From Glaucostegus cemiculus (lineage: Eukaryota): a DNA stretch of 64,000 nt. The stretch spans positions 496,001 through 560,000 of the forward strand of contig CDPCPM010000259.1 of assembly GCA_976551045.1 (NCBI GenBank). Reading direction: 5' to 3'. The translations under genes and the position numbers were made by a program. The notes beneath the pieces were generated by a model. It worked only from the letters and a program-made list of their open reading frames with translations, was not told the origin of the DNA and made no database searches. This document shows positions 1 to 64,000 of this stretch, piece after piece. Numbering within the stretch: the stretch's first letter is position 1; every line of letters starts with the position of its first letter.

Positions 1-740
1 TTTTCTCCGTTTAGAATATTTCTATATCTTCCGCCAAAGTGCATGACCATACACTTCCCTACGCTGTATTCCATCTACCACTTCTTTGCCCATACTCCCA
101 ACCTGTCCAAGTCCTCCTTCGGATTCCCTACTTCCTCAATACTACCTGCCCCTCCACCTATCTTTGAATCAACTACGAACTTTGCCACAAAACCATCAAT
201 TTCATCATGCAGATCATTAACGTGAAAAGTAGTGGCCCCTGATGAACACCACTTGTTGCCAGCAGTCAACTAGAAAAAGCCCCCTTTATTCCCACACTGC
301 CTTCTACCAGTCAGCCAATCTTCTATCCATGCTATCCATACCTTTCCGATAATGCCATGGGCTCCTATCTTATTTAGCAGCCTAATGTGTGGCACCTTGT
401 CAAAGGCCTTCTGAAAATCCAGGTAAACAACATCCACTGACTCTCCTTTATCTATCCTGTTTGTTATTTTCTCAAAGAATTCAAACAGATTTGTCAGGCA
501 AGATATCCCCTTCAGAAAACCATGCTGACTTTGGTCTATTTTATCATGAGCTTCCAAATATCCAGAAACCTCATCCTTAATAATGGACTCTAACATCTTA
601 CCAACCACTGAAGTCTGGCTAACCAACCTATAATTTCCTGTCTTTTGCCTCCCTCCCTTCTTAAACATACGTGATTCTTTTTTTCCCCCAGTCCTCTGGA
701 ATCATTCCTGACTCCAGTGATTCTTGAAAGATCACTACTA
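1..740 (-). mobile_element. CR1 LINE ORF2 (reverse transcriptase) fragment, degraded, runs off the window start
   Basis: Minus-strand ORFs give NYRLVSQTSVVGKMLESII, QHGFLKG, DVVYLDFQKAFDKVPH and DSKIGG, typical CR1 RT motifs; closely resembles the reverse complement of 38030-38760. Confidence 0.9.
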
Positions 741-879
741 CTCACTTTTACTTGTGACCGATGTGGCCTACTTAATGTAGCCTGTTGTGTGTATCATGGG
801 CTCAATGCTCGGATGTTGGCCTGGGAAAGAATATTTACATCACTTGCTTTATCCTTCCAGTGAGGATTATGTAGACAAG

Positions 880-1200
880 TGTGGTGGTAGGTACCTTTCC
901 AGTGCCTGCTGTATGTAATCAATGTCTCTGAAGTGTATAGAAGGATGAGGATTCTTTACTATCTTTTCAGGCAATAAGTTGCAGAGCTCCACCAACTTCA
1001 GGGTGAATTTCTTCCACCCCATCAGATGTATTCTCTTCTGCCTAACCCTTCTACCAATTACATTAAAGCAATGATTCAAAGTTTCTACCCCTCCCATGAG
1101 AAATGAGTCCTTCATATTTACTCCATCTAGTCTCCAATCTTGTGCACCTCAAATTAAGTCACTGCTGAGCTTCCGTAATTCCAATGAAAACAATACTTAT
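880..1200 (-). mobile_element. Old CR1 3' fragment
   Basis: Minus-strand translation VELCNLLPEKIV resembles the CR1 ORF2 C-terminus (VxLWNxLP). Confidence 0.5.
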
Positions 1201-1507
1201 ACAATCATTCCCGAGTGACTATTTTACAGCCATTCCTCTGCATTGTGGCCAGTGCAAACACATCTTTCTAAATTAGCTAAATGGGAAAGTACCCCTCATG
1301 CCTTCTGTTCCTGCTTTCAAACTTCTCCCATTTTGCTGAAATCTGGTGAGCCTCCTCAAGTGAAAGTTATGCTTTGATCTTTACTTCCTCAGTGGGTTAC
1401 TACTGGCTCTCCTCACCTCACTTAGGGTCATTTAAATCAATTGACTGATCAGAATTTGCTACCTCTAACAGAGTGGAAGCTTTTATATCATAAGCTAGCT
1501 CACTTTG

Positions 1508-1600
1508 GAGACACGAGACTTCAGATGCTGGAATCTGGAACAAGAAACAATCTGCTGGAGGAACTCAGTGGGTCAAGCAGCATCTCTGGGAGGAGGAAAG
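1508..1600. repeat. Penelope-associated terminal repeat fragment
   Basis: cagatgctggaatctgg...gaactcagtgggtcaagcagcatct; the same motif recurs at about 5550-5870, 30870-31000, 41960-42060, 52910-53085 and 57355-57450. Confidence 0.5.
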
Positions 1601-3484
1601 GGTTCTGTGTAGGGTTTGACTCTTGATCCTTTAAGCTTCCTTCCATGACCACTTTTTCTGTTTCTATGTAGACTTTGCTACTTCACTTTCCTTCATCAAA
1701 AACCTATCGCTTAAAATCTTAATCCCCTTAGTCCAAATACAAAGTATAGTTCCAATTCTGAGTTTAACTGCACACACACTCAGAGCAATGGAGGTTAATC
1801 CAATCTGAAAGTCCTTGTCATCATCTGTTATGTTTGTCTAAATTGGAGCGGTTGTGGGGGTGGGTTCATCAGTGAATTTGCTAATATAAAAATCCCAATT
1901 GCATTTAAAATTAGATGATTTAATTCAATCATTTGCTTTCTGCACTATCAGTGTATATGACTGAGAATAATCTTTTAGCAGATGAGCTGCCTGTTTCCTC
2001 ACCAATCGTTCTGCAAACAATATATTCATTGCATGTGAAGCATCCTGACAACTTTCATTTATAGGAAATAAAATATTCTGTATAACTAAGCCATCTGTTT
2101 CTTATAGAGCTTATCTAGTACTGCCTCAGACAGGTCTGCTATGCTTATGGGCATTGCATTTACTGTACAAGTTAATGTACAGAATATGTGTGAAATCACT
2201 GCTCTATTAAAAGTTAATTAAATCTGTCTAGTGCTACACTGTGCACACTTCTGGCATAATGTAGTTATTTGTGTTAAAATTTGCATTAAAAGGGAATGAT
2301 TAGAGTAATTAAGCAGTGGTGAACTTTGAACGAAGGGCTTGACATTTTCATACAAGTCTCTCACTTCACTGGGGTCCATTTTATAGTTCTGAAGAAATTG
2401 TCAATATAATTGAGTGTTTGAGGAACTGAGTACTTGGCTTAATGATTTGCAATTTCCCCCACAACCCTTTCCCTAGCCAGCATCACAATGGAAAAACATA
2501 TTCATGTTTATTTGTAGCATTATCATCTGCAAAGTTGATAAGATTTAAGGTAATCAGAGGTGCAGCATTTTCATGTGTTGGGTTTCAGATTAGAATAGAG
2601 ATGAGCAAACTGTACCATACAAGCTAAATTTGCACAAATAGAAACTTTTATTTTAGCCTGTTAAAGGGGAAACAGGCAATCCACCACACAAGATCCAAGA
2701 TACTGTGAACAACGGAATAGACACTTTGCAATCTCCAGTTCTGTGTAGATTGTTGAAGGAAGGCTGAGAAATGGGAGGGTTCAGGCGGACAGGGTGAGGA
2801 GTAACCAAAGGCAATGACAACTGGGATGGGTCTGAAGTGGGTGTGGTCAGAAACAATGTCAAAATGGAAAAGGGCATCATCCAGGAAGGGAATGGATGCT
2901 TCACACTCAGGGCTGCAATCCACCTGGGGTTGTACTTTTAAACTAATTTGTAAGCAGACTTTGGTCCTCTAGTTAAGATCTGCTTCAGTGTCCTTGTGAG
3001 GTTTAACCATGTGGTAGGACTTTGTGCAAATGATGTCAAACTCGTGTTATACACTATTTGGTATCACACTGTGTGTCCAATGGCTTTCATGCATGCAGAA
3101 ATACTAGCAATAATTTCTGTCCCAATTTGAAAATGGCTCCCTAAATCCAAAAGGTTGGGCACCTCAGGATTAGAGATTGAACCATTGTCACATTGGCTGA
3201 TTCTACTAGTTGTTAGATTCTTTGTTAGCACTTGAAGAACAGTCCAGAGTTCTTGGTGTGCTAGGTAAGTAAGCAAAGAGGGCCTTTGGTTAACAGAAGC
3301 CTCCTTATTTAAAAAAAACTGAATCTTTGCATGTAGTTTTGGTGACATGATTAGGTAGCAACTAAATTCAAATATCTATAAACTGCTTGTATCGCTTTAT
3401 TTTCTCTTGTCACCTCAAGGGCCTTATTACCAAATTAATTGTGGAAAACCACCCTAACAGTATGTCTCTATCTGAACTCCACCT

Positions 3485-3825
3485 CATGGCAGCATGGGGG
3501 TGCCGCAGTTAAAGCTGCTGTATCACACTCTGGAGACTTGCGTTTGATCCTGACATCAGCTGTTTGGAGTTTTCACATTCTTAAGACCACATAGTTTTCC
3601 TTTGGGTTCATCAGTTTCCTCCTACATTCCCAGTTGGCTACTATAAATTGCCCTTTGAAGGCAGATGGCATAAAAGGAGTAAATTGATGGGCATGTGATA
3701 GACAATAAATTGCAGGGTTGGACAGGAATAAGACAAAGGGGAATTGGATTGATAGAATTTTTCTTCTTGGAGCTGACATGAACTTGATGGGCCAGTTGGC
3801 TGCCTCCTGTACTGTTATGTGTGTA
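3485..3825 (+). mobile_element. Old tRNA-derived V-SINE-type element
   Basis: tRNA-like head with degenerate B box (gtttgatcc), central tttcctttgggttcatcagtttcctcctacat domain and CR1-like tail (gatgggccagttggctgcctcctgtactg). Confidence 0.6.
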
Positions 3826-4639
3826 ACCAAGTATACACCATCATGTGCCTTGTATGATAGAGAGCATAGCTATCTCTACTAATGTGTATACAATTACTTC
3901 ACCTTGCTGGATAAGACTGACCTGGGATAACCCTTCAAGAAACAACAACTTGGGCCCAATACATCTCACATAGCTGTATAAAGTTAACTAAAGCACTTTA
4001 ACCTTTTCTGCCGAAATTGTCTCCTGGTGTTTGGTAGCTTTTTTAAACACACATGGAAGCACCTAAGTTTATTTCCTGGAGTCCTAACTTGAAACCTCAT
4101 TAGTTGGAGCCTGCAAATGTCAGAGGTTGACAAAGCAAGAGAGGTGACTGGACTTGAAGGAATACAAGTCTGATTAGTTGAAAGTGATGCCAGAGGTGAC
4201 TTTGTATTTATTGTTTGAAGATGTCCATTGCCAAAGGTATTTGATGGTACACTTGTCAGCTCTTAATATATGAGCCTATTACAGAGACAATTGGAACCAG
4301 GTTCCAATCATGCCTAACATACAGATGCATGAAGTTGATGTAGGACTTGGTTACTGGGAAGAGCAGTTGATCTCCTCCACTAGAGGAGTACACACAGTAT
4401 ATGTACCCCCCCCCCCCCCCCCCCATGTAGTCAGTGACTATTCACAGCCCATACACAATCTAATGGAATTGGCTAATCTGATCATAGAGATGTGATTCAC
4501 AAAACATTTGGCAATCTTTTTGAAGATGGAGAAAGACTGGAAGGTTGGTGTGCCACTTTCAGCATGTAGTAACGTAATTCTCAGTGTGACAAATAGCATC
4601 CACTTGTCACAGGAAATTGGTCCAAACCACTTTTTTTGG

Positions 4640-5010
4640 CCCTTCCAATAGGAACAAAGAGCAGCATGAATAGGCCACACACCCCTTCCAATCTGCTCAG
4701 TCATTCACTGTAGTTGTAGTTGATCTGATCTTGGCCTCAACTCCACTTTCCAGCTTGATTCCCATAATTCTGGATTCCTTTATAATCCACCTTTCCCAGC
4801 CTTGAACACAGTAAAGCACTCAGGGGAAGTTTTGAAAGATTCACAACTATTTAAGAGCTCTTCATTTCATCTTAAATGGGCAACTGTTTATCCTACGACA
4901 ATGCCCCTTGGTTCTAGATTTTCCTACTGAGTAAGTTAGTGCACTACTTCGATATTGTCCAACTCGTTCAGAATCTTGTGCATCACATGAAAGATCACCT
5001 TTCATTCTAT
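4640..5010 (-). mobile_element. Old CR1 3' end
   Basis: taggaacaaagagcagcatgaataggccac and gattcacaact...catcttaaatgggc match the reverse complement of CR1 3' ends seen elsewhere in the window. Confidence 0.55.
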
Positions 5011-6524
5011 GTAATATCACAGCTATTTTTGTTTAATTGTCAGTCAGTTTCTAAAGGATCAACATTTGTGTTTTGCTGCACTTTAAATATTTATAAGCTC
5101 TTGTGATGCTTTCACACATACTTATTTACTCTCAAACTTAATTCCACCTCTATCAATTTTTCACACATTCTTTGCTTGACATTAAGTTGGCTACTACACT
5201 TATTAGGAAAACAATTTAGAAAAAAGCAGTTTCATAAATTAGCAAGGATATTGATTTTAATTTGTAATCGTAGAGCTGGAATACATCAAGATGTGTGTTT
5301 CAAAAGTGGCATAAAGTTAATTGAAGTTTTAGATATATACTTGCTAAAGGATTAATAAACCAGAGTAGTTGAGGTTTGCGTTCAGCAAATTTTGGGGATC
5401 TTGTGCTAGAGAATTAAACAAGTTCCTGTCCAGAAAAGTAGAGCAAATTAACTGGCAATGAAACCATGTGCATCAACAGATCATCACCTTCACCTAAATG
5501 ATCCAAGAATATTTCATTTCCTGCTGTGGATGTTAAATAGTTTGAGACAAACTAAAAATGTTGTAAATGCTCAATAGGTTAGGCTGCAGCTGTGGAGAGA
5601 GAAACAAATTAATGTTTCCAGTCAATGGCCTTTACTAGAACAAGGGAGGGGTGAACAAAGGGAATGTCTGTGCAAACCAAGAGTATTCAAACGATAGATT
5701 CAAGAGAGGGTGGTAGGAGTTTATTTTGGTCGCTCTGTCTGGACACAAGATGAATAAACGGATGCAGAACACAAAAGTTGCTGGAAACCTTAAAAGAAAC
5801 ACTATTTGAATATAAAAATCATCATCCTGTAGTGGTAACTCAGTCTCTTCACAGATGCTACCTGACCTGCTTTGTCAATCAATGCCTTCATGGACTACCT
5901 AGGGATGGCCAATAGACTTTGCTAGCTTCAAACCTATGATCAAGATTTTAAAAACACAAACCTCTCTACAACTGCTACAGAAGTCCATGATAAAATTTGC
6001 AGAAGGTCTTTTTGCCCAGTCCTTGTGGAGACAAAGGCCATCTTCACAAAGAGGACACCCTCCATGGTGTGGCACACACTCCCGACTAGGAAATATCACA
6101 GGTCCTTTTGTTGCTGGGTCTAAATCCTCCATATCCAACAGCATTCTGGGATGAGCTTCACCGGAAGGACGATAGCTGTTCCAAGTGGTATCTCTCTACT
6201 ACTATCTAATGGGCAATATATGCTAGCCTTATCTATGAAAGTGTGGGATTGAGATCAAACCTGTATTCAAACCAGTAGCAAAACTTGTTTAATTAGTTAA
6301 TAAGTAACTTAACGATTAAAACTTTGGTTACCCTTAAAGTGATCCTGCTTCATTTAGGGGTCTTTCTGATGTTTGTCTTTTAAAAATCTCCAATATCTGA
6401 CATACAAGAATGGTTGCATCTCCCACTCTAGCCAGTAATTTTGCCAGTTATCAGCTCCAAATAAGCTACCTGCTCACTACGTTAACATTCAATACACGGC
6501 TATTTCCCCATTCTCTCAATATCC

Positions 6525-6665
6525 CAATTGTTGGTATTGGTTTATTGTCGCTTGTACCGAGGTACAGTGAAAAGCTTGTCTTACAAACCAGTTGTAAAGG
6601 TCAATTCATTACACAGTGCAGTTACATTTAGTACGGAGTACATTAATGTAGTACAGGTAAAAAAG
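6525..6665 (-). mobile_element. Rex/Babar-like LINE 3' tail
   Basis: attggtttattgtcgcttgtaccgaggtacagtgaaaagc resembles the reverse complement of the tail at 23350-23402 that follows the Rex-like ORF at 22496. Confidence 0.55.
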
Positions 6666-7112
6666 TACACGTCACACAAAAGCATTTTCAGAATATTTTT
6701 CGTCCCTCGGCTCCCTCCCAAATCCATCCCAAGAAACTTCCCAATAGAGGTGCGGGTGTTATGATGTCCACATAAGTCTAGTAGATACTACCTCTGCATG
6801 ATAATGGGTTTCTGAATCGGATTACAATGTTAATCCAACTAGGAAGATGATAAACTCACTGGAGCGTGTAGGAGACAAATGATAGAACCTACCCAAAACT
6901 ACTCAATTGGGAGTAAAATTAGACCCAATGTAAAACTATTTTGCCGAATGGTACTGCTAAGAAAGCGGCCATGATGATCGCCAAATAGATTACCTTCACA
7001 AATGTCAGTCACACGACCGAAGAAATTTAGTTGTGTTGACCCCTGGTTTGAAATGGCCCCGATGATTAGTTAGACAAATGTAATCTGTAGAATTTCGATG
7101 TTTCTTTTCCAG

Positions 7113-8760
7113 ACGTGACCTTATCCGGCGGTGGGAGATGCCAGCTCGGAATCACCGTGATGTCTGAACAAGAGCTGCCCGACCGACTCTGCGCTGACGG
7201 TGACCGGCACCTGGCGGGCGGCGATCCAACCAAAGCCGCTGCCTGTTACAGCGGGGCTTTCAGCAGGGATGCCGAGGTGGCAGTCCGCCACGTACACTCT
7301 CTGGGGGACATCGGCCTGGCCAGCATCGTGGCCGTCCTGGAGGGCTGGTGCGCCGGCCACACGTGGGTGCCGCTCCAGGTTGGGGTCGATCCGGCTGGCG
7401 AGGCTGCCGTGAGCGCCGGGATGGCCGCCCGCTTCCTCTTGCTGTTGGATCCCAGTAACCTGATAGCCTCGGTGCTGAGAGTGGACGCACTGCTGAGGAG
7501 CGGGCAGCACGACGAGGCGGTGAGCCGCTGCAACGCCCTGCTCAACGCGCACCCGAAGCACGCGTTGGGCCTGCTGCTAACCCGGGCCCTGGCCTGGGTC
7601 CTGTCCGACGGGCACTCGGGCAACGGCGTCGTGGACTACCTGCAGGCCTTCGCCAAGCGCCGGGAAGAAACCGTGGCGTTCGTGACCACCAGGCAGACGG
7701 CCGACCTGCCGCGCATCGTCGATGCCTTCAACCACTACGTGTCTCAGCGCCAACAGAGCGCGGAAGGCGACCGCGCCCACGACCGGTTGCTCGGCGACTG
7801 TCGCCGTTTCCTGGCAGCCGTGGCGGCCCCTGACGGCGACGCCCCTCGCGCGCGCGCCGCGCGCCAGATGGCGGGGCGGCGGGTGGAAGAAAGCGCGGGA
7901 AGCGACGGGCCGGCCTCCGGCCTCGCCGGCTCCAGCCCCCAGTACCGGACCTCCGGCCTCATCAGCCGGGCCGCCGCCCACTTCGTCATGGGCAATCACC
8001 TGAGGCAGGTCATTCATGACCTGGCCTCGGCCTTCGAGAACGACCCGGCACTCGCCAGGAAACACTTCGAGCGGCTCTTCTCTCCGCCCGCCGCCCTCCT
8101 CGAGCAGACTAAGTGCTTCATCCAGGACCAACTCGCCGACTACCGGGAGACGGTGCGCCGCCGGCCTGACCTCCGATCGGACGCCGGCGCCGAACTCCTC
8201 CTGCCCGTCCTCGAAGCCCTGCAGCTGCAGATCCACGTCGACGCCCAGGCCGGCCGTGACACCCGGATCCGACTGGCCGACTGCAGGCTTCTGACCGGAG
8301 ACGTCCGCGGCTCCCTCGCACTCTGCCGGAGTCTGGCCTCGTCCGATGGGGCCGCCTACCCCAACACCATCCTGGCCCTCCGCGCCATCTGCCACCTACA
8401 TGCCGGCGATCATGGGCAGGCTCTCGCCGACTTCCAGGCCATCGTGGAGCACGAGTTGCCGCACCCGGACAGCTGCGTTCGGGCCATGTGCGGCCGCGGC
8501 CTGCTGAGGTTACTGGACGGGAAACCCTATCTCGCCACTTTGGACTATATCACTGCTAGCAGGCTGCGGCTGGACGAGACTGCGTTCTTCGTCAAGGCCT
8601 ACGTGCCGTGGAACCAGCGGGGCCTCTTGTACAAGGTGCTTCAGGAGGAAGGGGAGAAGATGGTGCGGAAGAAGCTGTGCTGTCCACCCTCTGGTGCCGG
8701 GCTCCGCAGGAAGGCGGCACAGTCGGGAGACCAGGGCTGGTCCAACAAAGAAAGGTCTGG
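7113..8760. promoter_or_regulatory. CpG-island-like region coinciding with the first coding exon of TTC34
   Basis: Abrupt switch to very high GC and dense CpG (e.g. gcccctcgcgcgcgcgccgcgcgcc) against a CpG-depleted, AT-rich background; flanks at about 6700-7100 and 8800-9150 also keep more CpG. Confidence 0.75.
7160..8754 (+). CDS. TTC34: TTC34 coding exon 1 (MSEQELPDRL...WSNKE, phase 2 end); exon begins at 7113
   Basis: Acceptor tttcttttccAG at 7111-7112, ATG at 7160, donor aag|GTctgg at 8755. Motifs RCNALL, LLLTRALAWVLS, DAGAELLLPV, CVRAMCGRGLLR and KAYVPWNQRGLL match vertebrate TTC34 as I recall it. Confidence 0.92.
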
Positions 8761-9079
8761 CCCCTCAGTTGAAACAAACTCATTGTATTAAAACCAGCGT
8801 AGGTTAACTCGATTTCTTTTGGAAATTAACCTTTTTGGGGTGCAAGTTCAGAGTAATTTTGGACAGGATATGGCAAGTTAAGATTAGTTCAGTAAATTGT
8901 TCATTAATTGATGTACATTTGTGAGTAGCCGATCCTTGTCAGTTGCTTGCCAATCCGAAAATGACTGGCTTATTCCCGTTTGCTATCGAGTCCTCGTTCA
9001 ATACTAATATATTGCTTCCAATCTAATATGTTCACGATCTATTATAGCACATTACCAGTGTAATCAAAATACTGAAGTC

Positions 9080-9480
9080 GGACTTCCCTTCATGCTAGTT
9101 TGCATTCTCGAGTCATGAAAGATATGGTTGCAGAGATGGTAAATGCGTTGATCGTAATCTGTCATGATTCCATAAATTCTGGAGAGCTCCCAGAAGATTG
9201 GAAAACTATATGTAACACTGTTATTCAAGAATGATGGGAGGCTGAAAGCAGGAAACCACAGACCAGTTAGTTTAATATCTCGTTGGGATAATAAGGGAAT
9301 CCTTTCTTAAAGAAGTGATAGCAGAACGGTTAGAAAATTGTAAGATAGTCAAGCAGAATAGCCACATTTTATTTTGAAAGAGAAATTTTCTCGAGTGTTT
9401 TGTTTTGAGGATATAATAACTAGGGTGGATAAATGGGAGCCAGTACCTTATGAAGGCATTTGATGTCATATGGCATAAAA
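9080..9480 (+). mobile_element. Old CR1 RT fragment; probably continues at about 10480-10700
   Basis: cccagaagattggaaaac (PEDWK), aaccacagaccagttagtttaa (NxRPVSL) and aaggcatttgat (KAFD); the later piece reads tttacaacatataataatgatttggatgaagg (FTxYxNDLDEG). Confidence 0.7.
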
Positions 9481-9481
9481 T

Positions 9482-10085
9482 GTTCTTTTTCCTGAGCAGT
9501 CCCTTAGGATTGAGGATGACAAACTTTCACTCAGGTTTTTTTTTTGATTCTGAGGTAGCTGATGAGACCAACATAGGAACCACAGATTCCCCCACAGATG
9601 GGTCAGGTGATAGCTGTCTGAGCAGGTGGGTAGCATGTGAGATGGTCTCCTTCTGCCAATTACTAGGGGTGGGGGCTGTGTATTTCTAATGTATTGCCCT
9701 TGGGATTCTCAATACCATGCCAACTGCTTTGAGTGATGGTGGACTAGGGATTTCCAAGTGGGAATGTGACATTGAATCTTTTCCTCTGTTACCTTTCTGT
9801 AACAGACCTCAGTATGGAATTCTGTTTCAGAAGGTGGTGATGGGCATGCAAATAGCATGGCCTGCACAGTGGAGCTGATTGACCAACTGGGGCATAATTG
9901 CCAGGGATATTAGCCTGGGAAAAGACATTATCAGTTAACTTTTTCCTTCCAGTAAATTTGGAGGATTTTGCAGAGACAGTGTTGTTGTTTTCCCAGTGCC
10001 ATGAGGTGCTTGCTACACGTGGTCCAGATTCTCAGACCATGTAAGAAAGCAGTGATCTCTTGCGCCCAGTAGACCATGAGATTTG
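9482..10085 (-). mobile_element. Old RTE-clade LINE 3' fragment
   Basis: gcagtcccttaggattgaggatgac resembles the reverse-complement 3' end of vertebrate RTE elements; it interrupts the CR1 at 9080-10700. Confidence 0.45.
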
Positions 10086-10094
10086 TTGTCATAG

Positions 10095-10430
10095 TCAGGG
10101 CATGGAAACCTGGCTTTTTGGCCCACTGTGTCCATTCTAATAACTAAGCACCTAGTGCACTAGTTCTGTTTATGCTCTGAAATGCCCATCAATTGACACC
10201 CACTGTAATAATTCTTCTGCACCCATCTATACTAAAGGGCAACTTGCAATAACCAATTAAACAGCCAGCCAGTACATCTTTGGCATATGGGAGGAAACTG
10301 GAGCACCTGGGGTAAACTAGCATGGTCAAATAGAGAACGTGCAAACTCCCCGCAGACAACACTGGAAGTCTGGATTGAATCTAGATCTCCAGAGGTGTGA
10401 TGCAGCAGCACTAAGTGGGTCACCACTGTC
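10095..10430 (-). mobile_element. V-SINE-type element
   Basis: tgggaggaaactggagcacctgggg...gagaacgtgcaaactcc...ggattgaatc is the reverse complement of the V domain and B box. Confidence 0.7.
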
Positions 10431-10739
10431 AGGTCAGAGGTCCTAATCTTCATATTCATTTTTCTTTTAACCAAAGGATTCATCAGGTTACTGCACAAGG
10501 GTAGGGTGCATAACATTGGGAACATAGTATAGTAGCGTGGACAGCAAAATGGTTAACTAACTGAACTCTAAATTGGGGTTAATGGGTCATTTTTGGATTG
10601 GCAGTCAGCAACTAGTAGGGTACCATAGGAATCCATACGCAGAGTCAACTATTTACAACATATAATAATGATTTGGATGAAGGGACTAACTGTATTATGA
10701 TCAGAGTTGCTGTTGATACAAAGGAGCACCTCACCCCTC

Positions 10740-10990
10740 TTATTCCTTTGTCCCACAAGATTTAGGAGTCACTGCACTTTAACAAATTGCTTTTTCACTT
10801 TCTTTTCATTCTTCCTTCCAAAGTGGATAATCTCTCAATTTCCCCCATTATGTTCCATATCACAGCTTATCCACTCACTTTGCCTCTATGTATCTCTTTG
10901 TAGGCTCTGGGCCCTTCTCACAACTTGCTAACCTTTCTATCTTTGTATGAAGAGCAATATACTTGGACCCTTGATCCAAATCATTAATAT
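10740..10990 (-). mobile_element. CR1 RT fragment
   Basis: Minus-strand translation YINDLDQGSKYIA..TKI; ccaaagtggataatctc is the reverse complement of EIIHFG. Confidence 0.6.
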
Positions 10991-11462
10991 AGGTTAGTTT
11001 TGTTTTTCTCCCTTTGCAGGATAAAAATTTGGACAGAATGGGCATTTGACATTGGGTTCTTGGATCTTGAATAAAGTACATAGTATACTTAATCTCTGAA
11101 GACATGTACGGAGTTTCGTTTATATGTACCATTACCTCCTGGGGAATTATTACTTGACATAGACAGTACTGTCATGTCTACCAACCATTAAGTCTTGGCT
11201 GCTGATAAAGCATTGAATATGTGTTGCTAATTATTTACTATCCATTAAAGGGAAGAAGTTTACAGGATTGTTTCTGTGAAGATTTTATTTGTTCTAGCAG
11301 GTAGTTGGGGTTCATACTCAAATATTCGGTTTAATATTGGTCTTCTGAAATTGATCCAACGCTAGTAAATGTAAGGGCACATTGCAAAAAAAACTAATGT
11401 GGCATTTGAGTTTTAAAGGAGAATAACTGATTAAAAGCAAACACTTTTTCCTTTTTCCCTAG

Positions 11463-11688
11463 AGACACATTGGGTGTTCATTACTTGGCCTTGCTGCTGT
11501 TAGAACTGGACCCAACAGATGAGGTTTCCCGAATTTTATACGCAGATGCTCTTTACCAACTAGGCCGAACAGAAGAGGCTCATAAAACATTGCTGGTATC
11601 ACTTGGCAAGAACTCTTGGTGTCCTTCAGTGTTGGCTCGGCTCACCCTACTTCATTTGAAGAAAGGCTGTTTATATGAATCCAACCAG
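11463..11688 (+). CDS. TTC34: TTC34 coding exon 2 (226 nt; RDTLGVHYLALLLLELD...YESNQ)
   Basis: Acceptor ctttttccctAG (11461-11462), donor cag|GTacaa (11689); phases 2/0 fit the neighbours; TPR motif ADALYQLGRTEEAHK. Confidence 0.95.
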
Positions 11689-12288
11689 GTACAATACTTG
11701 ATGCACAGGTTCCTAGATATTAGAACAATCAAAAGGTAATTGCCTTGCTCTTGCCTTGGCCTTGCATCTTCTTCTTTATATCTACATTGTTGATGGAGTT
11801 GTGTCTTGATCGCTGAATATTCACTCTCTTGCTCACAACGTGTTCTGCAGCCAGTCAGACCATGGAGGCAATGTGCCGTCTTGGATGCACTTCCTTGCAA
11901 CTGCAAAAATTCCTGTAGTTCAAATCATCAACATGAGGTTTATCATGGGAGAAGAATGAATGAAATTGGGGAATGGGATCTCAAACTTGTCTTAAAATCA
12001 TTTGAAAATGCATGTGATTAAAAAATTGTTTGATTTTCTTTGGTTAAACCAGGAGCTGGAGAGAGAGCCTGAGGAGTGATGAGGTAATTCTTACTAAAGA
12101 ATAAGATCCGTGTAGTAGTGAGAAATTGTATTAGCTTGGAAGATCATCACCTAGAGTCAATTGGGTGCAGATGAAAAATAGCAGGTGAATGGAGCCATTG
12201 TGGGATTGTCAGTTCCACAACAACTTTAAATTAGGAAATTTATAAATCGAGAATTAGTGTGGCTTTGTAAGAAAGTGACTGCAATGAT

Positions 12289-15200
12289 TGGCTAATTAAC
12301 AGCAGCCAATAAGGAAAAAGTAGGGTCAAACGGAGCAGCCATTGTTGGATTGGCCAGTGTTTGGGTGGGGAACTGGGGCTCTGGCTCAAAAGGTTTCAGC
12401 AAGAGGAGGCAGAGGCTAAGGCAAATCTCTGGTAAGTTTCTTTCTTTCTTTGATTTTTCCTTTAGTGCCAGGCTAGAATAGTTAGAATGGCTCCAAGGCC
12501 AGTGGTGTGCTCATCTTGAGATGTGAGAGTTCTGGGAGACCTCCAGTCTCCCTGATAGCTACAGCTGCACAAAGTGCATCTAGCTGCGGCTCCTTGCAGA
12601 CTTAGGGAACTGGAGCTGCAGCTGGACTGCCTTCAGATCCAATGGGTAAACGAGCTCATAGATGAGAGCTACAGGGAGGCAGTTACTCTTAAGCTGCAGG
12701 AGGCAGTTAGCTGGGTGACTATCAGGAGAAGGAAGGAGAATAGGCAGATAATGCAGAGTACACCTGGGGTCGTACCTTTGTACCTGTGAATAACAGGTAT
12801 ACCGCTTTGGGGGTGGGGGGTGACCTACCAGGAGAAAGCTACAGTGACCACAAGTGGGGAGAAGAGGAGAGCGGTAGTGTTAAGGGATTATTAGTAAGTG
12901 GGGCAGACAGGCGATTCTGTGGACGTGAAAAACACCCCCGGATGGTATGTTCGCCAGGGTCAGGGATGTCTCTGATTGGGCCCACAGCATTCTGAAGGGG
13001 GAGAGCGAACAGCCAGAAGTCGTGGTACATATTGGTACCAATGACGTAAGAGATGAGGTCCTGAAAATAGAATATAGGGAGCTAGATAGCTAGCTGAAAA
13101 GCAGGACCTCAAGGGTAGTAATCGCTGGATTGCTGCCTGTGCCATGTGCCAGTGAGGGTAAGAATAGTTTAATTTGCCAGATGTATGGGTGGCTGAGGAG
13201 TTGGGGCAGGGTTTCAGATTTGTGGATCATTGGGATCGCTTCTGGGGAAAATATGACCTGTACGAAAGGGACAGTTATACCTGAACTGGAGGGGGACTAA
13301 TATTCTTGTGGGCAGGTTTGCTAGAGCTGTTGGGGAGAGCTTAAACTAGTTTGGCAGGGGAATGGGAACCTGAGTGATGTTAGAGGTTGGTGCATTTAGT
13401 GTACAAGTAGATAGTGTGTAGAGAGACAATGAGGAAGGATAGGCAGTTGAAAGGGAAAAATTGCAGTCAGTTGGATAAGCTGAATTGTGTCTAATTTAAT
13501 GTGAGAAGTACCAAGGAACAAGGGAGATGAACTTAGAGCATGGGTAAGTATGTGGAACAATGATGTTGTAGCCATTATAGAGGCTTAGCTGTCACAAGGG
13601 CAGGAATGGCTGCTGGATGTTCCAGGGTTTAGATGTTTCAAAAGGGACAGGGAGGGAGGGAAAAGAGATGGGGGAGTGGCTTTGCTGATTAGGGACAGTA
13701 TAACAGCTGTAAAAAGGGAGGACATCCTGGAGGAATCATCTACTGAGTCAGTGTAGGTGGAAGTCAGAAACAGGAAGGGACTGATCACTTTATTGGGAGT
13801 ATTCTACAGAACCCCTCCCCCCCCCCCCCCCCCCCCCAATAGCAGCAGAGATACTGAGGAGCAGATTGGCTGGCAGATTTTGGAAAGGTGCAAAAAAATA
13901 GCAGGGTTGTTGTTATGGGTGACTTAAACTTCCCTAATATTGATTGGCACCTCAGTGTAAAGGGGAAAGATGGGGCAGAGTTTGTTAGGAGTGTTCAGGA
14001 AGGATTCCTCACACAGTATGTGGACAGGCCAATGAGAGGAGAGGCCAGACTGGACTTGGTACTAGGCAATGAGCCTGATCAGGTTGCAATGAGCCTGATT
14101 AGGTTTCAGATCTCTCAGTGGGAGAGCATTTTGGAGACAGTGACCATAACTCAACCTTTACCATAGCCTTGGAGAGAGATAGGTGCAGATGATATGGAGA
14201 AAGCATTTAATTGGGGGAGGAGGAATTATGATGCTATTAGGCAGGAACTTGGGAGCATAAATTAGGAACAGATGTTCTTGGGGAAGTGCACAGTGGAAAT
14301 GTGGAGCTTGTTTAGGGAGTACTTGCACGGGGTTGTGATAGGTTTGTCCTATTGAGGCAAGGTAAGGATGGCAGAGTGAAGGAACCATGGTTGACAAGAG
14401 ACATAGAATATCTTGTCAAGAGGAAAAAAAAAAGCTTAAGGTTTAAAAAGCAAGGATCAGACAGGGCTCTGGAGAGTTACAAGGTAGCCAAGAGAGAGCT
14501 TAAGAATGGATTTAGGAGAGCTAGAAGAGCTGGGAAGGCCTTGGCGAGTAGGATTAAGGAAAACCCCAAGGTGTTCCACACGTATGTGAAGAATAGGAGG
14601 ATGACTAGAATGAGGGTAGGACTGATCAGGGATGAAAAAGGAAAAATGCCCAGAGTCGGAATAAGTAGCAGAGGTCCTTAATGAATACTTTGCTTCAGTA
14701 TTCACCAGTGAGAGAGACCCTGATGTATGCCATCTTCACAAACAGCAGGCTGATGCATTAGAGCATGAAGAAAGAGGATGTGCTGGAACTTCTGAAAAAC
14801 ATTAGGATAGATAAGTCAATGGGGCCAGACAGGGTATATTCAAAGTTATGATGGCAAGTGAGGGAAGAGATTGAGTGACTTGGTGATGATCTTTGCATCC
14901 TCACTGGCCACAGGAGTAGTGCCAGATGATTGGAGGGTGGCAAATGCTGTTCCTTTGTTCAGGAAAGGGAGCAGGGATAACCCTAGGAGTTACAGACCAG
15001 TGAATCTTGCTTCAGTAGTGGGCAGATTACTGGAGAAGATTCTTAGAGACCAGATTTATGAGCATTTGGAGAAGCATAGACTGGTTAGGGACAATCAACA
15101 TGGCTTTATGAGGGGCAGGTTGTGCCTCATGAGCCTGATTGAATTCTTTGAGGATGTGACAAAGCACATTGATGAAGGTAGAGCAGTGGATGTTGTGTAC

Positions 15201-16232
15201 ATGGATTCTAGTAAGGCATTTGATGAGGTTCCTCATGGAGCTCATTCATTCAGAAAGTCAGGAGGCATGGTATTCAGGGAAACTTGGCTGTGTGGATTCG
15301 GAATTGGCTTGCAGATGGAAGGCAGAGGGTGGCTGTAGATGGAGCACATTCTGCCTAGAGGTCAGTGTTGTGGATAGTGTAGAAGATTGCTGTAGGTTAT
15401 GACAGGCCATTGATAGGATGCAGCACTGGGCTGAGAAGTGGCAGATGGAGTTCAATCCAGAAGAGTGAAGTGATACACCTTGGAAGGTTGAATTTGAAGG
15501 CAGAATACAAGGTTAATGACAGGACTCTTAGCGGTGTGGAGGAACAGAGTGATTTTGGAGTCCATGTCCATAGATTCCTCAAGGTTGCTGTGCAGGTTGC
15601 TAGGGTTGTTCAGAAGGCCTGTGGTGTTTTGGCCTTCATTATTTGGGGTATTGAGTTCAAGAGCCATGAGGTAATGTTGCACCTCTACAAAACTCTGGTT
15701 AGATCACACTTGGAGCATTGTGTTCAGTTCTGGTCACCTCATTATAGGAATGATGTGGAAGCTTTAGAGAGGGTACAGACAAGATTTACTAGAATGCTGC
15801 CTGGATTGGACAGCATGTCTTCTGAGGACTGGTTGAGTGAGCTAGGGCTTTTCTCTTTGGAGTGAAGGAGGATAAGAGGTGACTTGATAGAGGTGTATAA
15901 AGAGGCATAGATTGAGTGGATAGAGAGTCAGAGACTTTTCCCCAGGGCAAAAATTGCTAACACAAATGGGCATAATTTTAAGGTGATTGAAGGAAGGTAT
16001 GGGGGGGATGTCAGAGGTAAGTTTTTTTTTTACAGAGTGGTGAGTGCGTGGAATGCATTGCTGGCAGGGGTGGTGGAGGCAGATACATTCGGGATATTTA
16101 AGAGACTCTTAGGCACGTGAATGATAGAAAAATGGAGGGCTTTGTGGGAGGGAAAGGGTTAGATCGTAGAGTAGGATGAAAAGTCAGCACAACATCTTGG
16201 GCTGAAGGCCCTGTACTGTGCTGTAATGTTCT
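12289..16232 (+). mobile_element. Near full-length CR1 LINE, degraded (5'UTR, ORF1 zinc finger/SGNH esterase, ORF2 APE+RT, 3' tail)
   Basis: ORF1 motifs ELELQLD and VVVHIGTND (about 13018-13045); ORF2 motifs VVVMGDLNFPNIDW, PDDWRVANAVPLFRKG, QHGFMRGR and HLEHCVQFWSPH; tail ggccctgtactgtgctgtaatgttct; atgat on both flanks (12284-12288, 16233-16237). Confidence 0.92.
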
Positions 16233-17289
16233 ATGATCATGGGTGACTTTAATCTTTATTAGTTCAAACAAGTTTGAGTGTACTTGGGAAAGTGTCACAA
16301 AATATTATTGAAATAAACCTACTAAAACAGGCTTTTTGAGATTTGACCATGTGTAGAATTTCACATTCAATTGGAGAAGCTTTGTTCTGAAACTGGTATC
16401 TTGTATTTAAAGGCAGGTTTGACTGAAGTGAATTGAGGAAATGGATTACAAGATAGGATGGTTTTGGCTTCCATTGAGAAATTAAAACTGAGAAGGATGA
16501 TCCACCTGTAGTTGAGTTGTAACAAGAAGTACACAATGTTGCAAAAGTTAGTGGTAGGCAGAAGTTTGGGAAAATTGTCTTAATTAACAAAGGTTGACAT
16601 TTCTTCAAAAAAAAGTAGATTGAGAGTAAACCAGCAAGAAATATGAAAATGGATAAGATCTTCCGCAGTTATAAATGGAAGAGAATAGTTAAGTGAATGT
16701 TGTTTCCTTAGAGGAGGAAACTAGAGAGTTAATGGGCAATATTTTGATATCTCTAGTGGAAAGCATCCAAAAAACAGTAGAAAATCAGGAGAAGGGTTGC
16801 AAAAGGGAGAGAGGAACTTGTTAGCAATAAATGCAAATTAATTGAACTGAAGGTTGACAGTTCTGGACCTGATAGTTTATACCTTAGATTTGCAAGAGAA
16901 GGGACTTCATGAATGATAGATGCATTGATTATGGTTTTTCCAACTTTCTAGTTGGAGAAAGGTCCCAATGGACTGAAAAGCTGTAAATGTAACACCTTTA
17001 TTCAAGAAAGGAGAGAGAAAGAAAGCAGGAAACTACAGACAAGTTGGCTGACATCTTGTTGGGGAAAATGCTGGAATTCATTATTAAGGAAGTAGTAGCA
17101 GAATGTTTAGAAACTGTTTTATGAAAGGGAAATTGTGTTTAACAGGTTTATTAGAATTCGTTGAGGATGTACCAGCCAGGGTGAATAAAGGGGAATGTCA
17201 AAAGGCAATTACTTAAACTAAAGTTAGAGACAAAAAAAGGGAAAAATGACATCACTGGAGGAAAAAAAAAGAAAATTGTTATCTAAAAT

Positions 17290-17790
17290 TGTTAACTTCA
17301 TTATTTAGTCCCTGGTTGTGCAGTGTATTGAGAAAGTGAGATACTGTTCTTTGAGCTTATTTTGGATATCGTAGGATCAGAGGTCAGAGAGCGAGTGGGA
17401 CAGAAAAATAAAGTGGTAGGAGACTGAAAGCTCATAGCTTTCCTTGCAGACTGAATGGAAGTGTTTTGCAAACCATCACCCTGTCTGTGCCTGGTTTCCT
17501 CACTGAATGCCATAAACTAAATTGGAAGAAGTGCAAGTGATTTCCTTTTGCATCTGGAAGGAGTGTTTGAGTCACTGGATAGTGCGAAGAGAGAAGGTGA
17601 AAAGGCAGGGCTTTTACCTCCTGTTGTTGTATGGAAAAGTCCCACGACAAGGGTGTGGTTGGTGGAGATGGAAAGAGTGCATCAGGGAGTTAAAGGAATT
17701 TTCACCTTGGAATGCTGAAAAGAGAAGGGAGGGAAAGAGGTGTCTGATGGTGGAATCTGTTTGAAGTTGGTGGAAATTAGAGGATGATCC
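17290..17790 (-). mobile_element. Penelope-like element fragment (GIY-YIG endonuclease region)
   Basis: Minus strand reads ..CTSSNLVYGIQ.. then EETRHRQGD.., resembling Penelope CxSxNLVYxIxC..GETxRxLxxRF. Confidence 0.6.
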
Positions 17791-17859
17791 ATTAAATGTG
17801 GAGGGTGAATTTGGGGTGAGAGCAGAAGAGTGGGAAATAGAGAAGACGTAATTGAGAAC

Positions 17860-18660
17860 ACTGGCATAATGGCACAGCAGGAAATTATGGATGGCTTAGC
17901 CTGACAATTGATATTGGGGAAAATGTTGGAATTGATTATTAAGGAAGTAGCTGCCTCACAGTTCCAGTGGTTTGGGTTTGATCCAGACTTACTTTGCTCA
18001 GATTCGTAGTCATACACCATGGAAATGGGCCCTTTGGCCCACCAATTTACTCTGACTATCAAGCACCCATTTTATTCTGCTCACATTCTCATCTTCACCC
18101 AAAATTCCACCGCTCGTCTACACTCAAGGGGACAATTGACCTATCAACTTGCGTGTCTTTGTGAGTCCCACAAGAAGGGTGTGGTTAGTGGAGATGGAAG
18201 AGTGGATCAGGGAGTTAAGAAAGGAATTGTCACTTTGGAATGCTGAAAGGAGAAGGGAGGGAAAGAGGTGTCTGATGGTGACAGGGAACCAGGTGACATG
18301 GAAGAAACCTATTAGTCACAGGGAGAATATGCAAACTTAACACAGACAGTCCCGAAGGTAAGGTTGAACCCTAATTGCTGGAGCTGTGAGGGAGATGGCC
18401 GTACTGTCTGTGTGAAGTCTCTAGGCGATCATATGAGTTATCTCCAAGTGCTTTGGTTTTCTCTCTCAGCTCAATGACCTGCTAGTTGGTAGGTTAATTG
18501 GCTACAGTAAATTGCCCCTAGTGTAGGTGGGTTGCAGGAGAAACAGGAGAGAATTAGTGGTCATTTGAGAGAGAATGAGTTTCCAGGAAATAAATGGGGA
18601 GGGGGGGAGGGGAAGGAACCAGCATAGATTCTGGGCCAAATAGTCTCCTTGTATGTCATT
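17860..18660. mobile_element. Nested pair of old V-SINE-type elements: a + copy (17860-18000 and 18400-18660) interrupted by a - copy (18010-18400)
   Basis: Head ggcataatggcacagcag..gctgcctcacagttccag..gggtttgatcc; the body resumes at about 18400 (gttaattggctacagtaaattgcccctagtgtagg); the minus copy has gtcacagggagaatatgcaaact..ggttgaaccc. Confidence 0.6.
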
Positions 18661-19301
18661 CTGAAATGTGGAAAAATAATGAACAATGGTAAATGGTAGG
18701 CCACTTAAGGAAAAAGGAAAGCAGAAAGCAATGCAAAAGCACTGATATGGAAAAAACACAGAAACTGGCAGAATGGATGAAATCTTTACAGGAAGCAGTG
18801 TAGCAGGATGTGCATTGAAGACCGCTATGGGAATTGGGCCTATAATCAATGTTGGTAATTAACATATTTCTTGATAAAGATAGGGAAGAGTCAAAAGTGT
18901 TAGTGGAAGTGGGAGAAGGGTGGAAATTTGCAGCAAGGTAACGGAGTACTATAGAGGGAAATGTGAGGTTATTGGAGAAAGACTAAAGAATGCTGCTGTA
19001 CATAAGGATCTGGGCATTCTAACATATTAAGTTAGAAAATACAACAATTGGAAAGGCAGATGGAACTTTGCAAGAAGGTCAAAGGGTATGGAGTGTAAAA
19101 GGATGGAATTCTTGCTGCAATTATTGGCGAGACTACACCACACTCCAGGCTCAGTTTTTGTTTTATTTAAGGCAGGATAGGAATGTATTGGAAACAATTC
19201 AAAGAAGGTTCATTAGGTTAGTTCCTGATATGAAGGGGAATGGATGATGACCTTTTAGATTGGGCTTATACTAAGTGATCTCAGAAGAATATGGCCATCT
19301 T

Positions 19302-20300
19302 AACATAAAACACTACAGCACAGTACAGGCCCTTCGGCCCACAATGTTTTGCCAACATTTTATCCTGCTCTAAGATCTATCTAACCCTTCCCTCCCACAT
19401 AGCTCCCCATTTCTCTATCATTCATGTGTCTATCTAAGAGTCTCTTAAATGTCCCTAATGTATCTGCCCCCACAACCTCTGCAGGTAGTGTGTTCCACAC
19501 ACCCACCGCTCACTGTGTAAAAAAAAAAAAAAACCCTCCTGACATCTCCCTTATACCTTCCTCCAATCACCTTAAAATTATGTCCCCTCTTGTTAGCCAT
19601 TGTCGTCCTGGGAAAAAGTCTCTGACTGTCCACTTGATCTATGCTTCTTATCATCTTGTACACCTCTATCAAGTCACCCCTCATATTTTAATTTTAATTT
19701 CATAATTTTATTTACAGCATGGTAACAGGCCCTTTCGGCTCAATGAGTCCGCGCCGCCCATTTTAAACCCCCAAATTAACCTACCCGTACGTCTTTCAGA
19801 ATGTGGGAGGAAACCAGAGCACCCGGAGGAAACCCACACAGACACGAGAGAAGGTACAAACTTCTTACAGTCAGCGACGGGAATCGAACCCCAATCGCTG
19901 GCGCTGTAACAGCGTCGCGCTAACCGCTACGCTATTGTGCATCCTCCTCTCCAACGAGAAAAGCCTGAGCTCACTCAACCTATCCTCATAAGACGTGCTC
20001 TCCAGTCCAGGCAACATCCTGGTAAATCTCATCTTCACCCTCTCTGAAGATTCCACATCCTTCCTATGAGGCAACCAGAACTGAACACAATTCTCCAAGT
20101 GTGGTCTAACCAGAATTCTATAGAGCTGCAACATTACCTCATGGCTCTTGAACTCCATACCCCGACTAATGAAGGCCAACTCTCCATATGGCTTCTTAAC
20201 CCTATCGACCTGCGTGGCAACCTTGAGGGCTCTCTGGACCTGGACCCCAAGATCCTTCTGTTCCTCCACACTGCTAAGAGTCCTGCCATTAACCTTGCCT
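19302..20300 (-). mobile_element. 5'-truncated CR1, same subfamily as 12289-16232, interrupted by a SINE
   Basis: Minus ORFs KVNGRTLSSVEEQKDLGVQV, RPHLENCVQFW and MRGDLIEVYKM; reverse complement of about 15505-16235; possible tctt duplication at 19298-19301 and 20301-20304. Confidence 0.9.
19685..19940 (-). mobile_element. Young tRNA-derived V-SINE (HE1-like)
   Basis: On the minus strand: A box tagcgtagcgg, perfect B box ggttcgattccc (19879-19890), V domain gggtttcctccgggtgctctggtttcctcccaca and AT-rich tail; CpGs largely intact. Confidence 0.88.
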
Positions 20301-20862
20301 TCTTGAAACACTTAAGGTTGAGAAATCTTGACAGGGTTGAGGCTGAAGGAATGTTTCTCCCCAAGTGTCTGAAGAGAAAGGTAGAGGGACTAATCTACAA
20401 CTAGGGGTCATAGTTTCAAAATAAGGGGTTATCTATTTAAGATGGAGCTGATGAGGACTTACTTCTGAAGGTTGTGAACATTTGGAGTTTCTGCTCCAGA
20501 AAACTGTTATTGAATCAAGGCAGAAATTTTTCGACAAGTGAAGTTGAGGATTATGGAGTTGAGGCCAAGATCTTTTTGAATAATGGAAAAGGCTTAAGGC
20601 AGCATATGACCTACCCATGTTAGGAGCTGATGTACCCAACTAAGTGGGTTGTGTGCTTATTCTAATCAAACATTTGGTTGGATTTGTGCTGTTCCAGTCC
20701 AGCTCAGTCCTCTATTGTGACAGAATAATTTGCTTAATCTTACTGTATTGACTACTTTTTCCACAAGTGCATGGAAAAATTAATTGCCTGGCTGGAGTTG
20801 AGTTCTGATTGTAATCAGCTCTAATTTTATCCTTTTGATAGTTTCTGTTTTTGTCAATTCTC

Positions 20863-20881
20863 TGGCCACAAGGTGGCAGCA
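20863..20881 (+). promoter_or_regulatory. Candidate CTCF binding site
   Basis: tggccacaaggtggcagca closely matches the vertebrate CTCF core motif (CCASYAGRKGGCRS, one mismatch); motif evidence only. Confidence 0.45.
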
Positions 20882-21099
20882 AATATCTGGTAATTTCTTC
20901 AGGCAGTCAACTATTGGCACAGATTTTGCAGATGTTGGTCTGACATCTGTACTTGAATCCCAAGTTCTCTCCTCCATTGGGCATATTTAGCTGAACTTGG
21001 ATGGCTGATTTAGTTTCTCTGCAAGTCCTGGAGTGTGTGTAGTGGCAGGTCATTCAATGAAATGGGCAGGTAGACTAAGCTTTGCCAGTGAAAGATGGT

Positions 21100-21450
21100 T
21101 AAGAGCTGACAGACTCCACCCCACCTCTCTAGTTTATTGCTGTCGCAGCTGCCAATGTGTTTCAGTTTTTCAAATGTCTTGGTAATTACTCTTGTCTGCT
21201 TGATGAAGGTACTGTCATTTTGTTGATTTTGGAGTCACTGATGGTGAATGATGATCTATTTCCAAGTCTGATTGTGTCCAGCTTGGAGAGGAAACTAGAA
21301 GATGGACTTCTCATGTATCTACTATGGTTATTCTTGGTAAAGGCTGCAATTTTGGGAAGTGCTAATAAAGGAGCCTTGGTGAGTAACTAGTGCATTTTGT
21401 AAATGGTATGCATTGCAGTCATGGTGTGTTGGAGGGAGTGAATGTTTAGT
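21100..21450 (-). mobile_element. Ancient CR1-group LINE 3' fragment; related pieces at about 31560-31740 (+) and 59380-59830 (+)
   Basis: Reverse complement reads aaacattcactccctcc...accatttacaaaatgcactagttactcaccaaggctcc (NIHSL..TIYKMH..SPRL), similar to 59455-59535. Confidence 0.45.
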
Positions 21451-21457
21451 AAGGGTG

Positions 21458-21740
21458 AACATAGAACACTACAGCACAGTACAGGCCCTTCGACCCACAA
21501 TGTTGTGCCAACATTTTATCCTGCTCTAAGATCTATTGAACCCTTCCCTCCCACATAGCCCCCTATTTTTCTATCATTCATGTGTCTAAGTGTCTTAAAT
21601 GTCCCAAATGTATCTGCCCCCACTACCTCTGAAGGCAGAGCATTCCGCACGCCCACCATTCTCTGTGTAAAAAAAAATTATCTCTGACATCCCCTTTATA
21701 CCTACCTTTCAATCACCTTAAAATTATGTCCCCTCATGTC
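21458..21740 (-). mobile_element. Short CR1 3' end, same subfamily as 19302-20300
   Basis: Near-identical to 19302-19590 (aacactacagcacagtacaggcccttcg...aaattatgtcccctc). Confidence 0.88.
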
Positions 21741-22434
21741 AACACAGAAAGCATTGTTTGGTTTGGTTCATTTCAAGTGGGCTGTTTATTCTGGATGGTG
21801 TCATGTTTCTTGAGTGCTGGGGCAGGTTCCTTGTGCTGGAAGGTATGGTTCTATGACTTTGCGCATGTAAGACTTATTTGAATTGCTTGTGCGAGCACAC
21901 AGAATTTGAGTATTCTTTCCTAGATGTCTACAAGGATGACTCTGCAAAATTCACTAGGCTGGGAGTGATGTTACCACAAGTTTAGTGTTTAGGTTGTTGC
22001 TGGGTCGTCATACGGTATTTTTCTTTAAACTTATTGTGATTTAACATTGCAGCTTTGCAGCTGAGTGGTTTCCTAAGTAATTTTTAAGTGTCAGCCATTT
22101 TACTGTGGGCCTGGAATTCCATAATGGCTAGACTGGATAAGGATGTAATGTTTACATTCCCGAAGGACGCTAGCGAACCAGATGTTTTTATGGCAATTAA
22201 CACAGTTTTATGATGCTTCAAATTCCAGTTTATTTAACTAAATGAACTTAAATTCCCTGAGGTTAGGATTATGCACCTGGATAAATTTGAATGCTGCACA
22301 ATGTACTAGCATCCTGTTCCATTCTCCATGTACCAAGTCATCATTTCTGTACCAAACCAAATTTCATCCACTTCATCAAATTGCTCTGCAATCTAAATGC
22401 TCTCTGTCTGCAGCAATAATGCAGAGATGACGAT

Positions 22435-23402
22435 GGGTGACAGCTTAAAGTTCCTAGGTGTAAATATCACCAACAATTTGTCCTGATCCAGCCATGTGGA
22501 CACTGTGGCCAAGAAAGCACCCCAATGCTTCTATTTCCTCAGAAGGCTAAAGAAATTCAGCATGTCCCCAATGATTTTCAACAATTTTTACAGATGCAAC
22601 ACAGAAAGCATCCTATTTGGATGGATCACAGCTTGGAATAGCAACTGCCCTGTCCAAGACTTCAAGAAATTGCAGAGTTGTGAACTTGGCCCACTCCATC
22701 ACGCAAAACACCCTCCCCTCCATTGACTCTGTCTACACTTCCTGTTGCCTTAGGAAGGCAGCCAACATAATCAAGGACCCCTCTCACCCTGGTCATTCTC
22801 TCTTCTCCCCCTCCCATCAGGCAGAAGATACAAAAGTTTAAGAATACATTCCACCAGACCCAAGGATATCTTCTGTCCCACTGTTATCAGACTCTCGAAT
22901 AGACCTTTCTTGCACTAAAAGATGAACTCTCTTGATCTCTCAGTCTATTTGGGGGCGGCATGATAGCGTAGCGGTTAGCGCGACGCTGTTACAGCGCCAG
23001 CGATTGGGGTTTGATTCCCGTCGCTGACTGTAAGGAGTTTGTACGTTCTCCTGTGTCTGCGTGGGTTTCCTCCGGGTGCTCCGGTTTCCACCCACATTCT
23101 AAAAGATGTACGAGTAGGTTAATTTGGGGGTTTAAAAATGGGCGGCGCGGACTCGTTGGGCAGAAAGGGCCTGTTACCACCCTGTAAATAAAATTTAAAA
23201 AATTTTATCTTGTCATGGCCCTTGCATTTTATTTGTCAATCTGCACTGCACTTTCTCTGTAACTGCAACACTATTCTGCATTCTGTTTTACCTTTTTATA
23301 CTACTTTGAGGTACTTGTGCATGGAATGGTCTGTCTGGATGGCATATAAACACAAACATTTTACTGTATCCTGGTATATGTGACAGTAAACAAATTACCA
23401 AT
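22435..23402 (+). mobile_element. Rex1/Babar-like LINE 3' part, interrupted by a SINE at 22951-23206
   Basis: KFLGVNITNNL, KKAPQCFYFLRRLKKF, NFYRCNTESIL and IIKDPSHPGHSLF are characteristic of the Rex/Babar RT C-terminus; the 3'UTR resumes at 23207. Confidence 0.82.
22951..23206 (+). mobile_element. Young full-length tRNA-derived V-SINE (HE1-like)
   Basis: ggggcggc start, A box tagcgtagcgg (22964-22974), B box ggtttgattccc, V domain gcgtgggtttcctccgggtgctccggtttcc and tail taaataaaatttaaaaaattt. Confidence 0.9.
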
Positions 23403-24719
23403 ATTGTTATAGACAATCCTTTAATGATCAAGACTGTACTTCATGAAAATATTGTGTGCTTTTACATAGTTTTCATGACAATTCCAGTGCTTTGTCATGG
23501 AGTGCTTCTATAATTCAGTATAGAAGCAGGCCTTTCAGCCCACTGTGTCAGTTGTGTCAAATTTGTACTAATGTCAGACTGACGACTGGCAATTAGCTTT
23601 ATTTGTACTTTTAATTGCAAAGACAAATTATAGGCATCCACAGCTTGCACTGTGTACTGCCTGTCAAAATATGAGGTGATCAGTATAAGTCAGGCTCATA
23701 GCTTCCCTTTGTTCTCTGAATCTGAGATCCAAAATTCTTCTTTACCGAGTGTTGATCCAACGTTCTTGCTGCAATCCCAGGTTCCCATGTCATTCCAAGG
23801 AGTTAAATCCTATTTTCAAGACCCATCTTTGTCTTGCTCCTCTGTTCTCCTCCAATGAAGTAGTATTACATCGGTATTCTAGTTCATGTCTGACTTAATT
23901 CATCCATCTTTTTTGTCCTTTGCAGCTGGACTATTGGTTGTTACACTTCTACCTCTGTTTTCCATTTCACCTGCTGTGTGTAGCATGCTAGTTAATGGTT
24001 CTGAGCCAATCAGGCACAGAGGAACATGGAATTAATTGTTCCTGATGGTTTCCCTGCATGGGTCTCGTGACTAAGTCTCACCACATGGTATTTTGTTATC
24101 TTAATTTAGTTATATTTTATAATCGTAACATCTAGCTCTTCTGCCTGTTGTCACCCATGGCCTGCAAGGCCTCAATGTTTCAGAGTAGAGACCCATTGTT
24201 TCCTATCTCCCCATAACCAGATGGCTGCTGTCGTAAGTTTTCAGTTTATAAGCCCTTTGAGACCATGAGTTCCAATAATAGAGAATTGGAGATTAATGAG
24301 AATGTTGCTTTGCAACCTCTTTCCTTTTATTTGATTATGGTCCAGTTTCAGTCTGTAGTTCTGTTTTGTAATTTAACTGCCATTGATGGCTTCTCAAACA
24401 GTTCATGATTCATAATTTTATAATCTATCGATATTGGGAGATTTACTCCATCAACTATGTTCTAATTGGTATTTTTTTTTGCATTCTCAGAGAACTTCAA
24501 GGATGATTAACCGTCCTTTTACGTAACAAATGCTTGTTCAAACTGAAAACATTGTCCATGATTCTGTTCCAGGCTACTTGTTTTTAAACCCTTTGACTAC
24601 TTCACTGTGGCACTTATCAAGTACCTATATAAAATAATCCCATTTTCCAGTCCTCAGCAAGGAGCCTTTTATGCCATAATGCTTCAAGTGCTTGTCTAAA
24701 TATTTCTTTAAGTATTATA

Positions 24720-26522
24720 GGAATTGAAAAAAGGTGAGTTTCTTTGCTTGTGAGTTTCACTTATAGGAGTTCAGGACTTGGAGCAAGAGTGGGAGAATTG
24801 AAGAGAGGTGAGTCTCGTTGCTTGTTTGTGAGTTTCACTTGAAGGAACATGAGGTAAGTTAGCTAATTGTTAGTTAATAGGTGATAGGCTAATTATCAGT
24901 AGCTAATAAAAAGAAGTTAGAGTCAAGCAGAGCAGCCATTTTGAAAGGGACTGCTGTCTAGTCAAAGTGTTGCTGATTGTCTAAGGGTGGGCTTTGGTGC
25001 ATACCAGGCTTTGGTGAGGAGGGTGAGCTACACTAAGGTAAGGCGAGGGTACGTCTTGTTCTCTTTTGTTTTTTGTCTCTTTATTTTCCCTCAAAGCTTT
25101 TTAGTCATGGCAGGTGAGCTCAGATCATGTCATTCTCCTCCTGTGCAATGTGCAAACTCGGAGACTGCCAGTGTCCCTGATGACTACATGTGCAGGAAGT
25201 GTGTTGAGCTGCAGCTCCTAACAGATCGCATGACAGCATTGGAGCTGCATGTGGATTTACTTTGGAGCATCTGCGATGCTGAGAATGTTGCAGATAACAC
25301 GTTAGTGACTTGGTCACACCGCAATTTAAGGGTCTAGGGAAAGATAGGGAATGTGTGACCAACAGGCAGAGCAGTAGCTGGAAGATAGTGCAGGAGTCCC
25401 CTGCAGTCATCTCTCTCCGAAACAGGCATACTGCTTTGGATACTGTTGGGGGAGATGGCTCATCAGGAGAAGGCAGCACTGGCCAGTATTATGGCACCAT
25501 GAGTTGTTCTGCTGCACAGGAGGGAAGGGGATTCCTGGTTGGTGTGTTACCTCCCAGGTGCAAGGGTCAGGGGTGTCTCTGAGCAGCTGCAGGGCATTCT
25601 GGAAGGGGAGGATGAACAGCCAGTTGTCATAGTCCATTTGGTCCATGGTCCAAAGATATAGGAAAAAAGTGGGATGAAGTCCTACAAGCAGAATTTAGGG
25701 ATCTAGGAAGTAGACTAAAAAGTAGGTCCTCCAAAGTCGGGAGGGTTTAAATTAATATGACAGGGGGATGGGAATCCATGCAAAAGACAGAGGGAAGCAA
25801 AACAGAGACCAGAACAAAAGTTGGAAAAGAGAAACTAAGAGTGGAGTACAGAAAAGTCAAACACAAAGGTTACCAGATTCTAAAAGGACAATGAGTATAA
25901 AGGCACTTCATCTGAATGCCCGTAGTATTCGAAACAAGGTGAGTGAACTTATGGCACAAATCAGTACACAGGGGTATGATTTAGTGACCATTACAGAAAC
26001 ATGGTTGCAGGGTGGAGATGAGTGGGAATTAAATATCCAAGGGTATCAGATGATACGGAAGGATAGGCAGGAAGGTAAGGGAAGTGGGGTAGTGCACTTA
26101 ATTAAGAATGTGATCAGGGCAATAGTGAAACGATACAGGATCTAAGGAGCAGAATGTTGAGTCCATCTGGGTAGAGATTAGGAATAGTAAAACAAAAAAG
26201 TCAGTGGTGGGAGTTGTCTGTAGGCCACCAAATAATAACATCACAGTGGCACAGGCAATAAACTAAGAAATATTTGATTCATGTAAGACTGGAATGGCAG
26301 CTCTCATGGGGGACTTTAACTTGCACATTGTGCGAATTAAGTTGGTCAAGGTAGTCTTAAGGAGGACTTCATAGTGCATCCGTGATAGTTTTCTTGATCA
26401 GCATGTTAGTGAATGTACAAGGGAACATGCTATCTTGGATCTGGTCTTGTGCAATGTGACAAGTAAAATAAATGATCTTGTAGTTAGGAACCCTCTGGGA
26501 AAGAGTGATCACAATATGATTG
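24720..26522 (+). mobile_element. CR1 5' half only (5'UTR, ORF1, APE endonuclease); 3' part missing
   Basis: ORF1 PDDYMCRKCVELQLL; ORF2 LHLNARSIRNK, ITETWL, MGDFNL, ILDLVL and PLGKSDHNMI, after which homology ends. Confidence 0.85.
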
Positions 26523-27603
26523 TGTGTAAAAACATCCAGCCTTAGTGATGTTTTTCTATTAAAATATCTCATGAAGCTCTGTTTGCCAGAAGAAATATTT
26601 GACTGCCAATTATGCATAGATTGTTTTGAGTATCGACTGTCTGCACCCCACATCAGATGACATGGGTAAAGACAAATAAGGTTCCTTTTACTCTGCATCA
26701 ATAAAATAATTCAACCCCAACATTTAGAGTGCCATTCTGCACCACTGAGGTGTTTCTTCCACACTGCAACGGTGCCCATTGGTGCATTCCTGCAAATTTG
26801 TCCTCATTCTTAATGGAAATTTAAACTTATCCTTGCTGGCTGCAACGGCTTAATACATTTGTATTTAATCATTCTTCAGATTGTGCCAGGGTCCTTTCAT
26901 GTCCACCTATACTTTAATTTTGGTTTTAAATTGACAATAGATTAACTTAACATTTTTATCCTTTTTATTTGAAAAGGAACATGGAAACAGGATTTCAATG
27001 TTCAAGTTCCTGTCCAAGGATTGATTATGTGTACATTCAATCTCTGGTATTTTTTTAATGCATATTTCAAATTTTGAGATTCCATCTGAATGAAAGAACA
27101 TCACCAGATATATACCTTTTTTTGAGGAAGAATTGGATAGGGATTTTTGTTGAAAGTAAAAGGTGTATAACACTAATTGCTTCATTGCAAGCAGTTTTCA
27201 CAGCATTTGTTGTGTCAGCTGTCTGATTTTTTTAAACTATTCTTTAGCTCATTGGGATAGGATTTGAACTCTTGAGGCTAAATGTGAGATTGTAAATATC
27301 TTTATGAACTATTTGCATAACTTTATTAAAATCTTCAGGCAGATACGTAAATCATAGAGAAAGGACAAACAATAAGGCCCCTCTTCCTCTTGTGTTTCAC
27401 CAATTCAATAAAGTTGGGGATGTATCTGAAGGAAAGACAGTGGGGTACAAGAGATTATGAGATTAAAATAATTTCTAGGCACTGGGACTAGCCAGGTAGT
27501 TCATAGTGATCTTTTCAGATCCTGAAAAGCTGCTATTTTGGTAAACGTGTATGAATTAGTCTCTCTCCAGTCCTTGAGGTCTGTGTTTTCTTTATTTTTC
27601 TAG

Positions 27604-27796
27604 TTAATAAAGAAAATTCTTGAGATTGGAGATACCTCCTGTCTTCTGCCCATAATGGACATCTTTAAAGCAGAAGATCGAGACCTACTGCAGCAACATT
27701 GTTATTCCAGTGCCATGTCAATCCTACAAAATAAAGAAGGAGATACATATGTAAAGGAAGCAGTGGCCTATCTGTCTTTGGCTATCATAACATCAG
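27604..27796 (+). CDS. TTC34: TTC34 coding exon 3 (193 nt; LIKKILEIGDTSCLLPIMDIFKAEDR...AYLSLAIITS)
   Basis: Not in the ORF track; translated by hand. Acceptor tttatttttctAG (27602-27603), donor cag|GTtagt (27797); phases 0/1 fit; matches TTC34 GDTxCL..EDR..HC..EAxAYLSLAI. Confidence 0.95.
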
Positions 27797-28261
27797 GTTA
27801 GTGGCAGCTGTATGATTTTTTTCTTTTAAAAAGAACAAAACTTTAAGTATTAACCAAGTCCCAATCTAAGTATGACTGAGGTGGGGGCCGGTGTCTGGCA
27901 ATGGGGACGAAAATTCATTAATCCAAGAATTCTTCAGGATTTTAAAGCAGAGTGGAAACTTAAGGATCCACAATGCAGGTAGTTCAACCAGTCCAATAAC
28001 TGTTGAGTCTTAAGTGACCAGTTTATCTTGTAGCCTACTTGGAAATGTGGCATCTGTGCTATTTTTTTAATCTTGGTCACTGTAAATTAGTGTAATAATG
28101 CATTTTGAAAACATTAGCACTGAAGTGACCATTCATCCCCTTGATTTAACCACTGTTCAATTGGTTCAAGACTGAATTATCTAAAGCTAATCAAGAGTTA
28201 TTTGACTTGAGGGACTGAGTAAAAATTGGACAGGCTAGGATCACTTTTCCATCGAGTGTAG

Positions 28262-28779
28262 TGTTGACCCTTCCTTGGTCAACCAACTTAGGTTAGGTGA
28301 ATAACCACACAAAAAATAATTAATTCAAACTACTCACAACTTTAATGTATCAACTTATGATATCAAGTGCAAATATCCATCTAATTCCTGAATTCCTTTG
28401 GACCAATACTCACCCAAACCCACTTTCACCAAAATACAGGATATCCTGTTGGCCAACCAACTGATCCTCCTTGCCCCAGGCACAGTGGTCTTCCTTGTGA
28501 TGGTTGGTTTCCCCCTCGCCCCCTAGAGTCCCCGCTTGTTAGTCTTCAGAGACCTCACCCTACCTCTGAAAACCTTCGTTATTATAATTATCAGTTCTGC
28601 ACTGTTCTACTTTGATTCTGTTGGCTTTGACACATCTGACCATCCTGTGTCCACCCCCTCATTGGCTCTGGCCCAAGGCTACAGGTGCCACCCCTTCACT
28701 GCATACCTCCGATGTCATTTCTTCATTTTTGCTGAATTAGACCATTTCACACTAATTGTAGCCAGTTCAAATCAGACAC
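28262..28779 (-). mobile_element. Candidate solo LTR inside a CR1 3' fragment (CR1 pieces at about 28195-28261 and 28907-29100)
   Basis: TGT...ACA ends; on the minus strand CCAAT (about 28662), a TATA-like site (about 28582) and ATTAAA (about 28341) occur in LTR order; no target-site duplication seen. Confidence 0.35.
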
Positions 28780-31009
28780 TGGACTCGAGTCACTCCAGTT
28801 CATGGACACGGACTACTCTTCTTATAAGTCCGTTTATGGGCAGAAGACGGGAGGTTCTCCCTGTTTTGGTGAAAGTGAGTTCGGGTGAGTATTGGTCCTG
28901 TACACAGAATGAGCTGTCATAGGAGGTGAGTGAGGCAGATATAATAAGTTTTAAAAGACTGCTGGCTGGGTACATGGATAGGAATGGTTTAGAAGGAGAT
29001 GGGCCAAATGCGGGCAAACGCGACTAGCCTGGATGGGCATCATGGTCAACATGAAACAGTTTGGCCAAAGGTCCTGTTTCCATGCTGTATGACTCTATTT
29101 GTCCCAGATTCCACAGCCTTGAAGGGGTATGGAATTCTTAGTTTTTATCACCCTTACTGCAGAAGGCGTGCTTCCTCATTTCCCTTCTGAATGGCTTAGT
29201 TACTGGTTTAAGAAATATGCTGCCATTTTTTTTAAATTCCTTCTATGAGTGGAATTTGAAAATCATTTTGAGATGTAAACTGCTTGTAAGCCGCTTTAAG
29301 TAACTCCAAGAGCACAATTTATTGAAAGAACTACCAAAAACTCCATTCAGTATTTTAAAAAGTAACCATGTACGAAATAATGCCACCAACCCTGGAAGAT
29401 CTCAGCTTAATTTCCCGGTTTTTGAGTCTGGTGCTTTAAGCTTGGGGCTGTGGTTGCCATTAGAGCCCTCTGCTCAGGAAGAGAAATTACCAAGAGCTCC
29501 TACAGCTAAATAATTTCTCATGTTTCCTCTTAGAAAGTTTATGCATGCATATTTTGGGCAAGGACAAAGTGGAATGTTTTCTTGTTCTTTTCTATCCATA
29601 ATGTAGTACTTACTATGGTTCTACATGTAGGCTGACTCCAATGTGTTTTTGAATTTCCTGTGTCATATCCCATACCTATTAGTTTGAAGAGTTTAGGCCT
29701 TGGATTTTTTGAGTAATAGGTTTTGTTCCAAATAATCTTTTATGCTATTTAAGATTATGTTTATAGGTAGTTCATGTAGTACTTGATGTCAAAACTTGTC
29801 AGTGAATTAGGACACACTGCCGAAAAGCCCATCCATACACTTGTCACCTCCCAGCCTTTTCCAGTATCTTTCCAATATCAAGTACTACTCTTCAGAAACT
29901 TAACTTGAAAAAGCAATGCTGTCCACACTTGTTGTCACTTTCCTTGTCAATTTCTACTGAAACCCCCATTCTTCATTGGCTTAAACTTTTCAAATTCCCT
30001 CTGTCAGCAAGATTGGGAAAAATTCTCCTTCCCAAATGTGTTGCCTCATTTGCTTAAGTGAGAGCAGAAACATTGCAAGATCCAATATGAACATATGGAA
30101 AATTTCTACTTGGAGCAACGATATGATTTAATGGAGAGTACTTAGAGTGGCTCTTATCTATTATTTTTGGACACAAAGGAGATCTGCTTTCCAGCTCTCC
30201 AAAGCAAAAAGAGCATTGATCTGTAAACAAGAGTTAGAGAATTCCAGTGTCATGAGTGCACATGATTCTTAACCAATGTTTTCCTATTTGCTGTGTTCCA
30301 TTCAGAACATTGCCCTTGAAAATGTTTGCCTGAAGCTTTCTTTCCAGGCTATTGGTGTCCTGTGGGAGTTGTATTTTAATTTAAACTCTAATTCAGTCAT
30401 TTGGTAGTTATTTTAAATCATGTCCAGGTAATATTTTTGACCTTTAACATCACTTTATTGTTATAACCCATGCTTAATGCTACATTCAAGGCTGGCTATC
30501 TTGAGTGTGTAATGAGGCATGCGATTTCAAAGTCAAGCAGCAATGACAAACCTACCATCCAGGAAACCTGGAAGAGGAGCAATATCAAGATGGCTGTTGA
30601 TAAATTTGGTACTTCATATGGACGTGGGGTGAGGGATGATGGGCAGAAGGATCCAAGTGGAGGAGTGGGAGAGCTCCCTCCTGCCCCACACTACCTGGCT
30701 TCATCTGCCCTTTTTTGTCTTTGACTGCTTCCAACTGTCTTTGTCTCTCAATTCCACCCCTCCCACGTCTGGCTCCTTCTGCCCATCATCCCTCACCCTT
30801 GGTCCACCTATCACTTACCAGGTCCTGTCTAATTCCTTACCCTCTCCTCTTTATACCAACTATCTTCCCTAAATCCTGTTGCAGCGTCTCAACCCAAATC
30901 ATTGACAATTCCTTCCTTCCCCTCCTTCCACATCCCCGCCCCCCCCCCCACCCACCCAACAGATCAGCTCAACCCCTGAATTCCTCCAGCAGTTTTTTTC
31001 CTGCAGGGA

Positions 31010-31375
31010 GTTCTGGCATTGTGGCACAGCTGATAGAGCTGCTGCCTCCTAGCTCAAGCAATCTGGGTACAACCGAGACCTTTGGTGCAGCCAAGGTGAA
31101 GTTTGCATGTTCTCCCTGTGACTGTGTCAGAGTACCTTGGGTACTCTGATTTCTTCCCAAATATCATAGGTGTGTAGATTTATATGTTAATTGGCTTTTG
31201 TAAATTTCCCCCAGAATGTAGACAAAAATGGTAGTTGCTAGAATCTGGGGGGGTGTTGATGGGAATGTAGTGAGAATAAAATGAAATTAGTGTAGGATAG
31301 TGCAAATAGCTGCTTGATGGTTGGCATAGACTCAGTGGACCAAAGGGCCTGTTTCCCTGTTGTGTGACCCTACGA
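31010..31375 (+). mobile_element. Old V-SINE-type element
   Basis: ggcattgtggcacagctgatagagctgctgcctc head, agtttgcatgttctccctgtgactg body and CR1-like tail aagggcctgtttccctgttgtgtgac. Confidence 0.7.
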
Positions 31376-31739
31376 CAAATAATTCAAGAATACATTAATT
31401 TGTTTGGCTTGTTATATTGGATCCATTGCAAATGAAGGGAAGTAGTGGCTATGGAAGAGTACCATTTTGCCATTATCCTTTTTGGAAAGTAAAAGCAACC
31501 AAGTAAGTCTTGTCCTCAAAAATGCTCCAGGCAATGTGTGTGCTGAGATTAGTTCCTGTAAAGGCTGTAAACATTTACTCAGCATCTCCCAGACCCTTGA
31601 TCTATACCACCAAGAACAAGAGCAGCAAATGCATGGAAGCTCTGCCACCTGATTTCTCTCCCAAAACATTGACTGACTTGGAATTGTATTGCTTACCCTC
31701 AATCTCTAGAATTCCCTATCCAACAATGATGTGGGAATG

Positions 31740-32360
31740 TAAAATGCAAAAATGTTGGGAAGGATTAAAAATATTTTTAAAATACTAAGACACTGGTAAA
31801 TGTTGATATATGGGGATTTGCAGGTTAATGAAATACTAAGTTAACATGCAGGTACAGCAAGCAGTTAGGGAGGAAAATTATATGTTGACCTTCATGCAGC
31901 GCATTTGGATGACAAGAGTAAAGAAGTCTTACTGCAGTTGTACAGTAGGACCACAGCTAGAGTACTATGTTCAATTTGGCTCTCCATTAACCTATACTTA
32001 CTTGCCTTGACTGTCAATGTAAATTGACTAGATTGATTCCAGGGATGGCAGGGTTGAGCAATAAAGAGAAATTAATTAAGATTGGCTTATTCTCAGTGGA
32101 GTTCAGAAAAATAAGAGATGATCTCATTGAAATGGAAGGATACTGAGAAGTGATTTCCCTGAAATGGAGAGGGTAGAACTAGGGCACAGTGTCACAGAAT
32201 GATGGGTCAGCCATTTAGGACCATGAAGAGTAGAAATTTCTTAGAAGTTCTAAATCTTCATAATTCTGTACCCCAGAGAACTGTTAATGCTTAGCCATTG
32301 AGTACATTCAAACCTGTAGGAAATTGAAAGATGTTCAAATTCATCATGTTATTGAATGGG
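31740..32360 (+). mobile_element. Old CR1 3' fragment
   Basis: gttaacatgcaggtacagcaagcagttagg (VNMQVQQAV), ggaccacagctagagtactatgttcaatttgg (RPxLEYxVQ) and gatctcattgaaa. Confidence 0.7.
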
Positions 32361-34523
32361 CAGGGAGAAAAGAAGCTTCTAGGGGCCCCTGTGGTCAGTC
32401 GGTCTCTCGGTCTCTGACTTGTATTAAACACATTCTTGCAGCAAGCTCCAATTTACAGTTATAAAATAACATGCACATTTAACAGCCTAGTTGTCTTGCA
32501 TGGTAATAGTAAGAAATATGTTCTGAGCAAAATGAATACAAATTACATAGGATCTCTGAAGTGGGTGGTTGAATGCAGCTGGTTGAACTACAATTAGTGA
32601 ATTACAGACTGTTCCATTGGACTGTGGATAAGCATTTCAACATTGTCAGCAATAACAGACTCAATTTTAAACTGCTGAAATCTGCATTAATGGGCAGTAC
32701 TGGCATAAAAATAATTCACTAGCCTTGGCATACTACTTGATCAATCATTGATATTTTAAAATGCCTCCCATGGGGTGTCAGGGATACTTGCTGTATCAGA
32801 TAACAGTTGCGAATTTTAGATAGAAATGGATCTGGCACGTTGGCTTTTAATTTATTCTAATGAGCATTGAAGAAGGGAATGGGGACCTAGAAATCTGAAA
32901 ACAGTTGGTGAGGGTGGACTAAATGAAAGGGGAATCACTAGAGGCTAGACAGGAGGAACAGTGTTAAGGGGTTTGGGGTATAAGTTTAAAGGTTGGAGAT
33001 AAGGTTGAGTCAGGCTGTGGAGGGTTTTGAACATGAGGATAATTAAAGATTGAAGCATTGATAGACTGGGAGTTGTTTATGGTCACTGAACACTGGGATC
33101 CTGGGTAAATTTGTCAGAATCTGGAGAGCAAAATTTAGATGAGTTTAGATTTATGGTGGGGTTGGAAGGTGAGGGACTAGCCTGGGAAGCATGGGAATAG
33201 TTGGGTCACTATCCTTATTGCTTTAATCAGAGCAATAAATTACCCTCTCTTTGGTGACTGGGCCACAATCTAATTACTGGCTGTACATGGCGTTTGAATT
33301 GAAAGCATTTAATCAAAACAAAACGGAAGCCAATATTACGGAAATGGAGTTGTTCTCTTATCTGCCAATGCCAATGATTATGGCCTTGTTTAAATCTGAG
33401 TAACTTTTAACAGCTGGCTAATGAGGGAAATGCTTTGGTTTTCTGAAGTGCATCTCAGCTGTCCTGGATGCTTCCAAACACTAATAAATTAGCTGCATTT
33501 AATATAAGATGAGCATTTTTTAAAGCTTTGGACGACGAATATAATGTTAGTTTAAGAGTATGATTAATTATTCATATTTATAATAGATACTGTGTTTCTA
33601 AAATGAAGATTCAGAAGTTGCCATTCTGAGAAATGCTAAATGCACTAATCAGTTCCAAAAGCAAGATAATGTGGCAGTCTGGGTGTGTCATACCTCATCG
33701 TGGTTGTTAGTTGATAAACAACAATTGAAGTTGCATCCAGAATGCTACATCAGAAGCATTACAAGGTATCACGGGTTCAAAATTTACTGGTAACTTGTTC
33801 TCCAATATAACAGCGGAAGTGAAAACCTTCATCCCTTGTTTTATGATGTGCCTTTTTGTTGAACCTTTTGAATTAACACCATATACTTTAAGGAACAGCA
33901 AAACCTCAAAAAAAAAAAAAAGCAATGTATTGGAAAGAATTGAGAGCACAGCAAAATGGAGCCCAAGATTCGAGCACCATGTCCTGGTTACAATTTGAAT
34001 AAAAATTCTTGCCACTGCAAAAGGAATATTTCAAAGGTTGTGTGACTCTATCCTTTCTGAAAGCTGTAGATGTAATCAAGTCATTTAGCAGATAACCCAA
34101 AGATGAGGCAGAGACAAAATGTGAAAAGTATGAATGGGCTTCAATGACCCCCTCCTATTAGAATTAAAATCAGTGCAAGATTCAGTGATTATTTTGGTAG
34201 ATATTTGAAGATTCCAAGGTGGTTCAAAGAGAGCAGTATTCTTGCCAAAATTTGTCTGGCAACTTATGGTTTTTCTACTACTTTAAATACCCATGTTCCC
34301 ATAATTGCACTATGAATGCCACATGTATTATCCTCAGATTGCTTGGCACCAAGAAGTTTTTGATGACCTCTTCTAAGCTGCAGCCACTACAATAACAATA
34401 ACAAAATCTGGCCTTGCTTGTAATGTCTGTATTCTAACTTTTTTTAAACAACAAACAAGTACTGTTCTTTAAAATTTGATCTTGTGAACTCTGAAATTCA
34501 CTGTTCTAAATTTACTATTCTAG

Positions 34524-34690
34524 GGGGCATTGATGAGGCATCATTACTCACGAGAGCTCGATGCTATGCACATCTTAATCAGAAGAAAACAGCAATCTTT
34601 GACTTTGGCACCATTTTAAAGGCAAACCCATTGCATGTGCGTGCACGATGTGGACGTGCCTTCATGTATGTGGTCCTGAATAAGCAAAAG
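34524..34690 (+). CDS. TTC34: TTC34 coding exon 4 (167 nt; GGIDEASLLTRARCYAHLNQKKTAIFDF...LNKQK)
   Basis: Acceptor tactattctAG (34522-34523), donor aag|GTaatt (34691); phases 1/0; TPR repeats. Confidence 0.95.
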
Positions 34691-35409
34691 GTAATTTGCC
34701 TTCTCTAATGGCTGTAATTATTGAGAACATGTACAACAGCTTGTGCTTCCTAAGGTTTGTGCAGTAATTCCTTAGACTCACTTTGAAAATACAATCTTGA
34801 TATGGAGATACTTCATATCTGTTGAAAAGGATTCCTTTTGTACCATATTTCTGAGGATATTCTTTAAGGCAAACTAATTAATTAGGCTCCAGGCACAAAT
34901 TTTGTGCTTGTCCTGACTATTCCACCCTTTAAGTATCTTGCTTGTACTTTCTTTCATTTGCTACTTAAGATATCTGGATCATGTCTACAGTCTTTCATAT
35001 TCAATTGAAAGTAGTTTTGATTGTCTTCATAACTGAATATTTTCAGAACCTACAAACATTCATTTTTATCTGTTGCTGTTATAATATCAACCTTTTTTGG
35101 CCTAGGAGAGAGATAACTGCAAGCTATACTCAAGGACCGAACTTCTCAGATTGTGTTGTGCTTGTGTGCATAACAGTATATGCTTCAGGAATATCACAAA
35201 CTGTGTGTGTACATTCACTATCTGATATTTCTTAACTGGGCCGAACAACAACTGCTGGTGCTTGTTTTAAATCTGATGCATTGTATATGCTTGAAATAAA
35301 TTGATCCACATCAAACACACTTTTTAAAAAGTTGTTTTTTCAGCTGGGAGCTGGTTTTCTCCAGTTGCAGCAGCCAGAGGGGAGGAGCTAGCAGCTTTTT
35401 TTAAAGTTA

Positions 35410-38400
35410 TGTGATTGGCTAAGTGTGTGGCAACTCAGTCAATAAAAGGAAGGTGGCGTAAAGTGGAGGGGCCATTGTGACAATAGGCCAGTGTAGGAAA
35501 GGGAATTCTGAGGCTTTGGCTCAAGAGGCTTCAGTGAAGAAGCACAGGTGAGTAGCAGGTAAGAACAGGTTTTTTTTTTATAATAGTTAAAGTAAAAATA
35601 CATCAAATTATAACTAATTAAATAAAGTAGGGATGCAGGATCAGATGATGTGGGAGCTGGTGGACCCCTTTGTGGTTCCTTGTGACTACAAGTATTGGTT
35701 GCTCGATGAACTCTGGCTCAAAGTTGATCTGGAATCTGAGGGGGAAAGTTACCTGGACATTTCAGGAGCTAGTCACACCCATTAGATTAACTACTGCAAA
35801 TTCATTCTGTGGTCAGGAAGAAGGTGGTGTGACTGAGAGTGAGGCAGGTAGGGAGATCCAAGAGGTAGTGCTGGAGGAGCCTCAGCCTTGAGCTTGTTCA
35901 ACAGGTCTGAGATTCTTGCTCCCCACGTGCATGAGCGTGGGGGCTGTAGGAAGGATGATCAACTGAACCATGGCACCGTAGTTCAGGGAGCCATTCAAGA
36001 GGAGGCAGAGAAGAGAAATACATTTATTGATTGGGGATGGTATAGTTAGGGGAATAGACACAATTCTCTGTCGCAAGGATTGAGAGACCTGAAGGCTGTG
36101 TTGCCTACCCAGTGTCTGGGTTCGGGGCATTTCATCTGGCAGAGGAATTTGAAACGGGAGGGGAAAAACCCAGTTGTTGTGGTCCATGTGGGTACCAGTG
36201 ACATGGGTCGAACAAGGAAAGAAGTTCTGCTGAGGGAATTTGAGCAGCTAGAGACCAAACTAAAAATCAAAACCAAAAAGTAATAATCTCTGGATTACTA
36301 CCTGAGCCACGTGCAAATTGGCACAGGGTAAATAAGATCAGAGTTAAATGTGTGGCTCAAAGATTGGTGTTGGAGAAATGGGTTTGAATTTGTGGGACAT
36401 TGGCAGCAGTATTGGAGAAGGAAGGAGCTGTTCTGATGGGACAGGCTCCATGCTGGTACCAAGGTCCTAGCGAATCGCATATCTAGGGCTGTAGATAGGG
36501 CTTTAAACTAAATAGTAGGAGGGTGGGTTCAACAGATTGGAAAAAGTATGAATATAGTGAAAGGGATGGAGAGTGCTTGACAGGTTACTGAAGTCTCCAG
36601 AATAAAGAATAAAACAAAGTTTACAAAGTGATAAGAATTTAACTTCAGGCAACATAGACAAGTTTGAGAAGAAGGATGGTGAACACAGGTCTGAAGGTGT
36701 TATACTTGAATGCACACAGTACACAAGATAAGGTAGATGAGCTCATAGTGTATTTAGAAATAGGCAGATATGATGTTGTGGGCATCAGAGTTATGGTTGA
36801 AAGAACATCGCAGCTGGGAGCTAAACATCCTTTTGTAAAAATGGGCAGAAGGGGTGGGGTGACTCTGTTGGTTAAAAAGAAGAAATGAAATCCAATCAAA
36901 TCCTTGGTAAGAAGTGACAGGATCAGAAGATGTAGAATCCTTGTGGGTAGAGTTAAGAAACTGAAAGGGTTAAAAACCCTGATGGGAATTATATACAGGC
37001 CTCCATATAGTAGCCATGATGTAGGGTACAAATTACAACAGGAGATAGAAAAGGCATGTAAAAAGGTCAATGTTATGGTGGTCATGGGAGATTTCAATAT
37101 GCAGGTAGATTGGGAAAGTCAGGTTGGTATTAGATTCCAAGAGAAGAAATTAGTGGAATGCCTACGAGATGGTTTTTCAGCAGCTTGTGGTTGAGCCCAC
37201 TAGGGAATAGGCAATTCTGGATCTGGTGTTGTGCAATGAACCAGATATGCTTAGGGAACTTAAGGTAAAAGAATCCTTAAGAGGCAGTGATCATAATATG
37301 TCAGAATTCATCCTGCAGTTTGAGAGGGAGAAGCCAAAATTGGACGTATCGGTATTACAGTTGAGTAAAGGTAACTACAGAGGCATGAGAAAGATGCTGG
37401 CCAAAGTTGATTGGAAGGGGACCCCAGCAGGGATGACAGTGGAGCAGGAGTTTCTGGGAGTAATTCGTAAGACATGGGATCAGTTCGTCCCAAAGAAGAA
37501 GAGGCATTCTAAAGGGAGGATGAGGCATCCATGGCTGTAGAGGGAAGTCAAAGACAGCGCAAAAGCAAGGGCATACAACATTGCAAAAATTCATGGGAAG
37601 CTAGAGGATTGGGAAGCTTTTAAAAACCAACAGAAGGCAACTAAAAAAGCAATAAGGGGAGAAAAGATGAATATGAAGGCAAGCTATCCAATAATATAAA
37701 AGGATATCAAAAGTTTTTCCAGATATATAGAGAGTAAAAGAGAAGCAAGAGTGGACATCGGACCACTGGAAAATGACGCTGGAGAGATAGTAATGGGGGA
37801 ACAAATAAATGGCGGACAAACTGAATAAGTATTTTGCATCAGTCATCAGCATGCCAGAAATTTGAGAGAGTTGGGCCAGAAGTAAGTGTAGTTACTATTA
37901 CTCAGGAGAAGTGCTTGGGAAATGAAGGTCTGAAGGCAGAAATGTCACTGGACCGGATGGACTACACTGTGAGGTCTGAAAGGTAGTTGAAAAGATTATG
38001 GAGACATTAATAATGATTTTTCAAGAATCACTAGAGTCAAGATTGGTTCCGGAGGACTGGAAAATAAGAAGGGAGGGAGGTAAAAGACAGAAAATTATGG
38101 GCCATTTAGCCTGACTTCAGTGGTTGGTAAGATGTTAATCCATTTATTAAGGATGAGGTTTCGGGGTGCTTGGAAGCTCATGATAAAATAGGTTGAAGTC
38201 AGCATGGTTTCCTTAAGGGGAGATCTTGCCTGATAAATCTGTTGGAATTCTTTGAAGAATTAACAGGCAGGATAGACGAAAGAGAGTTATTGGATGTTGT
38301 TTACTTGGATTTTCAGAAGGCCTATGACAAGGTGCCGCACATGAGGCTGCGAAACAATATTGGAACCCGTTGTATTACAGGAAAGGAACTAGCATGGATA

Positions 38401-39478
38401 GAAGATTGGCTGACTGGCAGAAGGCAAAGAGTGGGAATAAAGGGGGCCTTTTCTAGTTGACTGCCAATGATTAGTGGTTTTCTGCAGGGGTTAGGGTTGG
38501 GTCTGCAACCTTTCACATTATATGTTGATGATCTAGATGATGGAATTGAGGGCTTTCGCCATGTTTGCGGATGATGCAAAGATAGGTGGAGGGGCAAGTA
38601 ATGTTGAGGAAGTAGGGTGCCTGCAGGAGGAGTTGGACAGGTTGGGAGTATGGGCAAATAAGTGGCAGATGGAATACAGCATAGGGAATGTATGGTCATG
38701 TTCTTTGGTAGAAGAACATGACCATACATGACCTGTAGACTTTTCTAAACAGGGAGCGAAATTGGAGGTGCAAAGGGAGTTGAGAGTCCTAGTGCAGGAT
38801 TCTTCTCTACAGGTTAACTTGCAGGTTGAGTCAGTAGTAAGAAAGGCAAATGCAATGTTAGCATTAATTTCCTGAGGACCAGAATATAAAAGCAAGGATG
38901 TGATGCTGAGGCTTTATAAGGCAGTGGTCAGACCACATTTGTGAGCAGTTTTGGGCACCATTCCTAAGGAAGGATGTGCTGACATTGGAGAGGATCCAGA
39001 GGAGGTTGATAAGAATGATCCCAGGAATGAAAAGGTTAATGTACGAGGAGCATTTGTTAGCTCTGGGCCTGTAGCTGCTGGAGTTTTGAAGGATGAGGGT
39101 GGATCTCATTGAATTATTGAAAGGCCTGGATAGAGTGGACATGGAGAGGATGCTTCCAGTGGTGGCAGAATCTTGGGCCAGAAAGCACAGCCTCAGAATA
39201 GAAGGATGTCCCTTTAGAACTGAGATGAGAAGAAATTTCTTTAGCTGGGAGGTAGTGAATCTGTGGAATTTATTGCCACAGTTGGCTGTGGAGGTCAAGT
39301 CATTGGGTATATTTAAAGCAGAGGTTGATAGATTCTTGAATAGTAAGGGCGTCAAAGGTTACAGGCAGAAGGCAGGAGAATGGGGTTGAGGAGAGAAACA
39401 AATTGGCCATGATCAAATGGCAGAGTAGACTTAATGTGTTGAATGGCCTCATTCTGCTCCCATGCCTTTATCGTCTTG
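35410..39478 (+). mobile_element. Near full-length CR1 LINE, degraded
   Basis: 5'UTR gtgattggctaa; ORF1 VVVHVGTSD; ORF2 LYLNAHS, VMGDFN, GSDHNM, YLDFQKAYDKVPH, FADDAKIGG and VVNLWNLLP; tail gaatggcctcattctgctcc. Many stops and frameshifts. Confidence 0.92.
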
Positions 39479-39479
39479 T

Positions 39480-40230
39480 AATACAAAGATCTATGTCAAG
39501 GCTCCAGCAATTTCCTGCCTAGCCTCCCTCAGTAACCTGGGATGGGTTGCATTGAACGCTGATGGCATTCACCTTAATGTTTTTCAAAATGCCCAACATC
39601 ATCTCCCCCTCTGCCCCCCCCGCCATTGCTTGTTTAAGTTCTTTCTACTCCCTTTGTCCAATTTCAGCTTCCTAAACCTTGCATATGATTCCTTTTTCTG
39701 TTTGACTAAACTTGCAATATCCCTTGTTATCCAAGGTTGCTGAATTCTTGTATATCAGATATGGATTTGCCCTCAAACAGCTGCTTCCATTCTGCTTTCT
39801 TCAGTTCTGATCTAATACTGTTACAATTTGCCTTGTCTCAGTTCAGCAATTCTACCTGAGGACCAATCTTAACTTTATCCATAACTTTATTAAAACTTTT
39901 GGAATTAGTTTTAAGAAAGTTTAGTTTAAATTAGTTCCCAAAATGCTCCCCAAATTGTATTTGACCAGGTTCATTCCCCAATACATTCCCCTAGTATGGT
40001 GCCTTCTCTGGTTGGAATATCTACGTATTGTTTCAAGAGAAACTCCTGGATGCATCTAACAAATTCTGCTCCATCTCAGCTCTTGGCAATAAGGGAGTCC
40101 TGGTTAGTACTAGGAAAGTTAAAATCACCCACTAAAATAACCCTGTTGTTTTTGCATCTTTACATGATCTGCATACATATTTCCTGCTGGTTACTGTGAG
40201 GCCTATAGTGTAATGCTATTATGACTGTAT
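39480..40230 (-). mobile_element. Old CR1 APE-region fragment with internal deletions
   Basis: Minus strand reads RVILVGDFNFP, GAEFVRCIQESF, LGNVLGNEPGQ and PWIT. Confidence 0.7.
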
Positions 40231-40313
40231 GTCTCTGGTGATTTATAAACAGACTGTTGATAGAATCTATTGGCATGCATGACAGCTTTAAGTCCCCACA
40301 TGTACAATTTCTT

Positions 40314-41898
40314 TCTTTCTTTCTTTTTCAATCTTTTTATTGATAACAAATCATTACAGGTTAAGATATATAACAACAATGTTTACACATGTATTATAAA
40401 AATATCAAGTAAATCGTAGGTAATCATAAAAAAAAAGCAATAAAGTATGATGTATATAAAAGAAATAGTTCCAACAATCTCTCGGTTCATAAGTGTAATA
40501 TAAAAGATAAAAAAGAAAAAGATTTGTTATATAATTAGAAGAAAAAAGCAAAAAACCAAATCAATTTTTTTTTTAATTTTAAAAAATCATAATAATATAG
40601 AGTAAATTAAACCAAAAATGAATTTTAAAAAAAGGGGGGAAAAAAACAAACCAAGGAGAAAAAAGAAACTGGGCTAAAATTCAATAGAAATAGAACAATA
40701 TAATGTCGTCAGCTCCATTTCTCTAAATTAAAAAAAAAGTTATAGAAGGGGAAACTACATTGTATGACAGTATTGAATAAATGGACTCCAAATATCTTCA
40801 AATTTAAGCGAAGAATCAACAGTACCAATCCTAATTTTTTCCAAATTAAGACATGATATAGTTTGAGAGAACCATTGAAAAGTGGTAGGGGGTATTGGAT
40901 CCTTCCATTTGAGCAGGATGGCTCGTTTGGCCATCAATGTAACAAAAGCAATCATACGATTAGCAGAAGCAGGTAAATGGCCAGACTTTATCCATGGTAA
41001 TCCAAAAATTGCAGTAATAGGGTGCGGTTGTAAATCGATCTTCAATACATCTGAAATAATATTAAAAATGTCTTTCCAATATTTTTCCAAATTAGGACAA
41101 GACCAGAACATATGTGACAAAGAAGCCACGTTTGATTTACATCTGTCACATATAGGGTTTATACGATCATAAAAACGAGCTAGCTTATCTTTGGACATAT
41201 AGGCCCTGTGCACAACTTTAAACTGTATCAATGAATGTCTGGCACACATTGAGGATGTATTAACTAAATGAAGAATTTTCTTCCAAGTCTCTATAGATAT
41301 AGAAATCTGGAGTTCAATTTCCCAATCATTTTTAATTTTGCCCAGTGAATCTGCTTGTATTTTCATAATTAAATCATAAATTATTGCTGTCAAGCCCTTC
41401 TGATGAGGATTAAAACCTAAAATTTTATCAATAATTTCATCTTTATAAAGAAATGGAAAGGAAGGTATAGTAGCTTTTTAAAAATTTCTAATCTGCAAAT
41501 ATCGAAAAAAATGTGATCTAGGTAAATTATATTTATTAGACAGCTGTTCAAAAGATGCAAAACAGTTATCAATGAATAGATCACGAAAGCATACTATTCC
41601 CTTCCTTTTCCATAAAGAAAAAGCTGTATCTAGTCTAGATGGTTGAAAAAAAATTAGATTGTATAGGACTTGACAAAACAAATTTAGTCAATCCAAAGAA
41701 TTTATGAAATTGAAACCATATTCGTAATGTATGTTTAATGATTGGGTTAGTCATATATTTACTTAATTTGGTAAGTGCAAAAGGAAGTGAAGCTCCTAAA
41801 ATAGAGAATAACAAAAATTCAAGTGTTGATTGATACTCAAGGTGTACCCATTTAGGGCATTGAATAACACTTAAGTCTTGTGTCCAAAAAATTAAATA
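40314..41898 (-). mobile_element. 5'-truncated L1-clade LINE with 3'UTR, A-rich tail and 11-bp target-site duplication
   Basis: Minus ORF 40755-41393 carries the L1 C-terminal knuckle CDRC..SHMFWSC and LIQFKVVHRAY; aataaa then (gaaa)n tail; tacaatttctt at 40303-40313 and 41899-41909. Confidence 0.9.
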
Positions 41899-42929
41899 TA
41901 CAATTTCTTGATCATAAAAATCAAAGCCATGATATTATTAGAGCAAAATACTGCAGATATTAGACATAAAAAAAATAAGCAAAGAATGCTGAAAATGCCT
42001 GATAAGTCGAGCAGAATCAGTGGTGAGAGAAATGGAGTTGCCTTTTGAGTCACAGGCACTTCAAAGACTGGAACACAGGTGACCCCTGCATTACAGCTGT
42101 TCATATAATGGAAATTCGCCTATACAGAAATTGAAAATCATTATCCAGAAATTTGAGATACAGAATAAAATTTGTGCTGCAGAGAAAAAAATAAACAATT
42201 TTTCCTCAACTTTTATTTCAACACACACAGAGAAGTAGCTTTGTGCTACGGAAAATCACAATAAGGACTGTTTTCTAGAAACACAATCCCCTTTTCATTG
42301 TTATGTTTCAATTTGTTTCTGTATCGCATTGTTCAAAATGCTTTCTTTTAATGTAATTGTTATCTTGGCAACTTTGGTTTGCACCTCTGTCACAGCCATT
42401 CCCTTGATTATTCCTCATCCCCTTTTATGAGGTGAAAGTAGCCAAGTTGCTGTGACAAATGTTTCAAAACCCAGACTATAGTCAGACCAAATGAGAGAAA
42501 CATAACCCTGTTAAAGATATTGATTGAGCATTGAGACAATATAGTAGAGTGACATTTCGGTGGTTTCTTAACCTTTCTTTGAGCTCCTTAATTTGAAAAG
42601 TATAACTGAGAAGGACATGATCTAGTTTTGTTGAACAATTTTGTTTACTATAGTCGGAAATGAATGCTTTAACCTTCATGCCACTTTCCTCCCTGGCTTG
42701 TGGCAGTACTCTCAATATACCAATATTAATGGCTAATAATAAATTAGTATACCAGATACTGACACAAGACTTGGTCATTGCTTTATATTTTTACCGGGTG
42801 AGTCACACAGGTGAAAAACTGTGTCTTACATGTGCTGTTTTAAAATGTGGCCAATAATGCTTCTAAAACTAACCAGTATACTAGTGTCTGAGATTGTTGT
42901 GTTTCTGTCCTGTTTGCCCATCTGCACTG

Positions 42930-43320
42930 TGCTTTCTGGTTTTCCTTATTTCCCAACTTAACAAAGCCTGTTTTCATCCTTGTTTTTCAAATAGGTTCAT
43001 GGCTTTGTTCCATCTTACCCTGCAACTTCTCCCAGCTCTTTCATCCTCCAAGCTGTCTCTACTGCTCCATTTATGGCCTTTTTGCACAACATCAATTTTA
43101 GTTGTCTCCATTGGTGGTCATGGTTTCAGCTACCTAGGCCCTGTGTTCTGTAAGTCCTTCAGTAAACTACTTCACCTTTATTCCTGGCCTTTTTTAGTAT
43201 CATCAAGCCCATCTCTGACAAAACTTTTGGTCCTAATATCTCCTTTATATGGTTCAGTATCAAGTTTTGTTTAAACATGAGGAACATTTGCTTCCATAAA
43301 TCTAATGTACAAATGTAATT
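42930..43320 (+). mobile_element. Ancient L2-like 3' fragment
   Basis: IGGHGFSYLGPVFCKSF resembles the L2 ORF2 end GGRAFSxxxPxLWNSLP. Confidence 0.45.
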
Positions 43321-43426
43321 TGTAACAGCACTGACACATTAATTATGTGAACTACTATAGTTTTCATTTCCTAAGCTTTTGAATATAGTGGATCCACCAT
43401 CTATCCCTTTTTATTTAAACCTTTAG

Positions 43427-43697
43427 GAAGCAATACAAGACATTGCAGCAGCCCTACAGACAGATCAAAAGTTGGCACTCCAAGAAATTTCATCTCTAAA
43501 GCAGGAAGCTCAAGATCTGATTTGTTGTTGGCTGCATGATCATTGTGTTAATGCACTAACTGAAATCTTAAATGTCAAAGAAAAGATTTTCACTGAAGAA
43601 CACGTTGATCTTCCTGTAATTGGTCAATCGCTACTCCTGATCAATGGGAAATATTCAACCTGGCACATCCTATACATTGATATATTGATTGCAAAAG
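43427..43697 (+). CDS. TTC34: TTC34 coding exon 5 (271 nt; EAIQDIAAALQTD...WHILYIDILIAK)
   Basis: Acceptor cctttAG (43425-43426), donor aag|GTaata (43698); phases 0/1; SLKQEAQDLI and WHIL..DIL motifs. Confidence 0.95.
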
Positions 43698-44297
43698 GTA
43701 ATAATTCTGTACTGTGTTCTAGGTACTGATAATTAAATTCCATCTGCCCAACTTTCTACCTTATCTATGCTATGTCCTGCTGTATGCTTAGACAACCTTC
43801 TTTTCTATTTACGTCTCCTCCAATTTGCATGTTGTCTGCAAACTTACTAATCATGAGAGAACTGCTTCAGACTTTCATGAATTTTCCTCATTCTGAAGAA
43901 AACCTTGCTTAAATATGAAGTTTTGTTCCATAAATTATCACAAAAGAATTTAAGCTGTTCAAGTATCAGTATTTTCACCAGTCTAAATTATACCCCCAAG
44001 TGCTGGAGTGGGCTTTGAGAACAAAGTTCAAGAGATGAGAAAATTAAAGCAAGCTAATATAGTGGTATACAAATTCAAATTTATAGCTAATTGACCACAA
44101 AAACTTATTTAGAACTTCCAATGTTTGTATGATTTTTGTTTTAAAGCTATTTTTTTTTCTGCAATTAAAGCTTTCAAGATTGTCCCTGATTGGATTGCTG
44201 TCTCTCTAAATGGTGATTTTAAAGTGCCCTGTCATGACATAAATTCTAATCACAGATGCTGGAAATGACCATTCATCCAAATATCTCCTTCCTGCAG

Positions 44298-44512
44298 AAA
44301 TGTACGATGATGCCTTAAAACATCTGCAGGAGAATTTTGAGCAACCTCCTAATGATGTTGCTGCCATGTCCAGGTATGCGCTGATTCAGATGAAGATGAA
44401 GAATGCACAACTTGCTGTTGAAAATCTGAGCATCCTTGCTGAAAAGGATAACAAAGACTTAGAATTTCTGTTACAATTCCTGGATAACAAACAACTTCAG
44501 ACTGTAGTTCAG
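44298..44512 (+). CDS. TTC34: TTC34 coding exon 6 (215 nt; EMYDDALKHLQ...LQTVVQ)
   Basis: Acceptor ctccttcctgcAG (44296-44297), donor cag|GTaatg (44513); phases 1/0. Confidence 0.95.
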
Positions 44513-45364
44513 GTAATGTTTTTACTCGGGGGGGTGGGGGGGGGAACAAGAGTATAGACTTGAAGAGTTGAATACTGTCTCCTAATAGTGTTGCAAAGAG
44601 AATTCCATGTACAAAACAACATAAGCAAAGCAGATTTTGGTAGCTATTAAATCAATATCAGTTTGGTTCAACTTAACATTATTAATAAATAATCATTATT
44701 GTCTGTCTAACTTGGCAGTGAGAAATTTGAAATGCAATTCCCAGTTGATCAAGTGTTACCTAAATTGATTAACTCTACTTACCTAGTTGAGATTCATTCC
44801 ACTGTAAATGTCTTTTGCCCTCCATTTTCCAATACCTGATGATGGACTGTACTTGGTATGAGGTTTACACTGTTGATTAGATTTCTAATTTTGATTGATA
44901 TCTAATTTTAAATTGCATGGTTCATGTCCATCCCTGCATGTTCTATTGATAATTAGGCAGCAAGATATTTTGATAATCTAGTTACAAAGTTTTACCTTTT
45001 ATCCCTTTAGCCTGTCCTTGGTTCTGATTCAGTTCAGTCCAATGAATGAGATGTAGTCTCAATCAAGTTAATTATACTGAATGATATATTAGAACTAACT
45101 GGATGAATTGTTTGGCCTTGCTATGGTTTCAAGATTATAAGTATGGGTGTAATTCCAGGTAGAACATTTCTTGTAATCAGAAGTTGTCATTAAGTGTGAT
45201 ATTCCTTCTCAATAGCAAAAAAATACAGAATTCCTTTGGATATGGTGATCATTTGGAGGATGCCTATCCATAATGAACAATCCAAAAACTGGACTATAAC
45301 TTCCATATAATCTGTATGCATATGAAGAGGTTGTGAAGACTCACTTTTAAGGAAAAATCTTAAA

Positions 45365-46300
45365 TTAGAATCATAAAAACCTTCATCACAGAAATGAACC
45401 CTTTCGACCCACCTCGTCCATGCTGACAGTGATGCCTATCTGTGCTAATCCTATTTGTGCATTTTAGGCCCATATCAGTCTACTTGTTTCCTACCTAAGT
45501 ACTTGTCCAGATTCCTTTTAAATGATGTAATAATATATTACCACCTCTGGCAGTTTGTTCCACGTATTCACCAGACTCTATGTGAAAAAATTACCCCTCA
45601 GATCGCCTTTAAATTTATCCCCTCTCACCTTAAGCCTGTGTCCTGAATTTCTTGACTTCCTGCTTTGGAAAAAGGTTCTGACTATCCTATCTATGCCCGT
45701 CATAATTTTGTAAACCTCTTTCAGGTCACCCCTCAACCTCCTACATTCCAGTGAGAGTAAACCCAGCCTATCCAATCTTTCTGTATAACTGCAGCCCTCC
45801 AATCCAGGAAATATCCTGGTGAATCTTCTATTGCTACCACATCCTTCCTGTAGTGTGGTGATCAGAACTGTACATGATGCTCTGAAGTGCAGTCTAACCA
45901 ATGTTGTACAGCTGCAATATGACATCCCAACTCTTATGCTCAGTGCCTCAGCCTATGAGGGCATGCATACCAAATGCCTTTTTCACTGCCCTATCACCTG
46001 TGTCACCACTTTCAGGGAGTTATGGACTTGCACTCCAAGATCTCTCTATACATTAATGCTCCTAAGGTCCCTGCCATTTACTGTATATGACCTGTTAGTA
46101 TCTGACTTCCCAAAATGCATTCCCTCCCACCTGTCTGGATTAATTTTCACCTGTCATCACTTCACCCAATTTTCCAGCTAATCTGTGTTCCATTGTATCA
46201 TTAAGTAACCACCTTCATTATCTACAACTCCACAAATTTTTGTGTTATCAGCAAACTTGCTAATCATACCCCCTATATTCTTATCTAAATCAATTTTATG
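45365..46300 (-). mobile_element. 5'-truncated CR1
   Basis: Minus ORF RRFTRIFPGLEG..ERLDRLGLLSLE..LRGDLKEVYKIM..DLRGNFFT. Confidence 0.88.
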
Positions 46301-47679
46301 TATTGTATATTATAGGTCCTGGCAGCAATATCCGAGTACATAACTTGAATATTGTTGCTGATTTCTGTGGTAAGATTTTAAATACACGTGATGAAGCATC
46401 TTGTTCAACTTGCACATGAGCAAATAATTAAGTTTACTAGTTAAGCAAGGAAACTGGAGTTTTTTGGTTGTAGTTTTGTTAGAATTAAAAAGATATTTTC
46501 AGAGAAAATCAGCCAGTTTCTAATTTAGGATGAAAATGTGATGTGTACTTGAAATTGGAAGACATGACCTCAAGCTTAGCAAATGACTGAAAGTGGATGA
46601 CCATATCACAGCATGGGGAGATAAATAATTGATAGCCACAGAGTCTCTGGCCCCTATTGCTTCCTGTTAAGTTTACCTGGAGGAACAGGTAAGCTTTATT
46701 TTGTAATGCCAATAACTATTGTGGACAATAAATATTGTCCCAACTATTGTAGATGTTTTTTTTTCTTAATTCTATTTAAACACAAGCTGGTTCATTTGAA
46801 CAGTGCTCATTGCATATATTCTGGATCATTTGAAATATCTAATAACTACTGCTTGTGGATTTTGTTAGTGTAAGATGCTGTACACCTCAAGGTTTCAGTG
46901 ACATGAAACAGTAGCATAATGAGCAATGTTTAATTCCTCTCTTTCTCTTCACCCAATATTCTCCAATCTCATGACTCAGCTGCCAAGACCATATACAAAA
47001 ATAACTCATTATTCTCTTTCTTTTCCTTGCTTCCTTGTTCCATCGTGGGAGGATATAATTTTACATTGAAATAAAAAATATTGAAAAATTAGTAGATATC
47101 TCCCTCATACCAGATGAATTCAGATGAGAACATACTGTATTCAGTTGTTGCTATGTTATTTCTTTTCATTGATTTGCAGTCTTGGGTCTCTTGAGTATCA
47201 TGATTAATATGTAAAAATGAATACTTCTATATTAATCACTCTGTTTAATACTTTTTCTGTATTTTTTTTTATCAGTAGTGTCAAGGCTGCATTCAATAGA
47301 CTCCAGTTTTCAGAGTTGCCATATGTGAGGTCCGTGCTTCAGAGAAAAATTAGAATGTAATCAACCTAAGTGTCTGCCTCAAAACACTTGCTATTTCACA
47401 TTGCATCGGGTGTAATCTGTTATATTAATCCTTGCAACTCATTAAAGAAAGTCACTACTATTGTATCTGTACCTGTTTACACCTGTCTCCCTTTTGATTA
47501 GTTCAACCTTGCATAGAGAAATATGAAGAATCCATTTTATATCTGTTATTTTGAATATTTGGCATCCCCGTTGTTGAAAGATTTCTATTTGTTGAGCTGG
47601 ATAACAATGTAGTACTCTAAAAGTAATGCAGACCTTCTACAATGGTAAACCATTGAAAACCTCAGAAGAGGAAAGAGAA

Positions 47680-50215
47680 AGATGTAAGTAGAAAAAAAAT
47701 CAAAAGTAAAAAGCACAGGGAAAAAGAAGAAAATGGTGGAAATGTTCTGAGATATTTTAGATGTCTCACTACTATTCCTTAGTAAAGAGATATTTAGAAA
47801 ATCATAAAGCAGTCAAGTCACGGTTTTATGAAGGGGAAATCATGCATGACTGATTTGTCAAAGTTTTTTTGAGCATATAACAAAAGCTGGACAAAGGGGC
47901 ACAGAATGGTACAGGACAGCAACAGGCCCATTGGCCCACAATGTCTGTGCCATACCATCTGCCTGCACATGGTCTGTATCTCTTCATTTTCTGCCTGTTC
48001 ATGTTCCTGTCTAAATGCCTGTGGTACGTTACTATGGTATCTGCTTCCACAACCTATCCTGGCAATGCGTTCCAGGCTCCAAGCATTCTCTATATAATAA
48101 AAAAAACTTTCTTCGCAAATCTTTCAAACATTCCCCCTCTACCTGAAACCTATGCCCTCTAATATTTGTAATTTCTACCCTGGGAAAAAGGTTCTGGCTG
48201 TTTACTCTGCTTCTCATAATTTTTTGTACAATTCTGTCCACCCCTCAGCCTCCAACACGCCAGAGAAAACAATCCAAGTTTGTCCATTTTCTCCTTATCA
48301 CTAATACTCTGTAATTCAGGCAACATCCTGGTGAATCTCTTATGCACCTTCTCCAAAGCCTCCACATCCTTCCTGTAATGGCACAACTAGAACTTCACAC
48401 AATGCTCCAAATGTAACCTAACCAAAGTTTTAAAAGCTGCAACGTGACCTTCCAACTTTTATATTCAGTGCCTTGACCAATGAAGGCAAGTATACTCTAC
48501 ACTGTCTTTCCTACCCTATCTACTTGTGTTGCCACTTTTGGGGAGCTATGGTCTTGCACTCCAAGATTCCTCTGTACATCATTGCCACTTACTGCATATT
48601 TTCCTCATGCATTTGACCTCATTATCCAGATTAAACTCCATCTGCTATTTTTCCACCCATGTTTCAAAATTATCTATATCTGCTGTATCTTTTGATAACC
48701 TTGCTTACTAACCACAGCTCTGCCAATTTTCATGTTGTTTGCAAACATACTAATCAGTCCACCTCCATTTTCTCCCAGTATTACAAACAGCCAAGTTCCT
48801 AGCACTGATCCCTGCGGAACACCACTGGTCACAGGCTTCCAATGAGAATACCCCCTGTCCAACCACTGCCTTCTGCTTTCTATTGGCTGAGCTAATTTTG
48901 AATCCAATCTACCAAGTCTCCATGGATCCCATGTGCCTTAACCATGTGCCTTAATCTTCTGGATGAGCATATCATAAGGGAGCTTGTTAAATGCTTCACT
49001 AAATTCCATGTATACAACATCTACTGCCCTACTGCAATCATTTTTGTCACCTTCTCAAAAAAGCTCCAGTCAAGTTTGTAAGACATGATCTACCCTGCAC
49101 AAAAGCTGTGGTGACTATCCTCCATTCCTTGCTTTTCCAGATTTGACTAATCCTATACTTTAGAAACTTCTCCAATAATTTCCCTGTCACTGATGTCAGG
49201 CTTCCTGGATTATCCCTATTACCCTTCTTAAACAAAGGAACAACATTGGCTGTTTCTCTGTCCTATGGGACATTGCCTATGGCTAAAAAGGACACAAACA
49301 TTGCCTATGGCTAAAGAGGATACAAACTGTCAAATACCAGTAACATCGTGATTATGGCATTCCATAAGCCATTTGATGAGGTGCTGCATAAGATTATTGC
49401 ACAAGACAAGTATACATTCAATTGGGGTTGAATGTATGTGTATGGCTAACAGAAAACATTGAGTTGGGATAAATGGGCCGTATTCAGTTTTGTAATCATT
49501 AATTCATTGGGTGTTGGGAGTTTTCCTATTTAGTCTCTGGAAATAACTTGGATGAACAGAGGAATTGTACGGTATCCAGATGTGCTGATGCTACAAAAAT
49601 GGATGTGTTACAAAGTTATGAGGAGGATGATGAGGGTTACAGATGTGAGTGATTGAGAAGTTGTCAGATGGAGTATAATGTGGGGAAAATGAGGTTTTTC
49701 ACATTGGAAGGAATGTAAAATCAATTACTATTTAACTGGATAGGGCTACAAAATGTTGCAGTACAGAGGGATTTTGGATGCCCTGGTATATCTGGTATAT
49801 GACATACAGGCAAAACAAGCGTTTAAGAATAATGGAATGTTGCCTTTTATTACAGGGAGTATGGAGTGTAAAAGAGAAATTTTAATGCATCTTTACAGGG
49901 TGCTGGTGGGGTGTTACCTGAAGTATAGTATACAGTTTTGGTCTTCATATTTAAGGAAGGGCGTACTTTCATTGGAGGCATTGCAGAAATGTATTCTAGG
50001 TTGAGATTCCTGGGATGAAGATATTGATTTTATGAAGAAAGATTAAGCAGATTGGGTATGCACTCGTTCAACTGTAGGAAAATAAGAGGTGATCTTATTG
50101 AAACATGTAGGTTTCTGAGGGGAATTGACAGGTTGGATGCTGAGAATATTTTTTCTAAATCGTGTAGTTTCAGAACAAAGGATTACCTACAAGACTGAGA
50201 TGAGAAGTTAGTTCT
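47680..50215 (+). mobile_element. Old CR1 (pieces at about 47680-47900 and 49340-50215) interrupted by a minus-strand CR1
   Basis: QSSHGFMKGKSCMTDL at about 47810; resumes with KPFDEVLH, ADATK, YSIQFWS and RGDLIET. Confidence 0.7.
47905..49330 (-). mobile_element. 5'-truncated CR1
   Basis: Minus ORFs FKKGNRDNPG, GRSCLTNL, VTSGVPQGSVLG and ALEKVHKRFTRMLP. Confidence 0.88.
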
Positions 50216-52229
50216 TCTGTCAGAGTTGTGAGGAACTAATTGACCTCTTGCTCTGTTTTTTGTGTTCTTTCATCTTTCTTGGAGAGGGGTTAAGTTTAAC
50301 ATTTATGAAACTAAACAAACTGCCTGCTGACACCATCAGCTGAACCAATTTCCAACAACCAGTTAAACAACCACACTAATATGCTCCCCATGAACAAGAC
50401 TGATGAAACTGAATGATGATCTTTGAGGGATATTTATGATTTGACATATTAAACCAAGCAAAGGCACTTCCTACCACCTGTGCACATTGGAAACAGGAAA
50501 ATGGAGACAGCAATAATGGCAAAAAAGCTTTGATTTAATCATGTCAGTCATTGACTTTTTTACACTTTGCCACAGAGAAAAACATTCCTTGTTTTCTGAA
50601 TTTCTTTCATCTTTGCTAAATAGGATTCCTCTCCATTCCAAAAGTAAGATTGCATAATGGAAATACTGCCACATTGCCAATCGTAAATGTTTTCCAGGAG
50701 TTCTTTCTGTCAACATTTTCTTCTTTATTACAAAAAAAAGGCCTTGAATTAAGTCGACTAAATAACAGCTTTAAATAATATTAAATCCAGTAACTAGCAG
50801 AAATCTCTTCCAGACTGTATTGACAAGAAATCTCATTTTATTTTGCACGTTGTTCTATCATGACATTGAGCATGAACACAAAAGCCATGTGGCCAGCTCC
50901 ATAGTCATAAAGTCTGAAGCTGGTGGTTTAACCTTAAAATGAATTGCTTTTTTTTTGTGCTCTCATTGCAATGCTTTCTGTTAACAACTTGTAATAAACA
51001 GAAATAATGAAAAGTGCATTATCTGGCATAGTAGCTCAGTGCCTTAATGGAAAAGCTGGCATAGATTTGTTTTCAATAACTGGTAACTCTTTAAGAGCTA
51101 TGTTCTATTATTAGATTGCAGCAATTGCTCCTGCTGTTCCACTACTATTGAAACTGTATTAAACTATATTCTAGGCTTCCCTTTCCTTTACAGCTGGGAA
51201 TGCAGTTTTTAAGTAGTTGTTTCAGTGATATTGATTACTTTGTATTTTGTTGAAGGAAAGTGGGCCATGAAGTGAAAATGAACAATCTATTTATCAAAGG
51301 GAAACTGCTATGCTCACAATGGGTTATAAGTCAAGGATGTTGTGTTTGAGTCAGTTGGGCCCATGCATTGTATGTAGTGAATTGAATTTACTTTTTATTG
51401 TCCTTAAATATTTCTCAAGGGTTGGGGGGGGGGGTTGGAGAGTGGGTGGTGGGAGGAAGGTAGGGAAGAATTCAATTTACTTAATTTCTTTGATGCTTAA
51501 GCTGCAGATAGCTGATGTCAGAGTTGCCCGATAAGCTGCTCCCACTCCACTGGTGTCATCATTTGAAGTTTGTTAACCCAGGGCTAAGCCATTACCAAAA
51601 AACTAGGTAATATTTATCTTAGCAAAACAAAAATACCTTTTTTTAAAAAAAACCTGGAATATTCTTCAAACCACAATTGCCTAAACCAACTTGATTTCTG
51701 TTTCTTAAACAATGTAAGATGTTTATATGGAGAATGAGTCCATATCTTAAAGGAGTGATAGTCTTGTAGATGTTAAACACTGCTAAGACTGAAGGAAAAT
51801 TGGATTTTAAGCCAACTCCAGATTATTTCAATATTTTTAAATAGTAGGAAACAATCATTATCCTTTTATTTAATTTTATTAAAGAATTATTTTAAATAGT
51901 AGGAAACAAGTATTTCTAATGGCTTAAAATGCTGAAGTGAAATGATTTATTCAGGAACTGACACAGGAGAGCTAACTTTGACACTGTAGGAATATCTGCC
52001 AATGATTTTGGTATCAGTGTTTTAATGCTGGTGAGTGCTGGCTTTCCCATGGACCATCAATCATGAAATATATAGTGAACCCACAATCTCTTGTTCTCAG
52101 TAGGAAGCTAAGCTGGTGCAGAGGATAGTCGTGAGAATTGAGACTATTATCGGAACCTTATTGCTAACTTGCAATTGTGGATAGCTCATTGTCAGCTGTT
52201 GCAAGTCATCTATATGTAATATTGGCTCA

Positions 52230-52600
52230 GTTTTTCTCTCTCCATAAACACAACCTAACCTGTCAAGTATGTCCTATGGCCTTGCATTTCATAACTTTTA
52301 AGTCCCTTTGTTTGTATTCTCAACCTTTTAACCTTTTCATAATGTTCATTAATTTTCTCTCTCCCTAACTGCTCCCATTCATCCATTGACTGGATGGCTC
52401 CACAACAACCTTGGCCTTGCTTTTTCAGGGGTATGTCCATTGTCCTAATCCATTCTGCATGCCACATTTGCTGCAACTTAAAACTAATTTGTTTTCTCAC
52501 TTTCCCAATTCTGACGAAGGGCCTTTGACCTGAAACATGAGCTGTGTTTCTTTCTCCACAGCAGAGAAATTTTTATTTCAGATTTCTAACATCTGCAGGT
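52230..52600 (+). mobile_element. Penelope-like terminal region with degenerate hammerhead core
   Basis: ctgacga-agggcctttgacct-gaaac at 52511-52536, followed by ctccacag..agatttctaacatctgcag. Confidence 0.5.
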
Positions 52601-53384
52601 TTTTTTTGATTTTCAAATTGTCGGCTTGACTTTTTTTTAACTGGGAGTGTGCAATTATGTAGAATCGTTACTGCAATCCAAATTCAGTTGTAACACATCA
52701 GCTTTAATCATGATTGTAATTCATTGTTTATAAACAGTGGTCTATTCTAATAAGAGTCAATTTGACCTCCATCTCTTTCAGTATCATGCAGACATGTATT
52801 TATCACTGACTGTCCATCATGGGACAGTAAGCTTCAGACTGCCTCCTGCCCAGAAGCAATAAATTACCCACCAGTCAATCCACTGTTGTCCCAGGATTTC
52901 TCACTATCAACAGAGACACAAGAGACCTGCAGATGCTGGAATCTGAAGCAACAAACAATCAGCTGCAAGAACTCAGCAGGGTGAGCAGCATCTTAATGCA
53001 GGATTTCGAACTGAAACATCGATTCCTTTTCTTCCACAGATGCTGCTTAACCTGTTGAGCACCTTCAGCAAATTTGTTTGTTTCACAATACCTAAATTGT
53101 CTGCTTTGTACTCATATGTACAGGTGCTCAGCTGCTTGCTCTTCATCTCCATGCTCTGCCACCAGTGAAAATGCTTGGGTAGCAGTGTATCTTTGCCTTC
53201 AGCAGATCACACTATATTTAATTTTATTAAATTGACTCCAATACTGATTTGATAAAAGTTTATGGAAAGTACAAAAATCACAATCCACACAAATCTGCAA
53301 GTATGTTTGCTGTGACTCCCCATTTGATTCCTTGCAGTGTTTCATTCATCTTACATCAGAACAATCCTTACCCAAGTTACAGTC

Positions 53385-53940
53385 AGACAAAATGTTGGTT
53401 AGGCCACACTTGGAGTATTGTGTGTAGTTCTTGTCACCACGCAATAGGGAAGGACGCGATTAAGCTAGAGGGGATGCATAAAGGACACTCTGGATTGGAG
53501 TGCTTGAGTTATCAGGAGAGATTGGATAAGCTGGAACTGTTTTCCCTGGAGCAAACAAGGTTGAGAAGTGATATAATGGAGGTATATCTATGCTTCTCAT
53601 AATTTTATATAGGGCACATAGCCAGTGTCTGTTTCCCATGATAGGGGTGTCTAAAACTAGAGTGCATAGGTTTGAGGGAGGAGGTTCAAAGGGGATGAGG
53701 AAGTTCTGAGGGATAAATATTTTGCATAAAGAATAGCATTTGGAATGAGGTGCCAAAGGAGATGGTGGAGGCAGGAACAGTAACAAATATTGAAAACAAA
53801 GCTTGACAGATACCTGAATGAGCAGGGCATAGACGTTTATGGAAGTAATGCAGGCAAGTGGGATTAGTATAGATAGGCATGATGGTTGGCTTGGGTGCAA
53901 TGGGCCGAAGGGTCTGTTTCTGTCTATACAATTCTGTGAT
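53385..53940 (+). mobile_element. CR1 3' fragment
   Basis: RPHLEYCV, ERLDKLELFSLE and tail gggccgaagggtctgtttctgtct. Confidence 0.85.
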
Positions 53941-53989
53941 TCCAGCAGATGTATAAAGCAACTTCCTCTTCTTCTCAAATACAAACATT

Positions 53990-54230
53990 GAAACAATGAT
54001 CATCCTTCATCAACTTCTCTGATCAGCCATTGTCCAGACTTGAATCATGTCTTTTTTTGCTGGCCTTGGTCATAAGTTTGGAGAAAAGGCTAAATATAGA
54101 AGATGTTCTCAAGGCATACATGAAAACAGCCTCACAGGAGATTATCACTATTTATCTTCCTAGGTGGACTGAGAATGCTGAGAGAATCGCAGCATCTTGA
54201 AACATAAATGACAGAAACGGTGTGGACTAA
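53990..54230 (+). mobile_element. Ancient RTE-like 3' fragment
   Basis: aggctaaatatagaagatgttctcaaggcatacatgaaa resembles the RTE C-terminal RKRYKDxLKxxMK motif. Confidence 0.35.
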
Positions 54231-55649
54231 ATAATGTTCTAGGCCACCCCATCTACCTCCGATCAGCCTTTTCAGCGGCTGATAAAATATTCCTCGACAG
54301 TTCATAAGGAATTTCTGATGAAAATTTATGATCTGGAGTGCACAGCCTGAATGCCTTTTGGGAACAGAATTGGTAGTAACTTTTAAAAGGGAATCCGATT
54401 AAATACTTGGGGCAAATAGCGTGAGAATAATCCTCATTGGAATGCACTTTAATCAAGATTTTAATCTATCCTGTGGTATTTAAATTTATTGTCATTCTAA
54501 TCTTGCACTGAACTGTTTTCTTGTCATTTCATTATTATTGATGCTGCTGTTATTTATTTTAAAATTTGAGGCACAGTTGTTTACATATTGCTGAAGGACT
54601 CAGACATTGCTACTCAGAGAAAAATAAACAAGCGACACAAAGAATTATAAAATCTTCCTTATTTGGAGATATTTAATCTTTATTCTCTTGAATTTTTAAA
54701 CATAATATCCTTTGTCAGGAAGATCTAAATTTGCTGAATTGTTTGGCCCCTGAACAGTAATTACTGCTATGCTATTCCTGATGTGGTAATGGACTGTGGT
54801 TAACTGTAACTTTATATAAGTATTGTAGTAAAGCAGCAGCTGGTTGCTTTGTGATTTAGAATGTGTATAAAGGCCCGCTATAAGATTAGTGTTGATAGCC
54901 ATGTTCCTATATATTCAGTTTGTGCTTTGTAGTATAATGGACAACAGGTGTACTTATGTGCGGTTCCCTGCTCTTCTGTTGTCCTAGGGGAACAAGTAGG
55001 ATAGATCTCTGGAAGACTGTTACTGTAATGCTGTTCTCTGAAGATTTTGTGCTTCATTGATCATTATCAGCATTCATTTAATGAATTACTAGTTTTATTA
55101 ATAGAGCAACTGTTTGCTGTTCTAATTACCCAGGAACTTTGGGAGTTGAGTAGAGCCATAGTCTTCTTTTGAAACAAACCAGCAATTCTGTCATTTTTTT
55201 CCTACTCATTGAGACCCAAACAAAATTCTAATTTGGCAAGAATGTAAAATCACAAAATTCATATTCCCTTCATTTTAAATTCTGCTTGAATTAAATGGTG
55301 CTATGTGGTGGCAGACTGCAACATCATGATGAGTGAAACCTGTCAAGAGCATTAATTGCAGGTTTCTGCCAGCTATCTACAGTATAAAACTATATCAATG
55401 GAGAGGTTGACATTGTGATCATCTCACAATAGCATGGAAAAGGGAGGGTGTAGGAATACATTTATAGAATTCCAAAGGAAAGGCTGCAGGAATAACTAAT
55501 AACTTAGCCCTGTTTGAAGGAAGGCTTGCAACAAAAAGACAAGGTAATTGTGGATCTTTGGAAAATGCAAGAGGATTGCATTCTGCATGTTCTAAAATCT
55601 GTAACTTTGCAGATGAGTTTTCTTTTCCTCTTGTATCTATTAAACAAGC

Positions 55650-55910
55650 AGTAATAATAGAAGTGCCTTGCTCTTTCTAGTACAGGCAATGAAAGGTCAG
55701 GGATAAGACATTTGACAATTTTCCACCTTGTTGACTTCTTACACAGCACTCCTGCTCCAAACACAGATAAACTAGCCATTTATTGCATTGCTGTCTTGGG
55801 ATACTGAGCATGAATGCTTGCCTACATCATTCTCTAATATATTTCCAAGTGACTTATTGCACAGAGGGATTTTGAGATATCTAAGACATACAATGCTAAA
55901 TAGATACTTT
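55650..55910 (+). mobile_element. Possible ancient DeuSINE-type remnant
   Basis: ccatttattgcattgctgtcttggga..gcttgcctacat..gtgact..tttgagatatc..tgctaaatagatac loosely follows my recollection of the Deu domain and L2-like tail. Confidence 0.3.
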
Positions 55911-56255
55911 TTTGGTTATTTGTTAATAATTTCTCTCTGCACCAAGAGCTGTAATACTGACTTCAAAGAGTACCACCAACCATACCAATTTGAAAGTTCT
56001 ATTTACAAACAAACTTGTGTTCCCTTGTGAAACTATATGCATTTTCTGGTTATTAAATGATCACCTATGTTTCAAATGTGGCATGCAGAATGACTAACAG
56101 ATCTTTTCATCCATTACAGGAGCTAATTTAGTACATCAGGGTAAAAGGACAGTATGCCTCTTTTATGTTCCCTCCTGCTTATTTCCCTCCTGCCTGTCAA
56201 TAAATTAACTTTTGTGGGAAAGTAATAGTGCTCTATTTGCCTTTTTCTTTTATAG

Positions 56256-56777
56256 ATAGCTTCACAGGAGGCCATGGCCTTGGCTAAAGGGAATCATCAG
56301 GAGAAAGCACTGAAATACTACACACTAGCTGTCCTTGCAAGTAAAAATAAAGCCAAATATATTCGCCTACGTGCAATATGCCTGACCAGACTGAAGCAAT
56401 ATGAGAGGGCACTAAAGGACCTACATGAGGTCATCAAAAGAAGCACCAACAGAAACTCCTCAGACCTGGTAGAAGATTATTGCTCCATGGGACATATCCA
56501 GCTCCTTGCATTGAGGGATGAAGAGGCTTGTAAGAACTATATAAAGGCCTTGCAGTTAGATGAGTCTTTGGCACTAACCAACATCTCCCGTAGGCCAGGA
56601 CAGTTTAACTTGTCTCAACACTTCCAGCAAAGTGCTCTCCGCTACTTTGAACAGCAGCTTTATGAAGAAGCTTGGAAGTTAGCAGAATATGGACTGATAA
56701 TTCATGAAAGTAACACTGAATTAAAGAAACTGAGAACTAGGATTAAGCGAGAGGCATCAGGGTGTATTGTTCATTAG
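56256..56777 (+). CDS. TTC34: TTC34 terminal coding exon (IASQEAMALAKG...RIKREASGCIVH*)
   Basis: Acceptor ctttttcttttatAG (56254-56255), phase 0; TPR repeats; TAG stop at 56775-56777. Exon lengths sum to 3189 nt, an intact frame. Confidence 0.95.
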   Translation: MASQEAMALAKGNHQEKALKYYTLAVLASKNKAKYIRLRAICLTRLKQYERALKDLHEVIKRSTNRNSSDLVEDYCSMGHIQLLALRDEEACKNYIKALQLDESLALTNISRRPGQFNLSQHFQQSALRYFEQQLYEEAWKLAEYGLIIHESNTELKKLRTRIKREASGCIVH

Positions 56778-57870
56778 TTTTGTGTATTCAGTCCTTAAGA
56801 AAAGATGTGGACCAAGTGCCTTTATGGTGGCAGACTGCACCATCATGACAGAGGAAGAGGTCAAGATTGGAATTGCAGAGATTACATTTAAAGTGTAGAG
56901 TGCAGATTGAGCTGGAACTGAGTATTAATCAATACTGTGAATATGATCTGAGGAAGCAGAAATATTTAAAAGGACAGTGCTTCTATGTAAAGTACTAGAT
57001 CAGAATTTTCTTTCAGCAAACTCACTGAATTAAATTTTCCTTCGAACTGCTTCAGACGGTGTATCTAAATATTGTTTGATGCTGCACCTGTGGTGAAATT
57101 ATGGGAGTAGAATGCCAAGGAAATTCTCCATGCTTCATTGCAGTTGAACTTTAAAATGTTTTAATCTCCATTCACAAAAGTAGTAGTATGATTTGAAGTA
57201 ATTGTTTACAGAAATGACTATCCTAAATGGCTAATGGACTGGAGAAAACTGCTTCTGCCCCTCAGCAGGCTAGCTGCCTTACATATCTTTGGGCTGCCAT
57301 TCGTGGTCTATTGACTTGTTAAACTTTTGATACCAACCTCTGCAAAATATTTGGTCCAAATGGTCTTGACCAGACACATTGACTGTCAATTTCCATCCAT
57401 AGATGCTGCCTGGCCCCACTGTTCCTCCAGCATTTTGTGTGTTGCTCAAATATTACTTGGGGCTTTTTTAATTTTGGTAATTTTATTTTTTCCTCTTGGG
57501 TTAAAATGCTTGATGCACACTTTTTAAAGAGCTGTGTTGATATGACTGAAAGCATGATTTAGGGGCATTCAAACAAGTCAGTGAAAGAGTATAGAGAGGA
57601 TTATAAATTGATGTGTAACATTAATGTTTGGAGCTTAAAACTGTTTCCTTCCTGTACGTTTTGGTCCTTTGTATTGGACACTTAATAATCCAACACAGGC
57701 ACACTTTCACTGGCCTCTTTCAGCATAGGGGAAGAAAATTGTGAATATTGCTAATACATATATATAAATGTTTATCATAAGTACCACAAACTGCATATTT
57801 AATTTATTTTAAGTTATAATAATTTTACAAGATTTGTAATTGGATTTGGATATCCAACAAAAGCAATAAG

Positions 57871-57995
57871 AATAAATGTGATTTGATATACCAAACTAAC
57901 TGCTGGGAAACAAGTTACTAGTACAAATAGTTTAAGTGCAAAATTGATGTGCCAATATGGCTATTGATTAATCCTGTGTTAGATTTTTAAATAAA
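57871..57995 (+). promoter_or_regulatory. Candidate TTC34 polyadenylation signals (AATAAA at 57871-57876 and 57990-57995)
   Basis: Hexamers in an AT-rich stretch about 1.1-1.2 kb after the stop, with T-rich sequence downstream. Confidence 0.55.
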
Positions 57996-58859
57996 ACAAA
58001 TCCTTATCATAAAATACACTAAGTTCTTTTCCATATTTCTCCTGACAGTTTCACTAACCTTGGGTGTCTGCTTCCAGATGTGCCAAAAGCATCAGTAAAT
58101 TCTACTATGTTGTTGTTCTTGATTTGTGTTTCCTAAGACCTAGTTTTAGCAGGATGTTCAGTGGTAGGAGATATTACAGACAGGCTGGATCCTGGCCTTG
58201 ATAGGATGTTCACCAATGCATTTTCCTGCATGGTCACGGGTCTGCAATCAATTATTCACTTGCTGCTTTCAAATTTTCACTGATCGTGATGACAGAAAGA
58301 TTTCAAAGTAATTTACCTTCAAATGATTTGTATTGGGAAATGTTTGAGTACTTGTCTATCCAGAATTTCCTTCTCATTTCTAAGAGCTGCTATTTCCATT
58401 TACAGAGCAATGTTTCTGCTTGTCTTAAGTAAATACTTAGATATGGTAATTATTTAGAATATTATCTACTTTGTTCTCATTCTCCATTTCTTATGATTTG
58501 CAACTCTTTGAGATTTTTTTTTCTGACCTTCTGTGGCCCTTAGTCTCATCTATCACCCTTATAGTTTTTTCATAGATACTTGTGGTAAATTCTTTACAAA
58601 CTCTGCAGGGGCAAAATGAAAGAACATTTTGCCTCTGAACAGAATTGCATTTGTGATCTATATGAATACTGATTTTAGGCATATTGCCCATATTTCACCT
58701 TTATTTTTTTTCCACTTATTCTCTGCTGGTGTTGAATGTGTGTAAAATTATGTCTGAACATGAGTGCATGGTCAGAATATATCTGTGTGTTTTTTATGTG
58801 TGAGCAAAGTCTGTGCAGCAGAGTTTGGTCTCCATTTGCTTTGTATCTCTGCCATCAGA

Positions 58860-59003
58860 TTTCTGAATGGTCCATGAACACTACCTTGTTCCTTTTTTTT
58901 GCCCTATTTATTACTGTAATTTATAGCAATTTTGTCTTTGCACTGTATTGTCACAAAACAACAAATTTCACATTGTGTAACTCGGTGATAATTCTGATTC
59001 TGA
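58860..59003 (+). mobile_element. Rex/Babar-like 3' tail
   Basis: ctgaatggtccatgaacactacc..ttgcactgta..acaaaacaacaaatttcac ending in (ttctga)2. Confidence 0.45.
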
Positions 59004-59864
59004 CCTCCATGCCACTGGACCAAGACTTCTCTCTGTCAAGATTCTGCAGCAGCTGGTCTGCAGCAGTTATCCCACATTGAAAGAAATCCAACAAGCAGCT
59101 TCCACTCCCCAGTAGAAGGAAGACATTTTCAATTCTGAGAGTCTGCCTAAAATGAAATTTGGCCAGGCCATTCCAAGTGGAATTTCAAAACTGAAGGCAT
59201 CGGCAGATTGCGGGGACAGTTAATACTGAGGAAGATTGATAAAAGTCCACAACATAATTAAACAACAGTTTTTCTGAGTTTATTAATAACAAATTTTAAT
59301 TTAGATAATTTTGAGATGTTGCATTTTTTCAGAAAGAAGAAAGTCGCATTTTGTGTGACCATTAGTCCAAATGAAAACAAAGCAAGTGATCGAGAGCTCA
59401 AGAAACTCAGCAACATCCAGGATAATCAGCCTATTTCGTTGGTACCCCAACCACCTGAAGTTCATTCCCTCCAGTCATGACACAATAGCTGTAGTGTACC
59501 ATCTACAAAAATGAACTGCAATTACTCATGGGCCACTGTCATAATAGCACCCCCACCCCCCCAAAAATCTGACTGCTACTGCCTAATGCAAAGGCAACAT
59601 ATACATGGGAACCCCATCACCTGCTCATTTCCCTCCATGTTGCCCGCCATATCACTTTGAAAATGTATTGCCATTTCTTCATTGCTGTATCTAAATCGAG
59701 GAACTGCCCCCCCCCCCCCCCCCATATCACCATGGGAGAATCTTCAGAAGGACAACAGTGGTTTAAAAAGGTGGCTTCCTACCTCCTTCCCAAGGAAACT
59801 GGTGATGAACAATCAATGCCGGCCTAGCCAGGTGAGCTGCTACCTTGGGGGGGGGGGGGGGGAA

Positions 59865-60480
59865 ATAAGGAAGGTACAGAAATGCAAATTAATAAAAGTT
59901 GCAAAGTAGGTTAATAATACCATTGGGGAAACAAACAAAATCCTTGAATTATTTCCAGAGGGATAGAAAATAAGAAAAGGATCCTGGTTTGACTGTGCAC
60001 AGAGTGCTGTGTATAGTTAGTTCTAGCTTGCAGTTGTGAAATAAGAAAGTTGATACCAGACTCTGAGGTTTTACCCATCAGGAAACGTTGAACAGGGTGG
60101 GCTCATACCCCTTGAAACAAGAAGGGTGAAGCTGACCTTGGGAGGGACTTTAACATTATGAATTCGTCTGATGAAGTAGCTATTGGGAAGATACTTTCCT
60201 AAGTGGGAGATCAGTGCTATCAAATTCAATCAGAAATTCAGGAGAAAATTCTTTAACTGAAGAGTGTCAAGAAGGTATGACACTCTACCACAAGGAGAAG
60301 ATGAAGCAAGTACATAGAGGCAATTAAAGAGGAAATTAAATAAGCATGAGGGGGCGGGGGGAAGCAAAGGAAGTTATGCCTTTATATCATTAGACACGGG
60401 CAGGTAATGGTTTGAGTAGTTTACAGGTTGGCACTAACCAGTTAGGCAAATAATCTTGTTCTGTTATATAAAATCTGATT
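59865..60480 (+). mobile_element. Old CR1 3' fragment
   Basis: agagtgctgtgtatag, ttgaacagggtgggct, aattcaggagaaaattctttaac and a degenerate tail. Confidence 0.55.
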
Positions 60481-61359
60481 AGATAGAATATACAGATGTT
60501 TATCTTTTATAAAATATATCTACAGCTATATGTCGTGTTGCTCAAATTTATTGAGTTCTAATCTTTAATTGATCGTCTTAATCACAGGCAGCTGTGGAAC
60601 CTCTCTAATTTCAGTCTAATTACAGTGTGTGGTAAACAGGGCTAATGAGTTTCATAGCCTCACCATAGCAGAAGAAAGGGCAAATCAGTCACAGCATAGA
60701 CAGCAAACGTGCTGATACTCAATCTTTTTGTTTGATAGAGGGGTGGAGAGAGGGAGAGGAAATGATCTTTGTCCAAAATAAATTGGACAAGATGAAACAT
60801 ACAAAGATACAAAACAGTTTAGATGAGCCTTGGGTTCTTATTTGACAACTTTGGGTTGTATCAAAGCCATGCATTGTTAGACTGCCCACAGCTTTACAAT
60901 CTTGCAACGCTTGGGTGTTGTCCCAGGTAGTGTAAAACCATACTGCTTAACCAAGCAGGATTTTAAAACTGCACCATTTTCAAAAATGGGTTAGATCTCA
61001 TTGACACTTTAATAACTTAAAGCAGTAACTTTTTTTTGTGGTACGACAAAGCATCCCCTCCCATCTGTCTATTCTCTCCTAATACAAGAAGATAGCTAAG
61101 AGATTTAGATAGCTGCATATACATTGCCTTGCAAAACCCAGTCATGACGACTAAAATACAGTTTTCTATACATACAAATCCCACTACTTGGACCACTCAC
61201 AGGCAACTGTCCACATTTGACAAATGGTGCTAGTTGTTTGCCAGCAACCGTTTAGTCGATCATGCAGGTACCTTATTACGTATTAAACACATTGGCTGTT
61301 TTGAGCTGCTTGGTAACTTCTTAATTGCATCTTGATGAATAACAAATGATGATTCACTT

Positions 61360-61745
61360 AATGAGAAGAATGAGAGGGGACCTCATAGAAACACTTAAAA
61401 TGTTGAAAGGACTGGACAGAGTAGATGTGGCTAAGCTGTTTCCCTTGGTGGGTGAGTTCAGGACCAAAGGGCACAATCTTAGAATTAGAGGGTACTGGTT
61501 TAAAACGGATGAGAAATTTCTTTAGCCAGAGGGTAGTGAATTTATGGAATTCTTTGCCACGAACAGCTGTGGAGGCCCAATCATTGGAAGCGTTTAAAGA
61601 GGACCTAGATAGTATCTAATTAGTCAAGGTATCAAGGGATATGGGGATAAGGCTGGAAATTGGGGCTAGATAGGAATGGTTTTTTTCCTCGTGGAGCAGA
61701 CTTGATGGGCTGAATGGCCTACTTCTGCTCCTTTGTCTAGTGATC
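61360..61745 (+). mobile_element. CR1 3' end
   Basis: RRMRGDLIET, MRNFFSQRVVNLWNSLP and tail gggctgaatggcctacttctgctcc. Confidence 0.85.
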
Positions 61746-61746
61746 T

Positions 61747-62480
61747 GAACTTGCATTTCTATTGCACCTTTACTGAGGTGCTTCACAAGTTTAACTTCAG
61801 GCCATGTACAAAAGTATTGGCATAAATTGACCAGTTGGTTTTTAAGAGCATTTTGAAAAGGAAGAAAAAGACACAGAAATCCAGTGGAGAAGGGAAATCA
61901 AAGCCCTAAGGCCTCTGCTGTCAAAGGCAGAGCCACCACTAATGGAATGATTAAAATCAGAGAAGTGCAAGAGGCTAAAATTGCATGAATATAAAATATC
62001 TCGGACAATCATAGCTCTGGAGGAGGATATGGAGATAGAGAAGGTGAAGCTTTGCAGAGAGATGGTTTCAATATTGCGGCTTTGATCTTCTGGGAACTGA
62101 TATAGGTTAGTGAACACAGGGCTGATGAATGATCAGAGCCTGCTGTGAACTGGGGTTAGAGGCAGCAGTTTTGGATGAGTTTAAGATTAGGGAGGTTGAA
62201 AGATAGGAGACTTGCCAGGAGTGTTTTGGAAAAGATGTGTAGATGTAACAAAGACTTGGTTATGATTTTCAACAGCAGCTGAACCAAGGAAGGGGCAGAG
62301 GTGAGAAGTTACAGAGATGGTGATTAGGCAGTTGTGTTAAAGTTATGGATATGTGAACCATCACTTACATCGAGGTCGTATATTTCACCAAGGTTGTGAA
62401 CACACAATTCAGTTCCAGGGAGAGGATAAAGTCAGACTGAAGGGTACAGTTGGACCTGCTGACTACTGCCAATATTTCCA
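61747..62480 (-). mobile_element. Ancient L2-like fragment
   Basis: aacttgcatttctattgcaccttt resembles the reverse-complement L2 tail; gcagcagttttggatgagtt and aggccttagggct are compatible with decayed L2 ORF2. Confidence 0.45.
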
Positions 62481-64000
62481 AGAGGGACTGCGAGTGCTGA
62501 ACCATTGAGACTGAAGTATGTTTTTGCTGAGGAAATTGCCTTTTCATTTCATGTCAGATCTGTAGCAGGATCCAAGACTTCAGTGTCTTCTTTGATGAAT
62601 GATGGGTAATAATTTAGGAAACAAGTTAATTTTTTAAATTATTTTGCTTTACTTGTGTACAAATGTTTATGTGTAGTTTTGAATAATATATATTTTAATC
62701 TTTATTTACAACTGTGTTAGTGGGCTATATCATATTTCAATTAAATAGACAGTTTTAGTGGTGTCAAGGGCCACAGGCTGAAAAGGACATTTTGAGCAAT
62801 GCAAAGGGAAACCTACAGTTCCAAAATAAACATGTCATTATATTTCCCCTGGGTTTTTATTTTCCTTCTTATCCTGAAACATCCAAGGACACTAGCTTGT
62901 GACCACCAGCCCAGTAGGTTCATCATCCATTCAATGAGATACCCTAATTAATTTGCTTTATTATTATAAAAATATGCATTCATATTGATATTATGATGTA
63001 GAGATGAAAAAGGCTCTGATTTCAACTTCCAAAATATCTGTTGTACAAATTAGTTATGGTACTCAGATGTCTCACAGCCTCTGGGTCAAGTAAACAAATA
63101 CAAAATTAACCAGAATTACCACTGCTAACCACTATCCTCAACTGCTGGAATGAATAAATGTATGTTAATGTTGAGTAGAAACAGACTTGGACTTGACTGT
63201 AGTCAAGCACTGTCAAATAATCAGCTAAATCTCACTCTCTGATTGCACCCCTCAAGGATGGCTACTTTGGCAAGGTTTACTTGTTCTTGTTAAATAAAAT
63301 TACAGTTTGAATCAGCCACTTCAGGAGTTAAAATTGAGCTAATGATGAAATAAACAACATTAAAAACTCCAAACAATACACAACATAATGATGTTTTATT
63401 TTATGTTTGTAAATGTGTTTGACGCTTTAATAATAAGGTTCTAAATATGTGCAGGCAAGTGTGACAGACACAAAGCCACTGTACTCATTACCATATGTGT
63501 GTATCATTTCAACCCATCAGCTGAGCCCACAGCCATTACACCCGGAGTTCACTTGGCATTCTGAGCCACCTGAACTGAGTAGCACATTCACTCTCCCTCA
63601 GTGAAACTTGCTTAGGTAGGGTTGTTAGGAGATTTACATTTCAAGACTTGTGCCTAATTCATCACCATTTGTGAACATCAAAGAGCACTGGACTGATGAA
63701 TTGAACACTCTGAGAGCATTGCACTGGAACACATCTCCATCCCAATCTGCAGATTCCTTCTACAGGCAACACAAAGGCAGTCCATGTGAGTATAGAGAAA
63801 AAATGTTTATTTTTTCTATTGTAGTTTCTCTCTTTTCCTTCCTTTCCCATCCCATTTCCCTTTCTTTTCCAATCCATTGCTGCAGAACTGTAGTGCTCTT
63901 CATGCCTTGTTTTGCAGATTGCACGAAACAGTATGCCTGTTAGATTTTCTTACATTATACAAAATGATCTTTTGCATGGGTTGAGGTTGAAAAATGAATT

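What the first reader, a model, noticed from the sequence alone, without database searches (positions are those of the whole stretch)
27628..28860. Intronic antisense copy of 33 nt of TTC34 coding exon 3, 1.2 kb downstream
Seen: the reverse complement of 28828-28860 (ggagaacctcccgtcttctgcccataaacggac) matches exon 27628-27660 (ggagatacctcctgtcttctgcccataatggac). There is a 15-nt perfect core, two single-base gaps and two substitutions, both of which become G-U wobbles in an RNA duplex. Inference: the pre-mRNA can pair exon with intron, the geometry of an editing-complementary sequence or an exon-masking stem. It begins 24 nt from the acceptor, and skipping the 193-nt exon would frameshift. It probably arose as a repair by-product; any function is untested.
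Basis: partly seen in the sequence, partly recalled or inferred. Interest (0 to 1): 0.7.

Follow-up and report, generated by a model that had tools for sequence, protein, structure and literature searches.

The report
Old DNA-copying scar inside TTC34 intron
A 27-letter backwards copy of a TTC34 coding exon lies 1.2 kb downstream at the broken end of a repeat in the intron; it is most likely an old DNA-repair copying accident, shared with related rays, and no effect on RNA editing or splicing has been shown.

Summary
The match is real: 27 intronic nt (28834-28860) against 28 exon nt, two edits. It is the exon 22-mer's only match with at most one mismatch in the 2.85-Gb genome. The other 6 nt of the '33-nt copy' belong to an LTR-like repeat. 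That repeat (28262-28835) lacks its last ~250 bp, and the LINE-like host lacks ~170 bp. The gap holds two inverted local copies: the exon piece and 38 nt of the repeat's own 28400-28434 arm. This is the anatomy of a complex templated insertion (MMBIR/FoSTeS or snap-back), likely neutral. Two related species share the junction. Their one change in the segment breaks a G-C pair in the core, opposite an invariant Pro codon. Conservation is not significantly above the flanks (1/27 vs 12/109, p=0.22). The duplex is strong alone (-49 to -57 kcal/mol), but in a nested fold the adjacent repeat-arm duplex excludes it once transcribed. None of 51 homologues carries the residues editing would make. Editing and skipping remain untested: no RNA read covered the site. 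The scan noted a similar inverted exon copy in another genome (unchecked).

The parts
27604..27796 (+). TTC34 coding exon 3, 193 nt, phase 0 to 1
   Evidence: tblastn 100% to P0001 over 65 aa; AG/GT ends, length mod 3 = 1
27628..27655 (+). Exon stretch that was the likely template (codons GDTSCLLPI)
   Evidence: 28-nt alignment with 1 substitution and 1 gap; T,S,C,L,L,P,I invariant in 51 of 51 homologues
28168..28261 (+). 5' piece of a LINE-like host repeat into which the LTR-like element inserted
   Evidence: depth rise in relatives' contigs; aligns 167-178 nt upstream of the 3' piece in 2 of 18 copies, above all 200 shuffles; the CR1-like label is recalled
28262..28835 (+). LTR-like dispersed repeat, 3'-truncated; other copies are 773-866 bp with TG..CA-type ends and 4-bp target duplications; class (Gypsy, ERV or other) unresolved
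   Evidence: 41 matches besides itself (40 elsewhere, 1 its own inverted arm) from 40 scored of 230 candidates; ends and TSDs
28400..28449 (+). Template of the second inverted piece (35-nt arm) followed by a 14-nt perfect palindrome at 28436-28449
28808..28833 (+). 7-bp local hairpin of the repeat; three changes seen only in the window (28810, 28829, 28831) perfect it and, as a side effect, lengthen the exon match by 6 nt
   Evidence: sequence; ortholog letters
28834..28860 (-). Inverted copy of exon 27628-27655 (first filler piece)
   Evidence: 2 edits to the exon vs 6-10 for any two-piece repeat origin; present in two relatives with 1 difference
28861..28898 (-). Inverted copy of the repeat's own arm (second filler piece)
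   Evidence: 35 nt at 94%; family hits at 28859-28898
28899..29098 (+). 3' piece of the LINE/SINE-like host repeat, resuming after the deletion
   Evidence: 18 hits among 53 sequences; very high depth

Best explanation
The segment is an inverted 27-nt match to TTC34 exon 3 that sits, beside a second inverted piece, at the truncated end of a repeat; it is most likely a complex templated insertion made during repair of a ~0.4-kb deletion, and likely neutral. Shown: the element is 3'-truncated, two inverted pieces fill the junction, and the junction is shared with two relatives. Inferred order: an LTR-like element inserted into a LINE-like repeat. A break or stalled fork then left a top-strand 3' end at about 28835. 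This end primed on exon 3 with 2 nt of microhomology and copied 27-28 nt. It switched at the element's palindrome (2 nt plus looser likeness), copied ~38 nt, and rejoined ~420 bp further on. Both templates are upstream and on the same strand, as in snap-back on a long single-stranded tail or in fork template switching (MMBIR/FoSTeS). The exon:intron RNA duplex would then be a by-product. It is predicted to form only while the transcript ends between about 28860 and 28880, and in nested folds it is then displaced by the repeat-arm duplex.
For: The only genome-wide match of the exon 22-mer with at most 1 mismatch lies 1.2 kb away. Edit distance of the 27-mer: exon 2; two inverted pieces of the element 6-10 in 18 of 18 copies; fetched copies of the high-copy motif 6-8. 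The element's 3' part (249-264 bp in four copies) is absent from the window. The host repeat lacks 167-178 nt. A second inverted local copy is directly adjacent. Ortholog contigs bridge the junction in 3 of 4 runs. The only ortholog difference in the segment, 28840 G>T, breaks a core G-C pair opposite a Pro codon invariant in 51 of 51 homologues. One CpG at 28867-68 decayed differently in the two lineages. P(exon:segment pairing) is 0.00 in two full-context folds. Complex multi-template insertions occur as germline variants, 33 and 26 in two people (PMC8421209 section 10).
Against: The segment changed less than its flanks (1/27 vs 12/109 and 13/109), though not significantly (p 0.22 and 0.19), and the two relatives look like one lineage. 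The duplex remains strong with the relatives' mismatch modelled as unpaired (-46 to -49). Exact junction microhomologies are only 2 nt, and the third junction is unresolved. The element's own next ~13 nt resemble the inverted piece exactly in place, and the core is 3 of 20 letters from a motif with 1102 exact-pattern matches; both are coincidences on this reading. Nested folding cannot model the two helices as a pseudoknot, so coexistence is not excluded. The pre-deletion allele was not observed.
Confidence: 0.77

Rival explanations
1. Same origin, but the copy has been co-opted: it pairs with exon 3 during transcription and directs ADAR recoding or promotes frameshifting skipping.
For: Duplex of -49 to -57 kcal/mol; pairing probability about 1.0 in transcripts ending at 28862 or 28880; kept with 1 change in 27 nt; strong human pairings (< -30 kcal/mol) are enriched in editing sites (PMC8052449 passages).
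Against: Uncompensated core mismatch in the relatives; conservation not significant; excluded by the crossing arm duplex in nested folds; 0 of 51 homologues carry any of the six recoded residues; far stronger intronic duplexes in the same gene (-432 and -542).
Confidence: 0.06
2. Both filler pieces come from the element itself (an in-place inversion of its next ~13 nt plus an inversion of its palindrome and arm), and the exon match is chance.
For: A 9-nt word of the core is the element's next sequence at exactly this point in most copies; the second piece is certainly element-derived; in-place inversions are a known class.
Against: Needs 6-10 edits against 2, while the two arms differ at only 2 of 35 positions; leaves the genome's best exon match at 1.2 kb unexplained.
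Confidence: 0.08
3. The core is a captured 20-nt scrap of a very abundant LINE-like repeat that happens to resemble the exon.
For: 24 other matches at 2 or fewer mismatches vs 3 controls, 20 of the 23 fetched being one family by eye; 1102 exact matches of the degenerate motif.
Against: No family flank on either side; the commonest form (85 of 100 listed) differs at 3 of 20 positions, and none listed has both exon-type letters; 6-8 edits over the 27-mer.
Confidence: 0.05
4. The filler was copied from the nascent TTC34 pre-mRNA (RNA-templated repair), since both pieces are antisense to the transcript.
For: The orientation of both pieces fits.
Against: Fold-back on top-strand DNA predicts the same orientation; the copy crosses no splice junction, so nothing points to RNA.
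Confidence: 0.04

Closest known systems
Complex MMBIR templated insertions (MMB-TI; Osia et al. 2021, PMC8421209; passages and section 10 part 1 read)
   Same: Several nearby templates copied in series, inverted copies, microhomology or microhomeology at the junctions, germline persistence.
   Different: Inferred from repeat copies and two relatives, not from a ref/alt pair; comes with a ~0.4-kb deletion; fixed across species.
Pol theta TINS and snap-back SD-MMEJ (PMC7165422, PMC5728401; passages read)
   Same: Deletion with inverted, locally templated filler; repeated rounds of priming on short microhomology.
   Different: There the templates lie typically within 30 bp and tracts are rarely over 10 bp; here templates are 0.4 and 1.2 kb away, with tracts of 27 and 38 nt.
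Four-point template switch (Loytynoja and Goldman 2017, PMC5453318; abstract and outline read)
   Same: Short inversions and apparent compensatory changes without selection; fits the three linked changes in the 28808-28833 hairpin.
   Different: The filler needs at least two switches and kilobase jumps.
Editing-complementary sequences (PMC4053966 passages; GRIA2 Q/R example recalled)
   Same: Imperfect exon:downstream-intron duplex of about 27 bp at about 1 kb.
   Different: No editing shown, no significant conservation, uncompensated mismatch, embedded in a lineage-restricted repeat.
Conserved complementary regions (PCCR; PMC8052449 passages)
   Same: Long-range pairing below -15 kcal/mol within 10 kb.
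   Different: PCCRs pair conserved intronic regions and are supported by compensatory changes; neither holds here.

Membership tests
Complex templated insertion (MMB-TI/FoSTeS type) | Inserted sequence matches nearby templates | tested here: met
   exon piece 2 edits, unique best match in the genome; arm 33 of 35
Complex templated insertion (MMB-TI/FoSTeS type) | Two or more template switches in series at one junction | tested here: met
   adjacent pieces 28834-28860 and 28861-28898; element and host truncated
Complex templated insertion (MMB-TI/FoSTeS type) | Microhomology at the junctions | tested here: inconclusive
   2 nt at each of the first two junctions (28834-35, 28859-60); third junction unresolved
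Complex templated insertion (MMB-TI/FoSTeS type) | Allele without the insertion observed | not testable with these tools
   both relatives carry it; the earlier state is inferred from other copies
Pol theta TINS / SD-MMEJ | Template within ~30 bp, tract about 10 nt or less | tested here: not met
   distances 0.4 and 1.2 kb, tracts 27 and 38 nt
Editing-complementary sequence | Can form an imperfect duplex with the exon | tested here: inconclusive
   yes alone and in short transcripts; no in nested full-context folds
Editing-complementary sequence | High conservation or compensatory change | tested here: not met
   1 uncompensated mismatch; p=0.19-0.22 vs flanks; low power
Editing-complementary sequence | A-to-I editing of the paired exon | not tested
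   both read-laying runs went to the DNA question; no RNA was laid on the exon
Splicing-regulatory long-range pairing (PCCR type) | Effect on exon inclusion | not tested
   no junction reads examined
Solo LTR (for 28262-28835) | TG..CA ends, short terminal inverted repeat, 4-5 bp target duplication | tested here: met
   8 of 12 copies with both ends match at 3 or 4 of 4 flanking bases, 1 at 2, 3 at 0
Solo LTR (for 28262-28835) | Parent element with gag/pol between two LTRs | tested here: inconclusive
   two copies share ~2 kb upstream with no Pfam hit; no paired LTR in the two 10-kb stretches

The most novel reading that the evidence does not exclude
A repair scar gave birth to a working exon-complementary element in one ray lineage: the 27-nt copy pairs with TTC34 exon 3 only while polymerase is within some tens of nt past it, and the repeat-arm helix made by the same event then releases it, giving a transient, speed-dependent switch for ADAR recoding or frameshifting exon skipping.
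Probability: 0.05. Interest if true: 0.65.

Novelty: new member of a known kind. Interest (0 to 1): 0.17.

Why it matters
As read here it matters little: it is one more germline templated insertion, tidy because both templates and the deletion can be traced in a cartilaginous fish. If it did steer editing or splicing, it would be a dated example of an ECS or exon mask arising in one step from repair, with a relative's natural mismatch as a control.

Tried and rejected
MITE reading of the 35-nt inverted arms: rejected, because the left arm is internal to a longer element in other copies and no copy examined has the right arm. Segment as part of the element family: no copy of 18 holds it. Exact 15-mer search: 8 other places vs 2 controls, uninformative. 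No RNA holder was listed. RNA runs X15 and X16 (a related species) gave 3 and 1 reads, all on the repeat arm and none on 28834-28858. Run X11 covered only 16 of 30 bins and did not bridge the site. Rfam 27000-30000: 0 matches. The genome search with the left host piece found only itself, and BLAST of it against 53 held sequences found 0; only anchored alignment gave support, in 2 of 18 copies. Classifying the element by Pfam failed: the RT hits lie 5-7 kb upstream, beyond a GPCR gene. TTC34 literature: 96 papers hold the term; of the 25 listed (titles and abstract starts only) none concerns editing, RNA structure or sharks and rays. No nearby scan notes. No supplements were read.

Full report
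Observation. The reverse complement of 28828-28860 aligns to 27628-27660 with a 15-nt core, two gaps and two substitutions; the best local alignment is 28 nt, E 5.7e-5 in the window. The exon is 27604-27796 (193 nt), the third of seven coding blocks of TTC34. Its peptide is 100% identical to the Pristis pectinata TTC34-like protein, so the genome is likely a ray of that group (inference). The match beats 2000 of 2000 shuffles and the other 61 of 62 strand-tiles of the window, scoring 42 vs at most 27. Genome-wide, the exon 22-mer has one match with 1 mismatch, this one, and 11 with 2. The chance that the single best match falls within 1.5 kb is about one in a million (3 kb over 2.85 Gb).

Anatomy. 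28262-28835 is a dispersed repeat: 41 matches besides itself from 40 scored of 230 candidates. In 12 of 18 copies both ends were found; these are 773-866 bp, with TG..CA-type ends, and 8 of the 12 have 3 or 4 of 4 flanking bases duplicated. It is solo-LTR-like. Its class is unresolved: two copies share ~2 kb upstream with no Pfam hit. The window copy stops ~250 bp short, and that part is nowhere in the window. The element lies inside a LINE-like repeat whose two pieces (28168-28261, 28899-29098) are 167-178 nt apart in 2 of 18 copies tested (the other 16 gave no clear support). The gap holds 28834-28860, the inverted exon piece, and 28861-28898, an inverted copy of the element's own arm (33 of 35). 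So about 420 bp are replaced by 65 nt of two inverted, upstream, same-strand templates.

Source of the 27 nt. The exon needs 2 edits. Two inverted pieces of the element need 6-10 edits in 18 of 18 copies, although a 9-nt word of the core does follow in place in most copies. The core also resembles an abundant repeat: 24 other hits vs 3 controls and 1102 matches of the degenerate motif. But its commonest form differs at 3 of 20 positions, no flank is shared, and fetched copies need 6-8 edits. Two unrelated loci reach 3 and 4 edits, which shows the genome-wide chance floor. The exon is the best source, with the two rivals at 8% and 5%.

Relatives. Contigs of two coded species, about 4.6% diverged over 27400-28307 (41 of 900), bridge the junction in 3 of 4 runs, so the event predates the split. 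The two share most differences and count as roughly one lineage. Over 28780-28915 they differ at 13 and 14 of 136 positions with no gaps, and at one position, 28840 G>T, within the segment. That change breaks a core G-C pair. Its partner is the first base of a Pro codon invariant in 51 of 51 homologues, and no exon change was listed there (172 rows were not shown). One change in 27 against 12 or 13 in 109 is not significant (p 0.22, 0.19); power is low, and the direction does favour constraint. Relatives differ at 28829 and 28831, as other repeat copies do, so the first 6 nt of the '33-nt copy' are repeat sequence. In the window these two changes and 28810 perfect a 7-bp local hairpin, the pattern that template switching produces without selection (PMC5453318, abstract; applying it here is inference).

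RNA. The duplex alone is -56.5 (33/33) or -49.2 (28/27) kcal/mol, and the arm duplex -60.0. The two cross. In nested folds of 27560-28960 and 27400-29100 the exon:segment pairing probability is 0.0; it is about 1.0 if the transcript ends at 28862 or 28880, or if the left arm is blocked. A pseudoknot holding both was not modelled. Six of seven exon adenosines in the arm would recode (D>G, T>A, I>V, I>M, M>V, D>G), and 0 of 51 homologues carry these residues. Inverted repeats in intron 2 give -432 and -542 kcal/mol, so this is not the gene's main double-stranded RNA. Editing and skipping were not measured.

Mechanism and comparison. The anatomy matches the complex class of MMBIR templated insertions, found as germline variants at 33 and 26 per person among calls of 25 bp or more (PMC8421209, passages and section 10 part 1). 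It works like snap-back SD-MMEJ (PMC5728401, passages) but fails the short-range criterion of Pol theta insertions, typically within 30 bp and rarely over 10 bp (PMC7165422, passages). ECSs are described as highly conserved intronic elements (PMC4053966, passages) and PCCRs as conserved pairs with compensatory changes (PMC8052449, passages); neither feature is met. Shown: match, truncation, two-piece filler, sharing, mismatch. Inferred: order of switches, enzyme, neutrality.

Verdict. A real, non-chance inverted exon copy of 27 nt, best read as an old templated-insertion scar: a new member of a known kind, interest 0.17. Co-option as a transient editing or splicing element is not excluded (5%, interest 0.65 if true). 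Earlier scan notes describe similar cases in other genomes; they are unchecked and not counted as support.

Noticed in passing
window 15502-15873 / 19941-20303 and 19704-19935 / 22963-23195: Long inverted repeat pairs in TTC34 intron 2 (83% over 372 nt, 93% over 233 nt; -542 and -432 kcal/mol), likelier ADAR substrates than the finding.
   Followed up: partly
window 30619-30668 / 30757-30806: 50-nt inverted arms 88 nt apart (-78.5 kcal/mol), MITE-like; each arm has a 13-of-14 match to the same exon stretch.
   Followed up: no
window 28436-28449: Perfect 14-nt palindrome where other copies of the repeat have an imperfect one; possibly a separate template-switch correction.
   Followed up: partly
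L058:7938-9670 and L059:400-3190: About 2 kb shared upstream of two copies of the LTR-like element (72-76%), no Pfam hit; candidate internal region of the parent element.
   Followed up: partly
L058:3907-5097 (+): 397-codon open stretch with a rhodopsin-family GPCR domain (E 1.6e-18); frameshifted RT fragments at 1318-2957.
   Followed up: no
L024, L026, L030: Three loci on different contigs with near-identical flanks around the 15-mer: a young repeat or segmental duplication.
   Followed up: no
P0001 vs window 7160-7987: The Pristis pectinata TTC34-like record (786 aa) lacks about 280 N-terminal residues that other homologues align to in the window.
   Followed up: no
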